The notes beneath the pieces were generated by a model. The model saw nothing but the letters and a program-made list of their open reading frames with translations, did not search any database and was not told the origin of the DNA. A program made the position numbers and the translations under genes. Positions 1-64,000 of a DNA stretch of 64,000 nucleotides are shown here, piece by piece. The stretch is from Octopus vulgaris (taxonomy: Eukaryota). Within the stretch, counting starts at the first letter, position 1. Every line of letters starts with the position of its first letter. The stretch is taken from the NCBI GenBank assembly GCA_951406725.2, contig OX597818.1, positions 81,654,001 to 81,718,000 of the forward strand. The letters are read 5' to 3'.

Positions 1-1342
1 TATTATAGACGAGTTAGATCAATACTAAAAACAGAGCTCAATGCTAAAAACAAGATAATAGGTATCAACACTTTATCTGTCCCAGTTATAAGTTACAGCT
101 ACAATATCCTTAACTGGACACGAAATGAACTGTCCAAAATAGATAGGAAAACAAGAAAAATAATGACAGGATCTAGGAAGCATCACCCAAAATCTGACAT
201 AGAAAGACTATATATACAACGTATAGAAGGTGGTAGAGGCCTTATACAGCTGGAAAACTACTATAAAATAACCACCATAGGACTGCAAAAATACCTACTT
301 CAGAAGGAAGGAAAACTGATCCAGATAGCAGCAAAACACGAGCAGAACAAAAAACTGTTCTCAGTATTTAAGGAAGCTGACAAATACAAACAAGAAATCA
401 TACCACCTAATAAACACAAAGAAGAAGAAGAAGATGATGAAGAAACAACAAAAGCTATAAAACAAATGAAATCCAAACTAAAAATAGAACAGCAACGAGC
501 CATGATAAAACGATGGCAAGAAAAACCCCTTCATGGTAAATACTGCACTAAACTAAACGCAAAAGAAATAGACAAAGAAAAATCCCAGCAATGGTTGAGA
601 AGCTCAGGACTCAAAGCAGAAACAGAGGGATTTTTAATTGCAGCACAAGACCAAAGCCTCCCCACCAGAAATTACCAAAAACATGTAATGAAAAGAAATA
701 TTACAAGTAACTGCAGAATATGTGGAGATGGACAAGAAACAATAAATCATATTATCTCTAGCTGCCCAGTCCTGGCTAAGAAGGAATATATTCACAGACA
801 TGACAGAGTTGGAACCTACATACATTGGAAGCTATGCCAACATTATGGAGTAACAACAGAAAAAAGATGGTATAGGCACACACCAGAAAAGGTCACAGAA
901 AACGAGAAAGCAACCATACTCTGGGATATGCCGATGCACACAGATAGAGAAATTAAGGCCAACAGACCAGATATAGTTGTCAGAGATCATGAAGAAAAAA
1001 ATGCTTTCTAATTGATGTATCAATACCGGCAGATGACAACGTGTCTCTAAAAGAAATGGAGAAACTCTCAAAATACAAAGACCTGGAAATAGAGGTAACT
1101 AGAATGTGGAACCTGAAAACAGAAACAATTCCTATCATAGTAGGTGCATTAGGCATGATAAAGAAATATTCAGACAAATACATAACAAAAACACCAGGAC
1201 TTACAAACACATATAACATACAGAAAATTGCACTACTAGGCACTGCACACATCAGAGCATCACAACAAATCACAGCACATTCCCAAAGCACACAGAGCTG
1301 CGCTCGGTAGTGAAGTGAAAGCACGCTATAAAAATAAAACTA

Positions 1343-1346
<4 letters not shown>
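1..1346 (+). mobile_element. R4/Dong-clade non-LTR retrotransposon, 3' part (RT C-terminus, CCHC knuckle, RLE endonuclease, 3' UTR), frameshifted
   Basis: ORF 163-1011 has GGRGL, LIAAQDQSLPTRNY, CRICGDGQETINHIISSCPVLAKKEYIHRHD and RPDIVV. After a frameshift in an A run at ~995-1001 it continues IDVSIP...EMEKLSKYKDL...PIIVGALG. It ends in a (TAA)n tail. Confidence 0.92.
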
Positions 1347-1413
<67 letters not shown>

Positions 1414-1418
1414 AGATG

Positions 1419-1482
<64 letters not shown>

Positions 1483-1487
1483 AGATG

Positions 1488-1545
<58 letters not shown>
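1347..1545. repeat. (TAA)n microsatellite (LINE tail/target)
   Basis: Direct sequence, with two TGAAGATGA interruptions. Confidence 0.98.
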
Positions 1546-1547
<2 letters not shown>

Positions 1548-2101
1548 GCCCTGATGCAGTACCAGGCAGTGGCTCTCATGGCTTCTGATCTTAACTGATT
1601 GGAAGTGTTATCATGTACATTGTTTTGTCTTGGTATAAAAGATGGGCTACAGCAAGTATTCTGCTCAATACCACAGATTTGCTTGTCAGTTGTTTGACCT
1701 TAACCAGTTGAACATGTCCCTTAGTGGCTGATGATATGTGCATCTCTGATCACGAGCAGAAGTAGTGGGGAGCATCATAGCCATGTGTTGAGATGGATTC
1801 TTTGGGGTTTGAATAATTCACCTCTGGAAACATGGGTGTTTCATTCAACGTCCTTAAACAACCCTTATTCAGGGACCTTTTGAGCGGGATGGGTTACTCG
1901 ATCTGAAGAAAATTCTAACTGGGCTCCACCTGCAAGGTCATGTGCTGTTTATCTTGATATGAGATCACCATGTCGCGCACATATGGTTGTGATGCATGTG
2001 CCTGGTGTACCCTTATCAGACGGGTAGTCATGATGGGTATACTGGGCTTCGTATATTTTACCCCAGTGTCACTTTGATGGCATGCTCTGCTCTCTCACTC
2101 A
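1546..2101 (+). mobile_element. ~550-bp non-coding interspersed repeat flanked by (TAA)n; probable non-autonomous TAA-targeting element
   Basis: Reverse-complement copy at 11203-11727 and a fragment at ~10320-10390. No coding signal. Orientation is arbitrary. Confidence 0.7.
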
Positions 2102-2146
2102 ATTATAATAATAATAATAATCATAATAATAATAATAGTAGTAATA

Positions 2147-3715
2147 ATGATAATACAAATCATGATTGAATGGCTGAAAATTAAAGAAACCAGTATGAAT
2201 GAGCATGATTCTCTCCCAAAATTTCGTAACCCTAACCAACATCTAGAAGTAATTGGTAAAATCCGCCTTGCACTTCGGGATATAATTTCAGTTAATGATA
2301 CTGATATTACAGATCTAAACCACTTGTGCTATGCATTCGCAAAGATCTCAACGATTCTACGTGGTGAAAAGATAAGAAAATGACAACATTGTTACAAAAA
2401 GCCTACTTGGCAAGAACGTATTCAGTCTGACACAGAATGTTTTGAAGATCCTTAAGAATGACAAGACTATTAATCCAACAAAAATCCGAAAATTAAAGAA
2501 AAAGTGTAAAATGAAACCATACTTGACATTGAAACCACCATAGAAATTATGAAGCAAAAGGTATGTGCTAAAGCTGCCCGGATAGTACGGTATGAAAAAT
2601 GCGCGAGATTCTTCAAAAACATGTTAAAAAATGATGCCAAAAATGTTTAGAGGAAGATAGGGAAAATACCAGTTACAGTAAAATCTGTCCCAGCAAAAGA
2701 AAAATTGCAGGAATTTTGGAATAAAATTTAGGCAGAAGAAAAAATAACTCACAATAAAAAGCAAAAGTGGGATGGCTTCAAGGTAGAGGATGTAAGATCT
2801 GCTCTCAGGAAATCAAGCATATGGATATCTCCAGGAAAGGATAAAATTCTTAACTTCTGGTTGAATGCCTTCCTAGAAAGTCATGAACTGCTAACAAAAC
2901 TTAACAACAATCTTTTGCAGCAACCAAATATGATTCTCTCTTGACTAATTAATGGTATTACATTCCTACTTCCAAAAAATATGAAGAAACAAATGAACCA
3001 AAAATTTATGGACCCATAACCTGCTTAACAACAATATATAAAATACTAATATTTGTCATGATTGAATATACCTATAGCTTTTTAATAGAAAGTGGCAACA
3101 CGGCTGTAAATGTGGGTCCTATGGTCGAAAAAATTAGCTACTCATCAATAAGATGATCTTGGAAGATTGTCACAAACCACACAAACATTTATCGATAGCC
3201 TGGTTAGACCATAAAATAGCTTTTCATATTCTACCACATAGCTAGATTAAGAAATGTCTGGAATGTATAAAATAGCACCTAGTTTGTGAAACGTCTTGAC
3301 TTTGAACAGTAACAATGAATTTCTCAATGCAGGAGTCGTAAGAATTTCATGTGGTATTTTCTAGGGTGACTCTCTATCACCACTACTCTTGATGATGTAC
3401 AATATGGTTATAAATGTTTGATAAAAATATGAATCATCTCATTGCCATAAGTGACCAACAACTATAGGACTTACTAGCAATTGTTAAACAATTCAATGAT
3501 TACTCAGGATGCAATTTGGCCAAGGTAAATGTGCAAAAGCTACCTTTATCAAAGGAAAAAGGGTGGAAACATCCAACGTTAATCTTGACCAAAAGAATGT
3601 CACAATGAAGTTAGAACCACCGAAGGGCTACAATTACTTATGAATATTTGATGGTGATGGAATCAAACATTCAATGATGAGGGAAAGGATCAGAAAAAAT
3701 GTTATCTCAGGGTAG
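2147..3715 (+). pseudogene. Heavily decayed R4/Dong-type reverse transcriptase fragment
   Basis: Broken-frame motifs SPGKDKI.NFWL (~2830), PITCL.T.YKIL (~3012), AWLD.K.AF (~3200), GIF*GDSLSPLL (~3355) and MQFG..KCA (~3510). Confidence 0.85.
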
Positions 3716-5090
3716 GCATGATCTGTTTTGGTTTTCGATAGACCCAGAACTGCAGCTGTGTTATAGGGACGAGCTGAGGGTAAACACATTTAAAATACTG
3801 AACCACATCATATTACCGTCAATGAAAAGCTGGAGATGCCCTGACCCTCAGCACATGTTGTATCTTCAGCCACGGTATGCGCTGCCTTCCATGTCATGTG
3901 TGTCGATGGCAAATGAACCGCCTGGTCAGTTGAATGGATCTCTTCAACTAAAAGCCTCTGACAAGACGTAAACCGGCGAACCGGTGAAACAGCTAAATAC
4001 GTAAGAGGATACCGACAAATAAATAAAACGAAATCAATTTTACAAACTTGGTTTAATGCATTTATTATATTTCGTGAGTGTCTTCTAATCAAATTTATTG
4101 TTTAATACATGTATCATATGTGAAACCTCTTAATAAAATACAGCCATGAGTTCTGAGAAAGTAGTGTCTTCGGCAGGCAATTCTTGCGTGTTGTAAATCC
4201 AAATTACGCTTCATTGGGGAATATCAAATGATAACACCTTAGCGCACAAATAATAACATGAAAAAGAGAATTCGTGTCGGCATACAGACACAAACCCTGT
4301 CTTTCTTTGAACGTTTTGCTAAATCTATTCGAAAAAGTATTCTGGCCATATGAAACATCAGATGTCATGTCACCATCTTTTTCGCTTCAACACGAACAAC
4401 ACTCCACAGGCGTTCAATATGTCTATAGTCTTCACTCTTAGCATGAAACACTTGTAAATGTGTGTTTGACTGCGTGTGAGAGTGTGTTTCAACATGTACG
4501 TGCATAAATATCTGAAATGAATAAGCTACGAATAGCATACATATAGGTACGAAGACCACACACACACACACACTTGCATGCACAAACACACATACATACA
4601 CTGTAATAAAACAAAATCTGCAAAAGATTGCTTCTCTTAAATTTTCATTCACATTGGCCAATTTCTAAAGGCGTGTGTAATTAATGCACGGTGTGTTGAA
4701 TATGCACGAATTCAGACACACATACATTTATACATAGTAAGTACATAAAAATGTACATAAACATATATATGTAGATATACGAGGAAGGGAGAGAGAGAGA
4801 CAGATGGAAAAAAACACAGCTAGAGTGGCAGTGACAGAAAGAATAAGAATGTGAGAGAAGGTGCTCGTGTATATATTTGTACTAGCCTATGGAATGTGTG
4901 CTCATGTTCTCTACAATTGAGTTTGTGTGACTACATGTGAATATATATACATAAATTTGGCGGAGATGACTTAATCCTCTGTACATGCAGATTATTTTAC
5001 ATCCATCTTGTATATATAAATATATAGATATTTTATATATATACATACATGCTATGCAGATATATGTGTGTTTGTTTGTCTCTCTCTGTC

Positions 5091-5143
<53 letters not shown>

Positions 5144-6174
5144 ATATATATATATATGTATATATGTATGTTAATGCATATATAAGCATAGTAACATATA
5201 CGTATATATACTTGTATAAATACATACATACAAAATTATATGTAAATGTATGTATGTGTGTGAGAGAGAGAGATAGAGAGGGAAAGAGCGAAAAAGAGTG
5301 AAAGAGAGTGAGTGACAGAGGGAGATGTATATTTTATGCAACTAATCACGCTCATATGTACCCTTATACATATTCATGTATGCAAATTCATTTATTTCAT
5401 TACAGTAAATCTCAAATTGATACATACACTCTCATACATACATACATAAAATATACATATATATGTATGTATGATATAAGTATATATATATATATATATA
5501 TATATAAAGATATATATACATATATATATATGCACATATACACACATAGATATATGTATGTATTTATATATACACGCCCTGCATTCTTCTGTATATTTTA
5601 TGCGTATGTTGCTAACCAGTTAAAGATTTATGACGAGCCGGAAGCTACTGTGTAAAATGCAACCTTTAAAAAGAACACGATTGCACACTTAATGAAATAT
5701 CGATCAGCAGAACCTTGTTGAGATTAATGAGTCGTGAATTTGAACTAACAATCTTCAATTCATCTTTTCAAGACATTTTATTGTTATTATTATTTTCTAT
5801 ATCTTTGTTATTTTTCGTAAATTTTTACTCTATGTTTCTTGTTTGTTGATTGCGCTTTTGCTTTTATTTGCTACTTCATGTTTTTGTTTTGTTTAATATA
5901 GATTCATAATAGGGTGTTTTTGGTGAATTTTCGAGGTTACGTCTTAGTTATTTTTGTTTAAATGATATATATCATAAGCTACACTTTTTTTTTCGATATT
6001 TTAAATAATTTTATATTACTTTTTGTTTGGAAAAATTTCCGTTAGTTTTACTTTGAACATGAAATCTTTACAATTCCTAACTCGTTCTTTACATTAATAT
6101 AACTCTACACGAAAGAACACTTGGCCATAAACATCTTCGTACTTTGTCACTTCTTTAACCTCAGCCTCTTGCAC

Positions 6175-6373
6175 TTCTTCTTCTTCTTCTTCTTCTTCAT
6201 CTTCTTTTTCTTCTTCTTCTTCTTCTTCTTCTTCTTCTTCTTCTTCTTCTTCTTCTTCTTCTTCTTCTTCATCTTCTTCTTCTTCTTCTTCTTCTTCTTC
6301 TTCTTCTCCTTCTTCTTCTTCTTCTTCTTCGTCTTCTTCTTCGTCTTCTTCTTCTCCTTCTTCTTCTTCTTCT

Positions 6374-6406
<33 letters not shown>

Positions 6407-6458
6407 CCTTCTTCTTTTCATCGTCATCACCACCTTTATCACCACCACCACCACCACC

Positions 6459-6489
<31 letters not shown>

Positions 6490-6560
6490 GCATCATCATC
6501 ATCTTCATCATCATCATCGTCATCATCATCAACGTCTTCTTCTTCTTCTTTTTCTTCTGT
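6175..6560. repeat. Compound (TTC)n/(CAC)n/(CAT)n microsatellite
   Basis: Direct sequence. Confidence 0.97.
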
Positions 6561-7201
6561 TACACCTTCTTTGTTTTAGATTTCTTCGTTTCTTCTAAGT
6601 TTCTTCATCGACTTCGCTGCGTTTCCACTCTCTTCTTCCTCCTCCTCCTTTTCTCTCCTCCCCTTTTACATCATCCTCCCCCTCCTCCTCCATCTTTTTC
6701 ATCATTTTCTTGTTGTTTTTTCTTCCTTCTCGTTTTCGTCCTCCTTTTCTCCTCCATCTCCACTTTTACATTATCCCTGTTATAGCAGTCATTATTTTAT
6801 CACATCCAGCAGAATCATTGATAATTCCTTTCCTCTGGATGGGGTTGTTTTCCCGTAAATTTTCCAGAGAAATAGGGTAAAGTGAAAGAGATATGGTTGA
6901 CTCAGGTGATAGGTCTATGCTAAATAATTACATTTAGACTGGGGCGGGGAAACACCTCAGGTGTCTAAGAGCAGTTGCACTTGATAGTAAATAAATACAC
7001 GAATCTCGGTGTTTTCACTGCTGACCTTAGGTGGATGCTTGTTTATTGAAACTTGATATCTTAATATATATTCTATGTTGTCTGTTGGCTTAATGACCAG
7101 GTAATGGGGTCGATGGAATTGGCTTGCACTACCCTCTACAGTCCCTGGGCTTGAACCAAAATTTATAATTATCATTATAATTATTGTTGTTGTAGTTTTG
7201 C

Positions 7202-7252
<51 letters not shown>

Positions 7253-7309
7253 CTTGTCCTTCAATTACGTTTCCATTTCTTACCAGCTGTCTTCTTAAAA
7301 CCTCTTTTA

Positions 7310-7519
7310 CTCTCTTTTATTCTTTTATTTGTTTCAGTCATGTGAGTGTGGCCATGGTGGAGCACCGCCTTTGGTCGATTAAATCGACCCCAGGACTTAT
7401 TCTTTCCAAGCCTAGTACTTATTTTATCGGTCTCTTTTATCGAACTTCTAAGATACGGGGACGTAAACACACCACCATCTGTTGTCAAGCGATGTTGGGG
7501 GAGAAACACAGACACACAA

Positions 7520-7612
<93 letters not shown>

Positions 7613-7655
7613 TACGATGTGGAAAGCTACTTACCACACAGCCACTCCTACGCCT
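7310..7655 (-). mobile_element. SINE family B copy (internally deleted, contains CA/TA tract)
   Basis: Reverse complement of the tail GGCGGTGCTCCA.CATGGCC...TGACTGAAACA and of the head GGCGTAGGAGTGGCTGTGTGGTAAGTAGC seen at 41585-41975. Confidence 0.8.
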
Positions 7656-8028
7656 AGGGCACAAAAGAATAGCTGAATACATTAATAGGCCATTAAGATA
7701 AACACACCAGATTATTCATTTACAGATTGTCCCTTGCATGAGGTAGAAAAAAGGAGAAGAAAGTCAGAAAGGAAAAGAACAAAAGAATGAAAGAAAAATT
7801 TTTCAATGAAGAAGCCCACGCAGAAGTTGAAGTGGTGAGAAAGGACAGATAATTCCCTAATCCACAACGGCAATCGTCTCCTCAATACGTATGATGTACC
7901 AGTGAAGAAAATCTTTTGCACTTCTTGTCTTAACTGGTACATCGCCGTATTGGGTACAGCATTGTCGCTGTGGATTGTCTTGCCTATTTTCCTCCTCCTC
8001 TCTTCTTCTTCTCCTTCTTTTTCTTTTT

Positions 8029-8071
<43 letters not shown>

Positions 8072-8542
8072 CCCTTCTTCTTGTAGTGGTGTATGTTGCT
8101 AAATAGTTAAATGATCTCCCTTGCAAGAAAGAATAGAATTACCTCCCTTCCTTAGTTTCTCTAAGCATCTGTGTCATGAATCTTAGTGTTTCTCTTTGAA
8201 GTTTCTAGAATCTCTAGCGTTCCATTAATAAAAACAGCTTGCTAACCCTGCTCTTCGCTTCTTAGTCGATTAGACCTAGAGCCATTCACGTCACTGCTAT
8301 GTCCGTCTATCTCTCTACACCATATGACTGAAAACCACCACTTAGCTGTTATTTCTACATTTCCTATCTCTGAATGTTCTTGCAGAGATTACTTCATTCA
8401 ATTAGATTCTACATTTTGATTTTCATCATCGACCAGTAAATAAAATATATTTTTTAAGTAGTAAATATATAGCTCTTGAATTCATTCTTCATCTCTATGT
8501 GAACTATTGTAATAACGTACGCGCAGCCACATAAGCACCTTG

Positions 8543-8752
8543 TAGCGAACTGGCAGAATCGTTAGAATGCCGGGCAAAATGCTTAGCGGTATTTCGTCTG
8601 TCTTTACGCTCTGAGTTCAAATTCCGCGGAGGTCAACTTTGTCTTTCATCCTTTTGGTGTCGATAAATTAAATACCAGTTGCGTACTGGGGTCGATCTAA
8701 TCGACTGAACACCTTCCAAATTTCAGGGCCTGTACCTACAGTAGAAAGGATT
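8543..8752 (+). mobile_element. SINE family A (tRNA-like head, Meta-domain-like centre)
   Basis: CTGGCAGAATCGTTAG...GAGTTCAAATTCC (B box)...CTTTCATCCTTT.GG.GTCGATAAATTAA.TACCAG; many copies in the window. Confidence 0.85.
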
Positions 8753-8780
8753 ATCATCATCATCATCATCATCATGATAA

Positions 8781-8866
<86 letters not shown>

Positions 8867-8934
8867 TTCTTTTGCACAGCTTCTAACATTTTATAACTAT
8901 ACTATACATCATTGAGCAATTTCGAGAGAAGTAT

Positions 8935-9570
8935 TAAGGCTAGACAAAAAGTAGAGTGATGATAGTGAGTCACCCTGGTAAATGCCAGATGAAATTCATA
9001 CATGTCTAGTTTCATTGTTACTTTTCAAAATCAGTGTGGTTCTCCATGATCTTATACTTTTATTTTATACATTTCCAGACATTTCTTAATCCGGCTATGA
9101 AAAGCATTTTCATAGTCTATCAAGGCTATTGACAAGTTTTTGTGTCTTTTGTGACAATCTTCTAAGATCATCTTATTGATGAGGAGCTGATCTTTACAAC
9201 CATAAGATCCACGTTTACATCCTTTTTGCTCATTAGGGAATATGCTACTTTCTATTAAAAATCTATAGGTATATTCAGTCAGGACAGATGTTAGCGTTTT
9301 ATACATTGTTCTTAAGCAGGTTATGGGTCGATAATTTTTTGTTCATTTGTTTCTTCATGTTTTGGAAGTAGGAGTGTTAAACCATTAACTAGCCAGGAGG
9401 GAATCATACTAGGATGTTGAAAAACATTGTTGCAAAGTTTTGTTAGCAGTTCATGGGAAGGCATTGAACCAAAAGTTAGTAATTTTATCCTTTACTGGAG
9501 ACGACTTCCATTTGCTTCACCTACTGAGAGCAGATCTTACATCTTCAACCTTGACACACCCACTTTTGCT
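8935..9570 (-). pseudogene. Decayed R4/Dong RT fragment
   Basis: Minus-strand EQKGCKRGSYGCKDQLLINKMILED...IDYENAF and GIYQGDSL; homologous to 2770-3390. Confidence 0.88.
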
Positions 9571-9574
9571 CTTC

Positions 9575-10270
9575 CAAGGACTCTTTTTGTGCAAGGCTTT
9601 CACATCCACTTACCAAGTTGGTCACATTTTCCCTACTCTTTCCACACTGTCTGCATTTCTGGGTGTCAGAGGTTTTATAGATGTTATAATTGGTCACTAG
9701 AGCCTGGTCTTGTGCAGCAATGAGCAAGCTTTAGGTGGTACGCTTCAAATCAACTCGCTCAAACTATGCCCACGATGCTGTATAATCCTTAAAATCCTGT
9801 GTATTCCTTTCCAACAGCTAATGCATTCTCATTTCAAGAAGGTCTTCTTTTCTCTTATTCTCGGCTCTTTGGTTAGACTCTTCCTTGCCCATCATTTCCT
9901 TTGCATTTACACCCATATATTTCGTAGCATATTGCAGCAGGTCTTCATCACTATTTATCATATACTTGGCAAGCATTCTCCTTTCACTCCTTATACAGTG
10001 GTTTATACTAATTAGTTCTCTGCCATCATTCTTTCTTGTCATCATTAACTTTCTCGTCCTTCTATCCAGTGTTGATATTTCCCCCTTAGTCCATTTGAGG
10101 ATGGACGCACTATGTCTGACCACCGCAACCATCCAGATATTCATTGTGGTAATAAAAATTTTGGCATTCAGTTTGGATTTCAACACCATCTTCATCCATT
10201 TTTGATACGCCTCGCTGGCCTTAACTTACATTTCTCTGTGTAGAATGTCATCCAGTTTCAAAATCCCTAA
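9575..10270 (-). pseudogene. Decayed R4/Dong RT C-terminus plus CCHC fragment (a different subfamily)
   Basis: SKLNAK...LDRRTRKLMM, and LIAAQDQAL...CRQCGKSRENVTNLVSGCESLAQKE. Confidence 0.85.
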
Positions 10271-10571
10271 ATGTATATACCTACTACCGTCTGTAGCCTA
10301 TCAATAATACAAAGGCAGAACAATGTTCATGACAACACTTTCGATCAGTTAAGATCAGAAACCATGAGAGCCACTGCCTGGTATTGCATATTATTATCTG
10401 ATGTAAACTCTCAGGTTATTTTGCTAGGTGTGATGAAAAGTGTCATCTGTCCATAACCAGAGGACTAAACTGATACTTGTTTACTAGTCATGCTTCAAGA
10501 ACTCTTCAGTTCTTATCAATGATGATAGGTGTTCTATCTTTACACTTGTACCAATCATCTTGAGCAAGGTT

Positions 10572-10940
10572 GGTTAAGTTAAGTTAAGTTAATTTTTTGG
10601 CTCAAAAAGCAAAAAGCAAGGCCATGTAGGGGGACATGGAGTTATGTTCAGGGGTGTTCATGCAAAGAGTTCAGGCCATTTCAGGTCAAGAGAGACTTTG
10701 AACCGAGCTGTCGTCGGCATCTTCACTAACTCGTCTACCAGCTTATTCCACGGATCCGCAACCCGGGCGGAGAAAGCCGCTCTCCTTCGATTGAGATGCA
10801 ATCGTCGCAGATAGAGCTTTTCGGAGTGACCCCGCAGCTTACGTTCTGGAGCAGGAGTGAAGAACAGCTCTTTCGAGAGGTTATACTTTCCGCTTAAGAT
10901 GTTGTGAGCAAGAATGAGATCACCACGGCGTCGTCGTTGG
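10572..10940 (-). mobile_element. CR1-type LINE 3' end with (TTAAC)n tail
   Basis: RRRRGDLILAHNIL...LRGHSEKL...FSARVADPWNKL; GTTAA repeats at 10572-10592. Confidence 0.88.
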
Positions 10941-10964
10941 TAGTTGGTTAGTGATATTTCCAAG

Positions 10965-11168
10965 CGCGCCAGCTGGTAGAATTAGGTCACCGGGTGAAAT
11001 GCTTTGTAACATTTCGTCCATCTTAATATTCTGAGTTGAAATTTCGCTGAGATAAACTTTGCCTTTCATCTTTTCGGGCTCAAGGAAATAATTACCCGTT
11101 ACACAACGGGGTCGATATAATCGACTAATGCCCTCTCCCAGAATTTCAGACCTTGCTCCTGTAGTAGA

Positions 11169-11172
<4 letters not shown>
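10965..11172 (+). mobile_element. SINE family A copy
   Basis: Similar to 8543-8752. Confidence 0.8.
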
Positions 11173-11202
<30 letters not shown>

Positions 11203-11727
11203 GAGTGAGAGAGCAGTTCATGCCATCAAAGTGACACTGGGGTAAAATATACGAAGCCCAATATACCCATCATGACTACCCATCTGATAAAGGTACACCA
11301 GGCACATGCATCACAACCATATGTGCGCGACATGGTGATCTCATATCAAGATAAACAGCACATGACCTTGCAGGTGGGGCCCAGTTAGAATTTTCTTCAG
11401 GTTGAGTAGCCCATCCCGCTCAAAAGGTCCCTGAATAAGGGTTGTTTAAGGATGTTGAAAGAACCACCCATGTTTCCAGAGGTGAACTATTCAAACCTCA
11501 AAGAATCCCTCTCAACACATGGCTATGATGCTCCCCCACTACTTCTGCTCGTGATCAGAGATGCACATATCGTCAGCCACTAAGGGACATGCTCAACTGG
11601 TTAAGGTCAAACAACTGACAAGCAACTCTGTGGTATTGAGCAGAATATTTGCTGTAGCCCATCTTTTATACCAAGACAAAACAATGTACATGATAACACT
11701 TCCAATCAGTTAAGATCAGAAGCCATG
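11203..11727 (-). mobile_element. Second copy of the ~550-bp TAA-flanked element
   Basis: Reverse complement of ~1577-2101. Confidence 0.85.
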
Positions 11728-11755
11728 ATTATTATTATCATTATTATTATTATTA

Positions 11756-11837
<82 letters not shown>

Positions 11838-11840
<3 letters not shown>

Positions 11841-13681
11841 TAGTTTTATTTTTATAGCGTGCTTTCACTTCACTACCGAGCGCAGCTCTGCGTGCCTTGG
11901 GTATGTGCTGTGATTTGTTGTGATGCCCTGATGGTTATTGTATAGAAAGTGTTCTGCGTAGGATGTGAGCAGTGCCTAGTAGTGAAATTTTCTGTATGTT
12001 ATATGTGTTTGTAAGTCCTGGTGTTTTTGTTATGTATTTGTCTGAATATTTTTTATCATGCCTAATGCACCTACTATGATAGGAATTGTTTCTGTTTTTA
12101 GATTCCACATTCTGGTTACCTCTAATTCCAGGTCTTTGTATTTTGAAAGCTTCTCCATTTCTTTTAGAGTCTCGTTGCCATCTGCTGGTATTGATACATC
12201 AATTAGAAAGCATTTTTTCCTTCGTGATTTCTGACAACTATATCTGGTCTGTTGGCCTTAATTTCTTTATCTGTGTGTATCGGCATATCCCAGAGTATGG
12301 TTGCTTTCTCGTTTTCTGTGACCTTTTCTGGTGTGCGACTGTACCATCTTTTTTTCTGTTGTTATTTCATAATGTTGGCATAGCTTCCAGTGTATGTAGG
12401 TCCCAACTCTGTCGTGTATGTGAGTATATTCCTTCTTAGCCAGGACTGGGCAGCTACAGATAATATGATTTATTGTTTCTTGTCCATCTCTACATATTCT
12501 GCAGTTACTTGTTATATTTCTTTTCATTACATATTTTTGGTAATTTCTGGTGGGGAGGCTTTGGTCTTGTGCTGCAATTAAAAATCCCTCTGTCTCTGCT
12601 TTGAATCCTGAGCTTCTCAACCATTTCTGGGGATCTTTCTTTGTCTATTTATTTTGCATTTAATTTAGTCCAGTATTTACCATGAAGGGGCTTTTCTTGC
12701 CATCGTTTTATCATGGTTCGTTGCTGTTCTAGTTTTAGTTTGGATTTCATTTGGTTTATAGCTTTTGTTTCATCATCTTCTTCTTCTTCTTCTTCTTCTT
12801 CTTCTTCTTCTTCTTCTTCTTCTTCTTCTTCTTCTTCTTCTTCTTCTTCTTCTTCTTCTTCTTCTTCTTCTTCTTCTTCTTCTTCTTTTTCTTCTTCTTC
12901 ATCTTCTTCTTCTTTTTCTTCTTCTTCATCTTCTTCTTCTTCTTCTTCTTCTTCTTCTTCTTCTTCCTTTTCTTCTTCTTCTTCTTCTTCTTCTTCTTCT
13001 TCTTCTTCTTCTTCTTCTTCTTCTTCTTCTTCTTCTTCTTCTTCTTCTTCTTCATATTTGTTAGGTGGTATGATTTCTTGTTTGTATTTGTCAGCTTCCT
13101 TAAATACTGAGAATAGTTTTTTGTTTTGCTCGTGTTATGCCGCTATTTGTATCAGTTTTCCTTCCTTCTGAAGTAGATATTTTTGCAGTCCTATGGTGTT
13201 TATTTTATAGTAGTTTTCCAGCTGTATAAGACCGCTACCACCTTCTATACGTTGTATATATATAGTCTTTCTATGTCAGATTTTGGGTGATGCATCCTAG
13301 ATCCTGTCATTATTTTTCTTGTTTTCCTATCTATTTTGGTCAGTTCATTTAGTGTCCAGTTAAGGATATTGTAGCTGTAACTTATAACTGGGACAGCTAA
13401 AGTGTTAATACCTATTATCTTGTTTTTAGCATTGAGCTCTGTTTTTAGTATTGATCTAACTCGTCTATAATATTCTTTTTTTATTTTCTCTTTCATTTGA
13501 GTGTGTTGTGTCTTATCTAGTTCATGGATTCCTAAGTATTTGTAAGATTGGCCTTGGTCTAATTCTTTTATTTCATTGGTTTTCTCGAGTGTGATGTTGC
13601 TACTCTTAACTAGTTTTCCTCTTTTCATGGTTACTTTGGCGCATTTTTCTAATCCAAATTTCATATATATTTCTTTGGTAA
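11838..13681 (-). mobile_element. 5'-truncated R4/Dong LINE copy, same family as 1-1346
   Basis: MKFGLEKCAK...YKYLG...ELNAKNKIIGINTLAVPVISYS...; GFLIAAQDQSLPTRNY; CRIC..ETINHIICSCP; (TAA)n on both sides. Confidence 0.93.
12777..13053. repeat. (TTC)n expansion inside the LINE ORF
   Basis: Sits at the position of the short GAA/GAT tract at 421-444 in the + copy. Confidence 0.95.
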
Positions 13682-13717
13682 ATATTATTATTATTATTAT
13701 ATTTACTATTATTATTA

Positions 13718-13749
<32 letters not shown>

Positions 13750-13751
13750 GC

Positions 13752-13813
<62 letters not shown>

Positions 13814-13984
13814 TTATTATTATTATTATTTGTCTCTCATCTTTTCGATGTCGATTAAATAAGTACCAGTTGAACACTGGGGTCGATGTAATCGACCGAT
13901 CCCTACCTCCACCACGCCGTCCTTGAGGCAAAAATGTTGAAATAATAATAATAATAATAATATTATTAAATATTATTATAAATA

Positions 13985-14165
13985 AGGCGGGAGCTGGCAG
14001 AATCGTTTTCACTTCGGGCAAAATACTTAGCGGAAATTTATCCGTCTTAACGTCCCGAGTTCCAAATCCTTCAGTGGTCATCTTTGCATTTCATTCGTTC
14101 GGTATCGATAAAACAAGCACTATTTAATTGCTGAAATTGTTGGCGTTGTGCCAAAATTGGAAAAC
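13985..14165 (+). mobile_element. SINE family A copy (with a 3' fragment at ~13830-13940)
   Basis: GGCGGGAGCTGGCAGAATCG...GAGTTCCAAATCC...TTTCATTCGTTCGGTATCGATAAAA. Confidence 0.75.
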
Positions 14166-14310
14166 GTTGTTGTTGTTGTTGTTGTTGTTCTTCTTCTTCT
14201 TCTTCTTCTTCTTCTTCTTCTTCTTCTTCTTCTCCTCGTTCTCCTCCTCCTCCTCCTCCTCCTCCTCCTCCTTCTTCTTCTTCTTGTTCTTCTTCTTCTT
14301 CTTCTTCTTC

Positions 14311-14360
<50 letters not shown>

Positions 14361-14847
14361 GTGCTTAAATCTATTCCAATATTTCTCGAACAGTTCTAAA
14401 TCTAACAAAAAGAAATTCGGAATTTTTTTTTACTCGTAGACTTTTATTGAACTATTCATCCCGTTCCTAATTAAAATATCATGGTCGATTTTTTAGATAA
14501 TTTCCATTTCTCTAACTTCGAATGTCAATAATGACTCCTCTTTTCATCGCATACCTCTGCCAAGAAATTGTATTTAATAGAGCAAGACAGCATTCAAGGA
14601 GTGACAAAAAAGCTCCAAAAGAGTTATATTGAATATGCCGATTTTTAAACAAGAAAATATATATAAAGAATAAATAATTGTAGATAACATCAGCAACTAT
14701 AACATGAATACTTGTATGCAGTTACTCAACCTGACGTCTGTCAATGCACGTTTAAATGAGCAAATTCCTAGCATGAAACACATTTTCCTGGATGAACAAA
14801 TGTAAAGCAGCTGTTAACAAGCATACATACATACATACATACATACA

Positions 14848-14925
<78 letters not shown>

Positions 14926-14939
14926 TGCAGACCTGGGTA

Positions 14940-15490
<551 letters not shown>

Positions 15491-15524
15491 GATAAGAAAT
15501 TTTTCTTCTATCGTGTTACTTGTA

Positions 15525-15755
15525 TCCAACATTTAATTATGATCATGCTGGAGCACCACCTTAAATGGATTTTAGTCGAAGAAATCGACCCCAGGACTTA
15601 TTCTTTGTAAGCCTAGTACTTATTGTATTAGTCTCATTTGCCGTACCATTACATTACGGGGAATAAGCACAACATCATCGGTTGTCAAACGTTGGTAGGG
15701 GGATACAGACAGACACGCATAAACATCTTCATATATACCAAATTCACTCACAAGT
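15525..15755 (-). mobile_element. SINE family B 3' fragment
   Basis: CATGCTGGAGCACCACCTT...ATCGACCCCAGGACTTATTCTTTGTAAGCCTAGTACTTAT. Confidence 0.78.
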
Positions 15756-15960
15756 GAAAATTTATTTACATTATATTACAAATTTATTTACATTCCAATA
15801 TAATATGTGTATAATTTAGAACACTTATAGATAGAAGGTCTTATAGTTGTTTCCAAGATATTTAGTATATCCCTTCGTTGGAGACGGTGTGAGAGGATGG
15901 TTAAGAAATAGTTAATTTAGATAAGATATAAAATAGAAAATTCAGTTATATATATATATA

Positions 15961-16150
15961 GGGAGAGTTTACACAAAAAAAAACAAAAGACGAAGACAGG
16001 TGTTGTACAAAACAAACAGATGTATTAGTATAACGCTCAGGAATAGAAAAAGGCTTTTACGTTTCGAGACTATGCTTTTCTACAGAAAGGGACAGAAACA
16101 ACAAGGAGAGAAAAAAATGTGTGTAGTGGCTAACAGTTTATCATGGCGAT
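15961..16150 (-). mobile_element. Short PLE-like terminal fragment with a degenerate minimal hammerhead (16054-16089)
   Basis: Homologous to 44605-44830; the minus strand reads CTGTAGAA-AAGC-ATAG-TCTC-GAAAC-GTA; lies between (TA)n tracts. Confidence 0.55.
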
Positions 16151-16632
16151 TGATATATATATATATATATATTGAGAAAGAGAAAGAGAGATAAACAAGC
16201 CAAACAACTGGTATCAGGTTATGTTATGATATATCTTTAAACATGATATTACAGGATTATAGTTCAGAAGAAAGGAAGAATTAAATAGGTACGCACGCCT
16301 ATTTAATTCCTTCTCATGAACTATTTTCATGCTTAAAGATATGTCATAATCTAACTTGATAAGAGTTGTTTTGCAAGCTTATAAATTTATCGAATTATGT
16401 ATGAACGTACTCTATTGATAAACTGTCAATAGCCAATCGTCTTTATGCATTCTTGTTATATTTCTGCTATAACCATCTTGCTATGGTGTTGTTTTCACTT
16501 CCACTCCAGGTTGGAGTCTTGCTCTTCTAGTCTACCTTCAGTGCTAATTATATACACCTATTACTGTAATCAGACGTGATATTCCTTAAATTGATGGTTG
16601 TATGCAGTATTTATGCAGCTACAAGTTGTCTT

Positions 16633-16683
<51 letters not shown>

Positions 16684-16890
16684 AATCAAGGAGAAAAGCC
16701 ATTTCCTTCAAAGGAATGTAAAATATCCAATTTTCACTGGTACTTCAGTTGAATACCACAAGTATAATTGTATAATTACAATAGACATATATTAAAGGAA
16801 ACAGAGAAATACAATTGACATATTAAAACTTTATTTACATTATAATATAATTATACTATAAAAGGTATAATATAATATAACAAATAATTA

Positions 16891-16993
16891 AAACAAATAT
16901 AAATCCAACAACTTGTTTCGACTCGTATCCACCAGTGAATTTAAAAGACATCACATCTATGAATATGAGTCTCCTCAGAGTGATATTTGTTCA
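16891..16993 (-). ncRNA. Type I hammerhead ribozyme motif (long stem II)
   Basis: Minus strand: AACAAATATcact-CTGAGGA-GACTCATATTCA...TGGATACGAGTC-GAAA-CAAGTTG-TT-ggattt-ATATTTGTT. Confidence 0.7.
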
Positions 16994-17139
16994 AAAAACA
17001 GACAAAAAGTCCATGCAAAGAATGTTAGATCATAAAAGAGACTGATTTAAAATATATCTATGTTTATAATCGTGACCGTTAATAATTTTGAAATATAATA
17101 AATACAATATAAACAAAAAAATTCAAATATTATTATTAT

Positions 17140-17220
17140 TCAGGTTACTGCCTGGAATCGAATTCGGCACCTTGGGGTAAATAGCCCGCGCTCTTAACCA
17201 CTACGGCGTATGCCCGTGGA
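17140..17220 (-). mobile_element. Short tRNA-derived SINE head
   Basis: Minus strand has an A-box-like CCGTAGTGGTTAAG and a B-box-like TTCGATTCC. Confidence 0.6.
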
Positions 17221-18593
17221 TTCAAATAGATAAAATAATTAAGTAACGAAAAATTACTACGGTTATAAAATGTTGTTTTTTTGATCTCCAAAAGTATTAA
17301 TCAAAAGGTATTTTAATCGAAAATAACCACTGGCCATTTTATTAGATTAATAAAATCTATATAATATGTTAAGAATTTATGGGGGAGTAGGAAAAATATT
17401 GTATTCAAAATTACTATATACTATGGCGAGAAATATATATATAAGGATATATTTTATTCAGACACCAAATTCATTAAAAAAAGCTTTAATCAACGATTAA
17501 TTCACTCAAAAGTTTTTACTAAATACCCCGATGTTAAACAAAGGTATAATGTTACGAGTTATGATTATTATAAAGTAGACAATTTCTTACATAAAAAAAA
17601 AAAATAATATATAAATAAATAAAATGTCCGAATTTTACTTAGTTTTACAGAAGAAAATAAATATAGAGTAGGACAATAGTTTTATGTTCTATAAATTTTT
17701 AAGTGTATACAAGTTCGAAAGAACATAACATAATATATAGTAAATATTATAGGGTCTACAAGAAATATTCATATACGCATAATTATTCAAAAAGATATAT
17801 AGTTATATATAATTATTATTCTAATCATATTTCTTCGTACTAATATATATATTATTCTTAGTAAATAACAAGTACAAAAAACAAATTTACTTACTCTATC
17901 AGAGGAAAAATATATGTTTATACATTTATACATTCATTGCTTACGGGAAAATAACCGGATATACAATAAAAATATTTTTGACCACGATAGGGATTTTTAT
18001 AAAATTATTCACATCATGATATTACTAAATTCAATTTATATATTTATTAATTTATGATCATTTTATATAAACATCATAGCATGATTAAAACTTATATGTT
18101 AAATTTAACTACGAATATAGTGATATAGTTTACACTGAAGACAACTATATTTTATAGTACTAAATACCAAATTTATAACTTAATCCACTGAAATATTAGA
18201 GATATCCTCATGAATATACCAGTTTAAAGCTACAAAACTTTCAGATAAAATTTTTAAAAACTTCCAAATCATTCAGTATAAAAAATTGCCTCAAGCTACA
18301 AACCGTTCAGTTTAAATAAAAACTTACAATTCGTTCAGTATAATAACAAAAATTTGGCCTCAAATACAATTACGTTAAATAATGTCACATTATAAAGTTT
18401 CGGAAAATATCACAAGGAAAATATTTTGTTCACGACGTCTTGCAACACTTCAAATCTTTACCACAAACTATCCATAAATGTGAATTCTTATAAATCCACT
18501 GGTGGATATGAGTCAAAATACATTATTGGATTTATATTTGTTTTAATTAGGTTGTTATATTATATCTTTTTGTAGAATATATATCTATATCTA

Positions 18594-18647
<54 letters not shown>

Positions 18648-19590
18648 TTTATATACATACACACACGTATGTGTGTATGTATATATATATATATATATAT
18701 GTATGTATATATGTATACACATACGCACACACAAACACACGCACACATATATATATTTGTATGTATGTATGTATATATATCATAGATTGTCCACCAAAAG
18801 GATCGCTTCAATTTACCGTTGTGGACAGAAACCGAATTCCCATATATCTACATATATCTAATATGAATGCCTCGTTACGTTCATGAACCAATATCACTAA
18901 CACTGCTGTATGCTGCGACTGTATCACTACCACAACTTGCCTGATATGTTGTCTTTGCTCACAAAATCATCAATGCACGCATATATTTGTCTTTGCCGAT
19001 AACCAGAGCACGCCAGAATTTTACCTCAATTTAATTGAGAGCACATTTAAAACCATATATTGTCAATACAACAGCTCCTTCAGAAACTTCATCAGAATAA
19101 CAGATACTAGATTGTTCAAATAAATAATAAATCCGAATGGTAAACGTCAAACAAACGACAAAGTATATAGTCTCGTGGTGAGTGATAGACCACAATAATA
19201 CACATGGACAGGGCAGCAACTACAAACTACAAATATCTGCTGCTCCCTACGAGATCTTCACTGAAATTAAAATCGAAGCTGCTCTTCAGTTGAATGCAGA
19301 AGGCGAATTCTAATTGAAAATCATGCCATCTCATTAAATCACATAGATTCTCTCAGCGCGCAAACATTATTTGCAACCTGCTTCAAATTCAGTGTAACAA
19401 AGGCACTAGCATCAACTTCATCTAGAAGATCGTAATTTCTAGAAACCTAAATTGAGTTACGAATATTATTATGGTAACATGCAGAACAGGGACTATAGAA
19501 TACATCGAAAATAATTTACAACGACACACTCACATATGCAAACACATATAAACTCACACACAGACGCATATAGATTCATATATACATACA

Positions 19591-19636
<46 letters not shown>

Positions 19637-19650
19637 CATACATACATACA

Positions 19651-19684
<34 letters not shown>

Positions 19685-20155
19685 CATACATACATACATA
19701 TACATGCATATTGTTTACGGCATAGAATTTAATAAGTTTGAGAGGCATGAAATAAATCATTTTAAAGTGTGGAACTGGAAGTCCACAAAACTATGAATAA
19801 TAGCTTGTAAATATTCTCTTGGATAGAAACAAAACTCTCTTGGTCACCCTCGGACTTTTTTCTATCCAAATGTATTTAAAGCAATATTTACAGTCAATTA
19901 ATTATAGCTTTCGAGCTCCGCCGTTAAAGTAACTATATGTATGCATGTATATGTTTGTATATTAAGGCTATCATTGGTTTTATATCTAGAAAAATATCTT
20001 AATGTCTTTACAATGTTTCAAGCCGATTAAGGAGAGGAATAGTGTTCGTCTCTATTTAGAACGAAAACACAAAAGTCTCGGGACAAATCTCGGAAATTCA
20101 CATAAAAAACAAGAAATCAAGGGGCGTTACTCTTGGATGACGTCTTTTGAGTAAT

Positions 20156-20186
<31 letters not shown>

Positions 20187-20425
20187 AATACAATTGAACT
20201 TACATTTTAAGCTCCGATAAAACGATAATGTGATACACAAGTACTTATTTATGAGTGCATTGCATCTTATAGCAGAAAGAACTGAAACCTAACGTAGTTC
20301 ATGATATAATTTATCATTCCCCTCTCACTTTAATTCCTTAGTACTGCTCTGTACTCGAATGACGCTTTGGTCTGAAGCATATGTATATTGAGCTCTAACA
20401 CCAGATTTCCAGTATCGATATGCCC

Positions 20426-20532
<107 letters not shown>

Positions 20533-22307
20533 TTAAATAATAAGTGTGAAAAATTGAATATTAATTTAATACCAATTTAAAACCATTGGCCTTGCATATT
20601 GAAAAATTTGTCTTTAATTTCCGGTCTTTTGTTGGTTTGATATTCTTGTCACACTTAAAATTTTAAACATTCTATGTGAGACCTAAGTAACTGAATTTGT
20701 TGTTAGATACGTTCCTATCAAATGGGCTTTTTTGTGGGAATGTTTTCGGTTTCTAATCTTTTCACCACAGAATTGTTGAGATCTTACCGGATGCATGGTA
20801 AAGGTCATTGAGATCTGTAATAACAACATAATTAGCTGAAATTATATCTTTAATCGGAAGGCCGCTTTTCCCAATTGCTTTAAGGTTTAGGTTAGAGTTT
20901 CAAATTTCTGGGAGATTATCACGTTCATTGATACTGGTTTGTATAATTTTTCAGCCATTCAATCATGATTTGATTTTTTATTTCTGTGTGACTTTCTTTG
21001 TTTATTTGATTATCATATTCCTTCATATTTATAGCTGGTTCAGAAAGTATTTCACATTACTTATCAGTTACATTGTCTCTTTCTATCATTACTGCATTTT
21101 CATCAGACCTAGATTGGTCTGTAATTATTTCTCCAGCAGTATCTACTTTAGCTGTATCTTCGTTCCTTTTATACCTTATTAATTGTTTAATCTGGTCAAT
21201 CTCTAATTCAGTTTGTAATTCCTTTTTATAATATTTCTGACGTTGGCAAGCTTGTATCTATCTAGGATCTTATTTCAAGGTCCTTTTCTCTCCAGCTTCC
21301 ATAGGTTTGTTAAGATTTATTTATAAGAAAAAATACACGGTACGAGAGAAAGCCTTAAGAGCGTCTTTATTATCTTTCCTGGAACATTTTTCATTCCTTT
21401 TCTTTAGGTTATTTGATGGTGAATGTGGATGGCCATCTGTTGGAATATTCTGATTGTGTGTGTGTGTGTGTGTGTGTGTTTGTGGGAATTTGAACAGTAG
21501 CTGATTTTTCGCTCCCAGCATGGTTCCTCACTGGGTTGTGCGGTCCTTGTTGACCCGGGTTACGGGTAACCAGTGTAAATTTTGCTTTGTTATCATTGAG
21601 ATATGAAGAGCCTGGACGTTGACATTAAGTGATGGATCTGATTGTTTAGCGTTAACTTTTTGCAACAACAACGCCTCCGAGTACTTTGAATGAAAACTTT
21701 ACTCGTACCGTAGTTTCGTAAGGTTAAGAGAACGGTATTCGTCTTTTTTGTTGACAAATTTATCTCCGGGCATAGTTTCTTTGTAGTATTTTAAGCTTAG
21801 TATTTGTTCACTCTGTTTTAGTTAAAAGAAAATGGGTTGTTATTGCTTTTCTTCGTGTGTCACACGCGCTTTCAAATGTGTGTATGTGTGTCAAGTAAAT
21901 TTCACGTATTTGTGGAAAAGATTGGTGTGTATGTGTAATTCTACCGGTATTAATCTGTATACGTGATTGTATACATTCGATTGCCTGAGTGATTAATCAA
22001 TTTACGCACTCACTGTTTTTTTTTTCCACTTATATTTTATAGTTTGTGAACTTTACGATGTTGACTTCGCACGTTTCTTTCGCAAATGTTTCACTGTGAC
22101 ATCGTGTATGGAGGAAACAGTACTTTGAGTAACAGTAAAATTTCGTTTTATGTGGTTATTTTCGTTAAAATGCTACTTTCCTCAAGTCTTCCACAAATTC
22201 CTTTATCTCATTCCACCGATGTTGTTGGATTAGAATTGTTTTGTATGGAGAGCCAGGAGTGGCACGCCCATGTTGTTATTCAATGCGGAGCTCCCTTTTC
22301 TCTTGTA

Positions 22308-22379
<72 letters not shown>

Positions 22380-22465
22380 TTTTTATTTTTTTTATTTATT
22401 TATTATTGTTGTTGTTGTTGTTATTATTATTATTATTATTATTGTTGTTGTTGTTGTTGTTGTTG

Positions 22466-22508
<43 letters not shown>

Positions 22509-22806
22509 CATTACCATTATATGGATTGGCTGTGTCTATTTCAACAAACTTTCATAAATATGCGCCGCTATAATTTCAGTCAAGTTTTTATTGCTTCAAT
22601 AGGTAATTTAGTTGTATTTCAGTTAAATAACCTACCTTATTTACTGGGTGTAAAATACTTTTCTAGAAATATCGAAAATTTACCAGGTGTATATGTGGTT
22701 GTTTGGGCTACGTATGGTGCATTATGCAATGTACCCTGTCTATGGCAAGTTTTCCGTTCTCTAGGAGTCATAATGTAGTTAATATTGCAACGCATATATA
22801 TATGTG

Positions 22807-23291
22807 CTAGCACTATCACCCGGCGTTGCCGGGTCATAGTGCTAGTGCTTGTTGTTGGTTGCCGGGTCGCAGTAAAAATTTCTCACTAAACCAATAGCTA
22901 AATTTCTTATCACATTTTAGTCCGGGCCAATTTTGTTATTTATGAGCTAGATGGAGCTTTTTATGAGAGTAATTAATATTTAATGGACTTCGGTTTTTGC
23001 ACCTGGAACGACATAATCATGGAAAATTAGCGGGACTGTGCATATGCCAATAGTCGGACAAAGGAGGTAGAAGAAAGCGAAAAACTCCAATTTGGCCGCA
23101 AAATAACTTATGGGCATAATGAGTCGGTTTATCGATTTTCTAATGGCTTTCTGGGGTGACTGAAGAAATGAAAAGATCTTCACAGACAGATTTGAAAGCC
23201 CATAGAAAATGTGAGCCTTTTACGTTGAAAACTGTGGATTCATATAAGGGACACACAGATACACAAACATTTTGCCGTTTATAGATATAGA
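22807..23291 (-). mobile_element. Non-autonomous Helitron
   Basis: Minus-strand 3' end is the hairpin ACCCGGCAACGCCGGGT, a short spacer and CTAG; the 5' end is TCTATATCTATAAA. Confidence 0.8.
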
Positions 23292-23499
23292 TATATATTT
23301 ATTGGTTATGCTGTAAGGGGAAGCGAATTCAACCTCAATGGTAAAGTCGCTATTAGTGTTTGTATTCCTATTTCTACATTCTTTGTTCTTTCTGTCATTA
23401 TTACTACTGTTCTTATTATCCTTATACTTTTTATCACAGTTGATACTATTATTGTTATCATTAAAGTCTTTGTGGCCAATAAAAAATTACTTATTATCA

Positions 23500-25520
23500 T
23501 TAACGTTTCTATAAAGATCCGTATGCTGTGGTTATAATGTTCCTATGTATTCTAAGTTTGCACCTCTGGCTCACATAACTGCTTCGGCTCTTCATTCCTC
23601 TATATTAATTATTTATAACTTTGTGCTTGCAGTTCTTCCTACACAGATTTTCTAATTATCAACGATGTCTGCCTTACTACGTATCCTATTAAAGTAAACC
23701 TTATAAATATTATTTTAATTTTCTCATTATTCACCAGTTCCATTAAGTCTATATGTTTATGTATCTTCTTAATATCTCCATTAAGAAAATATTGAATTTT
23801 CTCTTTAAAACCATCTTCACCTTCAGGCGAATTCTAATATTTCTAGTTTTGTCTAAATACTTTCTCATCCGCCGGAAGTTTAGAAGTTCTAAGAGAGACA
23901 GTCTAAACTGTCACATCTTCTAGGTTTTCATTTGGTCTATAATACAGATGATGCAGTCTCGTAGTAAGATTCAAAGTAACGTCTAGAAAATTTGTCTTAA
24001 TTTTATTTATATATATGTTTAATTTTGCAAGGTGATAAAATCTTAGCTTTTTAAAGAATTTGCGGGCTTTCCCTATACATTTCAGAATTAACTCTGCTAC
24101 ATTTATAAATTTCAAATAAAGTATCATATCTTCATAATCCACTCCTTAATTAAAGAAATTAATTGTGAACAAGCTAAAATATAACGAGGGGTACCCAAAA
24201 GAAAACTGAATTTAGCAACACTATTTTATTCACTTAGTTTTACATGTTTACACTTTTATCGCCTTCAAATATTCTCTATTTGAAGCAATTCATCACAAAC
24301 CAGATGCGTTTTCCACGGTTCGAAGCAGTCCCTGAACTCTTGCGAAGTGATGCCTTTTAACGCCTCCATCGTTTTATTTCTCTTCACCTCTTCCACAGTT
24401 GCAATTTTCGTAGCACCAGCTACCGTCAACAGTGATGACTTGAAAAAGAGGATTTTCAGTCCACTGACACACGTTCACTGTTCATTCAGTTCATGACACA
24501 TTCAGTCGTGACTGTTTTTGATCTTCCATGAGCAAGCGAGGTACAAATTTTGCTGCAACTCTTTTCATCTGCAATTCCTCATTCAGAATTCGTTGCCAGG
24601 AGCTGCAGGGCACACCAGTCATATAAACAAGTTCGTCAATTTTTTGGTGACGGTCCTCCAAGGTCAGTTTTGTATTTTCATGATGTCTTCATTCGTTCGG
24701 GAGGTCGACGGTCGCCTTCAACGAGGTTTGACTTCAAGCGACAAGTGACCATTTCTAAAGCGTGAAGACCACTCGTAAAATTGTGTTTTGCTCATGGTAG
24801 CGGCCTTGTAAGATGTTTGAAACATGACAACTGTTTCAGCCGCCATTGTTCCCAGTAGAAAACAGAATTTCACAGAACTGGCTGTTCCTTCGTTTCAGCT
24901 ATTGCAAAAATCGAAGAACAGGGGAGAAGCACTACAAAACAAAGACGCACCATGTGGCAGTATGACCTTAGCGAACAAAGCCGGTTGGCAGACTGGTGCC
25001 TGAAGGTCGTATCAAGTGGCCTCTAGTGGTGAAAGCCTAAACTACAACGGGCTGGTCCCACAGGAAACATTTCTGGTTACTTCGGGTACTATCGTACATT
25101 CCTACTAAATGGGTAACTTGTGTGATACCAAAATTGTTCAGTCTGCCATTTCTAGTTCAGTATCTATTCCCAAACTCAATTATAAACTTCCTAGCTGTTA
25201 AAATAATATCTACATCCTGTGTAGATAAATCGATGTTCTTCCTTGCAAATAATAATACCCTTTTCAGCAAAATAGGGTTAATTGAGGAAAACACTAGTTT
25301 ATATATATTCCATTATATTCATTTAATTTCAAGATATTGAGAGATATCATTTATTGATCTGCGGCCTATTTAGTCATTTTACTGTATGCTTTTGTCACTT
25401 TTCGCAAACCAAAGAAGAGAATAATTTGAAATTATAGACTGAAATCAGATTGTTCTTTAGAAACTTTTTTAGTGAATGTGAATAATAATGCTTATTACGT
25501 TTATTTCTAGCTTTTGCACG
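23500..25520 (-). pseudogene. Decayed Penelope-like (Naiad-like motif pattern) reverse transcriptase, split by a mariner
   Basis: Minus strand: ARKN..., NFGIT..LVGM|YIL (across the mariner), GL*RYD (compare GLYRDD), TNFLDVTLNLTT..H.YYRPNE. Confidence 0.72.
24184..25096 (-). mobile_element. Internally deleted Tc1/mariner (mariner-type) element
   Basis: Imperfect TIRs ACGAGGGGTACCCAAAA / TTCGGGTACTATCGTA at TA sites; transposase remnants MSKTQFYEWSSRFRNG...RPSTSRTNE and C-terminal DCFEPWKT...EGD. Confidence 0.85.
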
Positions 25521-25744
25521 GAATGTGTCAAATATATTGTAAATGTGCAGCTTTTGCATAAACTAAACCTCATGTCCCTTTAAAATCCGAAGAAAATGTA
25601 TGTGATGTAGACGATTGTAAAATCTTATGCTCTTGTATTTTACCGCCGTAACCGAGCTAAACATACGAACTGAAACTGAACGAAACAGAGCAAAAAGAAA
25701 ATACGGTAATTCAGAGGAAAACGTACATATGTATATGTATATAT

Positions 25745-26070
25745 GAAGGCGCATGGCTCAGTATTTAGATCGCCGGTCTCACAATTCTGAGCTGGTGACT
25801 TCGATTCTCAGACAGGGCTGTGCTCTTCCTGAGCAAGACATTTTATTTCCGTCCCTCCAGTTCACTCAGCTGTAAAAGTGAATTGCGACGACACTGATGC
25901 CAAGCCGTATCGGCTGTTGACTTTCGTGTGAAAAACATCGTTAGTGTAGAGAGGGGAGGATGATAAGCATTGGAAGACAGCTGGTCTTTCATAAACAACC
26001 TTGCCCGGACTTCTGCCACGGAGTTTAACAGTCTACGTGCAATCTCATGATCGTTCATGACCGAAGGGTG
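25745..26070 (+). mobile_element. tRNA-derived SINE family C
   Basis: GAAGGCGCATGGCTCAGT...TTCGATTCTCAGAC...GAGCAAGACA...CAGTTCACTCAGCTGTAAA; related heads at ~30185, ~37895, ~43970 and ~49150 (-). Confidence 0.72.
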
Positions 26071-26108
26071 GCTAGAAAATCAATGTGGACATACATAAGT
26101 GCGCACTG

Positions 26109-26146
<38 letters not shown>

Positions 26147-26164
26147 CCATTAGTGTACGTGTGA

Positions 26165-26225
<61 letters not shown>

Positions 26226-26436
26226 CGTTTAAATATTTGTTGTGCAAGATTTTTTATGTGAAGTCGTGTGTTGAAACAGGTATTGTTATATTTCGGAATT
26301 GTGTGACGAAAGAACTCTGTCCGAAATTATATTAAGTTTAATGTAAAAAATAAATAAAACTGAAGCAAAGTAACACCAAATATATAGTGCGTGTGATTTT
26401 ATTGGCTAAACTGGCAAAATGACCATTCCGAAATAT

Positions 26437-26510
<74 letters not shown>

Positions 26511-26708
26511 ATATTAGGGAGTAAATCCAAATTTACATGGAAAAATTAGATTTAAAATTAAATCAAATTTCACAGTATAAATATAAATTATATTTGAGAT
26601 AAAACCACTATTAGGCAAATCAAAGAGTGAAAAACATATTTATCTTTACGTATTGGTTTATGTTTTTCACTGTTTGATTTTCCTAATAGTGGTTTTATCT
26701 CTAATATA

Positions 26709-26768
<60 letters not shown>

Positions 26769-26784
26769 GTGTACGTGTGTGCGT

Positions 26785-26841
<57 letters not shown>

Positions 26842-26842
<1 letters not shown>

Positions 26843-27690
26843 TAGCAGAGATACCCGGCGTTGCCCGTGTTACATGCAATTGAAGAATTAGAATTTTCTG
26901 TAATATATTATGTAATTAACTGGAATATCTATGTTTTGAATTTCCTCAAAATTGCAGATGAGGGTTATTTCCCTCTTTACACACCCTAAAAAATTGTAAT
27001 CGTGCCACATGTATCCCATACTGCTGATTTTTATGCGCATATTCCAAAATTCCAGTCTTATTGAACTTGTTAAAAAGATTTTGCTCCTGAAAAATGAAGG
27101 TCATGGAGCTCTAAAATGTGAGAGTGAAGACCCCTGTTGGGTGTGGGCATCTTTATGTCAACCAGAGAAGTTGAATTGTCGAGAATCGTTTTAACTTGTG
27201 TCTTATGTCTATTGTTTGAATTTCTTTGAAATAGGAAATATATGTTCACTGGGTTTGTAAAAGAGAGCAAAACTACAGGAAACCAAAAGACGAATGATCA
27301 CAATACGCAGTCAGCTACCCTACCCTAGTCGTTATCACTCCCAAAGTAGGATTCCTCACCATCCAGGCGACAGGCACAGCCGCAGGATGCATTACGATTC
27401 TATAGCAATTGGAAGGGCGTGACCCAACTGAAATAAACATTAACATCTGTGTGACGTGAGGTCTAAGGAGAAAGGAAAGTTGGAGTTTGCAAATGACCAC
27501 TATACTGATACGTAACTGGACAGAATAAATTTACTGTTGTACCATTGAATTACAAATAATGCTCATCTTTTATGCTCGGGTAACCATACAGCTTCCAAGA
27601 GCACAACTGTATTCATGACAAAATTGTGGGCGTTAAGTACCCATGGAGGGGGTCTTTCTAACTTGTAAGAAGATGAAATTTTATAAATAT
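26842..27690 (-). mobile_element. Helitron 3' portion
   Basis: A-CTAG-CAGAGAT-ACCCGGCGTTGCCCG, the same terminus as at 22807 and 42615. The inner boundary is uncertain. Confidence 0.65.
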
Positions 27691-27930
27691 TACTTCATTT
27701 GTGTCTAATATATATATATGGTTAAAATTTCATCAACAGCAAAACTATATGAATTGTCATGGGGGTTATATGTGTGTGTATGTGTGTGTGTGGGTGGATC
27801 TGTGTGTATGTGTGTATGGGTGTATATATGTATGCATGTATATATATGTATATATATGTGTAGATAATACATGTACATCTCTATATATATACATCTATAT
27901 GTATACATCTAATATATGTATATATATATA

Positions 27931-28878
27931 TAAACTTAGATAAACTTAGATATGTTTCGACCAAAGATTGGTCCAGGCCATGTCTAACTTAATAGCACCA
28001 CCTGATAGGATTATTCGAATCCTGTTTAAGTCAAGTTTTGTTCAAGTCAAGTTTTGTTCAAGTAGTGAGTTCTTGTTGGGTGAGTTGTATCAAGTTTTGT
28101 TCAAGTAGTGAGTTCTTGTTAGGTGAGTTGTATCCAATTATGGGTGGCTAATCTGGTATTCTTTGAAGGAATCTATCCAGACTCCGTTTAAATTTGATGG
28201 GATCCTGTTCCTCTTTGATCTCCCTCGGGACAACGTTAAATAGGGCAGGGCCTGTTGAGGAAAAGAAATTATGTTGCAGTGTACATGTATGTTGTGATCT
28301 TGAATTTGGCAGGGGACGTATGGCCCGTGGTCCTAGTCTTGGATGAACCTTGAAGCTAATGTTAAGGTCGTTTGGGCAAAGTTGGCGGTATATTCTCCAC
28401 ATCGTACAAATGATGTAACGCTCACGGCGACGCTGGAGGGAGTAAAGTTTCAGGGCTTTAAGGCGATCCCAATAATCGAGAGCCATGCCTTCAATTCGTT
28501 TAGTGAGTGCCCTCTGGGGTGACTCAATTCTGGAGATGTTTTGTCTTGTATGGGGAGACCACAGTGGACAGCAGTATTCAAGGTGTGGCCGTACAAAGGA
28601 GGAAAAAAGTGGTATGATGACACCTTGTTCTCTGGACCGGAAAGTTCTTAAGATCCAGGAACTCATCCTACGGGCTATATTGACCTTCTTGTTGATGTGT
28701 GCACTCCAACTGAGATCGTCATCAACAATTACACCCAGGTCTCTGATATTGTTAGAGGCTGTGAGCGGTTTCCCTTAAGGAAGAGAGTATGGTTGATTTA
28801 GTGAAGAATTTCTTCCAAAATGCATCAGCTCAAATTTTCCCTCATTCAGTTGCATTTTGTTTCTGTCTGCCCATTGAC
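27931..28878 (-). mobile_element. CR1-type LINE 3' part
   Basis: RDLGVIVD, FVRPHLEYCCPLWSPH...IESPQRALTKRI..M..YWDRLKALKLYSLQRRRERY...GPALFN...FKRSLDRFLQRIPD; tail (TCTAAGTTTA)2. Confidence 0.92.
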
Positions 28879-29119
28879 TATATATATATATACACGTAAA
28901 TTTAAATTTAAAATAATAAGGGTGAAAAATCCAATATGAATTTGATTAATATGAATTGAAAACCAGTGGTGCAGCATATAAGACGATAGCAGAGCTTCTT
29001 CTAGCAAAATTGATGTCCACTGTTAACGGTACATCTCTGTTATATAATAGTTTCACTTTAATAGTTTCAGTATTAAAATGAAAGTATCTGACATTTAGTT
29101 TCACTTTTAACACGTAATA

Positions 29120-29320
29120 CTGAAACAGAGGAGAAGTTATGATATTGCTGTGGGCTCTCCCTAGGCAAGAAGTTAAAAACCTTTTTTTGCCCATGACACT
29201 ACATGGTCCCTAAGTAAGGTATGTGTAAAATTGGAATGAAATTGGTTGTGTAGTTCTCAAGTTTTAGGGATTCACACAGACAGACAGTCAGACACACATT
29301 CCCAGTTTTATATATATAGA
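29120..29320 (-). mobile_element. Helitron 5' portion (possibly the partner of 26842)
   Basis: Ends ...CAGACACACATTCCCAGTTTTATATATATAGA, i.e. 5'-TCTATATATATAAAACT on the minus strand. Confidence 0.6.
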
Positions 29321-29419
29321 TATATATATACATATATATATGCATATATATATATACATATATATATATCAATTTCTCTCTCTCTCTCTCTCTCTCTATC
29401 TATATATATATATATACAG

Positions 29420-29496
<77 letters not shown>

Positions 29497-29747
29497 CATT
29501 TATTATATATATATATGTAGAGATACTTTGAAGCAATGTACAGATATTGTATATTGAGTATAACAAGGAAGTTAGAATTTTGGATAATTATATATATATA
29601 TTTATTTACATTTTTAGCACTATATTTCGTTATCGGATTTATCACTCATTTATACTCATTTTTGATAAACCCGATAACGGAAGAAAGCGCTAAAAATGTT
29701 AAAAAAATATATATAATCATCCAACATTCTGACAACCCTGTTATTCT

Positions 29748-29812
<65 letters not shown>

Positions 29813-29814
<2 letters not shown>

Positions 29815-30100
29815 GAGCCGCAATGGCCCAGTGGTTAGGGCAGCGGACTCGCGGTTTCGATTCCCAGACCGGGCGTTGTGAGTGTTTATTGAGCGAAAAC
29901 ACCTAAAGCTCCACGAGGCTCCGGCAGGGGGTGGTGGCGATCCCTGCTGTACTCTTTCGCCACAACTTTCTCTCACTCCTTCTTCTGTTGGCCTGCTCGC
30001 TTAGCCAGCGGTGTGGCGTCATTTGGAGGCTAAAACAATGCGAAGCCCATTGTCACCAGCGATGTGTAGCAACATCTGATTGCCTGGTCGGTCACGGTGA
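29813..30100 (+). mobile_element. tRNA-derived SINE family D
   Basis: A box TGGCCCAGTGG, B box GGTTTCGATTCC, GC-rich body between microsatellites. Confidence 0.8.
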
Positions 30101-30122
30101 TATATATATATATATGTATGTA

Positions 30123-30162
<40 letters not shown>

Positions 30163-30492
30163 CGCGTGTATTTATTTTATATAACATGCGTGGTATAGTA
30201 GGTAGGGTGTTGCAAACATGATCGTAACATTGTGGTTTCCATTCCAGGACCTACTGATACGTTGTGTTCTTGGGCAGCTTGCTTCAGCCATCTCAGCATG
30301 AAAAAATAAGTTTATTTTACAACGTACCCTCATCACGTCCCGTTGGGTGGAGGCTGTTGGCTTGAAATCTACACCACAGAATACATGACACTGGATCTGT
30401 ATAATTATGGCTCAAGAAGGATATTTTGTATTCTACATGTATCGTAGATATATTCAAAAGGAAACGAATCAGAAATATACATATAAGAATGC

Positions 30493-30709
<217 letters not shown>

Positions 30710-30729
30710 ATACATATATGTCTGCATTA

Positions 30730-31130
30730 TGTCCCGAATTTTGGCATTGAAAGTTACCCCAACAGCAGAACGGGGCGTCACTGCATGGTGCCAAAGATCC
30801 CAACATCACTATCAAAATACAGGACCAGATACTGCAACAGCTTGGGTTTCAGGGGACCACAGCTCTTCAATATCCGTCCTAAATGCCTGAGAGAAGTGCA
30901 TGGTGTGTATGTTGGTTTCTTTAAAACTAAACTGGATCTCTTCTTGAGAGGGGTTCCAGATGAACCTACTTCTCGGCAGGAAACACAGATGCGGGCAGCA
31001 GCGTCGAACTCCCTTGTTGACCAAGTGCCACGTATCAGAGGTGGTTTCATATACTAGTATAGCTCATTCAACGGTGATGCTCCAGATGCCCCAGCATGGC
31101 CGCAGCTTTCGAGCTGAAACATTTTTAAGG
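30730..31130 (+). mobile_element. CR1-type LINE 3' end
   Basis: VPNFGI...RTGRHC.VP...GPQLFN..PK.LRE...[16 protein letters not shown]...SNSL. Confidence 0.85.
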
Positions 31131-31131
31131 A

Positions 31132-31267
<136 letters not shown>

Positions 31268-31984
31268 CATTTATGTGTGTATGCTATTTACAATGATGCC
31301 TTCCTTCTCTGCTATACTTTGAAACAAACGAAAAAGGAAACAGAAGTCACCATTAGAGAATATTCATTTATTATAACGACATTTCACTGTATTATGTCAT
31401 AATGTAGAATATTTATTATTTATGTTGAGTCTTTCAGTTCCAGCTGCCGTGTATGGCTCTTTCGCAAATACCTGTTGAACTAGAGTAGGAGAACTTAGAC
31501 AGTTTGCAATTTCTGTGGTAATGTTTAATGCACCGATCGCATGTAGGATTGGCATGATTTTCATATTCTCATATTCAGTGTATATATACACAGAAACATA
31601 TATATATATATATATATATACATCCATATATATGTATATATATCTCTCCCTCTACATATATATATGTGTGAATAAATATATATATATATAAATATACACA
31701 TACATGTATATATATTTATATAAGTATAGATATGTAGGCTCACAACACACTCATACACTCACACACATGTTATATATGTGCATGCATATCTTTGTATATA
31801 TCTTCGTATATATATGTGTGTGGATGGATGTATAAGTCTTTGCGTGTTGGAGCATGAGTGTATATACAAGTATATCTGTATAGGTACTTATATATGAGTG
31901 TATATATAGATATAATCATACATTATGTTTATATTTATATACATACATATACGTTAATATATCTATGGATGCATAGATATAAAC

Positions 31985-32019
<35 letters not shown>

Positions 32020-32033
32020 CATAGATACATACT

Positions 32034-32082
<49 letters not shown>

Positions 32083-32453
32083 TTATACATGTGCGTATGT
32101 ATCTGCGTATATATATATATATATATATTGATATATATGTATATATATACAAACATACATCTATATGCATTTCTGTACATATATGTATGTGTGTGTGGGG
32201 GGGGTGTGGGGGTGTATATACATCCATTCATTTACATAATGATCTGTTTTGGATTTACTATAAAATTATGAAGATTCAACAACTCTTCGAACATAGCCCT
32301 TAGCTAGATTTCCAGGAAATTAAAGGGAAAGAAAAGAAATAAAGATGCAGTGTCTATAGCTAAGTAATATAGCTGTGCACACAATGTAAGTAATCTATGT
32401 TCTGAGTGCTTATGGAATTGAATCTCGCTAATACTAAACGAAATACGCATTCA

Positions 32454-32506
<53 letters not shown>

Positions 32507-32552
32507 GCATACATATATATATGCATATATATATATATATATATGCATACAT

Positions 32553-32612
<60 letters not shown>

Positions 32613-32771
32613 GGCGTTGCAACGCCCCCGACTCAGGAATACATATTTGTGCGCGCATATATGTATGGGTGCATGCAAATTCATGTGTGCGCACATATAT
32701 ACGCAATGTCGTTCATGAATATATTTGCATGTATGTCCATAAGAGTGTTTGTGTGTGTATATATATACATA

Positions 32772-32819
<48 letters not shown>

Positions 32820-32944
32820 TATATATAAAAATATATATATATATACACATACACAATATGTATATATACATGCATATTTCTATATGTGGGCATGATACAC
32901 ATAACCTACGTATCAATATATATTCTCTCTCTCTCTCTCTCTCT

Positions 32945-33062
32945 CTTACTGTTTTACTTGTTTCAGTCAATTGACTGCGGCCATGCTAGAGCACCGCCTT
33001 TGGTCGAAGAAATCGATCCCATGATTTATTTTTTGTAAGCCTAGTACTTATTCTATCGGATA
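32945..33062 (-). mobile_element. SINE family B 3' end
   Basis: TTACTTGTTTCAGTCA.TTGACTGCGGCCATGCTAGAGCACCGCCTT. Confidence 0.8.
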
Positions 33063-33093
33063 TGTTCAACGTATCTGTATGTATGCATGTATG

Positions 33094-33130
<37 letters not shown>

Positions 33131-33132
<2 letters not shown>

Positions 33133-33272
33133 TGAAGTATATTTGCCTCCTAAATGTGGCTGACTCATATGGGACGATGCTACTGTAGTTTATAGTCCCA
33201 GAAAGACATATTCTCCAGGTGGCTAACGACGCGTATCACGTCAGGCCAGAGACGGGAACGATGACTTCTCTT
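33131..33272. mobile_element. Fragment of the repeat family at 51596-51927, abutting (TA)n
   Basis: CGTGAAGTATATTTGCC..CTAAATGTGGCT...GATGCTACTGTAGTTT...GTATCAC.TCAGGC...GGGAAC.ATGACTTC matches the 51.6-51.9 kb element. Confidence 0.75.
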
Positions 33273-35796
33273 CTCAAATACTGATCGGGCACTGTTCGTT
33301 CTGCAGTGGAGGTTTTATTTCTTGTCAGCCATGCATACCTCTGTTCATCACTTTGAGAAGCTCTTGGTTTTGTAGTGCACAGTCTGTTCGTTTTTTGGCG
33401 TGTTTACCTTTCTGCAGCTGTCTCTCTTTCTCTGGACAAAGACATTCTTTTGGTTGACCTTGACATTGTAGACAAATTTGACACTTTCTTTCTAGGCATG
33501 GTTATATATTTATACAGAAATACACGGGTCCAGATGATAATAAACAATGAAAATAACTTGATAATGGAAATTATACTTCTTAATACGACGGGCAGAAAGT
33601 AAATAAGTAATTTTTACGAAAAATTGAGAATTGTACGGTTTGAAGCGAAATCTGCCACTCATTGAACGAAATAGTCAGTATCGCAGGAACCAGAAAAAAG
33701 CCGTCAACAACAGAAAAATAGGATCTAGTTAAAATAATTCACAAAATCACCCCCCTTTAATTTTGATCAGATTGCTTTCAATTTGGTGTATTGATGCAAC
33801 TCTGAATTTTGATTCCGATCAACCAATTCCTTTATCTCGTAAAATAAAGAATTGGTGTTATTTGGAATTAAAGTTGGGAAAATTTGTGTAATTTTAGCCA
33901 ATCAACAGACAGCGAGGCATTAACAGCTTGTTACCAGGACAACCGCACATTGTGTTGTGTTTCACCCCCATACTGTGTTGATTCTTCACACCACGAGATT
34001 TGCTTCAGCTGTGTGTTTTGTCTTAATAAAAATTTATATTTATCAATTAGAATTTTATTGTAGATGTTTTTCATCAGCTGCCTTAACATATTACATATGT
34101 TTCATATATTCTCCATATATATTTTACATATAATTCTTGAAGTTTATCTGTGTTTACATTCGTCGCAACAAATGCTTTTCAGTTTAAACACAGGTCCGTC
34201 ATTTCTAAAATGTTAGAACACAGTATGAGAGAGATTTTGCTGTTATTTATAGTAAATTGAACAACCGCACAGATATTACATCATTGCCTCATTTGCTGAT
34301 GTGTATAAGTAAGCAAAAACTAAAGGAAATGGATTTTCATCTGTTGCTAGGATGATCATTCCAGTTGTATGATCAACTGAACTGGTTACACATTCAACTG
34401 GTACTTGTTTTATCAACCCTTAAAGGATGAAAGGTAAAGACATTCTAGATGGAATTTGAACTCAGAATGTAAAGCATTTTCCTAGGAGAGGATGAGGTGG
34501 TGGTGGACATTAGAGGGATGATAAGAAGAGAAGAGGCAAGTGGGATAAGAACGTCTGAGAGGAGGTGAGGTGAGCTCAACTAGCTGCAAGGAGCAGAAGC
34601 CATATAGTACATTAGAAATGGCATAGAGAAGGGACACAGAATATCTGGGCATCAGAGGATGGAGCACGTCTGTGAGTGACTTAGTAGTTTATCTGTCAGG
34701 TGGCTAAAGGAGTGGGAGTAAAATTGGTGAAATAGAAACTGTGTGGAACCCTGCCAAATGAAGTACAGCTAATTTAAAGAGCCAACCTAGCTTCATACCA
34801 AATATGTAACCAATAAGAGAGACTGAAAGAACCTGTGACCAACAGCGATCCACAGCTCCCTGTCAATAGAATTATTCATCTGATATTTAGTAGGTTGCAA
34901 AAGTAAATAAGAAATTTTTAAGGAAATGGACTAAGTGTACAGATTTAAGTAAAATTTTTGAAGTTTCTTCTATGAGTAAATTATGAACTTACTTTAATCA
35001 GTAATTCCGTCAACAAAAAAGAAAAAAGAAACACAAAAACGTTGCTAAAGTAAAGAAATTTGCAGGCAAATTTAACGGACTCTACAGATTCAAGTGACAT
35101 TTATGAAGTTACTTCGGTCAGTAAATTATAAAATTTCATTCATCAGTAATTGTGAACCTCTTTTTGTCAGTAATTTGTCGTTGTTTGTAAATAACGATTG
35201 AACTTAAAATGTAAGCAATAGCGTCTGAAAAATGGAAGTCATAACAATAGAGAGTGAGTAAGATATATAGGGAGCGGGAGAGAGAGATATATATTGTTAG
35301 ACAGACAAATAAGATATATATAGATAGATATAGATAGATAAGATATAGACACAGAGATTGAAAGATATAGATAGATATATTTGTGAGTGCGATATGTCCT
35401 GTGTTTATAAGCCAGCAGTAACTTGCTGTTTACTGTACTAAAACCGATAGTAATATCGGAGGTCTTGTGGGACACTTAAGTTGTTTCTCTAACGTTCGAT
35501 TTAGTAACAGAAATCCTTTGAAGAGACACATAAAAAACGTAGTTCCTAAAAATTTTAAAGTTCCTTTATTTGCGTGTAGCTGTTAGGTCACTGACACTAG
35601 AAAACCGGAAGTAAGTATTTTATTAAAAAAAACTTTCAGAGACATGAATGTAATATAGAAAGCAATATCTTTTATTTCTAATAAAAACATCAAATGAGGA
35701 GCCTAACCTATGTCCGAGGTCAAATCATTCATGCATCACAAATATGAAAGCAATTGGTGAAGCCGTTTCGCGTGAAAAGCGAATACACACGTCTCT

Positions 35797-35866
<70 letters not shown>

Positions 35867-35880
35867 TATACACATACATA

Positions 35881-35938
<58 letters not shown>

Positions 35939-36136
35939 TATGTATGTGTGTGTATATATTTATGTATGTATGCATGTCATGAAATATGATTTCATACATC
36001 TATTTGATAGCTTATTTATGAATATTTTATGTTATTCTATGGATGTTGAAGTCGAATGTTCATTGGTATATTAATTGTTAAATAACTATAAATATTAACC
36101 TAAGTGTGCATGTGTGTTTGTGTGTGTGTATTAACT

Positions 36137-36171
<35 letters not shown>

Positions 36172-36172
36172 G

Positions 36173-36204
<32 letters not shown>

Positions 36205-37800
36205 GGATATGAATATAGACACTTACTATATTAGTGTATATCTTAAGATATGCATATCTTCATATATATGTGTTGACACAGCACTTGCAACAAAACACTT
36301 GTCACTAAAGGATATTACAGGCAAAGACAATTTGGACCTCAGACGTCTTTGCATTCAATAAAACAGTGTCCCACAGTGTGTTTGCAATACCAGTACTCAT
36401 ATCAACATTTGGGCTGCTTGATTGGACGCTTGATGAGAAAACCCGAAAAATATTAACAACCACACATAATTTCCACATAAACAGTGACATAGACCTCCAC
36501 TAGCTACAGCAAAAACAAGGCGGCGGAGGCTTAACATCGATCCAAAATGCCTTTAAATATCGTATCGTATCCCTACGGCAACATCTGTTAACCACAAGGT
36601 ATTGAAATGCATCCCTTGACTTGGAAGGCAACTCCTTGAGCAACATTCCTTGTCTGATAGGAAAGGATGAGACTATGTGAACAGAAGACTATGCAAGGAT
36701 ACATTAGTAGAAAGATCCGAGATGATAATAACACTGATCATCAAAGCAGTCTATAGTGGAGCAAGAGCTGTATGACTTCCACTATGCGACTATGTGCTTG
36801 AGGATACATACACAAAACAAAACATACAAATCTGCACATATACATACATATATATTTACAAACATAAATACTGTATTGCTGATGTTGAAATTTCAGTGAA
36901 GAAGCCTTGGATCTAAGTTAGAAACCAGCTCTTTCTCTATTGGTAGGAAATCTGCAACTAAAACTGAGCAATGGCATACATACGTGCATACATACATAAT
37001 ACATACATACATACATACATTCGTATGTACATGCATACATGAATATATAATATTTTATATATATATGTATATATATTGAAATATAGATGAATAGATATAC
37101 TTACACATTCACTACGCATACATGCAATATACAAACGTATATACATGTACCCCCAAACTTATATATATATATAGATGTATATATGTGAATAAGTATGTAT
37201 ATATGTATATGAATGTAGGTATGTATATATGTCTAGAGAGAGAGAGAGAGAAAGAGAGAGAAATAGGGAGTGAGAGAGAGGTAGATTTTGAGAGAGAGAT
37301 GGAGAGCGAGTAAAACATATATGTATGTATATATATTTTTAATGAATGCGCGAGTGTACGAAGATACAGGTCAGACAAAATTAGTTATAACGTTTCATTT
37401 ATAGAAGTCATGTTTACTTAACACATTTTGAAAATAGAAATTGAAAACTGTCTGAAAGACCATGTCTATTATCCAAAGCTTATTCAATATTTCCTTACCT
37501 CGATGAAAATCTAAGTTTCTGAACATGAGTGTGGAAAGAAAAGAGAACGCAATATGAAACCGGAAACGGAAACTCCGCCATTTTGTTTGTTAGCTTATTG
37601 GTTTGTATTTGTTGGTTGATGTGTGATATTTACATGATCACAATCACAAAGGATACAACTTCCACGATCATTCACTGTATTCATCAGGTTTTGTATTTGT
37701 TGCTATTATAAATATACGAATCCCCTGCATAGACACGTACATATATACATGATACATACATGCACAGACAGAAACAGAGACACACCCATACACACACACC

Positions 37801-37831
<31 letters not shown>

Positions 37832-38089
37832 GTTGGCAGGTAGATAGATAGGTATATATTAATATATACATGTATAAGTGTGTGTGTGTTGTCTGCTTGG
37901 CCTAGTGTTTAGAGAATGGCACTCACTATCGGATGGTCATGGTTTCGATCGAGCAAAACACTTCCTTTCACGTTACTCCATTCCCCTCAGCTGTAAATGT
38001 GTAAACCTTGTGACGATGTGGTATTCCGATGAGGTGAGGATTTTGGCCTTCCCGCCTACACAACGGGATAGCACGTTATATATATTGAT

Positions 38090-38313
38090 AGTTATCGCCA
38101 AGCTAACGTGCCAATCCAGGAAAATTAGGGCGAATGATGCCGTTGATTAGCTCCAAGAGGACATCGCCTCTAGCTAGCTATGGGACACGCGAACCCGTGT
38201 CCATTATAACCTCCGAACAGGGGAGATCAGTCACTTCCACTTGTTGGTCTGGCACCCACAGACTAGTTTCGGGGTATTTGCCCCTTATCAATATAGAGCA
38301 GCCGAACCCAGCA

Positions 38314-38318
<5 letters not shown>
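38090..38318 (-). mobile_element. Diverged relative of the 361-bp hammerhead unit
   Basis: Collinear motifs TTAGC.CCA.G...ACATCG...GACAC..GTGTCC..TAACCT...GGGAG, then a hammerhead at the equivalent place. Confidence 0.6.
38251..38300 (-). ncRNA. Minimal type I hammerhead, U3-A8 core variant
   Basis: Minus strand: TCTATA-TTGATAA-GGGG-CAAATA-CCCC-GAAA-CTAG-TC-TGTGGG. Confidence 0.68.
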
Positions 38319-38354
<36 letters not shown>

Positions 38355-38556
38355 CAATAATAATTCTCTAAAAGAGATATAGACAGTAACTGCTCGATAA
38401 CATAAGGGACTAAAGCCATCTGAATATGGCTAGGGACAGGGCAGGGTGGTGGGGGTGTTACTGTTGCATTTAGCCCCAGGCGAACATCGACGTCACCAGA
38501 TAGGCCCGACACCGTCACGGTGTCCTTTAACCTGCAAAGGGAGGTAATTCCCCGAT

Positions 38557-38630
38557 GAAGCGGAAACCACACACGGACCATGGTTTCAAGGTGTATTGCC
38601 TATCGTCGGCGTGTGGTAGGCTTCCGCTTC
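38557..38630 (-). ncRNA. Type I hammerhead ribozyme, copy 1
   Basis: Reverse complement of 39096-39169. Confidence 0.8.
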
Positions 38631-38917
38631 CTCGACGAACACTCACTCTGCAGGATATTCATATATAGATTTTCAAGCAAAATACATTTGCTGATTTCGA
38701 AAATCTGTTCGAAAGCAATAATAATTCTCTAAAAGAGATATAGACAGTAACTGCTCGATAACATAAGGGACTAAAGCCATCTGAATATGGCTAGGGACAG
38801 GGCAGGGTGGTGGGGGTGTTACTGTTGCATTTAGCCCCAGGCGAACATCGACGTCACCAGATAGGCCCGACACCGTCACGGTGTCCTTTAACCTGCAAAG
38901 GGAGGTAATTCCCCGAT

Positions 38918-38991
38918 GAAGCGGAAACCACACACGGACCATGGTTTCAAGGTGTATTGCCTATCGTCGGCGTGTGGTAGGCTTCCGCTTC
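38918..38991 (-). ncRNA. Type I hammerhead ribozyme, copy 2
   Basis: Copy 1 plus 361 bp. Confidence 0.8.
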
Positions 38992-39095
38992 CTCGACGAA
39001 CACTCACTCTGCAGGATATTCATATATAGATTTTCAAGCAAAATACATTTGCTGATTTCGAAAATCTGTTCGAAAGCAATTGAGTGTTCGTCGAG

Positions 39096-39169
39096 GAAGC
39101 GGAAGCCTACCACACGCCGACGATAGGCAATACACCTTGAAACCATGGTCCGTGTGTGGTTTCCGCTTC
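39096..39169 (+). ncRNA. Type I hammerhead ribozyme, copy 3 (predicted cleavage after C39150)
   Basis: GAAGCGGAA..AC-CACACG-CCGACGA-TAGG-CAATACA-CCTT-GAAA-CCATGG-TC-CGTGTG-TGGT-TTCCGCTTC. Confidence 0.8.
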
Positions 39170-39456
39170 ATCGGGGAATTACTTCCCTTTGCAGGTTAAA
39201 GGACACCGTGACGGTGTCGGGCCTATCTGGTGACGTCGATGTTCGCCTGGGGCTAAATGCAACAGTAACACCCCCACCACCCTGCCCTGTCCCTAGCCAT
39301 ATTCAGATGGCTTTAGTCCCTTATGTTATCGAGCAGTTACTGTCTATATCTCTTTTAGAGAATTATTATTGCTTTCGAACAGATTTTCGAAATCAGCAAA
39401 TGTATTTTGCTTGAAAATCTATATATGAATATCCTGCAGAGTGAGTGTTCGTCGAG

Positions 39457-39530
39457 GAAGCGGAAGCCTACCACACGCCGACGATAGGCAATACACCTTG
39501 AAACCATGGTCCGTGTGTGGTTTCCGCTTC
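39457..39530 (+). ncRNA. Type I hammerhead ribozyme, copy 4 (predicted cleavage after C39511)
   Basis: Copy 3 plus 361 bp. Confidence 0.8.
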
Positions 39531-40464
39531 ATCGGGGAATTACCTCCCTTTGCAGGTTAAAGGACACCGTGACGGTGTCGGGCCTATCTGGTGACGTCGA
39601 TGTTCGCCTGGGGCTAAATGCAACAGTAACACCCCCACCACCCTGCCCTGTCCCTAGCCATATTCAGATGGCTTTAGTCCCTTATGTTATATATATATAT
39701 ATATATACAAAGTGCGTGGGAAGTATCTATGCATTATATATTGCTTATATAACTTTTAGTATCACTGAAGTCAAAACAAAAATATATTTTAAACGGCTAA
39801 CACGTTGCTGGCCTTGTGCAAAAATTTGAAACATATATATATATTGATATATTGATAAACATACATAGTAAACTGCTCTTTATCATTTCCGACGATGAGT
39901 ATCTAAGTTATAAGATCAACCAAATTGCTCACTAATTCAATTGTCGTGTAAATGGCTCAGTGTTTTACTATTCTACAAGAATATCAACTTTAATATAATT
40001 TTCTCCAAGAATCAGCGTTACGCAAATTATGACACGACTGGCCGTTTAAATTACAGCTGGCCTCCATCCAAACAGGTTTCTGCACAATTTCAGGTCATCT
40101 GCTTAATTTCATTCGCATTGCTTATATCTACCAGTGGCTATAGATTAAAGAAATAAAAACTAACCAGACATCCATGCAGTAGTTCATCGTTTTCCGAAAT
40201 AGTTTTTTAAAACTACTACGCCATACTTGTTGCCAAATTTGCATTCATATCCACATTCAAACCCATCCGCAAACACGATCAAAACACAACCATATATGCA
40301 CATGTATATGTATGTATGTATGTGTGTATGTATGTCTGTATCTATCTAGCTAGCTATCTTTCCATATACCTGTATATATATATGTATGCATGTATGTATA
40401 TATCTATATATATGTATGTATGCATGTATGTGTATATGTATACATATGTATGTATATATATATG

Positions 40465-40516
<52 letters not shown>

Positions 40517-40609
40517 CGGTAGCATTTTTCTTGACTGCCACGTTAGCTTGCCGATAACAACTAATACCCAGTACTGTAGTCGTCGTCTCCTTTAAAGAGA
40601 TTTAGAATG

Positions 40610-40689
<80 letters not shown>

Positions 40690-40834
40690 TATATACACGC
40701 ACACACGCACACCCATATATATATACATATATATATATATACATATATATACATACATATATACACATACACACATATATATATATATACACTCACAAAC
40801 AGTCGCATTTACACCTGTATATATACATACGTGT

Positions 40835-40865
<31 letters not shown>

Positions 40866-41199
40866 CGTGTATGTGTCTGCGTGTGTGTGTATGTGCGTGC
40901 TATTTCAAGAACGAATGTATTGTTTATATATTATAGCAGAGGTTCGTAAACGCTTCTATGGATGCTGGAAGCCATCACTGAGACAATATATGGAAGATTG
41001 AAAGCATTTTAATTTTTACTGCAGAACTGTTTGAGGCATTTCCAATTTATATTTTTAATGTGGGCATATTTGGGTGTATAAGTGTGTGTGTGAGTGACAG
41101 ACAGATGTTTGTAATCACATATAATATGTATAAAAATACACACTCACATACATATATATAGATATATAATATAAGCAATATATATATAGATATATATAT

Positions 41200-41330
41200 G
41201 ATGTAATCTCCAAGGATAGAGGCATCCAGCAACAGGACCTCCGTAATGCCATGATGGACCGTGAAGTCTGGCGTAGCATAGTAAACTCCATTGTCTCGAC
41301 CACGGTCGAACAATGATGATGATGATGATA
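41200..41330 (+). mobile_element. RTE-type LINE 3' end with (GAT)n tail
   Basis: Translates ISKDRGIQQQDLRNAMMDREVWRSIV (the typical DR..WR ending), followed by TGATGATGAT. Confidence 0.7.
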
Positions 41331-41584
41331 ATATGTGTGTGTGTGTTCGTGTTCAGTATTTATATTGTTGTTTTCGTGATAGAATTGGTCTTAGAGGTGT
41401 TCCTATTTTGGTTTTAGTAGCCAGAACCAAGAGAGAAAGTGGTCTCATAGAGACAAAGATATGCACACACCCACCCATACACACACACATTCAACATTAC
41501 AGTCCTACACACACGCTTGTACGTATATGTGTATATATGTATATGTGTGTGTGTATGTATACGCATATATATATATATATATAT

Positions 41585-41977
41585 AGGCGCAGGAGTGGCT
41601 GTGTTTGTAAGTAGCTTGCTTACCAGCCACATGGTTCCGGGTTCAGTCCCACTGCGTGGCATCTTGGGAAAGTGTCTTCTACTACAGCCTCGGGTCGACC
41701 AAAGCCTTGTGAGTGGATTTGGTAGACGAAAAGTGAAAGAAGCCCGTTTGTATATATGTATATATATATAAGTGTGTGTGTGTTTGTGTGTTTGTGTTTG
41801 TCGCCCTAGCATTGCTTGACAACCGATGCTGGTGTGTTTACCTCGCCGTCGGTTCGGCAAAAGAGAGCGATAGAATAAGTACTGGGCTTACAAAGAATAA
41901 GTCCCGGGGTCGATTTGTTCGAATAAAGGCGGTGCTCCAGCATGGCCGCAGTCAAATGACGGAAACAAGTAAATGAG
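41585..41977 (+). mobile_element. Full-length tRNA-derived SINE family B
   Basis: A box TGGCTGTGT, B box GGTTCAGTCC, CORE-like CTTGGG.AAGTG, internal TA/TG tract, tail GGCGGTGCTCCAGCATGGCCGCAGTCAAATGACGGAAACAAGTAAA. Confidence 0.88.
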
Positions 41978-42614
41978 CAGATAGTAAAAGAGATATACAT
42001 ACATATATATGCAGGAAAAATGCATTAAATACTAAAAGATGTACACGTAGGACAGTCAGAGAAGGGCCTTAATTCATCATCAGTTATTAACATAAGTGTT
42101 AATACTCAGTTTCATGCCTTACTTATAAAACTGAGAACTTCGCATATCGGGCCATCCGACTAATTTTTCTATCTCTCTGCCTTTTTGCACCAGACGCTCA
42201 ACTTGCCGGTAGATATCTCTCTCTTGTCTTGTAATTTCACTTTCTATATCAATTCAGAATTCCTTCCAGTCGTTACCCACCATCGTCGTCTGTTTGGTTG
42301 AAAGGCTGTAATTATTTCGTGTTCGTCAATCACATTTGTTTATTTTCGTACGTTTACCCTGTATCGTTTGGTTTGCTCCAGCCCTAATTCTCCGCAAATT
42401 TTGCGGGTGCCACCGATATGTATAGATCTTTGCCTTACAATTAAAGACATAAAACTGAGTATTAATATTTCGGTTGATAACTGATGTAGAATTATGGTCC
42501 CTCTGTGTCTCTGCTATGTTTACCGTCTTTTGGTACTTAATACGCTTTTCATTTATTCAGCAACTACACGACACACATCCTGACTTTTGTTAACAGTAAT
42601 TTTATATATATATA

Positions 42615-43709
42615 CTAGCAGTATCACCCGGTGTTGCTTGGGTTTGTTGCGATCCTTTAGAATTGGAATTTTTGAAAAGTAAAAATTTTGCTTTATGCAA
42701 CTTGTTATTCTCTTCAAGTGAACATTTTCCCAGTTGAAATACACCGAAAAATGGTGACACAGCAGTCAAAAATCGTAAAAAATAGAGATTTTCATTGAAA
42801 AAAAGCACCTTTTTGATGTAAATAATTTTTGGTGTTAACATGGTCCGATTTGAATTTTATCATCTTCAAAATGAAGAGCAAGCCTTCTTCTATCATACGC
42901 TCAATTTTAGTCAACTTGCGCCGCAGAGTCTCGGAGGAGATATTGTTAGTTGAAGGCTACCAAACCTGCCACACACAGACAACATCAGCTTTATATATAT
43001 AGATTTGCTACACGCTACTTTCCATCCTTAATAATGAAACTTGGTAGATCCAAAAGTTAAACACACAGACACACACACACAGATACACACACAGACACAC
43101 GAGTTGAGTTTTATATATATAGATTTCTCAACGGGGATTTCAGGGGAGAGTTTCAGGGAGTCGCTGGCGATGTATCGTGATGATCAAAAATTCGGCCTGC
43201 TAAAATTGTGTTAAAGTGTTTCAAACTGCAGACTCAACGCAAAATGGTCACATTTAATTCAAAGCGTTAAAAATGTTATGAAAACAACTGGTATGTGTTC
43301 ACAAAGTCCAAACGATTAATACGAAAATACCCTCCAGGCTACATCCCGAAAATTCATTTCCTTGCCGAATTTCTACAATGTTTACGGCGATTCGTTTTTA
43401 TATCTTGATTTTTTATTTTTCATGCAATTTACGCATGCTTGCACGCGTGGTGAACACAGTTCACATCAAACAGCTGACTGAGTTCACTATTCAATGCATG
43501 GGATAAGGCCTAAACAAACACATTATCGATTTTTGCACTTGCGAGATGAATTTCGGAACAGAAATAGCGCAGTTCAATTTTCATTCGCCTAAACTTTAAG
43601 TGAACCATTTTTGGTGGTTCTACGATTTTTTGGGTAGGAGGAGATGTGCCAGGAAGTTAAACACACAGATACACACACAGACACACAAGTTGAGTTTTAT
43701 ATATATAGA
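42615..43709 (-). mobile_element. Composite non-autonomous Helitron (one 3' end, three stacked 5' ends)
   Basis: 3' end A-CTAG-CAGTATC-ACCCGGTGTTGCTTGGGT; 5' TCTATATATATAAA ends at 43003, 43123 and 43709. Confidence 0.75.
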
Positions 43710-43713
43710 TGTG

Positions 43714-43749
<36 letters not shown>

Positions 43750-43774
43750 TGTATGTATGTATGTATGTATGTGC

Positions 43775-43830
<56 letters not shown>

Positions 43831-44204
43831 TATGAAAACTAATGAGACTGCCACGAAAATGCGGACTACGGACTGCTTGTAGGGAAATGCACCAACTCCT
43901 CAGATATTTATGAAACAGCTGTAAAGATCAATGTATACATACATGTGTGTGCTTGTGTGTGCGTGTGTGTGAAGACGCGTGGCTTAATGGTCAGGATATT
44001 CAGGTCACGATCGTAAGGTTGTGATTTCGACAACCGGTGGCGCGTTTATACTTTAAGTAAGACACACCGTTCACGTTACTCCGTTCGACTGCTAGAAAAA
44101 GTGAGTAGTACCTGTAATACGAATGGCTGGCCTTGTCAAGTTCTGCGTCCACCCAAACACACACACATACACACATATGTATATATGTATATATATATAT
44201 ATAT

Positions 44205-44271
<67 letters not shown>

Positions 44272-44558
44272 TTTAACAATTAAGGATAACCTCTTAATAA
44301 GGGATCTTAACAAGAAATTATCGGGTAGTTAGCGTGAAAACCTCATAAAAGAAAAGAATTCGAAAATAATTTTTTTCTTTTGAACAAATTAATTATATCT
44401 ATATTGTATAGAGGGCATTATTACACATAAATGCCTCACACTAAGAGGGACAAAGTCATTACTACCAAAATTATACTAATTAGTATAATTTTAGTATAAT
44501 TTTGGTAGTAATGACTTTGTCCCTCTTAGTGTGAGGCATTTATGTGTAATAATGCCCT

Positions 44559-44604
<46 letters not shown>

Positions 44605-44608
<4 letters not shown>

Positions 44609-44830
44609 GCTGGAATTTACAAAAAGATACAAAAGACGAAGACATGTGTGTAAACAACAAACAGTTGCATTAGAATAACGCTCGGGAAGGTGAGAAAATC
44701 CTTTACGTTTCGAGCCTACGCTCTTCAACAGAAAAAAAAACACGAGAACATAAACAGAGCTAGAATTAAAAGAATGCTTTAGTGGTTAGTGGTCAATCAT
44801 GGCGATGGTCGGACAGGAGAGCTAGGAAGA
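44605..44830 (-). mobile_element. PLE-like terminal fragment with a minimal hammerhead-like motif (44700-44735)
   Basis: Minus strand CTGTTGAA-GAGC-GTAG-GCTC-GAAAC-GTA; homologous to 15961-16150. Confidence 0.58.
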
Positions 44831-45009
44831 AGGGAACATAATAAAATAGCAGCGATCCCAAAACGATGGTGCGCATGCGCGTGTATGTGAGTGTGTGTGT
44901 GTGCGTGTGGATCGGGGCTGGTGACTTTGACGTGTGGGTGTGTGCATGTGTAGGTGTTTGGATGATGGTGTGGGTGCTAGGAAGTGGTCAGACCTAATGT
45001 GTGCGGGGT

Positions 45010-45275
45010 GGTCTGATGTGGTGTAGTGGTGTGTGGTTTGGTGTGTGTGTTCGGAATTGTTCAATCCTAGTGTGTGCAGGGTGGTGGGATATGGTGGTGT
45101 GCTGTGCTGTGGGTTGTGTTGTGGTGTGATGGTGTAGTGATGTGTGGTATGTTGTGTTGTGGTGTGGTGCGGTGTGGTGTGGTGCGGTGTGGTGCGTTGT
45201 GGTTTGGTGCGGTGTGGTGTGGTGCGGTGTGGCATGATGCGGTGTGGTGGTGTGTGGTGTAGTGTGGTTGTGTAG
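45010..45275. repeat. Degenerate (GGTGT)n/(GTG)n low-complexity repeat
   Basis: Direct sequence. Confidence 0.9.
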
Positions 45276-46044
45276 GGGTATGGGGGATGCGAGGGTGAAA
45301 TGTATGTATGTATGTATATCAATATATACACGACGGTCTTCTTACAGTAGCCGTCTATCAAATCCATTCACATGCTATAGTCGGTCCTGGATTATTCAGA
45401 ATGTCACAAAACCACAGTGCACCAATCATTATTGGTATAAATGCAAATATGTAATCTGGATATAAAAGCTGGAGGCTTCCGAGCGGTTGTCCATATTTAT
45501 TTCTCTTTGATACGTATGTAAGTAAGTATGTATGTATGTATGTATATATGTATATATGTATAAATATATGTGTGTATATGTATATGCAGACAAATATACA
45601 TGGACATGTACAAGAGCATGCATATACATATACATATAAACGTATACATATGTTTCAAGGTGCACCCGTATATACGCTCTCACACATAAATACATGCATG
45701 CATACATACATACATACATACATACATACACATGTCTTTGTATATTAAGCTATACATATCTTAAGCTTAAGGAAGTTCTATATGTTTTTACTCACGTAGA
45801 CATATATGGCGGTAATTAAGCATTAGATTAATAATATCGTTTAAATTTTTACTAATTACAAATTAAAGTATCTGGATGTTAATTACTGAAGATGTAAAAA
45901 CATAATTCTCCGTTAACAGGAATCGGTTGAGTTTCAGATTGGTTTTAAAATAGAAATGTAATTCAAATATAAAGCATTTCGAATGCGAACATTTACCGTG
46001 GGTATCTACGAAAGTAAAGTTACACTATTTATACCTATATATTA

Positions 46045-46425
46045 TTCATTCACTGGACTGCGGCCATGCTGGCGTACCGCATTGAAGAATTTAGTCAAAT
46101 CGACACGATAATTTATTCTTTAAAATCTGGTACTTATTCTATTCTATTGGTCTTTTTTAGCAAGTATAGGACAAACCAACACGACTAAACAGCTGACGCT
46201 GCAGTACAAACCGAAGAAAAAAAACACATGCACAGACGCACTAACACAGACACATATACATAATCATGATGGGACCCTACACATTTATCATCTATTAAAT
46301 CCACTCACAATGCATTGGTTACTCGGAGCTATAGCAGAAGACTTTGCCCAAGGTACACACAGTGGTACTGAAACCGAAACTATATGGTTGGAAAATGTTT
46401 TAACCATACAGCCAAGACTGCGCCG
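46045..46425 (-). mobile_element. SINE family B copy (diverged)
   Basis: GACTGCGGCCATGCTGG...AAATCCACTCACAA...ACCATACAGCCAAGACTGCGCC. Confidence 0.75.
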
Positions 46426-46667
46426 AATCAATAATTAAACAAATAAAAAGAAAACTTGAACAAACAGTTAACTTACAGGCGTAATCTGTAATTAGAGTTC
46501 GTTTGTAGAACAATATACATGTTCAAGAATTTAGTCTGGTTTTGTGCGAAAGTTTTTATTATAAAGAATAGATGAATTTCAAAAATGCGGCGTTATTTTT
46601 TTATGCTAGAAATGATATTTTCTTTCTACAGGGTGTATATAGAAACTCGAACAAAAAAAAGTGAGTG

Positions 46668-46764
<97 letters not shown>

Positions 46765-46910
46765 CATACATACATATATACATGCATGTATATATGTATA
46801 TACACAAACACATGCATATGCACATATATGTACATACACATATAAGTATATATATAGATATATGTTTGTGAATATATATATGTATATATATATATATATA
46901 TATACATATG

Positions 46911-46960
<50 letters not shown>

Positions 46961-47545
46961 CATATATATACATACATATAATATACATATACACACAATC
47001 TACACATAAACACAAACGCACGCACATAAGCAGACATTCCTACGTATATATCTGTATGTTCTATGTGTGTATAGGCATGTATGCATGGGTGGATATATGA
47101 ACGTATACATGTATCAACATAAGTATGTATTCCTGTATTTGTCTATGCATGTATCAGCATATATGTTTTAAACCGTTGATTAAAAACAAACAAACCAATA
47201 AGATGTCGGTTCTTATCAAATTATGTTTCTTAATTATATAGTCAGATTACAGTTACGTCTGTCGCCTTAACTAGACCGTTAACGTCTGCATTTTTTGAAG
47301 TTCTTAATTATGTCTCAATATACACTCCCATGTGCGTACCCATGTATCTATGCACATATGTATTTATCTCTTTGTATGTATTTATATATGTATACATATT
47401 TATATATACATACAAGTATATATATAAATACATATATATATATATATACATATATATACATATATTTGTGTGCGTGTGTGAATAACTCTATGTATATACA
47501 CACACATACCCGCAAACATATACATACATACATACATACATATAC

Positions 47546-47631
<86 letters not shown>

Positions 47632-47729
47632 GTGTATATATACATACATGCACACACATACACACATATATATGAATATATATTTTAAAATAAATTAATA
47701 TAAATGCATTAATATAATTATATATGTGG

Positions 47730-47760
<31 letters not shown>

Positions 47761-48351
47761 ATTATGAACATATATATATATATATAGATATATATACATA
47801 TATATATATATACACACATACAGATATCATAAAGACGTGTATGGTTGTGTATGTTTACGTTTTAATCTTTTTCTGTGCCTATAAAATTAATTTGTGTGTG
47901 TGAATATATATATATGTGCGTGTGTGTGTGTTTGTATGTGTGTGTTTGTGCGTGTGTGTATGTATGTGTGTTTGTGCCTGTGTATCTGAGCATTTATGTA
48001 TGTATTTATCACAGATTTCGAGTAATATATACCCGTTAGGCGAATACATTGATGTGCAAAATGTGTTATATACCTTAGAAATGTTGTGTGCACATATACA
48101 TATACATACACACATATATATGCATGTATGCATGTATATATTTATGCATTTATATGCGTCTGTTTGTTTGTTTGTGTGTGTATATATATATTGACGTTGA
48201 TAACAGTGACTTCGAAACTTCACCCGTGCTGGCTTATTTAATCTGTCAGTTTGAATAAGCTCCACCGCTGGTGAAAGCTGGAAGCTACTTCAACAAAATG
48301 ATAAGAAATAACTGTTCATAAACATACATACGTACATACATACATAAACAA

Positions 48352-48432
<81 letters not shown>

Positions 48433-49517
48433 CATAAATACATATATACATACACATACACACATATTCACGCTCACACAATATATGCCTTCGTATTGTC
48501 ATGTGTTTGAGTTTACAAACATATTCATCTCTCTTTCACTCTCTCACTCTCGCTCCCTCTCTCTCACTCCCTCTCTCTCTCCTTTTGTCTGTATATCAGT
48601 ATATGTAATAGCGTATATGCAAATATATTAAGACAGCATTAAACATAATTAGATAAAACCTGAATATGTGTCGGTATAATAGTATTACATAATTATTAAA
48701 AACTTTACTGTAGCATTAAATCTTCCCACGAATCTGACTTTTGAAGCTGTTTCGAATGCCAGGGAGCCATAGAGAAAACTCCGAAACTAAAGAAAGAATA
48801 CAATGAAAGACTGGGTATGTCCACTTTAAACAAACTGAACTTTATAAAAAATACTCAACAGAGCAAGAACAAAAAATTAACCACTCAGAGATAAGTAAAT
48901 AATTTTCTGAGTTCTGGAAAATTGGGCTGGTGACTAGTTTTCTATGATGTATTTGTTGATCGGGATCATAACATTTCCCATGAACGGCACAGCAGCCCGT
49001 CGCATTGTTACTCGTTTATAGTTTAGTGAACTCGAGCAACATTAAACGAAGTGTCTTACTGAAGATAACAACGCATTTCCCGATTTGGGAATGATAAACC
49101 ATGATGTTGTGTGCGTGAGTGCAACAACCTAACTACTTGGTCACGCACCATCACCTTTCAGAGATACACAACTCATTACTTCTTGTAAAAGTAATATCAG
49201 AGTAAAACTATCTGAAGAAAGTACATACTTTGAATACTTCGTTATAGGATCGTAAAATAAATTTATTACACTTAACCAAAAAGTAAAGGAATGTATTAGC
49301 AAATCAGCTGAAGAAAAATTCAATAAACTTCAAACTACAGATTGAGCTCCCCTCGTTCACAAGTGTCTCATCTTTCTGATGGATAATCAACCTGATAGTA
49401 GAAAGAATAACATTAATATACTAAACGTAATACAGAATTTATACTACATTACCGTACGGAACAAAGGCAAAAACCGAATAGAAATGCATTTGTGGGTAAT
49501 ATTATACTAAATGAGAT

Positions 49518-50232
49518 ACGGTTGTGAGCTGGCAGAAAAGTTAGCACGCTGGGCGAAATGCTTAGCGGTGTTTCGTCTGCCGTTACTTTCTGAGTTCAAA
49601 TTCCGCCGAGGTCGACTTTGCCTTTCATCCTTTCGGGGTCGATTAAATAAGTACCAGTTACGCACTGGGGTCGATATAATCGACTTAATCCGTTTGTATG
49701 TCCTTGTTTGTCCCCTCTGTGTGTAGCCCCTTGTGGGCAGTAAAGAAATAGGTATTTCATCCCTCAGTACATTCTGAGATCAAATTCTGCCGAGGTCGGC
49801 TCTATTTTTTTATCCCTCTGAGGGTGGGGTGGGGTCAATTAAATAAACACGAATTCAATACTGGTGACGATGTAATCGAATAATTCCCGTAATTGCTGGC
49901 TTTGTGCCAAAATTTGAAACTACCGAAATGAGACGCTGAGCTGGCAGAATTTTTACTGTGTTGCATAAATTAGTTAGCAACATTTTTTCCCTTGTTTTAC
50001 TTTCTGAGTTGTAATCCCACCAAGATCGACTTTGTATTTCATCCTTTCGGATAAAGTTAGTTTTGACCAATTACAATTAGTACTAGCCGATTATCACAAA
50101 ATTAATACGATAAAATCAATACCAGTCAATAGAATAAGATTAACTAAATACCGAGCAAACACTGGAGTCCATCTAATCAACTAAATTTCTTCGTTTAAAA
50201 TTACTGGCCTAATGCCAAAATTAGAAAGAATA
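49518..50232 (+). mobile_element. Cluster of three SINE family A copies or fragments
   Basis: GAGCTGGCAGAA heads at ~49526 and ~49939; GAGGTCGACTTTGCCTTTCATCCTTTCGGGGTCGAT core. Confidence 0.82.
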
Positions 50233-50802
50233 TTACTATACAGAATAAAATTTTCGCACAAAAATGAGCAAATAACAGCAATAGAAGCTACATTTAAATC
50301 AAAGCGCAAACCAAGAATCGACACGAATTTACTGCAGTTATGAATTCAACTATGAAAGTAGTTGTAGATATAAATATTGAACTCAGATCCGTCTCAGCTG
50401 ATTTTAGCAGTTACAGGATCATTCCCTTGATACCTCATTACAAACTGCAACGATATATGAATTATAGCGTTATTGTCTGCACTTTTGAAGACGACACTGG
50501 GAAGGTGCCACGTAGTGTTAATAGACATAGGAAAGTTATTACTCAACCTAAGGATCAATAATATGGAAAGATGAAGCAGTCACTAATAAAACGATTAAAC
50601 TCAGACACAGTTCTATCTTCTATATATCACAAACACATAAGTTTGCATATATATCAAATATATATCAAATAATGTAGATAAAATGACAATTAAATCATAC
50701 GCTTAGATATATAAATATGTATCTAAGTGTAATGGATGCATAAATTTATAGTGGAGGGATATTAGTTTATATTGCAAAGATTAGCGCAAACTGATGAAAT
50801 AT

Positions 50803-51062
50803 TCCATCTATTCATCCATCCATCATTTCCTCAAGTATTCCTGTGAGAGTCGTAGAGGTAGAATCCTTAGCCACCTCCCCCATTGGGTCCTATCAAAAGC
50901 AACCGTCAATATCCTTTCTGGCCTGGTACCCAAGCTTGACCAACAGATAGTATGGATAGTATCCAACCATCCCATTTTTGGACTACCATTATGTCTGCTA
51001 CCGGTTGGCTCGACTTGAAGAATCCGTCTTGCCGTTTTTCTTTTCTCCCATTCCAATCACAT
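50803..51062 (-). mobile_element. RTE-type LINE 3' end with (GGAT)n tail
   Basis: RRILQVEPTGSR..G.PKMGWLDTI...DRTQW.R, then ATCC repeats. Confidence 0.78.
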
Positions 51063-51251
51063 GTCCGTGGTACCAGAGCTGTGATTACTCGATACGGAGA
51101 AGTAACAACTCGACCTGGAGACAGCCTGATCGACAAGTATGAAAGATAGAGATAAAATATTTTGAGTTTGAAAGAATATCCATCAGGTTGTGGAATCTTA
51201 TATTGAAGATATTGAGGGTCGCAATTAAGCATTAATTTTAAAGGAGAGTAA

Positions 51252-51592
51252 GGCGGCAAGGTGGCAGAATCATTAGAACACCGGGCAAAACGCTCAGCGG
51301 AATTTCATCCGTCGTCATGTTCTGGGTTCAAATTCCGAGGTCGACTTTGCCTTTCATCCTTTTGGGGTCAATAAAATGAGCACCAGTTTAACACTGTGGT
51401 CAATGGAATTGACTTAGCTCCACCCCCAAAAATTGTGCCAAGGTTTGAAACCAATACTTAAGGAGAGTAGAAGGCAGGGAGCAAGCAGAAATGTAGGCAT
51501 GCCGGGCAATATGCTTAGCGGCATTTTGCCCCTTTTTACGTTTCGAGTTCAAATTCTGCCGAGGTCGACTTTGCCTTTCATCATTTTGCGAT
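51252..51592 (+). mobile_element. Two tandem SINE family A copies
   Basis: Heads at ~51252 and ~51472 with the B box GGTTCAAATTC and the conserved core. Confidence 0.82.
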
Positions 51593-51595
51593 AAG

Positions 51596-51927
51596 TAGCC
51601 GCACGACATCGTGAAGTATATTTGCCACCTAAATGTGACTGATCCTTAAGGGTCAATGCTACTGTAGTTTGTAACCCCAGGATGACATCTCCCCCAGCTG
51701 GCTATTGACACACTATCTGTAATCTATCAGCATTCGCAAAGGGAAGTCATTGTTCCCATCTTCAGCCTGATGTGATACACACGGACCCGAGATTTTAGGG
51801 CACAGATAGTGTGTCAATAGCCAGCTTGAGGAGATGTCATCCCGAGGTTAAAAGCTACAGTTGCATCGACCCTTAAGGGTTAGCCACATTTAGGTGGCAA
51901 ATATACTTCACGATGACGTGCGGCTAC
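51596..51927. mobile_element. Inverted-repeat element with ~125-bp arms, related to the 361-bp unit family
   Basis: GTAGCCGCACG.CATCGTGAAGTATATTTGCCACCTAAATGTG... is mirrored by ...CACATTTAGGTGGCAAATATACTTCACGATGACGTGCGGCTAC. Confidence 0.8.
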
Positions 51928-52045
51928 TGTTTACATCTCGCTCAGAGATATATTATTTATTATTAATTGCTTATAATATATCCTCCGTAATGTATCTTTA
52001 CATTACTTTTTAATTATATATGAACAAATACACACACACACACAC

Positions 52046-52097
<52 letters not shown>

Positions 52098-52099
52098 GA

Positions 52100-52293
52100 A
52101 GGAAACCGGGTTCAAGGCTTCAAGACTCGTCATCAGGGTCTGTAGTAGAAGATATTTGTGTAATGTAATACGCAATGGGATTGAACCCGGAGGCATGCAG
52201 TTAGGAAGCTAACTTCTCACCCTACAGCTACGCCTACAGCATATACATACATACAAACGCGCGCACACACACACACATATATATGTATGAATG

Positions 52294-52324
<31 letters not shown>

Positions 52325-52329
52325 GCATG

Positions 52330-52385
<56 letters not shown>

Positions 52386-52447
52386 TATACAAACATCCAA
52401 GCATACATACATATATATATATGTATGTATGCTTGGATGTTTGTATA

Positions 52448-52495
<48 letters not shown>

Positions 52496-52705
52496 CATGC
52501 ATATATATACAAACATACATAAATGCATTCATATATAAGCATGTAAGCATATGTATGTATATGCTGTAGGCCTAGCTGTGGAGCAAGAAGTTGGCTTATC
52601 AACTACATGCTTCCAGGTTCAATCCCATTGCGTATTACATTACCCAAATATCATCTGCTACAGACCCTGACAACCGATGTTTTGAAGTCTTAAACCCGGG
52701 TTTAT
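52100..52705. repeat. ~600-bp palindrome made of two back-to-back SINE B heads around a perfect palindromic core
   Basis: 52100-52255 is the reverse complement of ~52550-52703; core ACAAACATCCAAGCATACATACATATAT|ATATATGTATGTATGCTTGGATGTTTGT. Confidence 0.85.
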
Positions 52706-53145
52706 GTCTTTCCGTCACCGCAACATAGCGGTTCAGTATCAGAATGATAGAAAATATACTAGGCTAAAAAGCTATGTACCCTGGTCAATACATCTGCAAG
52801 GCGGTGCCCGGCATGGCTGAAGTCCAATGACTGAAAAGGATACAATATATTTTTATAATAACTCATCAGGTGTACGGTGAACCTTAGGAAGCTGAACGAT
52901 GATAAACATATTTGTTCTTAATTCGTACAAGGAAATTCAGACGTAGATATATATTCACTGAGAAGTACTAGCGTTGTTGAAACACTGGGTGTCTCAGAAT
53001 CCGCTTACTCTAATGAATCGGGTTGGTTATGAAGAAACATTCCTCTGAGACGTGATGCTCGGCTGAGATGAACTACAACAGGGATCAACATATTCACGAC
53101 TCTTTCGGAATAAATTATGCACACATACATACATATGCGTGTGTA

Positions 53146-53200
<55 letters not shown>

Positions 53201-53233
53201 TGTTTAGTGAAGCCGAAAATGTCTTCGCAAAAA

Positions 53234-53275
53234 AACTGCCATTCAGAGTTTCACGCTAACGTTCATCGGACAGTT
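53234..53275 (-). ncRNA. Degenerate minimal hammerhead (CCGATGA core)
   Basis: Minus strand AACTGT-CCGATGA-ACG-TTAG-CGT-GAAA-CTCTGAAT-GGCAGTT; the cleavage triplet is damaged. Confidence 0.5.
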
Positions 53276-53594
53276 GTGATCGCATAGACAGACACACACA
53301 CATCATATATTTATAACGTATTATGCTAGCTAGTCGTTGTCTCAAAACAAATTACTCGACAAGTTAAGCAGAGTAGATATTATTTCCACGAAATACATTA
53401 GCCAAAACCTTTCCACTTTACAATGTGTGTGTGTTTGTGCGTTGTGTGCTTCTGTGTGTGTGTCGCGAGATATGCAGAGATAGAATATTTGCCAATTTAA
53501 CAATATGTACGCCACCTTGAATCAATGCTGCTTTAAGCAAATACTCGGCTACATGCTTACAGGCGCTTACACACGCAGACACACCGAGATACAT

Positions 53595-53651
<57 letters not shown>

Positions 53652-53795
53652 CACACATACACACATACACCTATGAGGAAATGAAGCTACATGTAGTAGC
53701 GTATGTGTGTTGGTATTTTCTTAGTCTTTGAAAGTGCGTTTCAATTTATGCAGGAATCTTTCGAAATCAACATAACAGACATAACACACATGATG

Positions 53796-53829
<34 letters not shown>

Positions 53830-54300
53830 TGTATGTATGTATGTATGTATGTATGTATGTATGTATGTATGTATGTATATATATATATTTATTTATTCGT
53901 ACACACACACATGCACACGCACGTATGTATATATATATATATGTATATGTATATATATATATGTATGTGTGTGCGTGTGTGTGTGGGGTTCTGTGAGTGC
54001 GTGCATGCGTGTTTATATTCCAAGCGTAGACACAGATACACACAGGCTACAGATATTGAGAGGTGTCTTTCATGAATTTAATGGTACGTAAACATGCGAT
54101 AAACTTGAAACCTCTAATAAAACATTTGCACTCATTAACAATAGCCTAATATACGTGTGCTTACATCCTTACACACATACATACATTCATACATGTATAC
54201 ACGCACATATACATACATACATACATACACACATATATATATATACGCGCACACGCACAGACATGCACACTTGCATATAGACATATACATACATACATAA

Positions 54301-54359
<59 letters not shown>

Positions 54360-54552
54360 CACATATATGTATGATTATGTATGGGTCATATTTAAATTTC
54401 TTAATGCTGATAATATTTGTCCTTTAGCACATGTAATAAGTTGCTTCTTCCGTTACACACACACGCAAACACGCACACATATGTATATATACACACACAT
54501 ATATATATACATATATATTACATTTATGTATATATATATATCTATTATATAC

Positions 54553-54609
<57 letters not shown>

Positions 54610-54981
54610 GGTTTTTATATATATATGTATATATATATGTTTATTTATATATATATATATATATATGTATGTATACACAACACATATGTATGTTTATGCG
54701 GCGCGCGTGTAACCGTGTATCATGTAATTTTCTCGATTTGTTTGCGTACACACGGACTTGACGCACACACTTGCACACATATGGGAGAGAGAGAGAGAGG
54801 AAGAGCTTGTTTAAATATTATATTACATTTACATTATACGAAACACGCAAATTACGCACCTTCCGCCACCACAGACTCATACTCTCTCACACACACATAT
54901 ATACATAAACACGAGCGTGTGCTTGTGAGTGTTTCTGTTTACGTATAGCTGTTTGACTATCTGCGTACGTTACTGCGTATT

Positions 54982-55044
<63 letters not shown>

Positions 55045-55264
55045 TGTGAGTGTGTGTATGTGTGCATGCGTGCGTGTATATACATACCTGAACTATCTCC
55101 GATTCTCATGAGAGAAGAAAAAAGATTTCATAACAGCATTTAAACAAGCCGTGGGCTAACATCTGCAAGATATTCCAGAAAAACCTGCCTACACCAGGAT
55201 ATATCTCTCCAAGCAGTAACTCCTTACATGAATGGGATATGGTGCCCAAAGAACGTCTGTAATA

Positions 55265-55483
55265 TTACTTTCTACTGTGGGCAAAAGGCCTGAAAATCTG
55301 GGGGAGGAATAACGTGATTAATTCAACCCCACGGCGTAACTTGTACTTATTTTATCGACGTTCGAAACGGTTAAAGGGTAAAGTCGACCTAGATTGAATT
55401 TTACTCAGAAAGTGAAGAAGACAAACGAAATACCGCTAGGAAATTCATCCGGCCAGCTAGCGATTCTGCCAGTCCTCCGCCTT
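55265..55483 (-). mobile_element. SINE family A copy
   Basis: Reverse complement of GGCGGAGGACTGGCAGAATCGCTAGC...GTCGACTTT. Confidence 0.75.
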
Positions 55484-56349
55484 AAGAGCATCTGTAATAT
55501 TAAACATCATTAAGAGTTTTTTCCAGATGGAAAGTTAGCCTTGGCTTGAGCTAATTCTGACCGACGCTTATCTAAGCATACAGACTTACATTCATGTATA
55601 ATACATACACACATACATACATGCATACTTACGTACGTACGTACGTACATACATACACAAACACACATAGATACATACAGACACGCATACCCTCACCCAC
55701 ACGGATAAATGTGGATATGCTGATTAGCTTCTGTATGTTCCGATGTCGCTTGGTCGGAAATATAAGAGGTAAGATTTCCTAGCATTTCTAGATTTATTTA
55801 TCGGAATATTATGTTGATGAAGGAAATGAATCTTATGATTCTAATCCAGAAACGTGCGTCCTTAATTGACCGTGGACTGTTTGATTTCGTTATTTTTCTT
55901 CTTTTTTTTGCCATATATGATTTACAAATATTGTTGTCTGTGGAGACATATTTTTGTAGTAAAAGGAAATACCAGTCCTCTGGCTGCTATTTCTAAAATT
56001 TTCGGTATGTGGTCAAGCAACTTGTTGCAAAGACCCTTATTGTTATAATTATATATAAGACAACTTTCATGAACAATAGTGATTTATTAGCACAGAATTG
56101 TGGATTCTTTCATATCGAACTACGATAAGCTGAAAGAAGTTTTTGTTGTATTTCACGGTTGGCAACCGGCGTTGCTAGGTATGCGAATAAGATTACAAGA
56201 GTTAAGGATTAGATAAGATTCGGTATACATATGTTACTTAGCGAGCGGAACCTCGCCAAGGAGGTGTATACAACAGGCTACTCTTCAGGCCAAGGGTATC
56301 TTGATTAAATGAAGTTTACATTGTCGTAAGGAGGTACACAGAAGATTCG

Positions 56350-56385
<36 letters not shown>

Positions 56386-56621
56386 GAGTATGTGGATAAA
56401 CGAAAGAAAAAGGCACCCAACACATCTAGTAGGAATTACATAAATTATTATTTAAAAGTCCGATTCGGTTCTATGCGACCTGAAGATTCCCTGACCTCTT
56501 TGCAGAAACTTTTCTCGTTCAGGTTTACATTATCGATTCGGTTATGTAAGTCTGAACGAGCCAAGTTTTTGTAAAGGGGACTTCTAAACTTTAATTCGCA
56601 GAGAGACAAATCAAACTGTTT

Positions 56622-56623
56622 TA

Positions 56624-56691
<68 letters not shown>

Positions 56692-56804
56692 TAAATAATA
56701 AAAACAATAACAACAACAACAATGATAATATTAATATTAATAATAATGATAATGATAATAATAATAACAACAGCAACAACAACAACAGCAACAACAACAA
56801 CAAC

Positions 56805-56848
<44 letters not shown>
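56622..56848. repeat. (TAA)n/(CAA)n microsatellite
   Basis: Direct sequence. Confidence 0.97.
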
Positions 56849-56849
<1 letters not shown>

Positions 56850-57643
56850 TCTCTCTGAAAAGTTAATCACGCAGAGTTTATTTCTCTCTTAAGTTTTACA
56901 GTGTACTATCTAACTGCAGGATGTGTAGTGCCTTAAAGACCCATCCTCTGAAAATCACTTGATATTTTTCTGCTTTGTAGGTAATATATACGTGATAGGT
57001 CGGCAGGAAACGGTGACACTTCAGGCAATTGCCTTCGCAATCATGGATTTTGTGGATATTTGGTACCATGCATGAAATCGTCCCTCTGGTTAGAGTGTTT
57101 CTAATTTCTCCTTAGTTATTTCGCCGATTTTCACTGCGCCGTACATTCCTGTTCTCCGCTAAACTTAACGAGCTTTTCTCAAAGCATCAGACGCTCTTCT
57201 TTAATTAAATAAACGTTTGAAGTCCTTAACTAAACCTGCTTACAAATTTGGAGAGTTGTAACATTTTCATGTTTCTCTCTGCCTCTTTCTCCCACATAGA
57301 GTCACACATACACACACATGCACCAGAGAGACACACATAAACATGCACACACATGCATACACACGCACACAGAGAGACAGACACACACCCCACAGAGATA
57401 TGCATAGACATGCACACAGACACATACACGCACAGAAGCACAATACAGAGAAGTACGCATAAACATACACACACATACACGAACACACACACACACACAT
57501 CACAGAGGTGCGCATAAACACACATGCATGCACTCTCTCTCTTTTAACGGTCTCTCTTTCTTTCTTACTTTTTCTTTCTCTCTTTCTCGTTGTATAAATT
57601 CATACACGCACACATATATATATATATATGTATATATATATAC

Positions 57644-57678
<35 letters not shown>

Positions 57679-57682
57679 AATA

Positions 57683-57764
<82 letters not shown>

Positions 57765-58521
57765 TGGATAGAGAGATGGATATACATACATGCGCATATA
57801 CACCAGTATGCACACACATACGTATTTTATACATACATATCCCATCCTCCCTCGATATTTATATATGCATTCGTGTATGTATATATGTATGTATGAATAT
57901 GTTTGTGTGCATGGATGTGTGTGTATGTGTGTGTGTGAATGTAAGAGGAAAGAGAGAGAGGGGGAGCAACAAAGAGAGAAAGAGAGAGAGAGAGACAGGA
58001 GAAAGAGAGAAAAGACAGGTGAGGCTACGAGGCTGTATGAGTGTATTTTCAAATGGGTTGTGAGAGAAAACGAAAGTAGGAAGTATGAAAGAGCAGAGAG
58101 GCAATAATATCAACTGTACAGTGTAATACAGTTACAAACCAATGACATTTTGGCAAGTATATTAAGCAAATCTTGTATGTTAGTAAAATTAGTCCTTGAG
58201 GAGCTTCACCGTGTGATATCAAATTAAGCTGGGCTATTTCAACAAAGATGTGCCTGCCAAATAAAGAAAATCACATTAGATCTAACATTTACTTTAAATG
58301 CCAATCTTGAAATCCAGGGTGTGTTGTAGTGACATGTACAAAGGGAATTGAATTTCCTCCTAAACTTCCTCCGACCCTCCTTCCCTTCGTCTCTTCTTCC
58401 CTTTTCTTTGTCTTCTCCCTTTTTTTTCTTTCACCCTTTCTTTCCTTATGTCGTCAGCCACGGTATGAATCGTTCCCCTCCTTCTTTATTTCTTACTCTT
58501 AATCAATAGAATCTTCTTCGG

Positions 58522-58566
<45 letters not shown>

Positions 58567-58567
58567 T

Positions 58568-58611
<44 letters not shown>

Positions 58612-58990
58612 ACTTATCCTGGTGAAGATCATCATCGTCGTCGTCGTCATCCTCCTTCTCCTCACCATCATCATCATCATCATCACCATCACTGTCACCA
58701 ACACCGGTATAACTTCACAACCTGCAGCGCTTCCAATGCCAGTCACCACTAGCAGCAGCAGTACCATCACCACCACCACCATCACCACCTGCATCATAAC
58801 CACCACCACCACCAGCACAACTACCAACACCACCACCACCACCACCTCCGCCACCACTTCCACCACTACTGCCAACACCTCCACCATCACCTCCAGCACT
58901 ACTGCCAACACCTCCACCATCACCTCCACCACTACACCCAACATCACCACCACCACCACCACCACCACCACAACCACCACAACCACCACC

Positions 58991-59021
<31 letters not shown>

Positions 59022-59400
59022 GCTACAGCACCACCAGCAACAACACCAGTAGTAGCACCATCACCACCATCTTCATAACCACTATTACTACTACCATTAC
59101 AACTACTACTGCTACTACTACTACTACTACTACTACGGCCGCTGCTGCTACTGTTGCTGCTGCATTATCATTATCACCATCGTTCATCACATTATTACCA
59201 ACAACCAGCAACTACAACATCATCATTATAATCATCATCATCACACCACCAACATCACCACAAGCAATACCCATAATACCAGCACCAGAACCACCTCCAG
59301 CACCACCACAACCACCACCACCACCACCACTACCACCACCACTACCACCACCACTACTTCCACTACTAACATCACCATCATCATCATCAACATAATTCTT
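58522..59400. repeat. Compound triplet low-complexity tract (CAT/CAC/ACT/GCT)
   Basis: Direct sequence; it produces spurious Thr/Pro/Val-rich ORFs on both strands. Confidence 0.9.
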
Positions 59401-59986
59401 GTCACCCTCTTATCATCACCCGACTGATCCTCCTCGTCTTTTTCTCCCTCCTTCTTCTCCCCTCCTCCTTCCCTCCTCCTCCCCTTCCGCTGCCTCCTTC
59501 TCCTTCTCCTCATCTTCGTCATTGTCCGTCCTTGTTATCTCCTTGTTATCTCTATGTTATCTCCTTTACTAACTTAATATTACAAACCAAAATCCGAGGT
59601 CTGTTCTTTCTAACGTCGTCACTGGAAATAACAGCGGAAGTGCAACGCACTTAGCTGCAGCATGATGCATCTGATAAATTACACTATCGTTAAAAGTTTA
59701 GTAGAAAGTTAATTGGTTTCGTACATCACTCGACTCCTCCGCAACCAATTATCCCAGATGATTACCATTAAAAATTTACCCTACCATTTCTTGTACTATA
59801 CGATACCAACAGCAGAATACCATCGGCTTCACCATCACTATTGCTATTAGCGGCACTACCATTTTACTCCACAATTTCTCACAATACCATTTCACCGCTA
59901 CTTGGATAACACTCGAACCACGACCAATATCGTCAATATTATTACCATCGCTTCTCAAACGGGGAGCTGGCAGAATCGTTAGCACG

Positions 59987-60057
<71 letters not shown>

Positions 60058-60134
60058 CATGATGATGATGATCATCATCATCATCATCATCATCATTATT
60101 AATATTATAATTATTATCATTATTATTATTATTA

Positions 60135-60196
<62 letters not shown>

Positions 60197-60234
60197 AATA
60201 ATAATAATAATAATAATAATTATAATAAAGAGGG

Positions 60235-60375
60235 GGAGGAGGTGAGCGGTAGAATCGTTAGCACGCCGGGCAAAACGCTTAGCAGTGTTTCGTCCCTCTT
60301 TATGTTCTGAGTTCAAATTCCGACGGGGTCGAATTTCGCCTTTCACCCTTTTAGAGTCGATAAATTAAGTACAAG
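60235..60375 (+). mobile_element. SINE family A copy (with a separate head fragment at ~59960-59987)
   Basis: AGAATCGTTAGCACGCCGGGCAAAACGCTTAGC...GAGTTCAAATTCC...GTCGATAAATTAAGTAC. Confidence 0.82.
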
Positions 60376-62310
60376 TGGGAAGAGGGGTGTTGAGGCGTGC
60401 ACAGGATTGAGCCACGCCCGTTGTTTGGTTAGGAGACGGAACGGAGGCTTGTAAATGAGGCTCAATCTGCCTGAAGGAAAACCTGCGATTGATGCCTTCC
60501 CAGTTACGGTGGACATGTCTGTATTATTCAGTTGACTCGAACATCTCCTACATACTTTAGTTGACCTGCTAGATCAGTGAAAACTGTGTGAATTCTCCAA
60601 CACGTCCACGCAACTTTTTCAGTTTTACAGATCAGTATATAAACCTTTCCATGTTTGAATTCCGTACTTGGCTTTTATTCTCAAATCACATGCAAACCAC
60701 GTTTTTACTATTAGAACAATAATAAGAAAAATTAAGAGAAAATAAAGTGAATCTCTATGCAAATGATCAACTTTCTAGAAATAGCATCCATAATCCTCTC
60801 GAATCACGCATTATCATACCAAAAAATGAAAGGACAAAGTTGAAAAATATAGTCCTGGTCATATTTACTGCATACATTTCCCCATAGTTCTGCTTCTACG
60901 ACGAATGGTTTTGACTTGAAGATAAACAGGCATAGATGTATGGTTAAGAAGTTCGCCTCGGTGCCATATACTACCGGCTTACGTTCTACAGCACTATATG
61001 AAAATGTATAAATGTGTGTGTATTGGAAAACTGATGAGTTTCACACATATCAGTGGTACAATGTGGTTGTACTAGTAGGCTGATTCTAAGGAGTTGTCTG
61101 GTCGAAAATGTTATAGGCTGCACATGAGGTAACTCCTGACGTATAAAGTAAGTTTACCCAGGCCAAACCAGTGGTCACCAAGGGAAACTGATTCACCGCA
61201 CTCGTTATATCTTGTGGTAAATAATATGAAGAAACCCCCACTGTTTAAAAATCAGGAACATTTCGTTTGCTAAATGAGATAGTTTTAGGACCCATTTTAA
61301 GATAGAATAGCTTTATCGATGTTAACTATGTTGCATATTACTGGGACATATGCGTCTGCTATGTCAGTTTCATGTTTAACTGCCAGACTTATACAACAAG
61401 CTCATAGCAGATGTCTGCCGCAACGGCAGCAGAATGGAAGACGTAATTTCCGGTTCATATCTCTGTTGCATGCAAATTTTATGGTTTGGCTATATTTTAA
61501 AAGTTAATTTGGCGTTTCTCCCTAATTTGATCGCTCACGCACGTGATCTCGATCATATCTCTCCATGACGTCATCAACCCCGTGTAGCACATTATAGAGA
61601 AGGTTGGTAAACAAACTTGATTGGGTGAGTCACCGTTGTATTAGAATTATTCGAAAGATTTGGAAACGGACGACGATTGTTTGGTGGTGACAGTCATAAA
61701 TACTGTCAGTCTTGGACATGTTCTTAGTATCTATTTGGCTATATGTACAATATAATTTCTTTCGTGATCAGGTTCAATGATTCTTCTCATTGAAACCACT
61801 TTGAATCACATCATCAGACTATCAAGAATGTCCGCTTCATCCCTTATGCATGTTACGTTCCTCAAAATCAATCCGGTTGAATCTGAGATGTGGGACATCT
61901 CTTCCGACATGTTCAGAAGACATCCACCCCTTCAAAAGGTCTAATTTACAAGATTCAAAATACCTGAATGAGGTAGTAATAATTAAAACCACAAATGATT
62001 CGTATTCTTAGATACAATAAGAAAAGGGAAAATAATAATTTTTAGTTTTATAATCATGTACCATGCTGTTGGTATATCTGTTGCTTGTAATTATTTATCA
62101 CGTTGGAAGTTTGAAGATGTTCTCTTTATTTTTAAATGATTCATTAATCAGTGGAACTTATGTATCATTTAACAATGCTTTTAATGTTTCAAGCCGCTGA
62201 ATCAAGCCAAATAAGTCTATGTGTATGTAGATATACATATATGTGTGTCTGTTATGTAATTGTATGTCATTATTGTATGTATATATGTATGAATGTATGT
62301 ATGCGTATAT

Positions 62311-62364
<54 letters not shown>

Positions 62365-62368
<4 letters not shown>

Positions 62369-62524
62369 TTGTGTGTGTGTGTATGTGTGTTTGTCCCCCA
62401 CCTTCACTTGATAACCGATGTTGGTGTGATTACGTACCCGTAACTTAGCTGTTCGACTAAAGGCGGTGCTCCAACATGGCCGCAGTCGAATGATTGAAAC
62501 AAGTAAAAGAATAAAAGAAAAAAA

Positions 62525-62525
<1 letters not shown>
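62365..62525 (+). mobile_element. SINE family B 3' half
   Basis: AAAGGCGGTGCTCCAACATGGCCGCAGTCGAATGATTGAAACAAGTAAAAG. Confidence 0.8.
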
Positions 62526-62559
<34 letters not shown>

Positions 62560-62563
<4 letters not shown>

Positions 62564-62730
62564 TTTCAAACTTTGTTACAAATCCAGCAATTTCGGTTGA
62601 CGCGTTAAGTCGAATATATCGGTCCCATTGCACAACTGCTACTTATTTTATCAACCCCGAAAGGATGAATAGCAATGTCGACTCCCGCGGAATTTGAACT
62701 CTGAAGGTAAGGACGGACGAAATGTCGTTC
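62560..62730 (-). mobile_element. SINE family A copy
   Basis: ACTTATTTTATCAACCCCGAAAGGATGAA...GGAATTTGAACTC. Confidence 0.78.
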
Positions 62731-63199
62731 AGTCGATGAATATAGCTGACAGGATCATGTTATTCATTAAATGTAGCCGGTACCATTTCACTAGGCAATG
62801 TAACTCGTAGGTATTTTCAAACAATTCTCAAAGATATGGATTTCAGAGTTGGGTTTGTATTCCAGTATCCTTTGTTTCATGGGGGCCTCACGATTCCCCA
62901 TTAGCAAAGCATTCTGAACGCTGTAACGAAGGTGATAATGTCTTACTGACGAGTAGATATTATGGCTTCATCACCCATCATGACAAACACTGTTTGAGAA
63001 CAATTTGAAGAACATTTGGATTCGATGTGCAAATGCCTTGTAGAGCACACGTCAATAAAGAAACATCAAAGCAATATGCAACTACAAGATAATTCAATTC
63101 ACCTCCAATCGAAAAATTTGGATATCACTTAGACCTTTGGAGAGTAGAAAAAAACACCTAAACACAATTCTAATTATTTACTTTAAGTTGAAAGTTTAT

Positions 63200-63324
63200 G
63201 ACTGTATGTTAAGAAGTTTTCCTCCCAACCACAATGTTCTGGGTTCAGTCCCTCTTCATGCCATCTATTGCCCCGTCGAAAAATCATTATGAGAGAATCT
63301 GGTATCCGGAACCTGAAAGAAACC

Positions 63325-63330
<6 letters not shown>
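63200..63330 (+). mobile_element. SINE family B head (diverged)
   Basis: TTAAGAAGTT..CCTCCCAACCACA.TGTTCTGGGTTCAGTCCC...GGAACCTGAAAGAAACCC. Confidence 0.65.
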
Positions 63331-63401
<71 letters not shown>

Positions 63402-63804
63402 ATATATGTATATGTACATATATATATATATGTATATATATATACATACATACATACATATATATATATATGTTCTCCTAACGCTGAATCTGTTCATCAA
63501 ATAGTAGTAATTGGCATTTAGTTGTGACAATGCTGTCACCCACACAAATTCCTTATATGGAGCTATGATATCCCCTTTACTCCATTTCTATAATTAGAAA
63601 ATCTTTATTGCCTCCTCTCACTTGTTCTTCATTCTCAGAACCTTATAGTAGTTTGGAACAACTGAATCTTAGTCAGTCAGTTGATGAGCTCCACTACCTC
63701 AAATGTTCTTAAAATTTAAATCCACATCTTTGTCTATGTATCTACCTTCTCTATAATATTGCCACTTGATATGAAAATTTTTGTATTAATGGAAAACCTC
63801 TATA

Positions 63805-63850
63805 ATTAGCTGATGAGTACTCAGTATTTTGAAACAGTTGTAATACTTAC
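63805..63850 (+). ncRNA. Degenerate minimal hammerhead-like motif
   Basis: CTGATGA-GTACT-C-AGTAT-TTT-GAAA-CAGTTG-TA; stem I pairs poorly. Confidence 0.42.
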
Positions 63851-63960
63851 AACATTTAATAAAATGATGTAGTACGAAACGATCGTACCAAATTACCGGA
63901 GTCATTCTTGTTGCTTATTTTGATACATATATATACATATGTGTGTGTATGTATGTATAT

Positions 63961-64000
<40 letters not shown>

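Follow-up and report, generated by a model that had tools for sequence, protein, structure and literature searches.

Metazoan non-LTR retrozymes are tandem arrays of 170–400-nt units that lack an ORF and carry one type I hammerhead ribozyme per unit; their GC content is below 50%, the circular monomer is well paired, and target duplications exceed 4 bp (PMC7229834). The 350–390-bp repeats of mussels and Rtz_353 of the axolotl belong to this group, and the same report proposed Penelope-like elements (PLEs) as the mobilisers and RNA circles as the templates. Vertebrate non-LTR retrozymes, tandem hammerhead units of ~300–360 bp for which PLE mobilisation was likewise proposed, co-occur with Neptune and Poseidon PLEs; the evidence for that link is co-occurrence and pseudo-LTR (pLTR) similarity in 35 genomes, among which the available text lists no mollusc class (bioRxiv 10.64898/2026.07.22.740005). 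PLE insertions have hallmarks of their own, namely inverted 5'-truncated copies, a one-sided tail of 30–40 bp and a bias towards microsatellites (bioRxiv 10.1101/2021.04.23.441226). EN+ Neptune and Nematis PLEs show partial tandems, an inverted copy, a one-sided tail, a microsatellite target and a palindromic helix III (PMC4209133; bioRxiv 10.1101/2021.04.23.441226), and circular templates were proposed in 2014 for PLE reverse transcription of more than one unit (PMC4209133). The non-autonomous PLEs of Chlamys (MRC1) generally match autonomous 3' sequence and are mostly devoid of hammerheads (bioRxiv 10.1101/2021.04.23.441226).

We analysed a 64,000-nt stretch of Octopus vulgaris DNA (contig OX597818.1; hereafter the window) that contains a hammerhead-bearing repeat, family F1. 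Judged by its sequence, F1 is most likely a PLE-mobilised member of the metazoan non-LTR retrozymes, a kind of element already described (PMC7229834; bioRxiv 10.64898/2026.07.22.740005). It resembles the published metazoan retrozymes in unit size, in its one type I hammerhead per ORF-less tandem unit, in GC content, in the pairing of its circle and in its target duplications, and it resembles the vertebrate retrozymes in being a tandem hammerhead unit of similar length. It differs from the former in a U4C substitution in the hammerhead core and in displaying the full PLE footprint of inverted arms, one-sided tail and (TA)n target, and it is known from sequence alone, whereas expression and cleavage have been shown for the published elements (PMC7229834). 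With the EN+ Neptune and Nematis PLEs it shares each of the five features listed above; unlike them, it has no ORF and a period of 361 nt. Its tail is 44 nt long, compared with the 30–40 stated for PLEs (bioRxiv 10.1101/2021.04.23.441226) and 32–38 in two resident families (B and A, below). Unlike that of the vertebrate retrozymes, the PLE link of F1 rests on insertion anatomy, pLTR similarity not having been found; unlike the Chlamys MRC1 type, F1 carries a hammerhead and has no 3' match among five resident PLE families.

The locus (38317–39707) consists of two outward-pointing arms inside a (TA)n tract (38317–38352 on the left, 39691–39707 on the right). Unit positions are numbered from window position 39151. 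The left arm (38353–39080, minus strand) comprises 728 nt or 2.0 units and runs, in the RNA sense, from a 5' end at unit position 218 to a 3' end at 223 (the long end). The right arm (39081–39690, plus strand) comprises 610 nt or 1.7 units, with its 5' end at position 292 touching the left arm and its 3' end at 179 (the short end). The arms meet without a gap and both outer ends enter (TA)n. Positions 38397–39006 are the reverse complement of 39081–39690, forming a 610-nt inverted repeat with four hammerheads, and the unequal 3' ends leave a 44-nt tail (unit positions 180–223; 38353–38396, minus strand) on the left-arm end alone. Each arm contains a complete cut-to-cut monomer of 361 nt (39151–39511, plus; 38576–38936, minus). 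TRF returned a period of 361 with 100% matches across 38353–39080, and position 39183 is the sole mismatch at that period inside 39081–39690. The feature has a GC content of 48.0%, whereas its flanks have 35.5% and 34.0%. Just past the 5' end of an older, truncated copy of a sister family, F2, which has its own hammerhead (38082–38312, minus strand), lies the left (TA)n tract.

The period, the single substitution and the GC contrast all bear out a preliminary description of this DNA, which had recognised a non-coding 361-bp unit in near-identical copies. Those copies are real, and they are arranged as an inverted pair of arms, not as a single tandem array; the description had also overlooked the (TA)n setting and the one-sided tail. 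Stop-to-stop frames within the feature reach ~100 aa at most. ARAGORN reported no tRNA anywhere in the window, a weak test for degenerate heads; with no tRNA-like head seen in that search, an origin from a tRNA-derived SINE was dropped. Upstream of the hammerhead the unit contains a CRE-like TGACGTC (unit positions 81–87; 39231–39237) and a TATA-like run (positions 270–275; 39420–39425), which possibly constitute a putative internal promoter. Similar motifs occur in the 3' region of resident PLE family A.

The plus-strand hammerhead at 39111–39156 consists of stem I CACACG/CGUGUG, core CCGACGA (U4C), a stem II of 3 bp with a U-U mismatch at its base, GAA, and a palindromic stem III, ACCAUGGU; the minimum free energy (MFE) fold contains a stem I extension, GAAGCGGAA/UUCCGCUUC. 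We scanned both strands of the whole window with a descriptor that allowed U4C and C3U/G8A; stem I had to span at least 4 bp, and stem III had to be palindromic. Five matches were found. Four are inside the feature, with predicted cuts after 39150 (39111–39156) and 39511 (39472–39517) on the plus strand and after 38937 (38931–38976) and 38576 (38570–38615) on the minus strand; the fifth is the F2 hammerhead (38261–38291). Both plus-strand cuts and the stem I extension had been predicted in the preliminary description, which spelled out the motif correctly and missed the U-U mismatch. Its palindromic stem III is present as well; a more fitting description than a minimal motif lacking helix III is a helix III of 2 bp capped by a palindromic tetraloop, as in axolotl HHR_Amex2, which shares the U-U mismatch at the helix II base (PMC7229834). 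The Rfam comparison that it had suggested came back empty: no family reached its gathering score within the window, and at E≤5 no hammerhead family appeared in 38000–39700, where the only matches were of microRNA and snoRNA type; these stayed below their cut-offs, and the inverted repeat and (TA)n account for them. It is therefore the descriptor and the covariation, not Rfam, that support the ribozyme assignment.

In silico, the 39151–39511 monomer folds into a strongly self-paired circle, with a circular MFE of -119.2 kcal/mol and a z of about -5.5 to -5.9 relative to dinucleotide shuffles. For the 8-nt helix III, a hairpin within one monomer is unfavourable at +2.9 kcal/mol, whereas a duplex is favoured at -11.2 kcal/mol, which is consistent with cleavage as a dimer. 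In a pattern search, 115 of 125 F1 motifs carried the exact core and 4 more differed at position 7 alone. Published data on related ribozymes point to modest activity. U4C considerably reduces activity in vitro, yet is tolerated in vivo by a viroid (PMC3088659); metazoan PLE hammerheads are weak cleavers (PMC4209133); and dimers of predicted Xenopus retrozymes went uncleaved in 8 of 9 cases (bioRxiv 10.64898/2026.07.22.740005). We regard efficient self-cleavage of the U4C/U-U variant as somewhat more probable than its failure. A read-through transcript of the locus could form a 610-bp hairpin that masks the predicted hammerheads.

F1 is a dispersed and young family. A search of the genome assembly (2.8 Gb, 227 contigs) with the unit, a search that the preliminary description had also proposed, gave 212 matches at E≤0.001 among 40 scored of 1116 candidates, on many contigs; full-length matches were 92–100% identical to the unit, nearly all of them 97–100%. 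In a DNA-size sequence run labelled as a second organism, 193 contigs matched the unit (53 of them at ≥99%), and the family therefore extends beyond this assembly. Two further contigs of 391 and 390 nt (monomer plus 30 nt), one from each of two runs whose RNA status is a guess, close the unit cycle and break at positions 179 and 174; since they break at genomic 3' ends, a circle, a tandem copy and DNA would look the same.

We mapped 39 distinct loci (19 after removal of 11 duplicate views, and 20 further loci fetched), which are the best BLAST matches and hence biased towards young, long copies. All 39 are contiguous, pure arrays of a 360–361-bp unit (GC 47–48%). Two inverted arms are present in 32 of the 39, and in 31 of these 32 one 3' end is short and the other long. 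Arm 3' ends fall at position 179 (32/71) or 223 (25/71), together 57 of 71, and (AT)n adjoins 65 of the 71 arm ends. Arm lengths range from 0.3 to 10.9 units, with 54 of 71 exceeding one unit and 27 exceeding two. At the two loci that lie outside (TA)n, the target duplications measure 9 and 12 bp. Inverted arms, a one-sided tail and a (TA)n target identify a PLE-type insertion, and on this anatomy we hold with high confidence that the unit is a non-autonomous, PLE-mobilised hammerhead element.

In none of the 39 loci does the unit join an ORF. A tblastn search with 7 resident PLE proteins matched the flanks of 3 of the 39 loci, none joined to the unit, and no PLE protein matched inside the unit arrays. 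Side by side with these data stand arrays lying in (TA)n at the 3' ends of autonomous PLEs of families C (L155/L172), B (L080) and D (L011). A reading of these as PLE-joined units was rejected, as (TA)n separates them from the PLE 3' ends; they are read as independent nested insertions that share the PLE target.

These junctions bear on the proposal that the unit is the ordinary pLTR of an ORF-bearing PLE and that the arrays are extremely 5'-truncated copies. Hammerheads of this kind do occur in PLE pLTRs, opposite-strand pairs 100–700 bp apart have been attributed to truncated PLEs (PMC4209133), and the autonomous octopus families show the same insertion anatomy. In all 39 loci, however, the sequence upstream of each hammerhead is another 361-nt unit and never an ORF, and arms reach 10.9 units; among resident autonomous elements the repeat period is ~4.3 kb instead of 361 nt; and three families have a closed period of 361–362 nt. 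We consider this proposal very improbable. The preliminary description, which had inferred a retrozyme without an ORF that was active recently and moved by a PLE reverse transcriptase (RT), had named this pLTR proposal as the alternative, and it is contradicted at every mapped locus; the retrozyme reading itself is supported by the youth of the family, by the lack of ORF junctions and by the PLE-type anatomy.

An equally small chance attaches to a satellite or minisatellite that grew from one inserted pLTR by unequal crossing-over or slippage, or to an assembly artefact. Local growth is a route proposed for vertebrate retrozymes (bioRxiv 10.64898/2026.07.22.740005), and it may account for the longest, mosaic array (L061, below). 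Against it, dispersed loci repeat the same fixed, paired 3' ends, the same one-haplotype inverted arms, (TA)n targeting and target duplications, recurring features that neither amplification of DNA in place nor misassembly would generate.

The arms also record something of the template. Their 3' ends lie inside the unit, 179–223 nt beyond the cut, and the cDNA crossed the cut site repeatedly. Inner ends fell within 8 nt of the predicted cut in 2 of 71 cases, against 3.1 expected. Inner ends thus show no excess at the cut, which implies a template with no 5' end there, such as a circle or an uncleaved multimer, and template jumping on cleaved linear monomers was rejected as the main route. At sites covered by at least two copies, 75 variants were fixed within a locus, 13 were partial and 163 occurred in a single copy; mean divergence was 0.8% within loci and 1.6% between loci. 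With a cleaner reference, the 39 loci yielded 14 haplotype strings common to both arms, two or three of which differ by gap placement alone. Copies in one locus nearly always carry one haplotype on both arms: at L172, an 8-piece locus met by chance beside a PLE, 8 variants are present in all or nearly all covering copies of both arms. A variant starts in one unit, and its fixation across several units therefore calls for passage through a single unit that is then multimerised again, as rolling-circle reverse transcription would provide. One haplotype per locus together with unclustered inner ends is compatible with rolling-circle reverse transcription of one monomer. The exception is L061, which has the longest arm (10.9 units) and is a mosaic: it combines haplotypes that elsewhere occupy different loci and changes from one to another within units, and a single circle cannot yield it. 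A few other loci carry partial variants.

These statistics leave one serious competitor, in which F1 is a non-autonomous PLE derivative copied from linear, uncleaved multimers of a few homogeneous master arrays, with a weak or vestigial hammerhead and no circle. With uncleaved templates, too, inner ends would fall at random and arms would extend past one unit, U4C and U-U are expected to slow cleavage (PMC3088659; PMC7229834 on HHR_Amex2), the L061 mosaic fits, and with 40 of 1116 candidates scored, long masters may lie unseen. It would require, for about a dozen nested haplotypes each uniform over a multi-unit array, repeated single-unit bottlenecks or strong concerted evolution, and it sits poorly with a core and helix pairing conserved across families that are just 55–60% identical. 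We judge linear master copying unlikely, while giving it more weight than either of the explanations above. Copying from a monomer, probably circular, is modestly favoured as the route by which the unit multiplies, and the locus as a whole probably arose when a young non-LTR retrozyme, non-autonomous and dependent on a PLE, inserted once, copied via a monomer circle.

Insertion of such a retrozyme could proceed as follows. A locus with at least two hammerheads would be transcribed and cleaved to a 360–361-nt monomer, a step that dimerisation through the palindromic helix III probably helps, and by analogy with other retrozymes a host ligase would circularise the product. A Neptune/Nematis-type PLE RT with a GIY-YIG endonuclease, acting in trans, would then nick (TA)n, as the insertion anatomy strongly implies, and both target strands would prime cDNA at two fixed AU-rich sites of the template, positions 179 and 223, 44 nt apart. 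As the haplotypes and end statistics suggest, the RT would travel around the monomer to a varying extent, and joining of the truncated ends of the two cDNAs would give two diverging arms with the tail on one side. For F1 we infer, rather than observe, cleavage, circularisation and the identity of the mobiliser.

F2, F3 and F4 are older sister families of F1. The F2 copy beside the locus has core UUGAUAA, stem III ACUAGU and a C3U/G8A hammerhead with a predicted cut after 38261. Among 40 scored of 1603 candidates, F2 copies are ~86–89% identical and have a 361-nt period and a ~44-nt tail; F3 is known from partial copies alone. The closed periods of F2 and F4 are 361 and 362 nt, and both align to F1 at 55–60% identity with scores of 177–260, compared with shuffled maxima of 117–124. 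Circular folds gave in silico z-scores of -5.5 (F1), -3.9 (F2) and -6.3 (F4) against 40 shuffles each. Across F1–F4 the core and GUC are kept and all three helices vary yet stay paired, including a change of C3-G8 to U3-A8; two autonomous PLEs also retain the core and a self-complementary helix III with covarying stems. U4C recurs in F4 and in autonomous PLE family B, which has the U-U too. Covarying stems around a kept core fit a hammerhead under selection.

Further sister families (F3, F4 and others) were seen at L207, L208, L209, L211, L116, L200, L021, L091 and L132, with cores CUGAUGA, CCGAUGA and CCGACGA. Searches returned 2839 candidates for F3 and 1920 for F4, and a decayed F3-like relic of the hammerhead clan lies within the window at 51621–51799 (minus strand; nhmmer E 4.8e-07). 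The clan of hammerhead repeats looks large and long-lived.

The same genome contains intact PLEs. Four families with RT and GIY-YIG domains have intact ORFs of 781 (A), 775 (B), 775 (C) and 753 aa (D). Pfam identifies RVT_1 and GIY-YIG in the resident proteins, and a CX2-5CxxC linker precedes the C-terminal GIY-YIG in 5 of 5 RT-endonuclease (RT-EN) proteins, the arrangement expected of the Neptune clade. The resident elements end in (TA)n, with alternative 3' ends 38 nt apart in A and 32 nt apart in B; both families have a hammerhead with a palindromic helix III upstream of the end, and autonomous copies occur in tandem (period ~4270, ~4.3 kb) and inverted. Family B is probably still active: 76 loci encode a 100% identical RT-EN protein (L101–L130, L146–L151), and 30 copies differ by 0–7 nt over 1716 nt. 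In sensitive blastn the unit could not be aligned with the 3' regions of families A–D and E (L051 type), and further PLE families exist; weak blastn matches near PLE 3' regions were separate flanking relics. A resemblance in spacing between family D ends and unit ends, seen by eye, was too weak for use. The footprint thus points to a PLE as the likely mobilising partner, whose identity was not found by sequence among these five families; the autonomous partner may share just conserved tail hairpins with the unit.

Two features of the resident families deserve mention in their own right. In families A and B (L084 1268–4971; L149) an upstream ORF, 479 and 454–469 aa stop to stop and 27–35% identical between the two families, overlaps the RT-EN frame, and in the overlap a run of T precedes an A, a possible -1 frameshift site. 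Young copies of family C (L156, L157 and the L167 3' region) have a hammerhead-like motif with GCAA for GAAA, while two older copies have GAAA; the ribozyme may thus be dispensable in an active PLE.

Coleoids are known for extensive RNA editing. A-to-G changes account for 4 or 5 of the 8 types of locus-fixed substitution but for 7 of the 99 substitutions seen in a single copy (post hoc Fisher p 0.004 or 0.0003, with small n). Two A-to-G sites recur on several haplotype backgrounds, within A-U pairs of the long stem. One speculative reading, to which we give little credence at present, is that a PLE RT-endonuclease performs rolling-circle, double-ended target-primed reverse transcription on the 360-nt circle and that A-to-I edits are copied into DNA, where they define subfamilies. 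The pattern could also come from structure-tolerant (G-U-compatible) selection, from a bias in RT errors or from haplotypes recombining.

In the literature, the F1 family was not found described, although repeat libraries or supplements may hold a prior listing, nor were retrozyme insertions with the full PLE footprint. Titles and abstracts on hammerhead ribozymes in cephalopods held nothing on F1, and the available parts of PMC8967140 and PMC10886601 mention neither the family nor such insertions. The words 'inverted', 'microsatellite', 'rolling' and 'cephalopod' are absent from the main text of PMC7229834, as available.

F1 is a member of an ordinary class of mobile RNA, and host function is not indicated. 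A PLE mobiliser and a circular template have been proposed for retrozymes since 2014–2020, with prior support, in the published texts available, from co-occurrence and pLTR similarity. The youth of F1 leaves the mechanism readable at each insertion, in fixed priming points, diverging arms and a single haplotype. With near-identical intact PLE enzymes of matching footprint in the same genome, a PLE acting on a circle becomes testable with a 360-nt substrate, and the origin of the inverted ends and tails of PLEs, so far unexplained, may be approached through F1 as well. If the reading that includes editing were true, the octopus genome would be a direct record of rolling-circle reverse transcription by PLEs, with RNA edits written into DNA.
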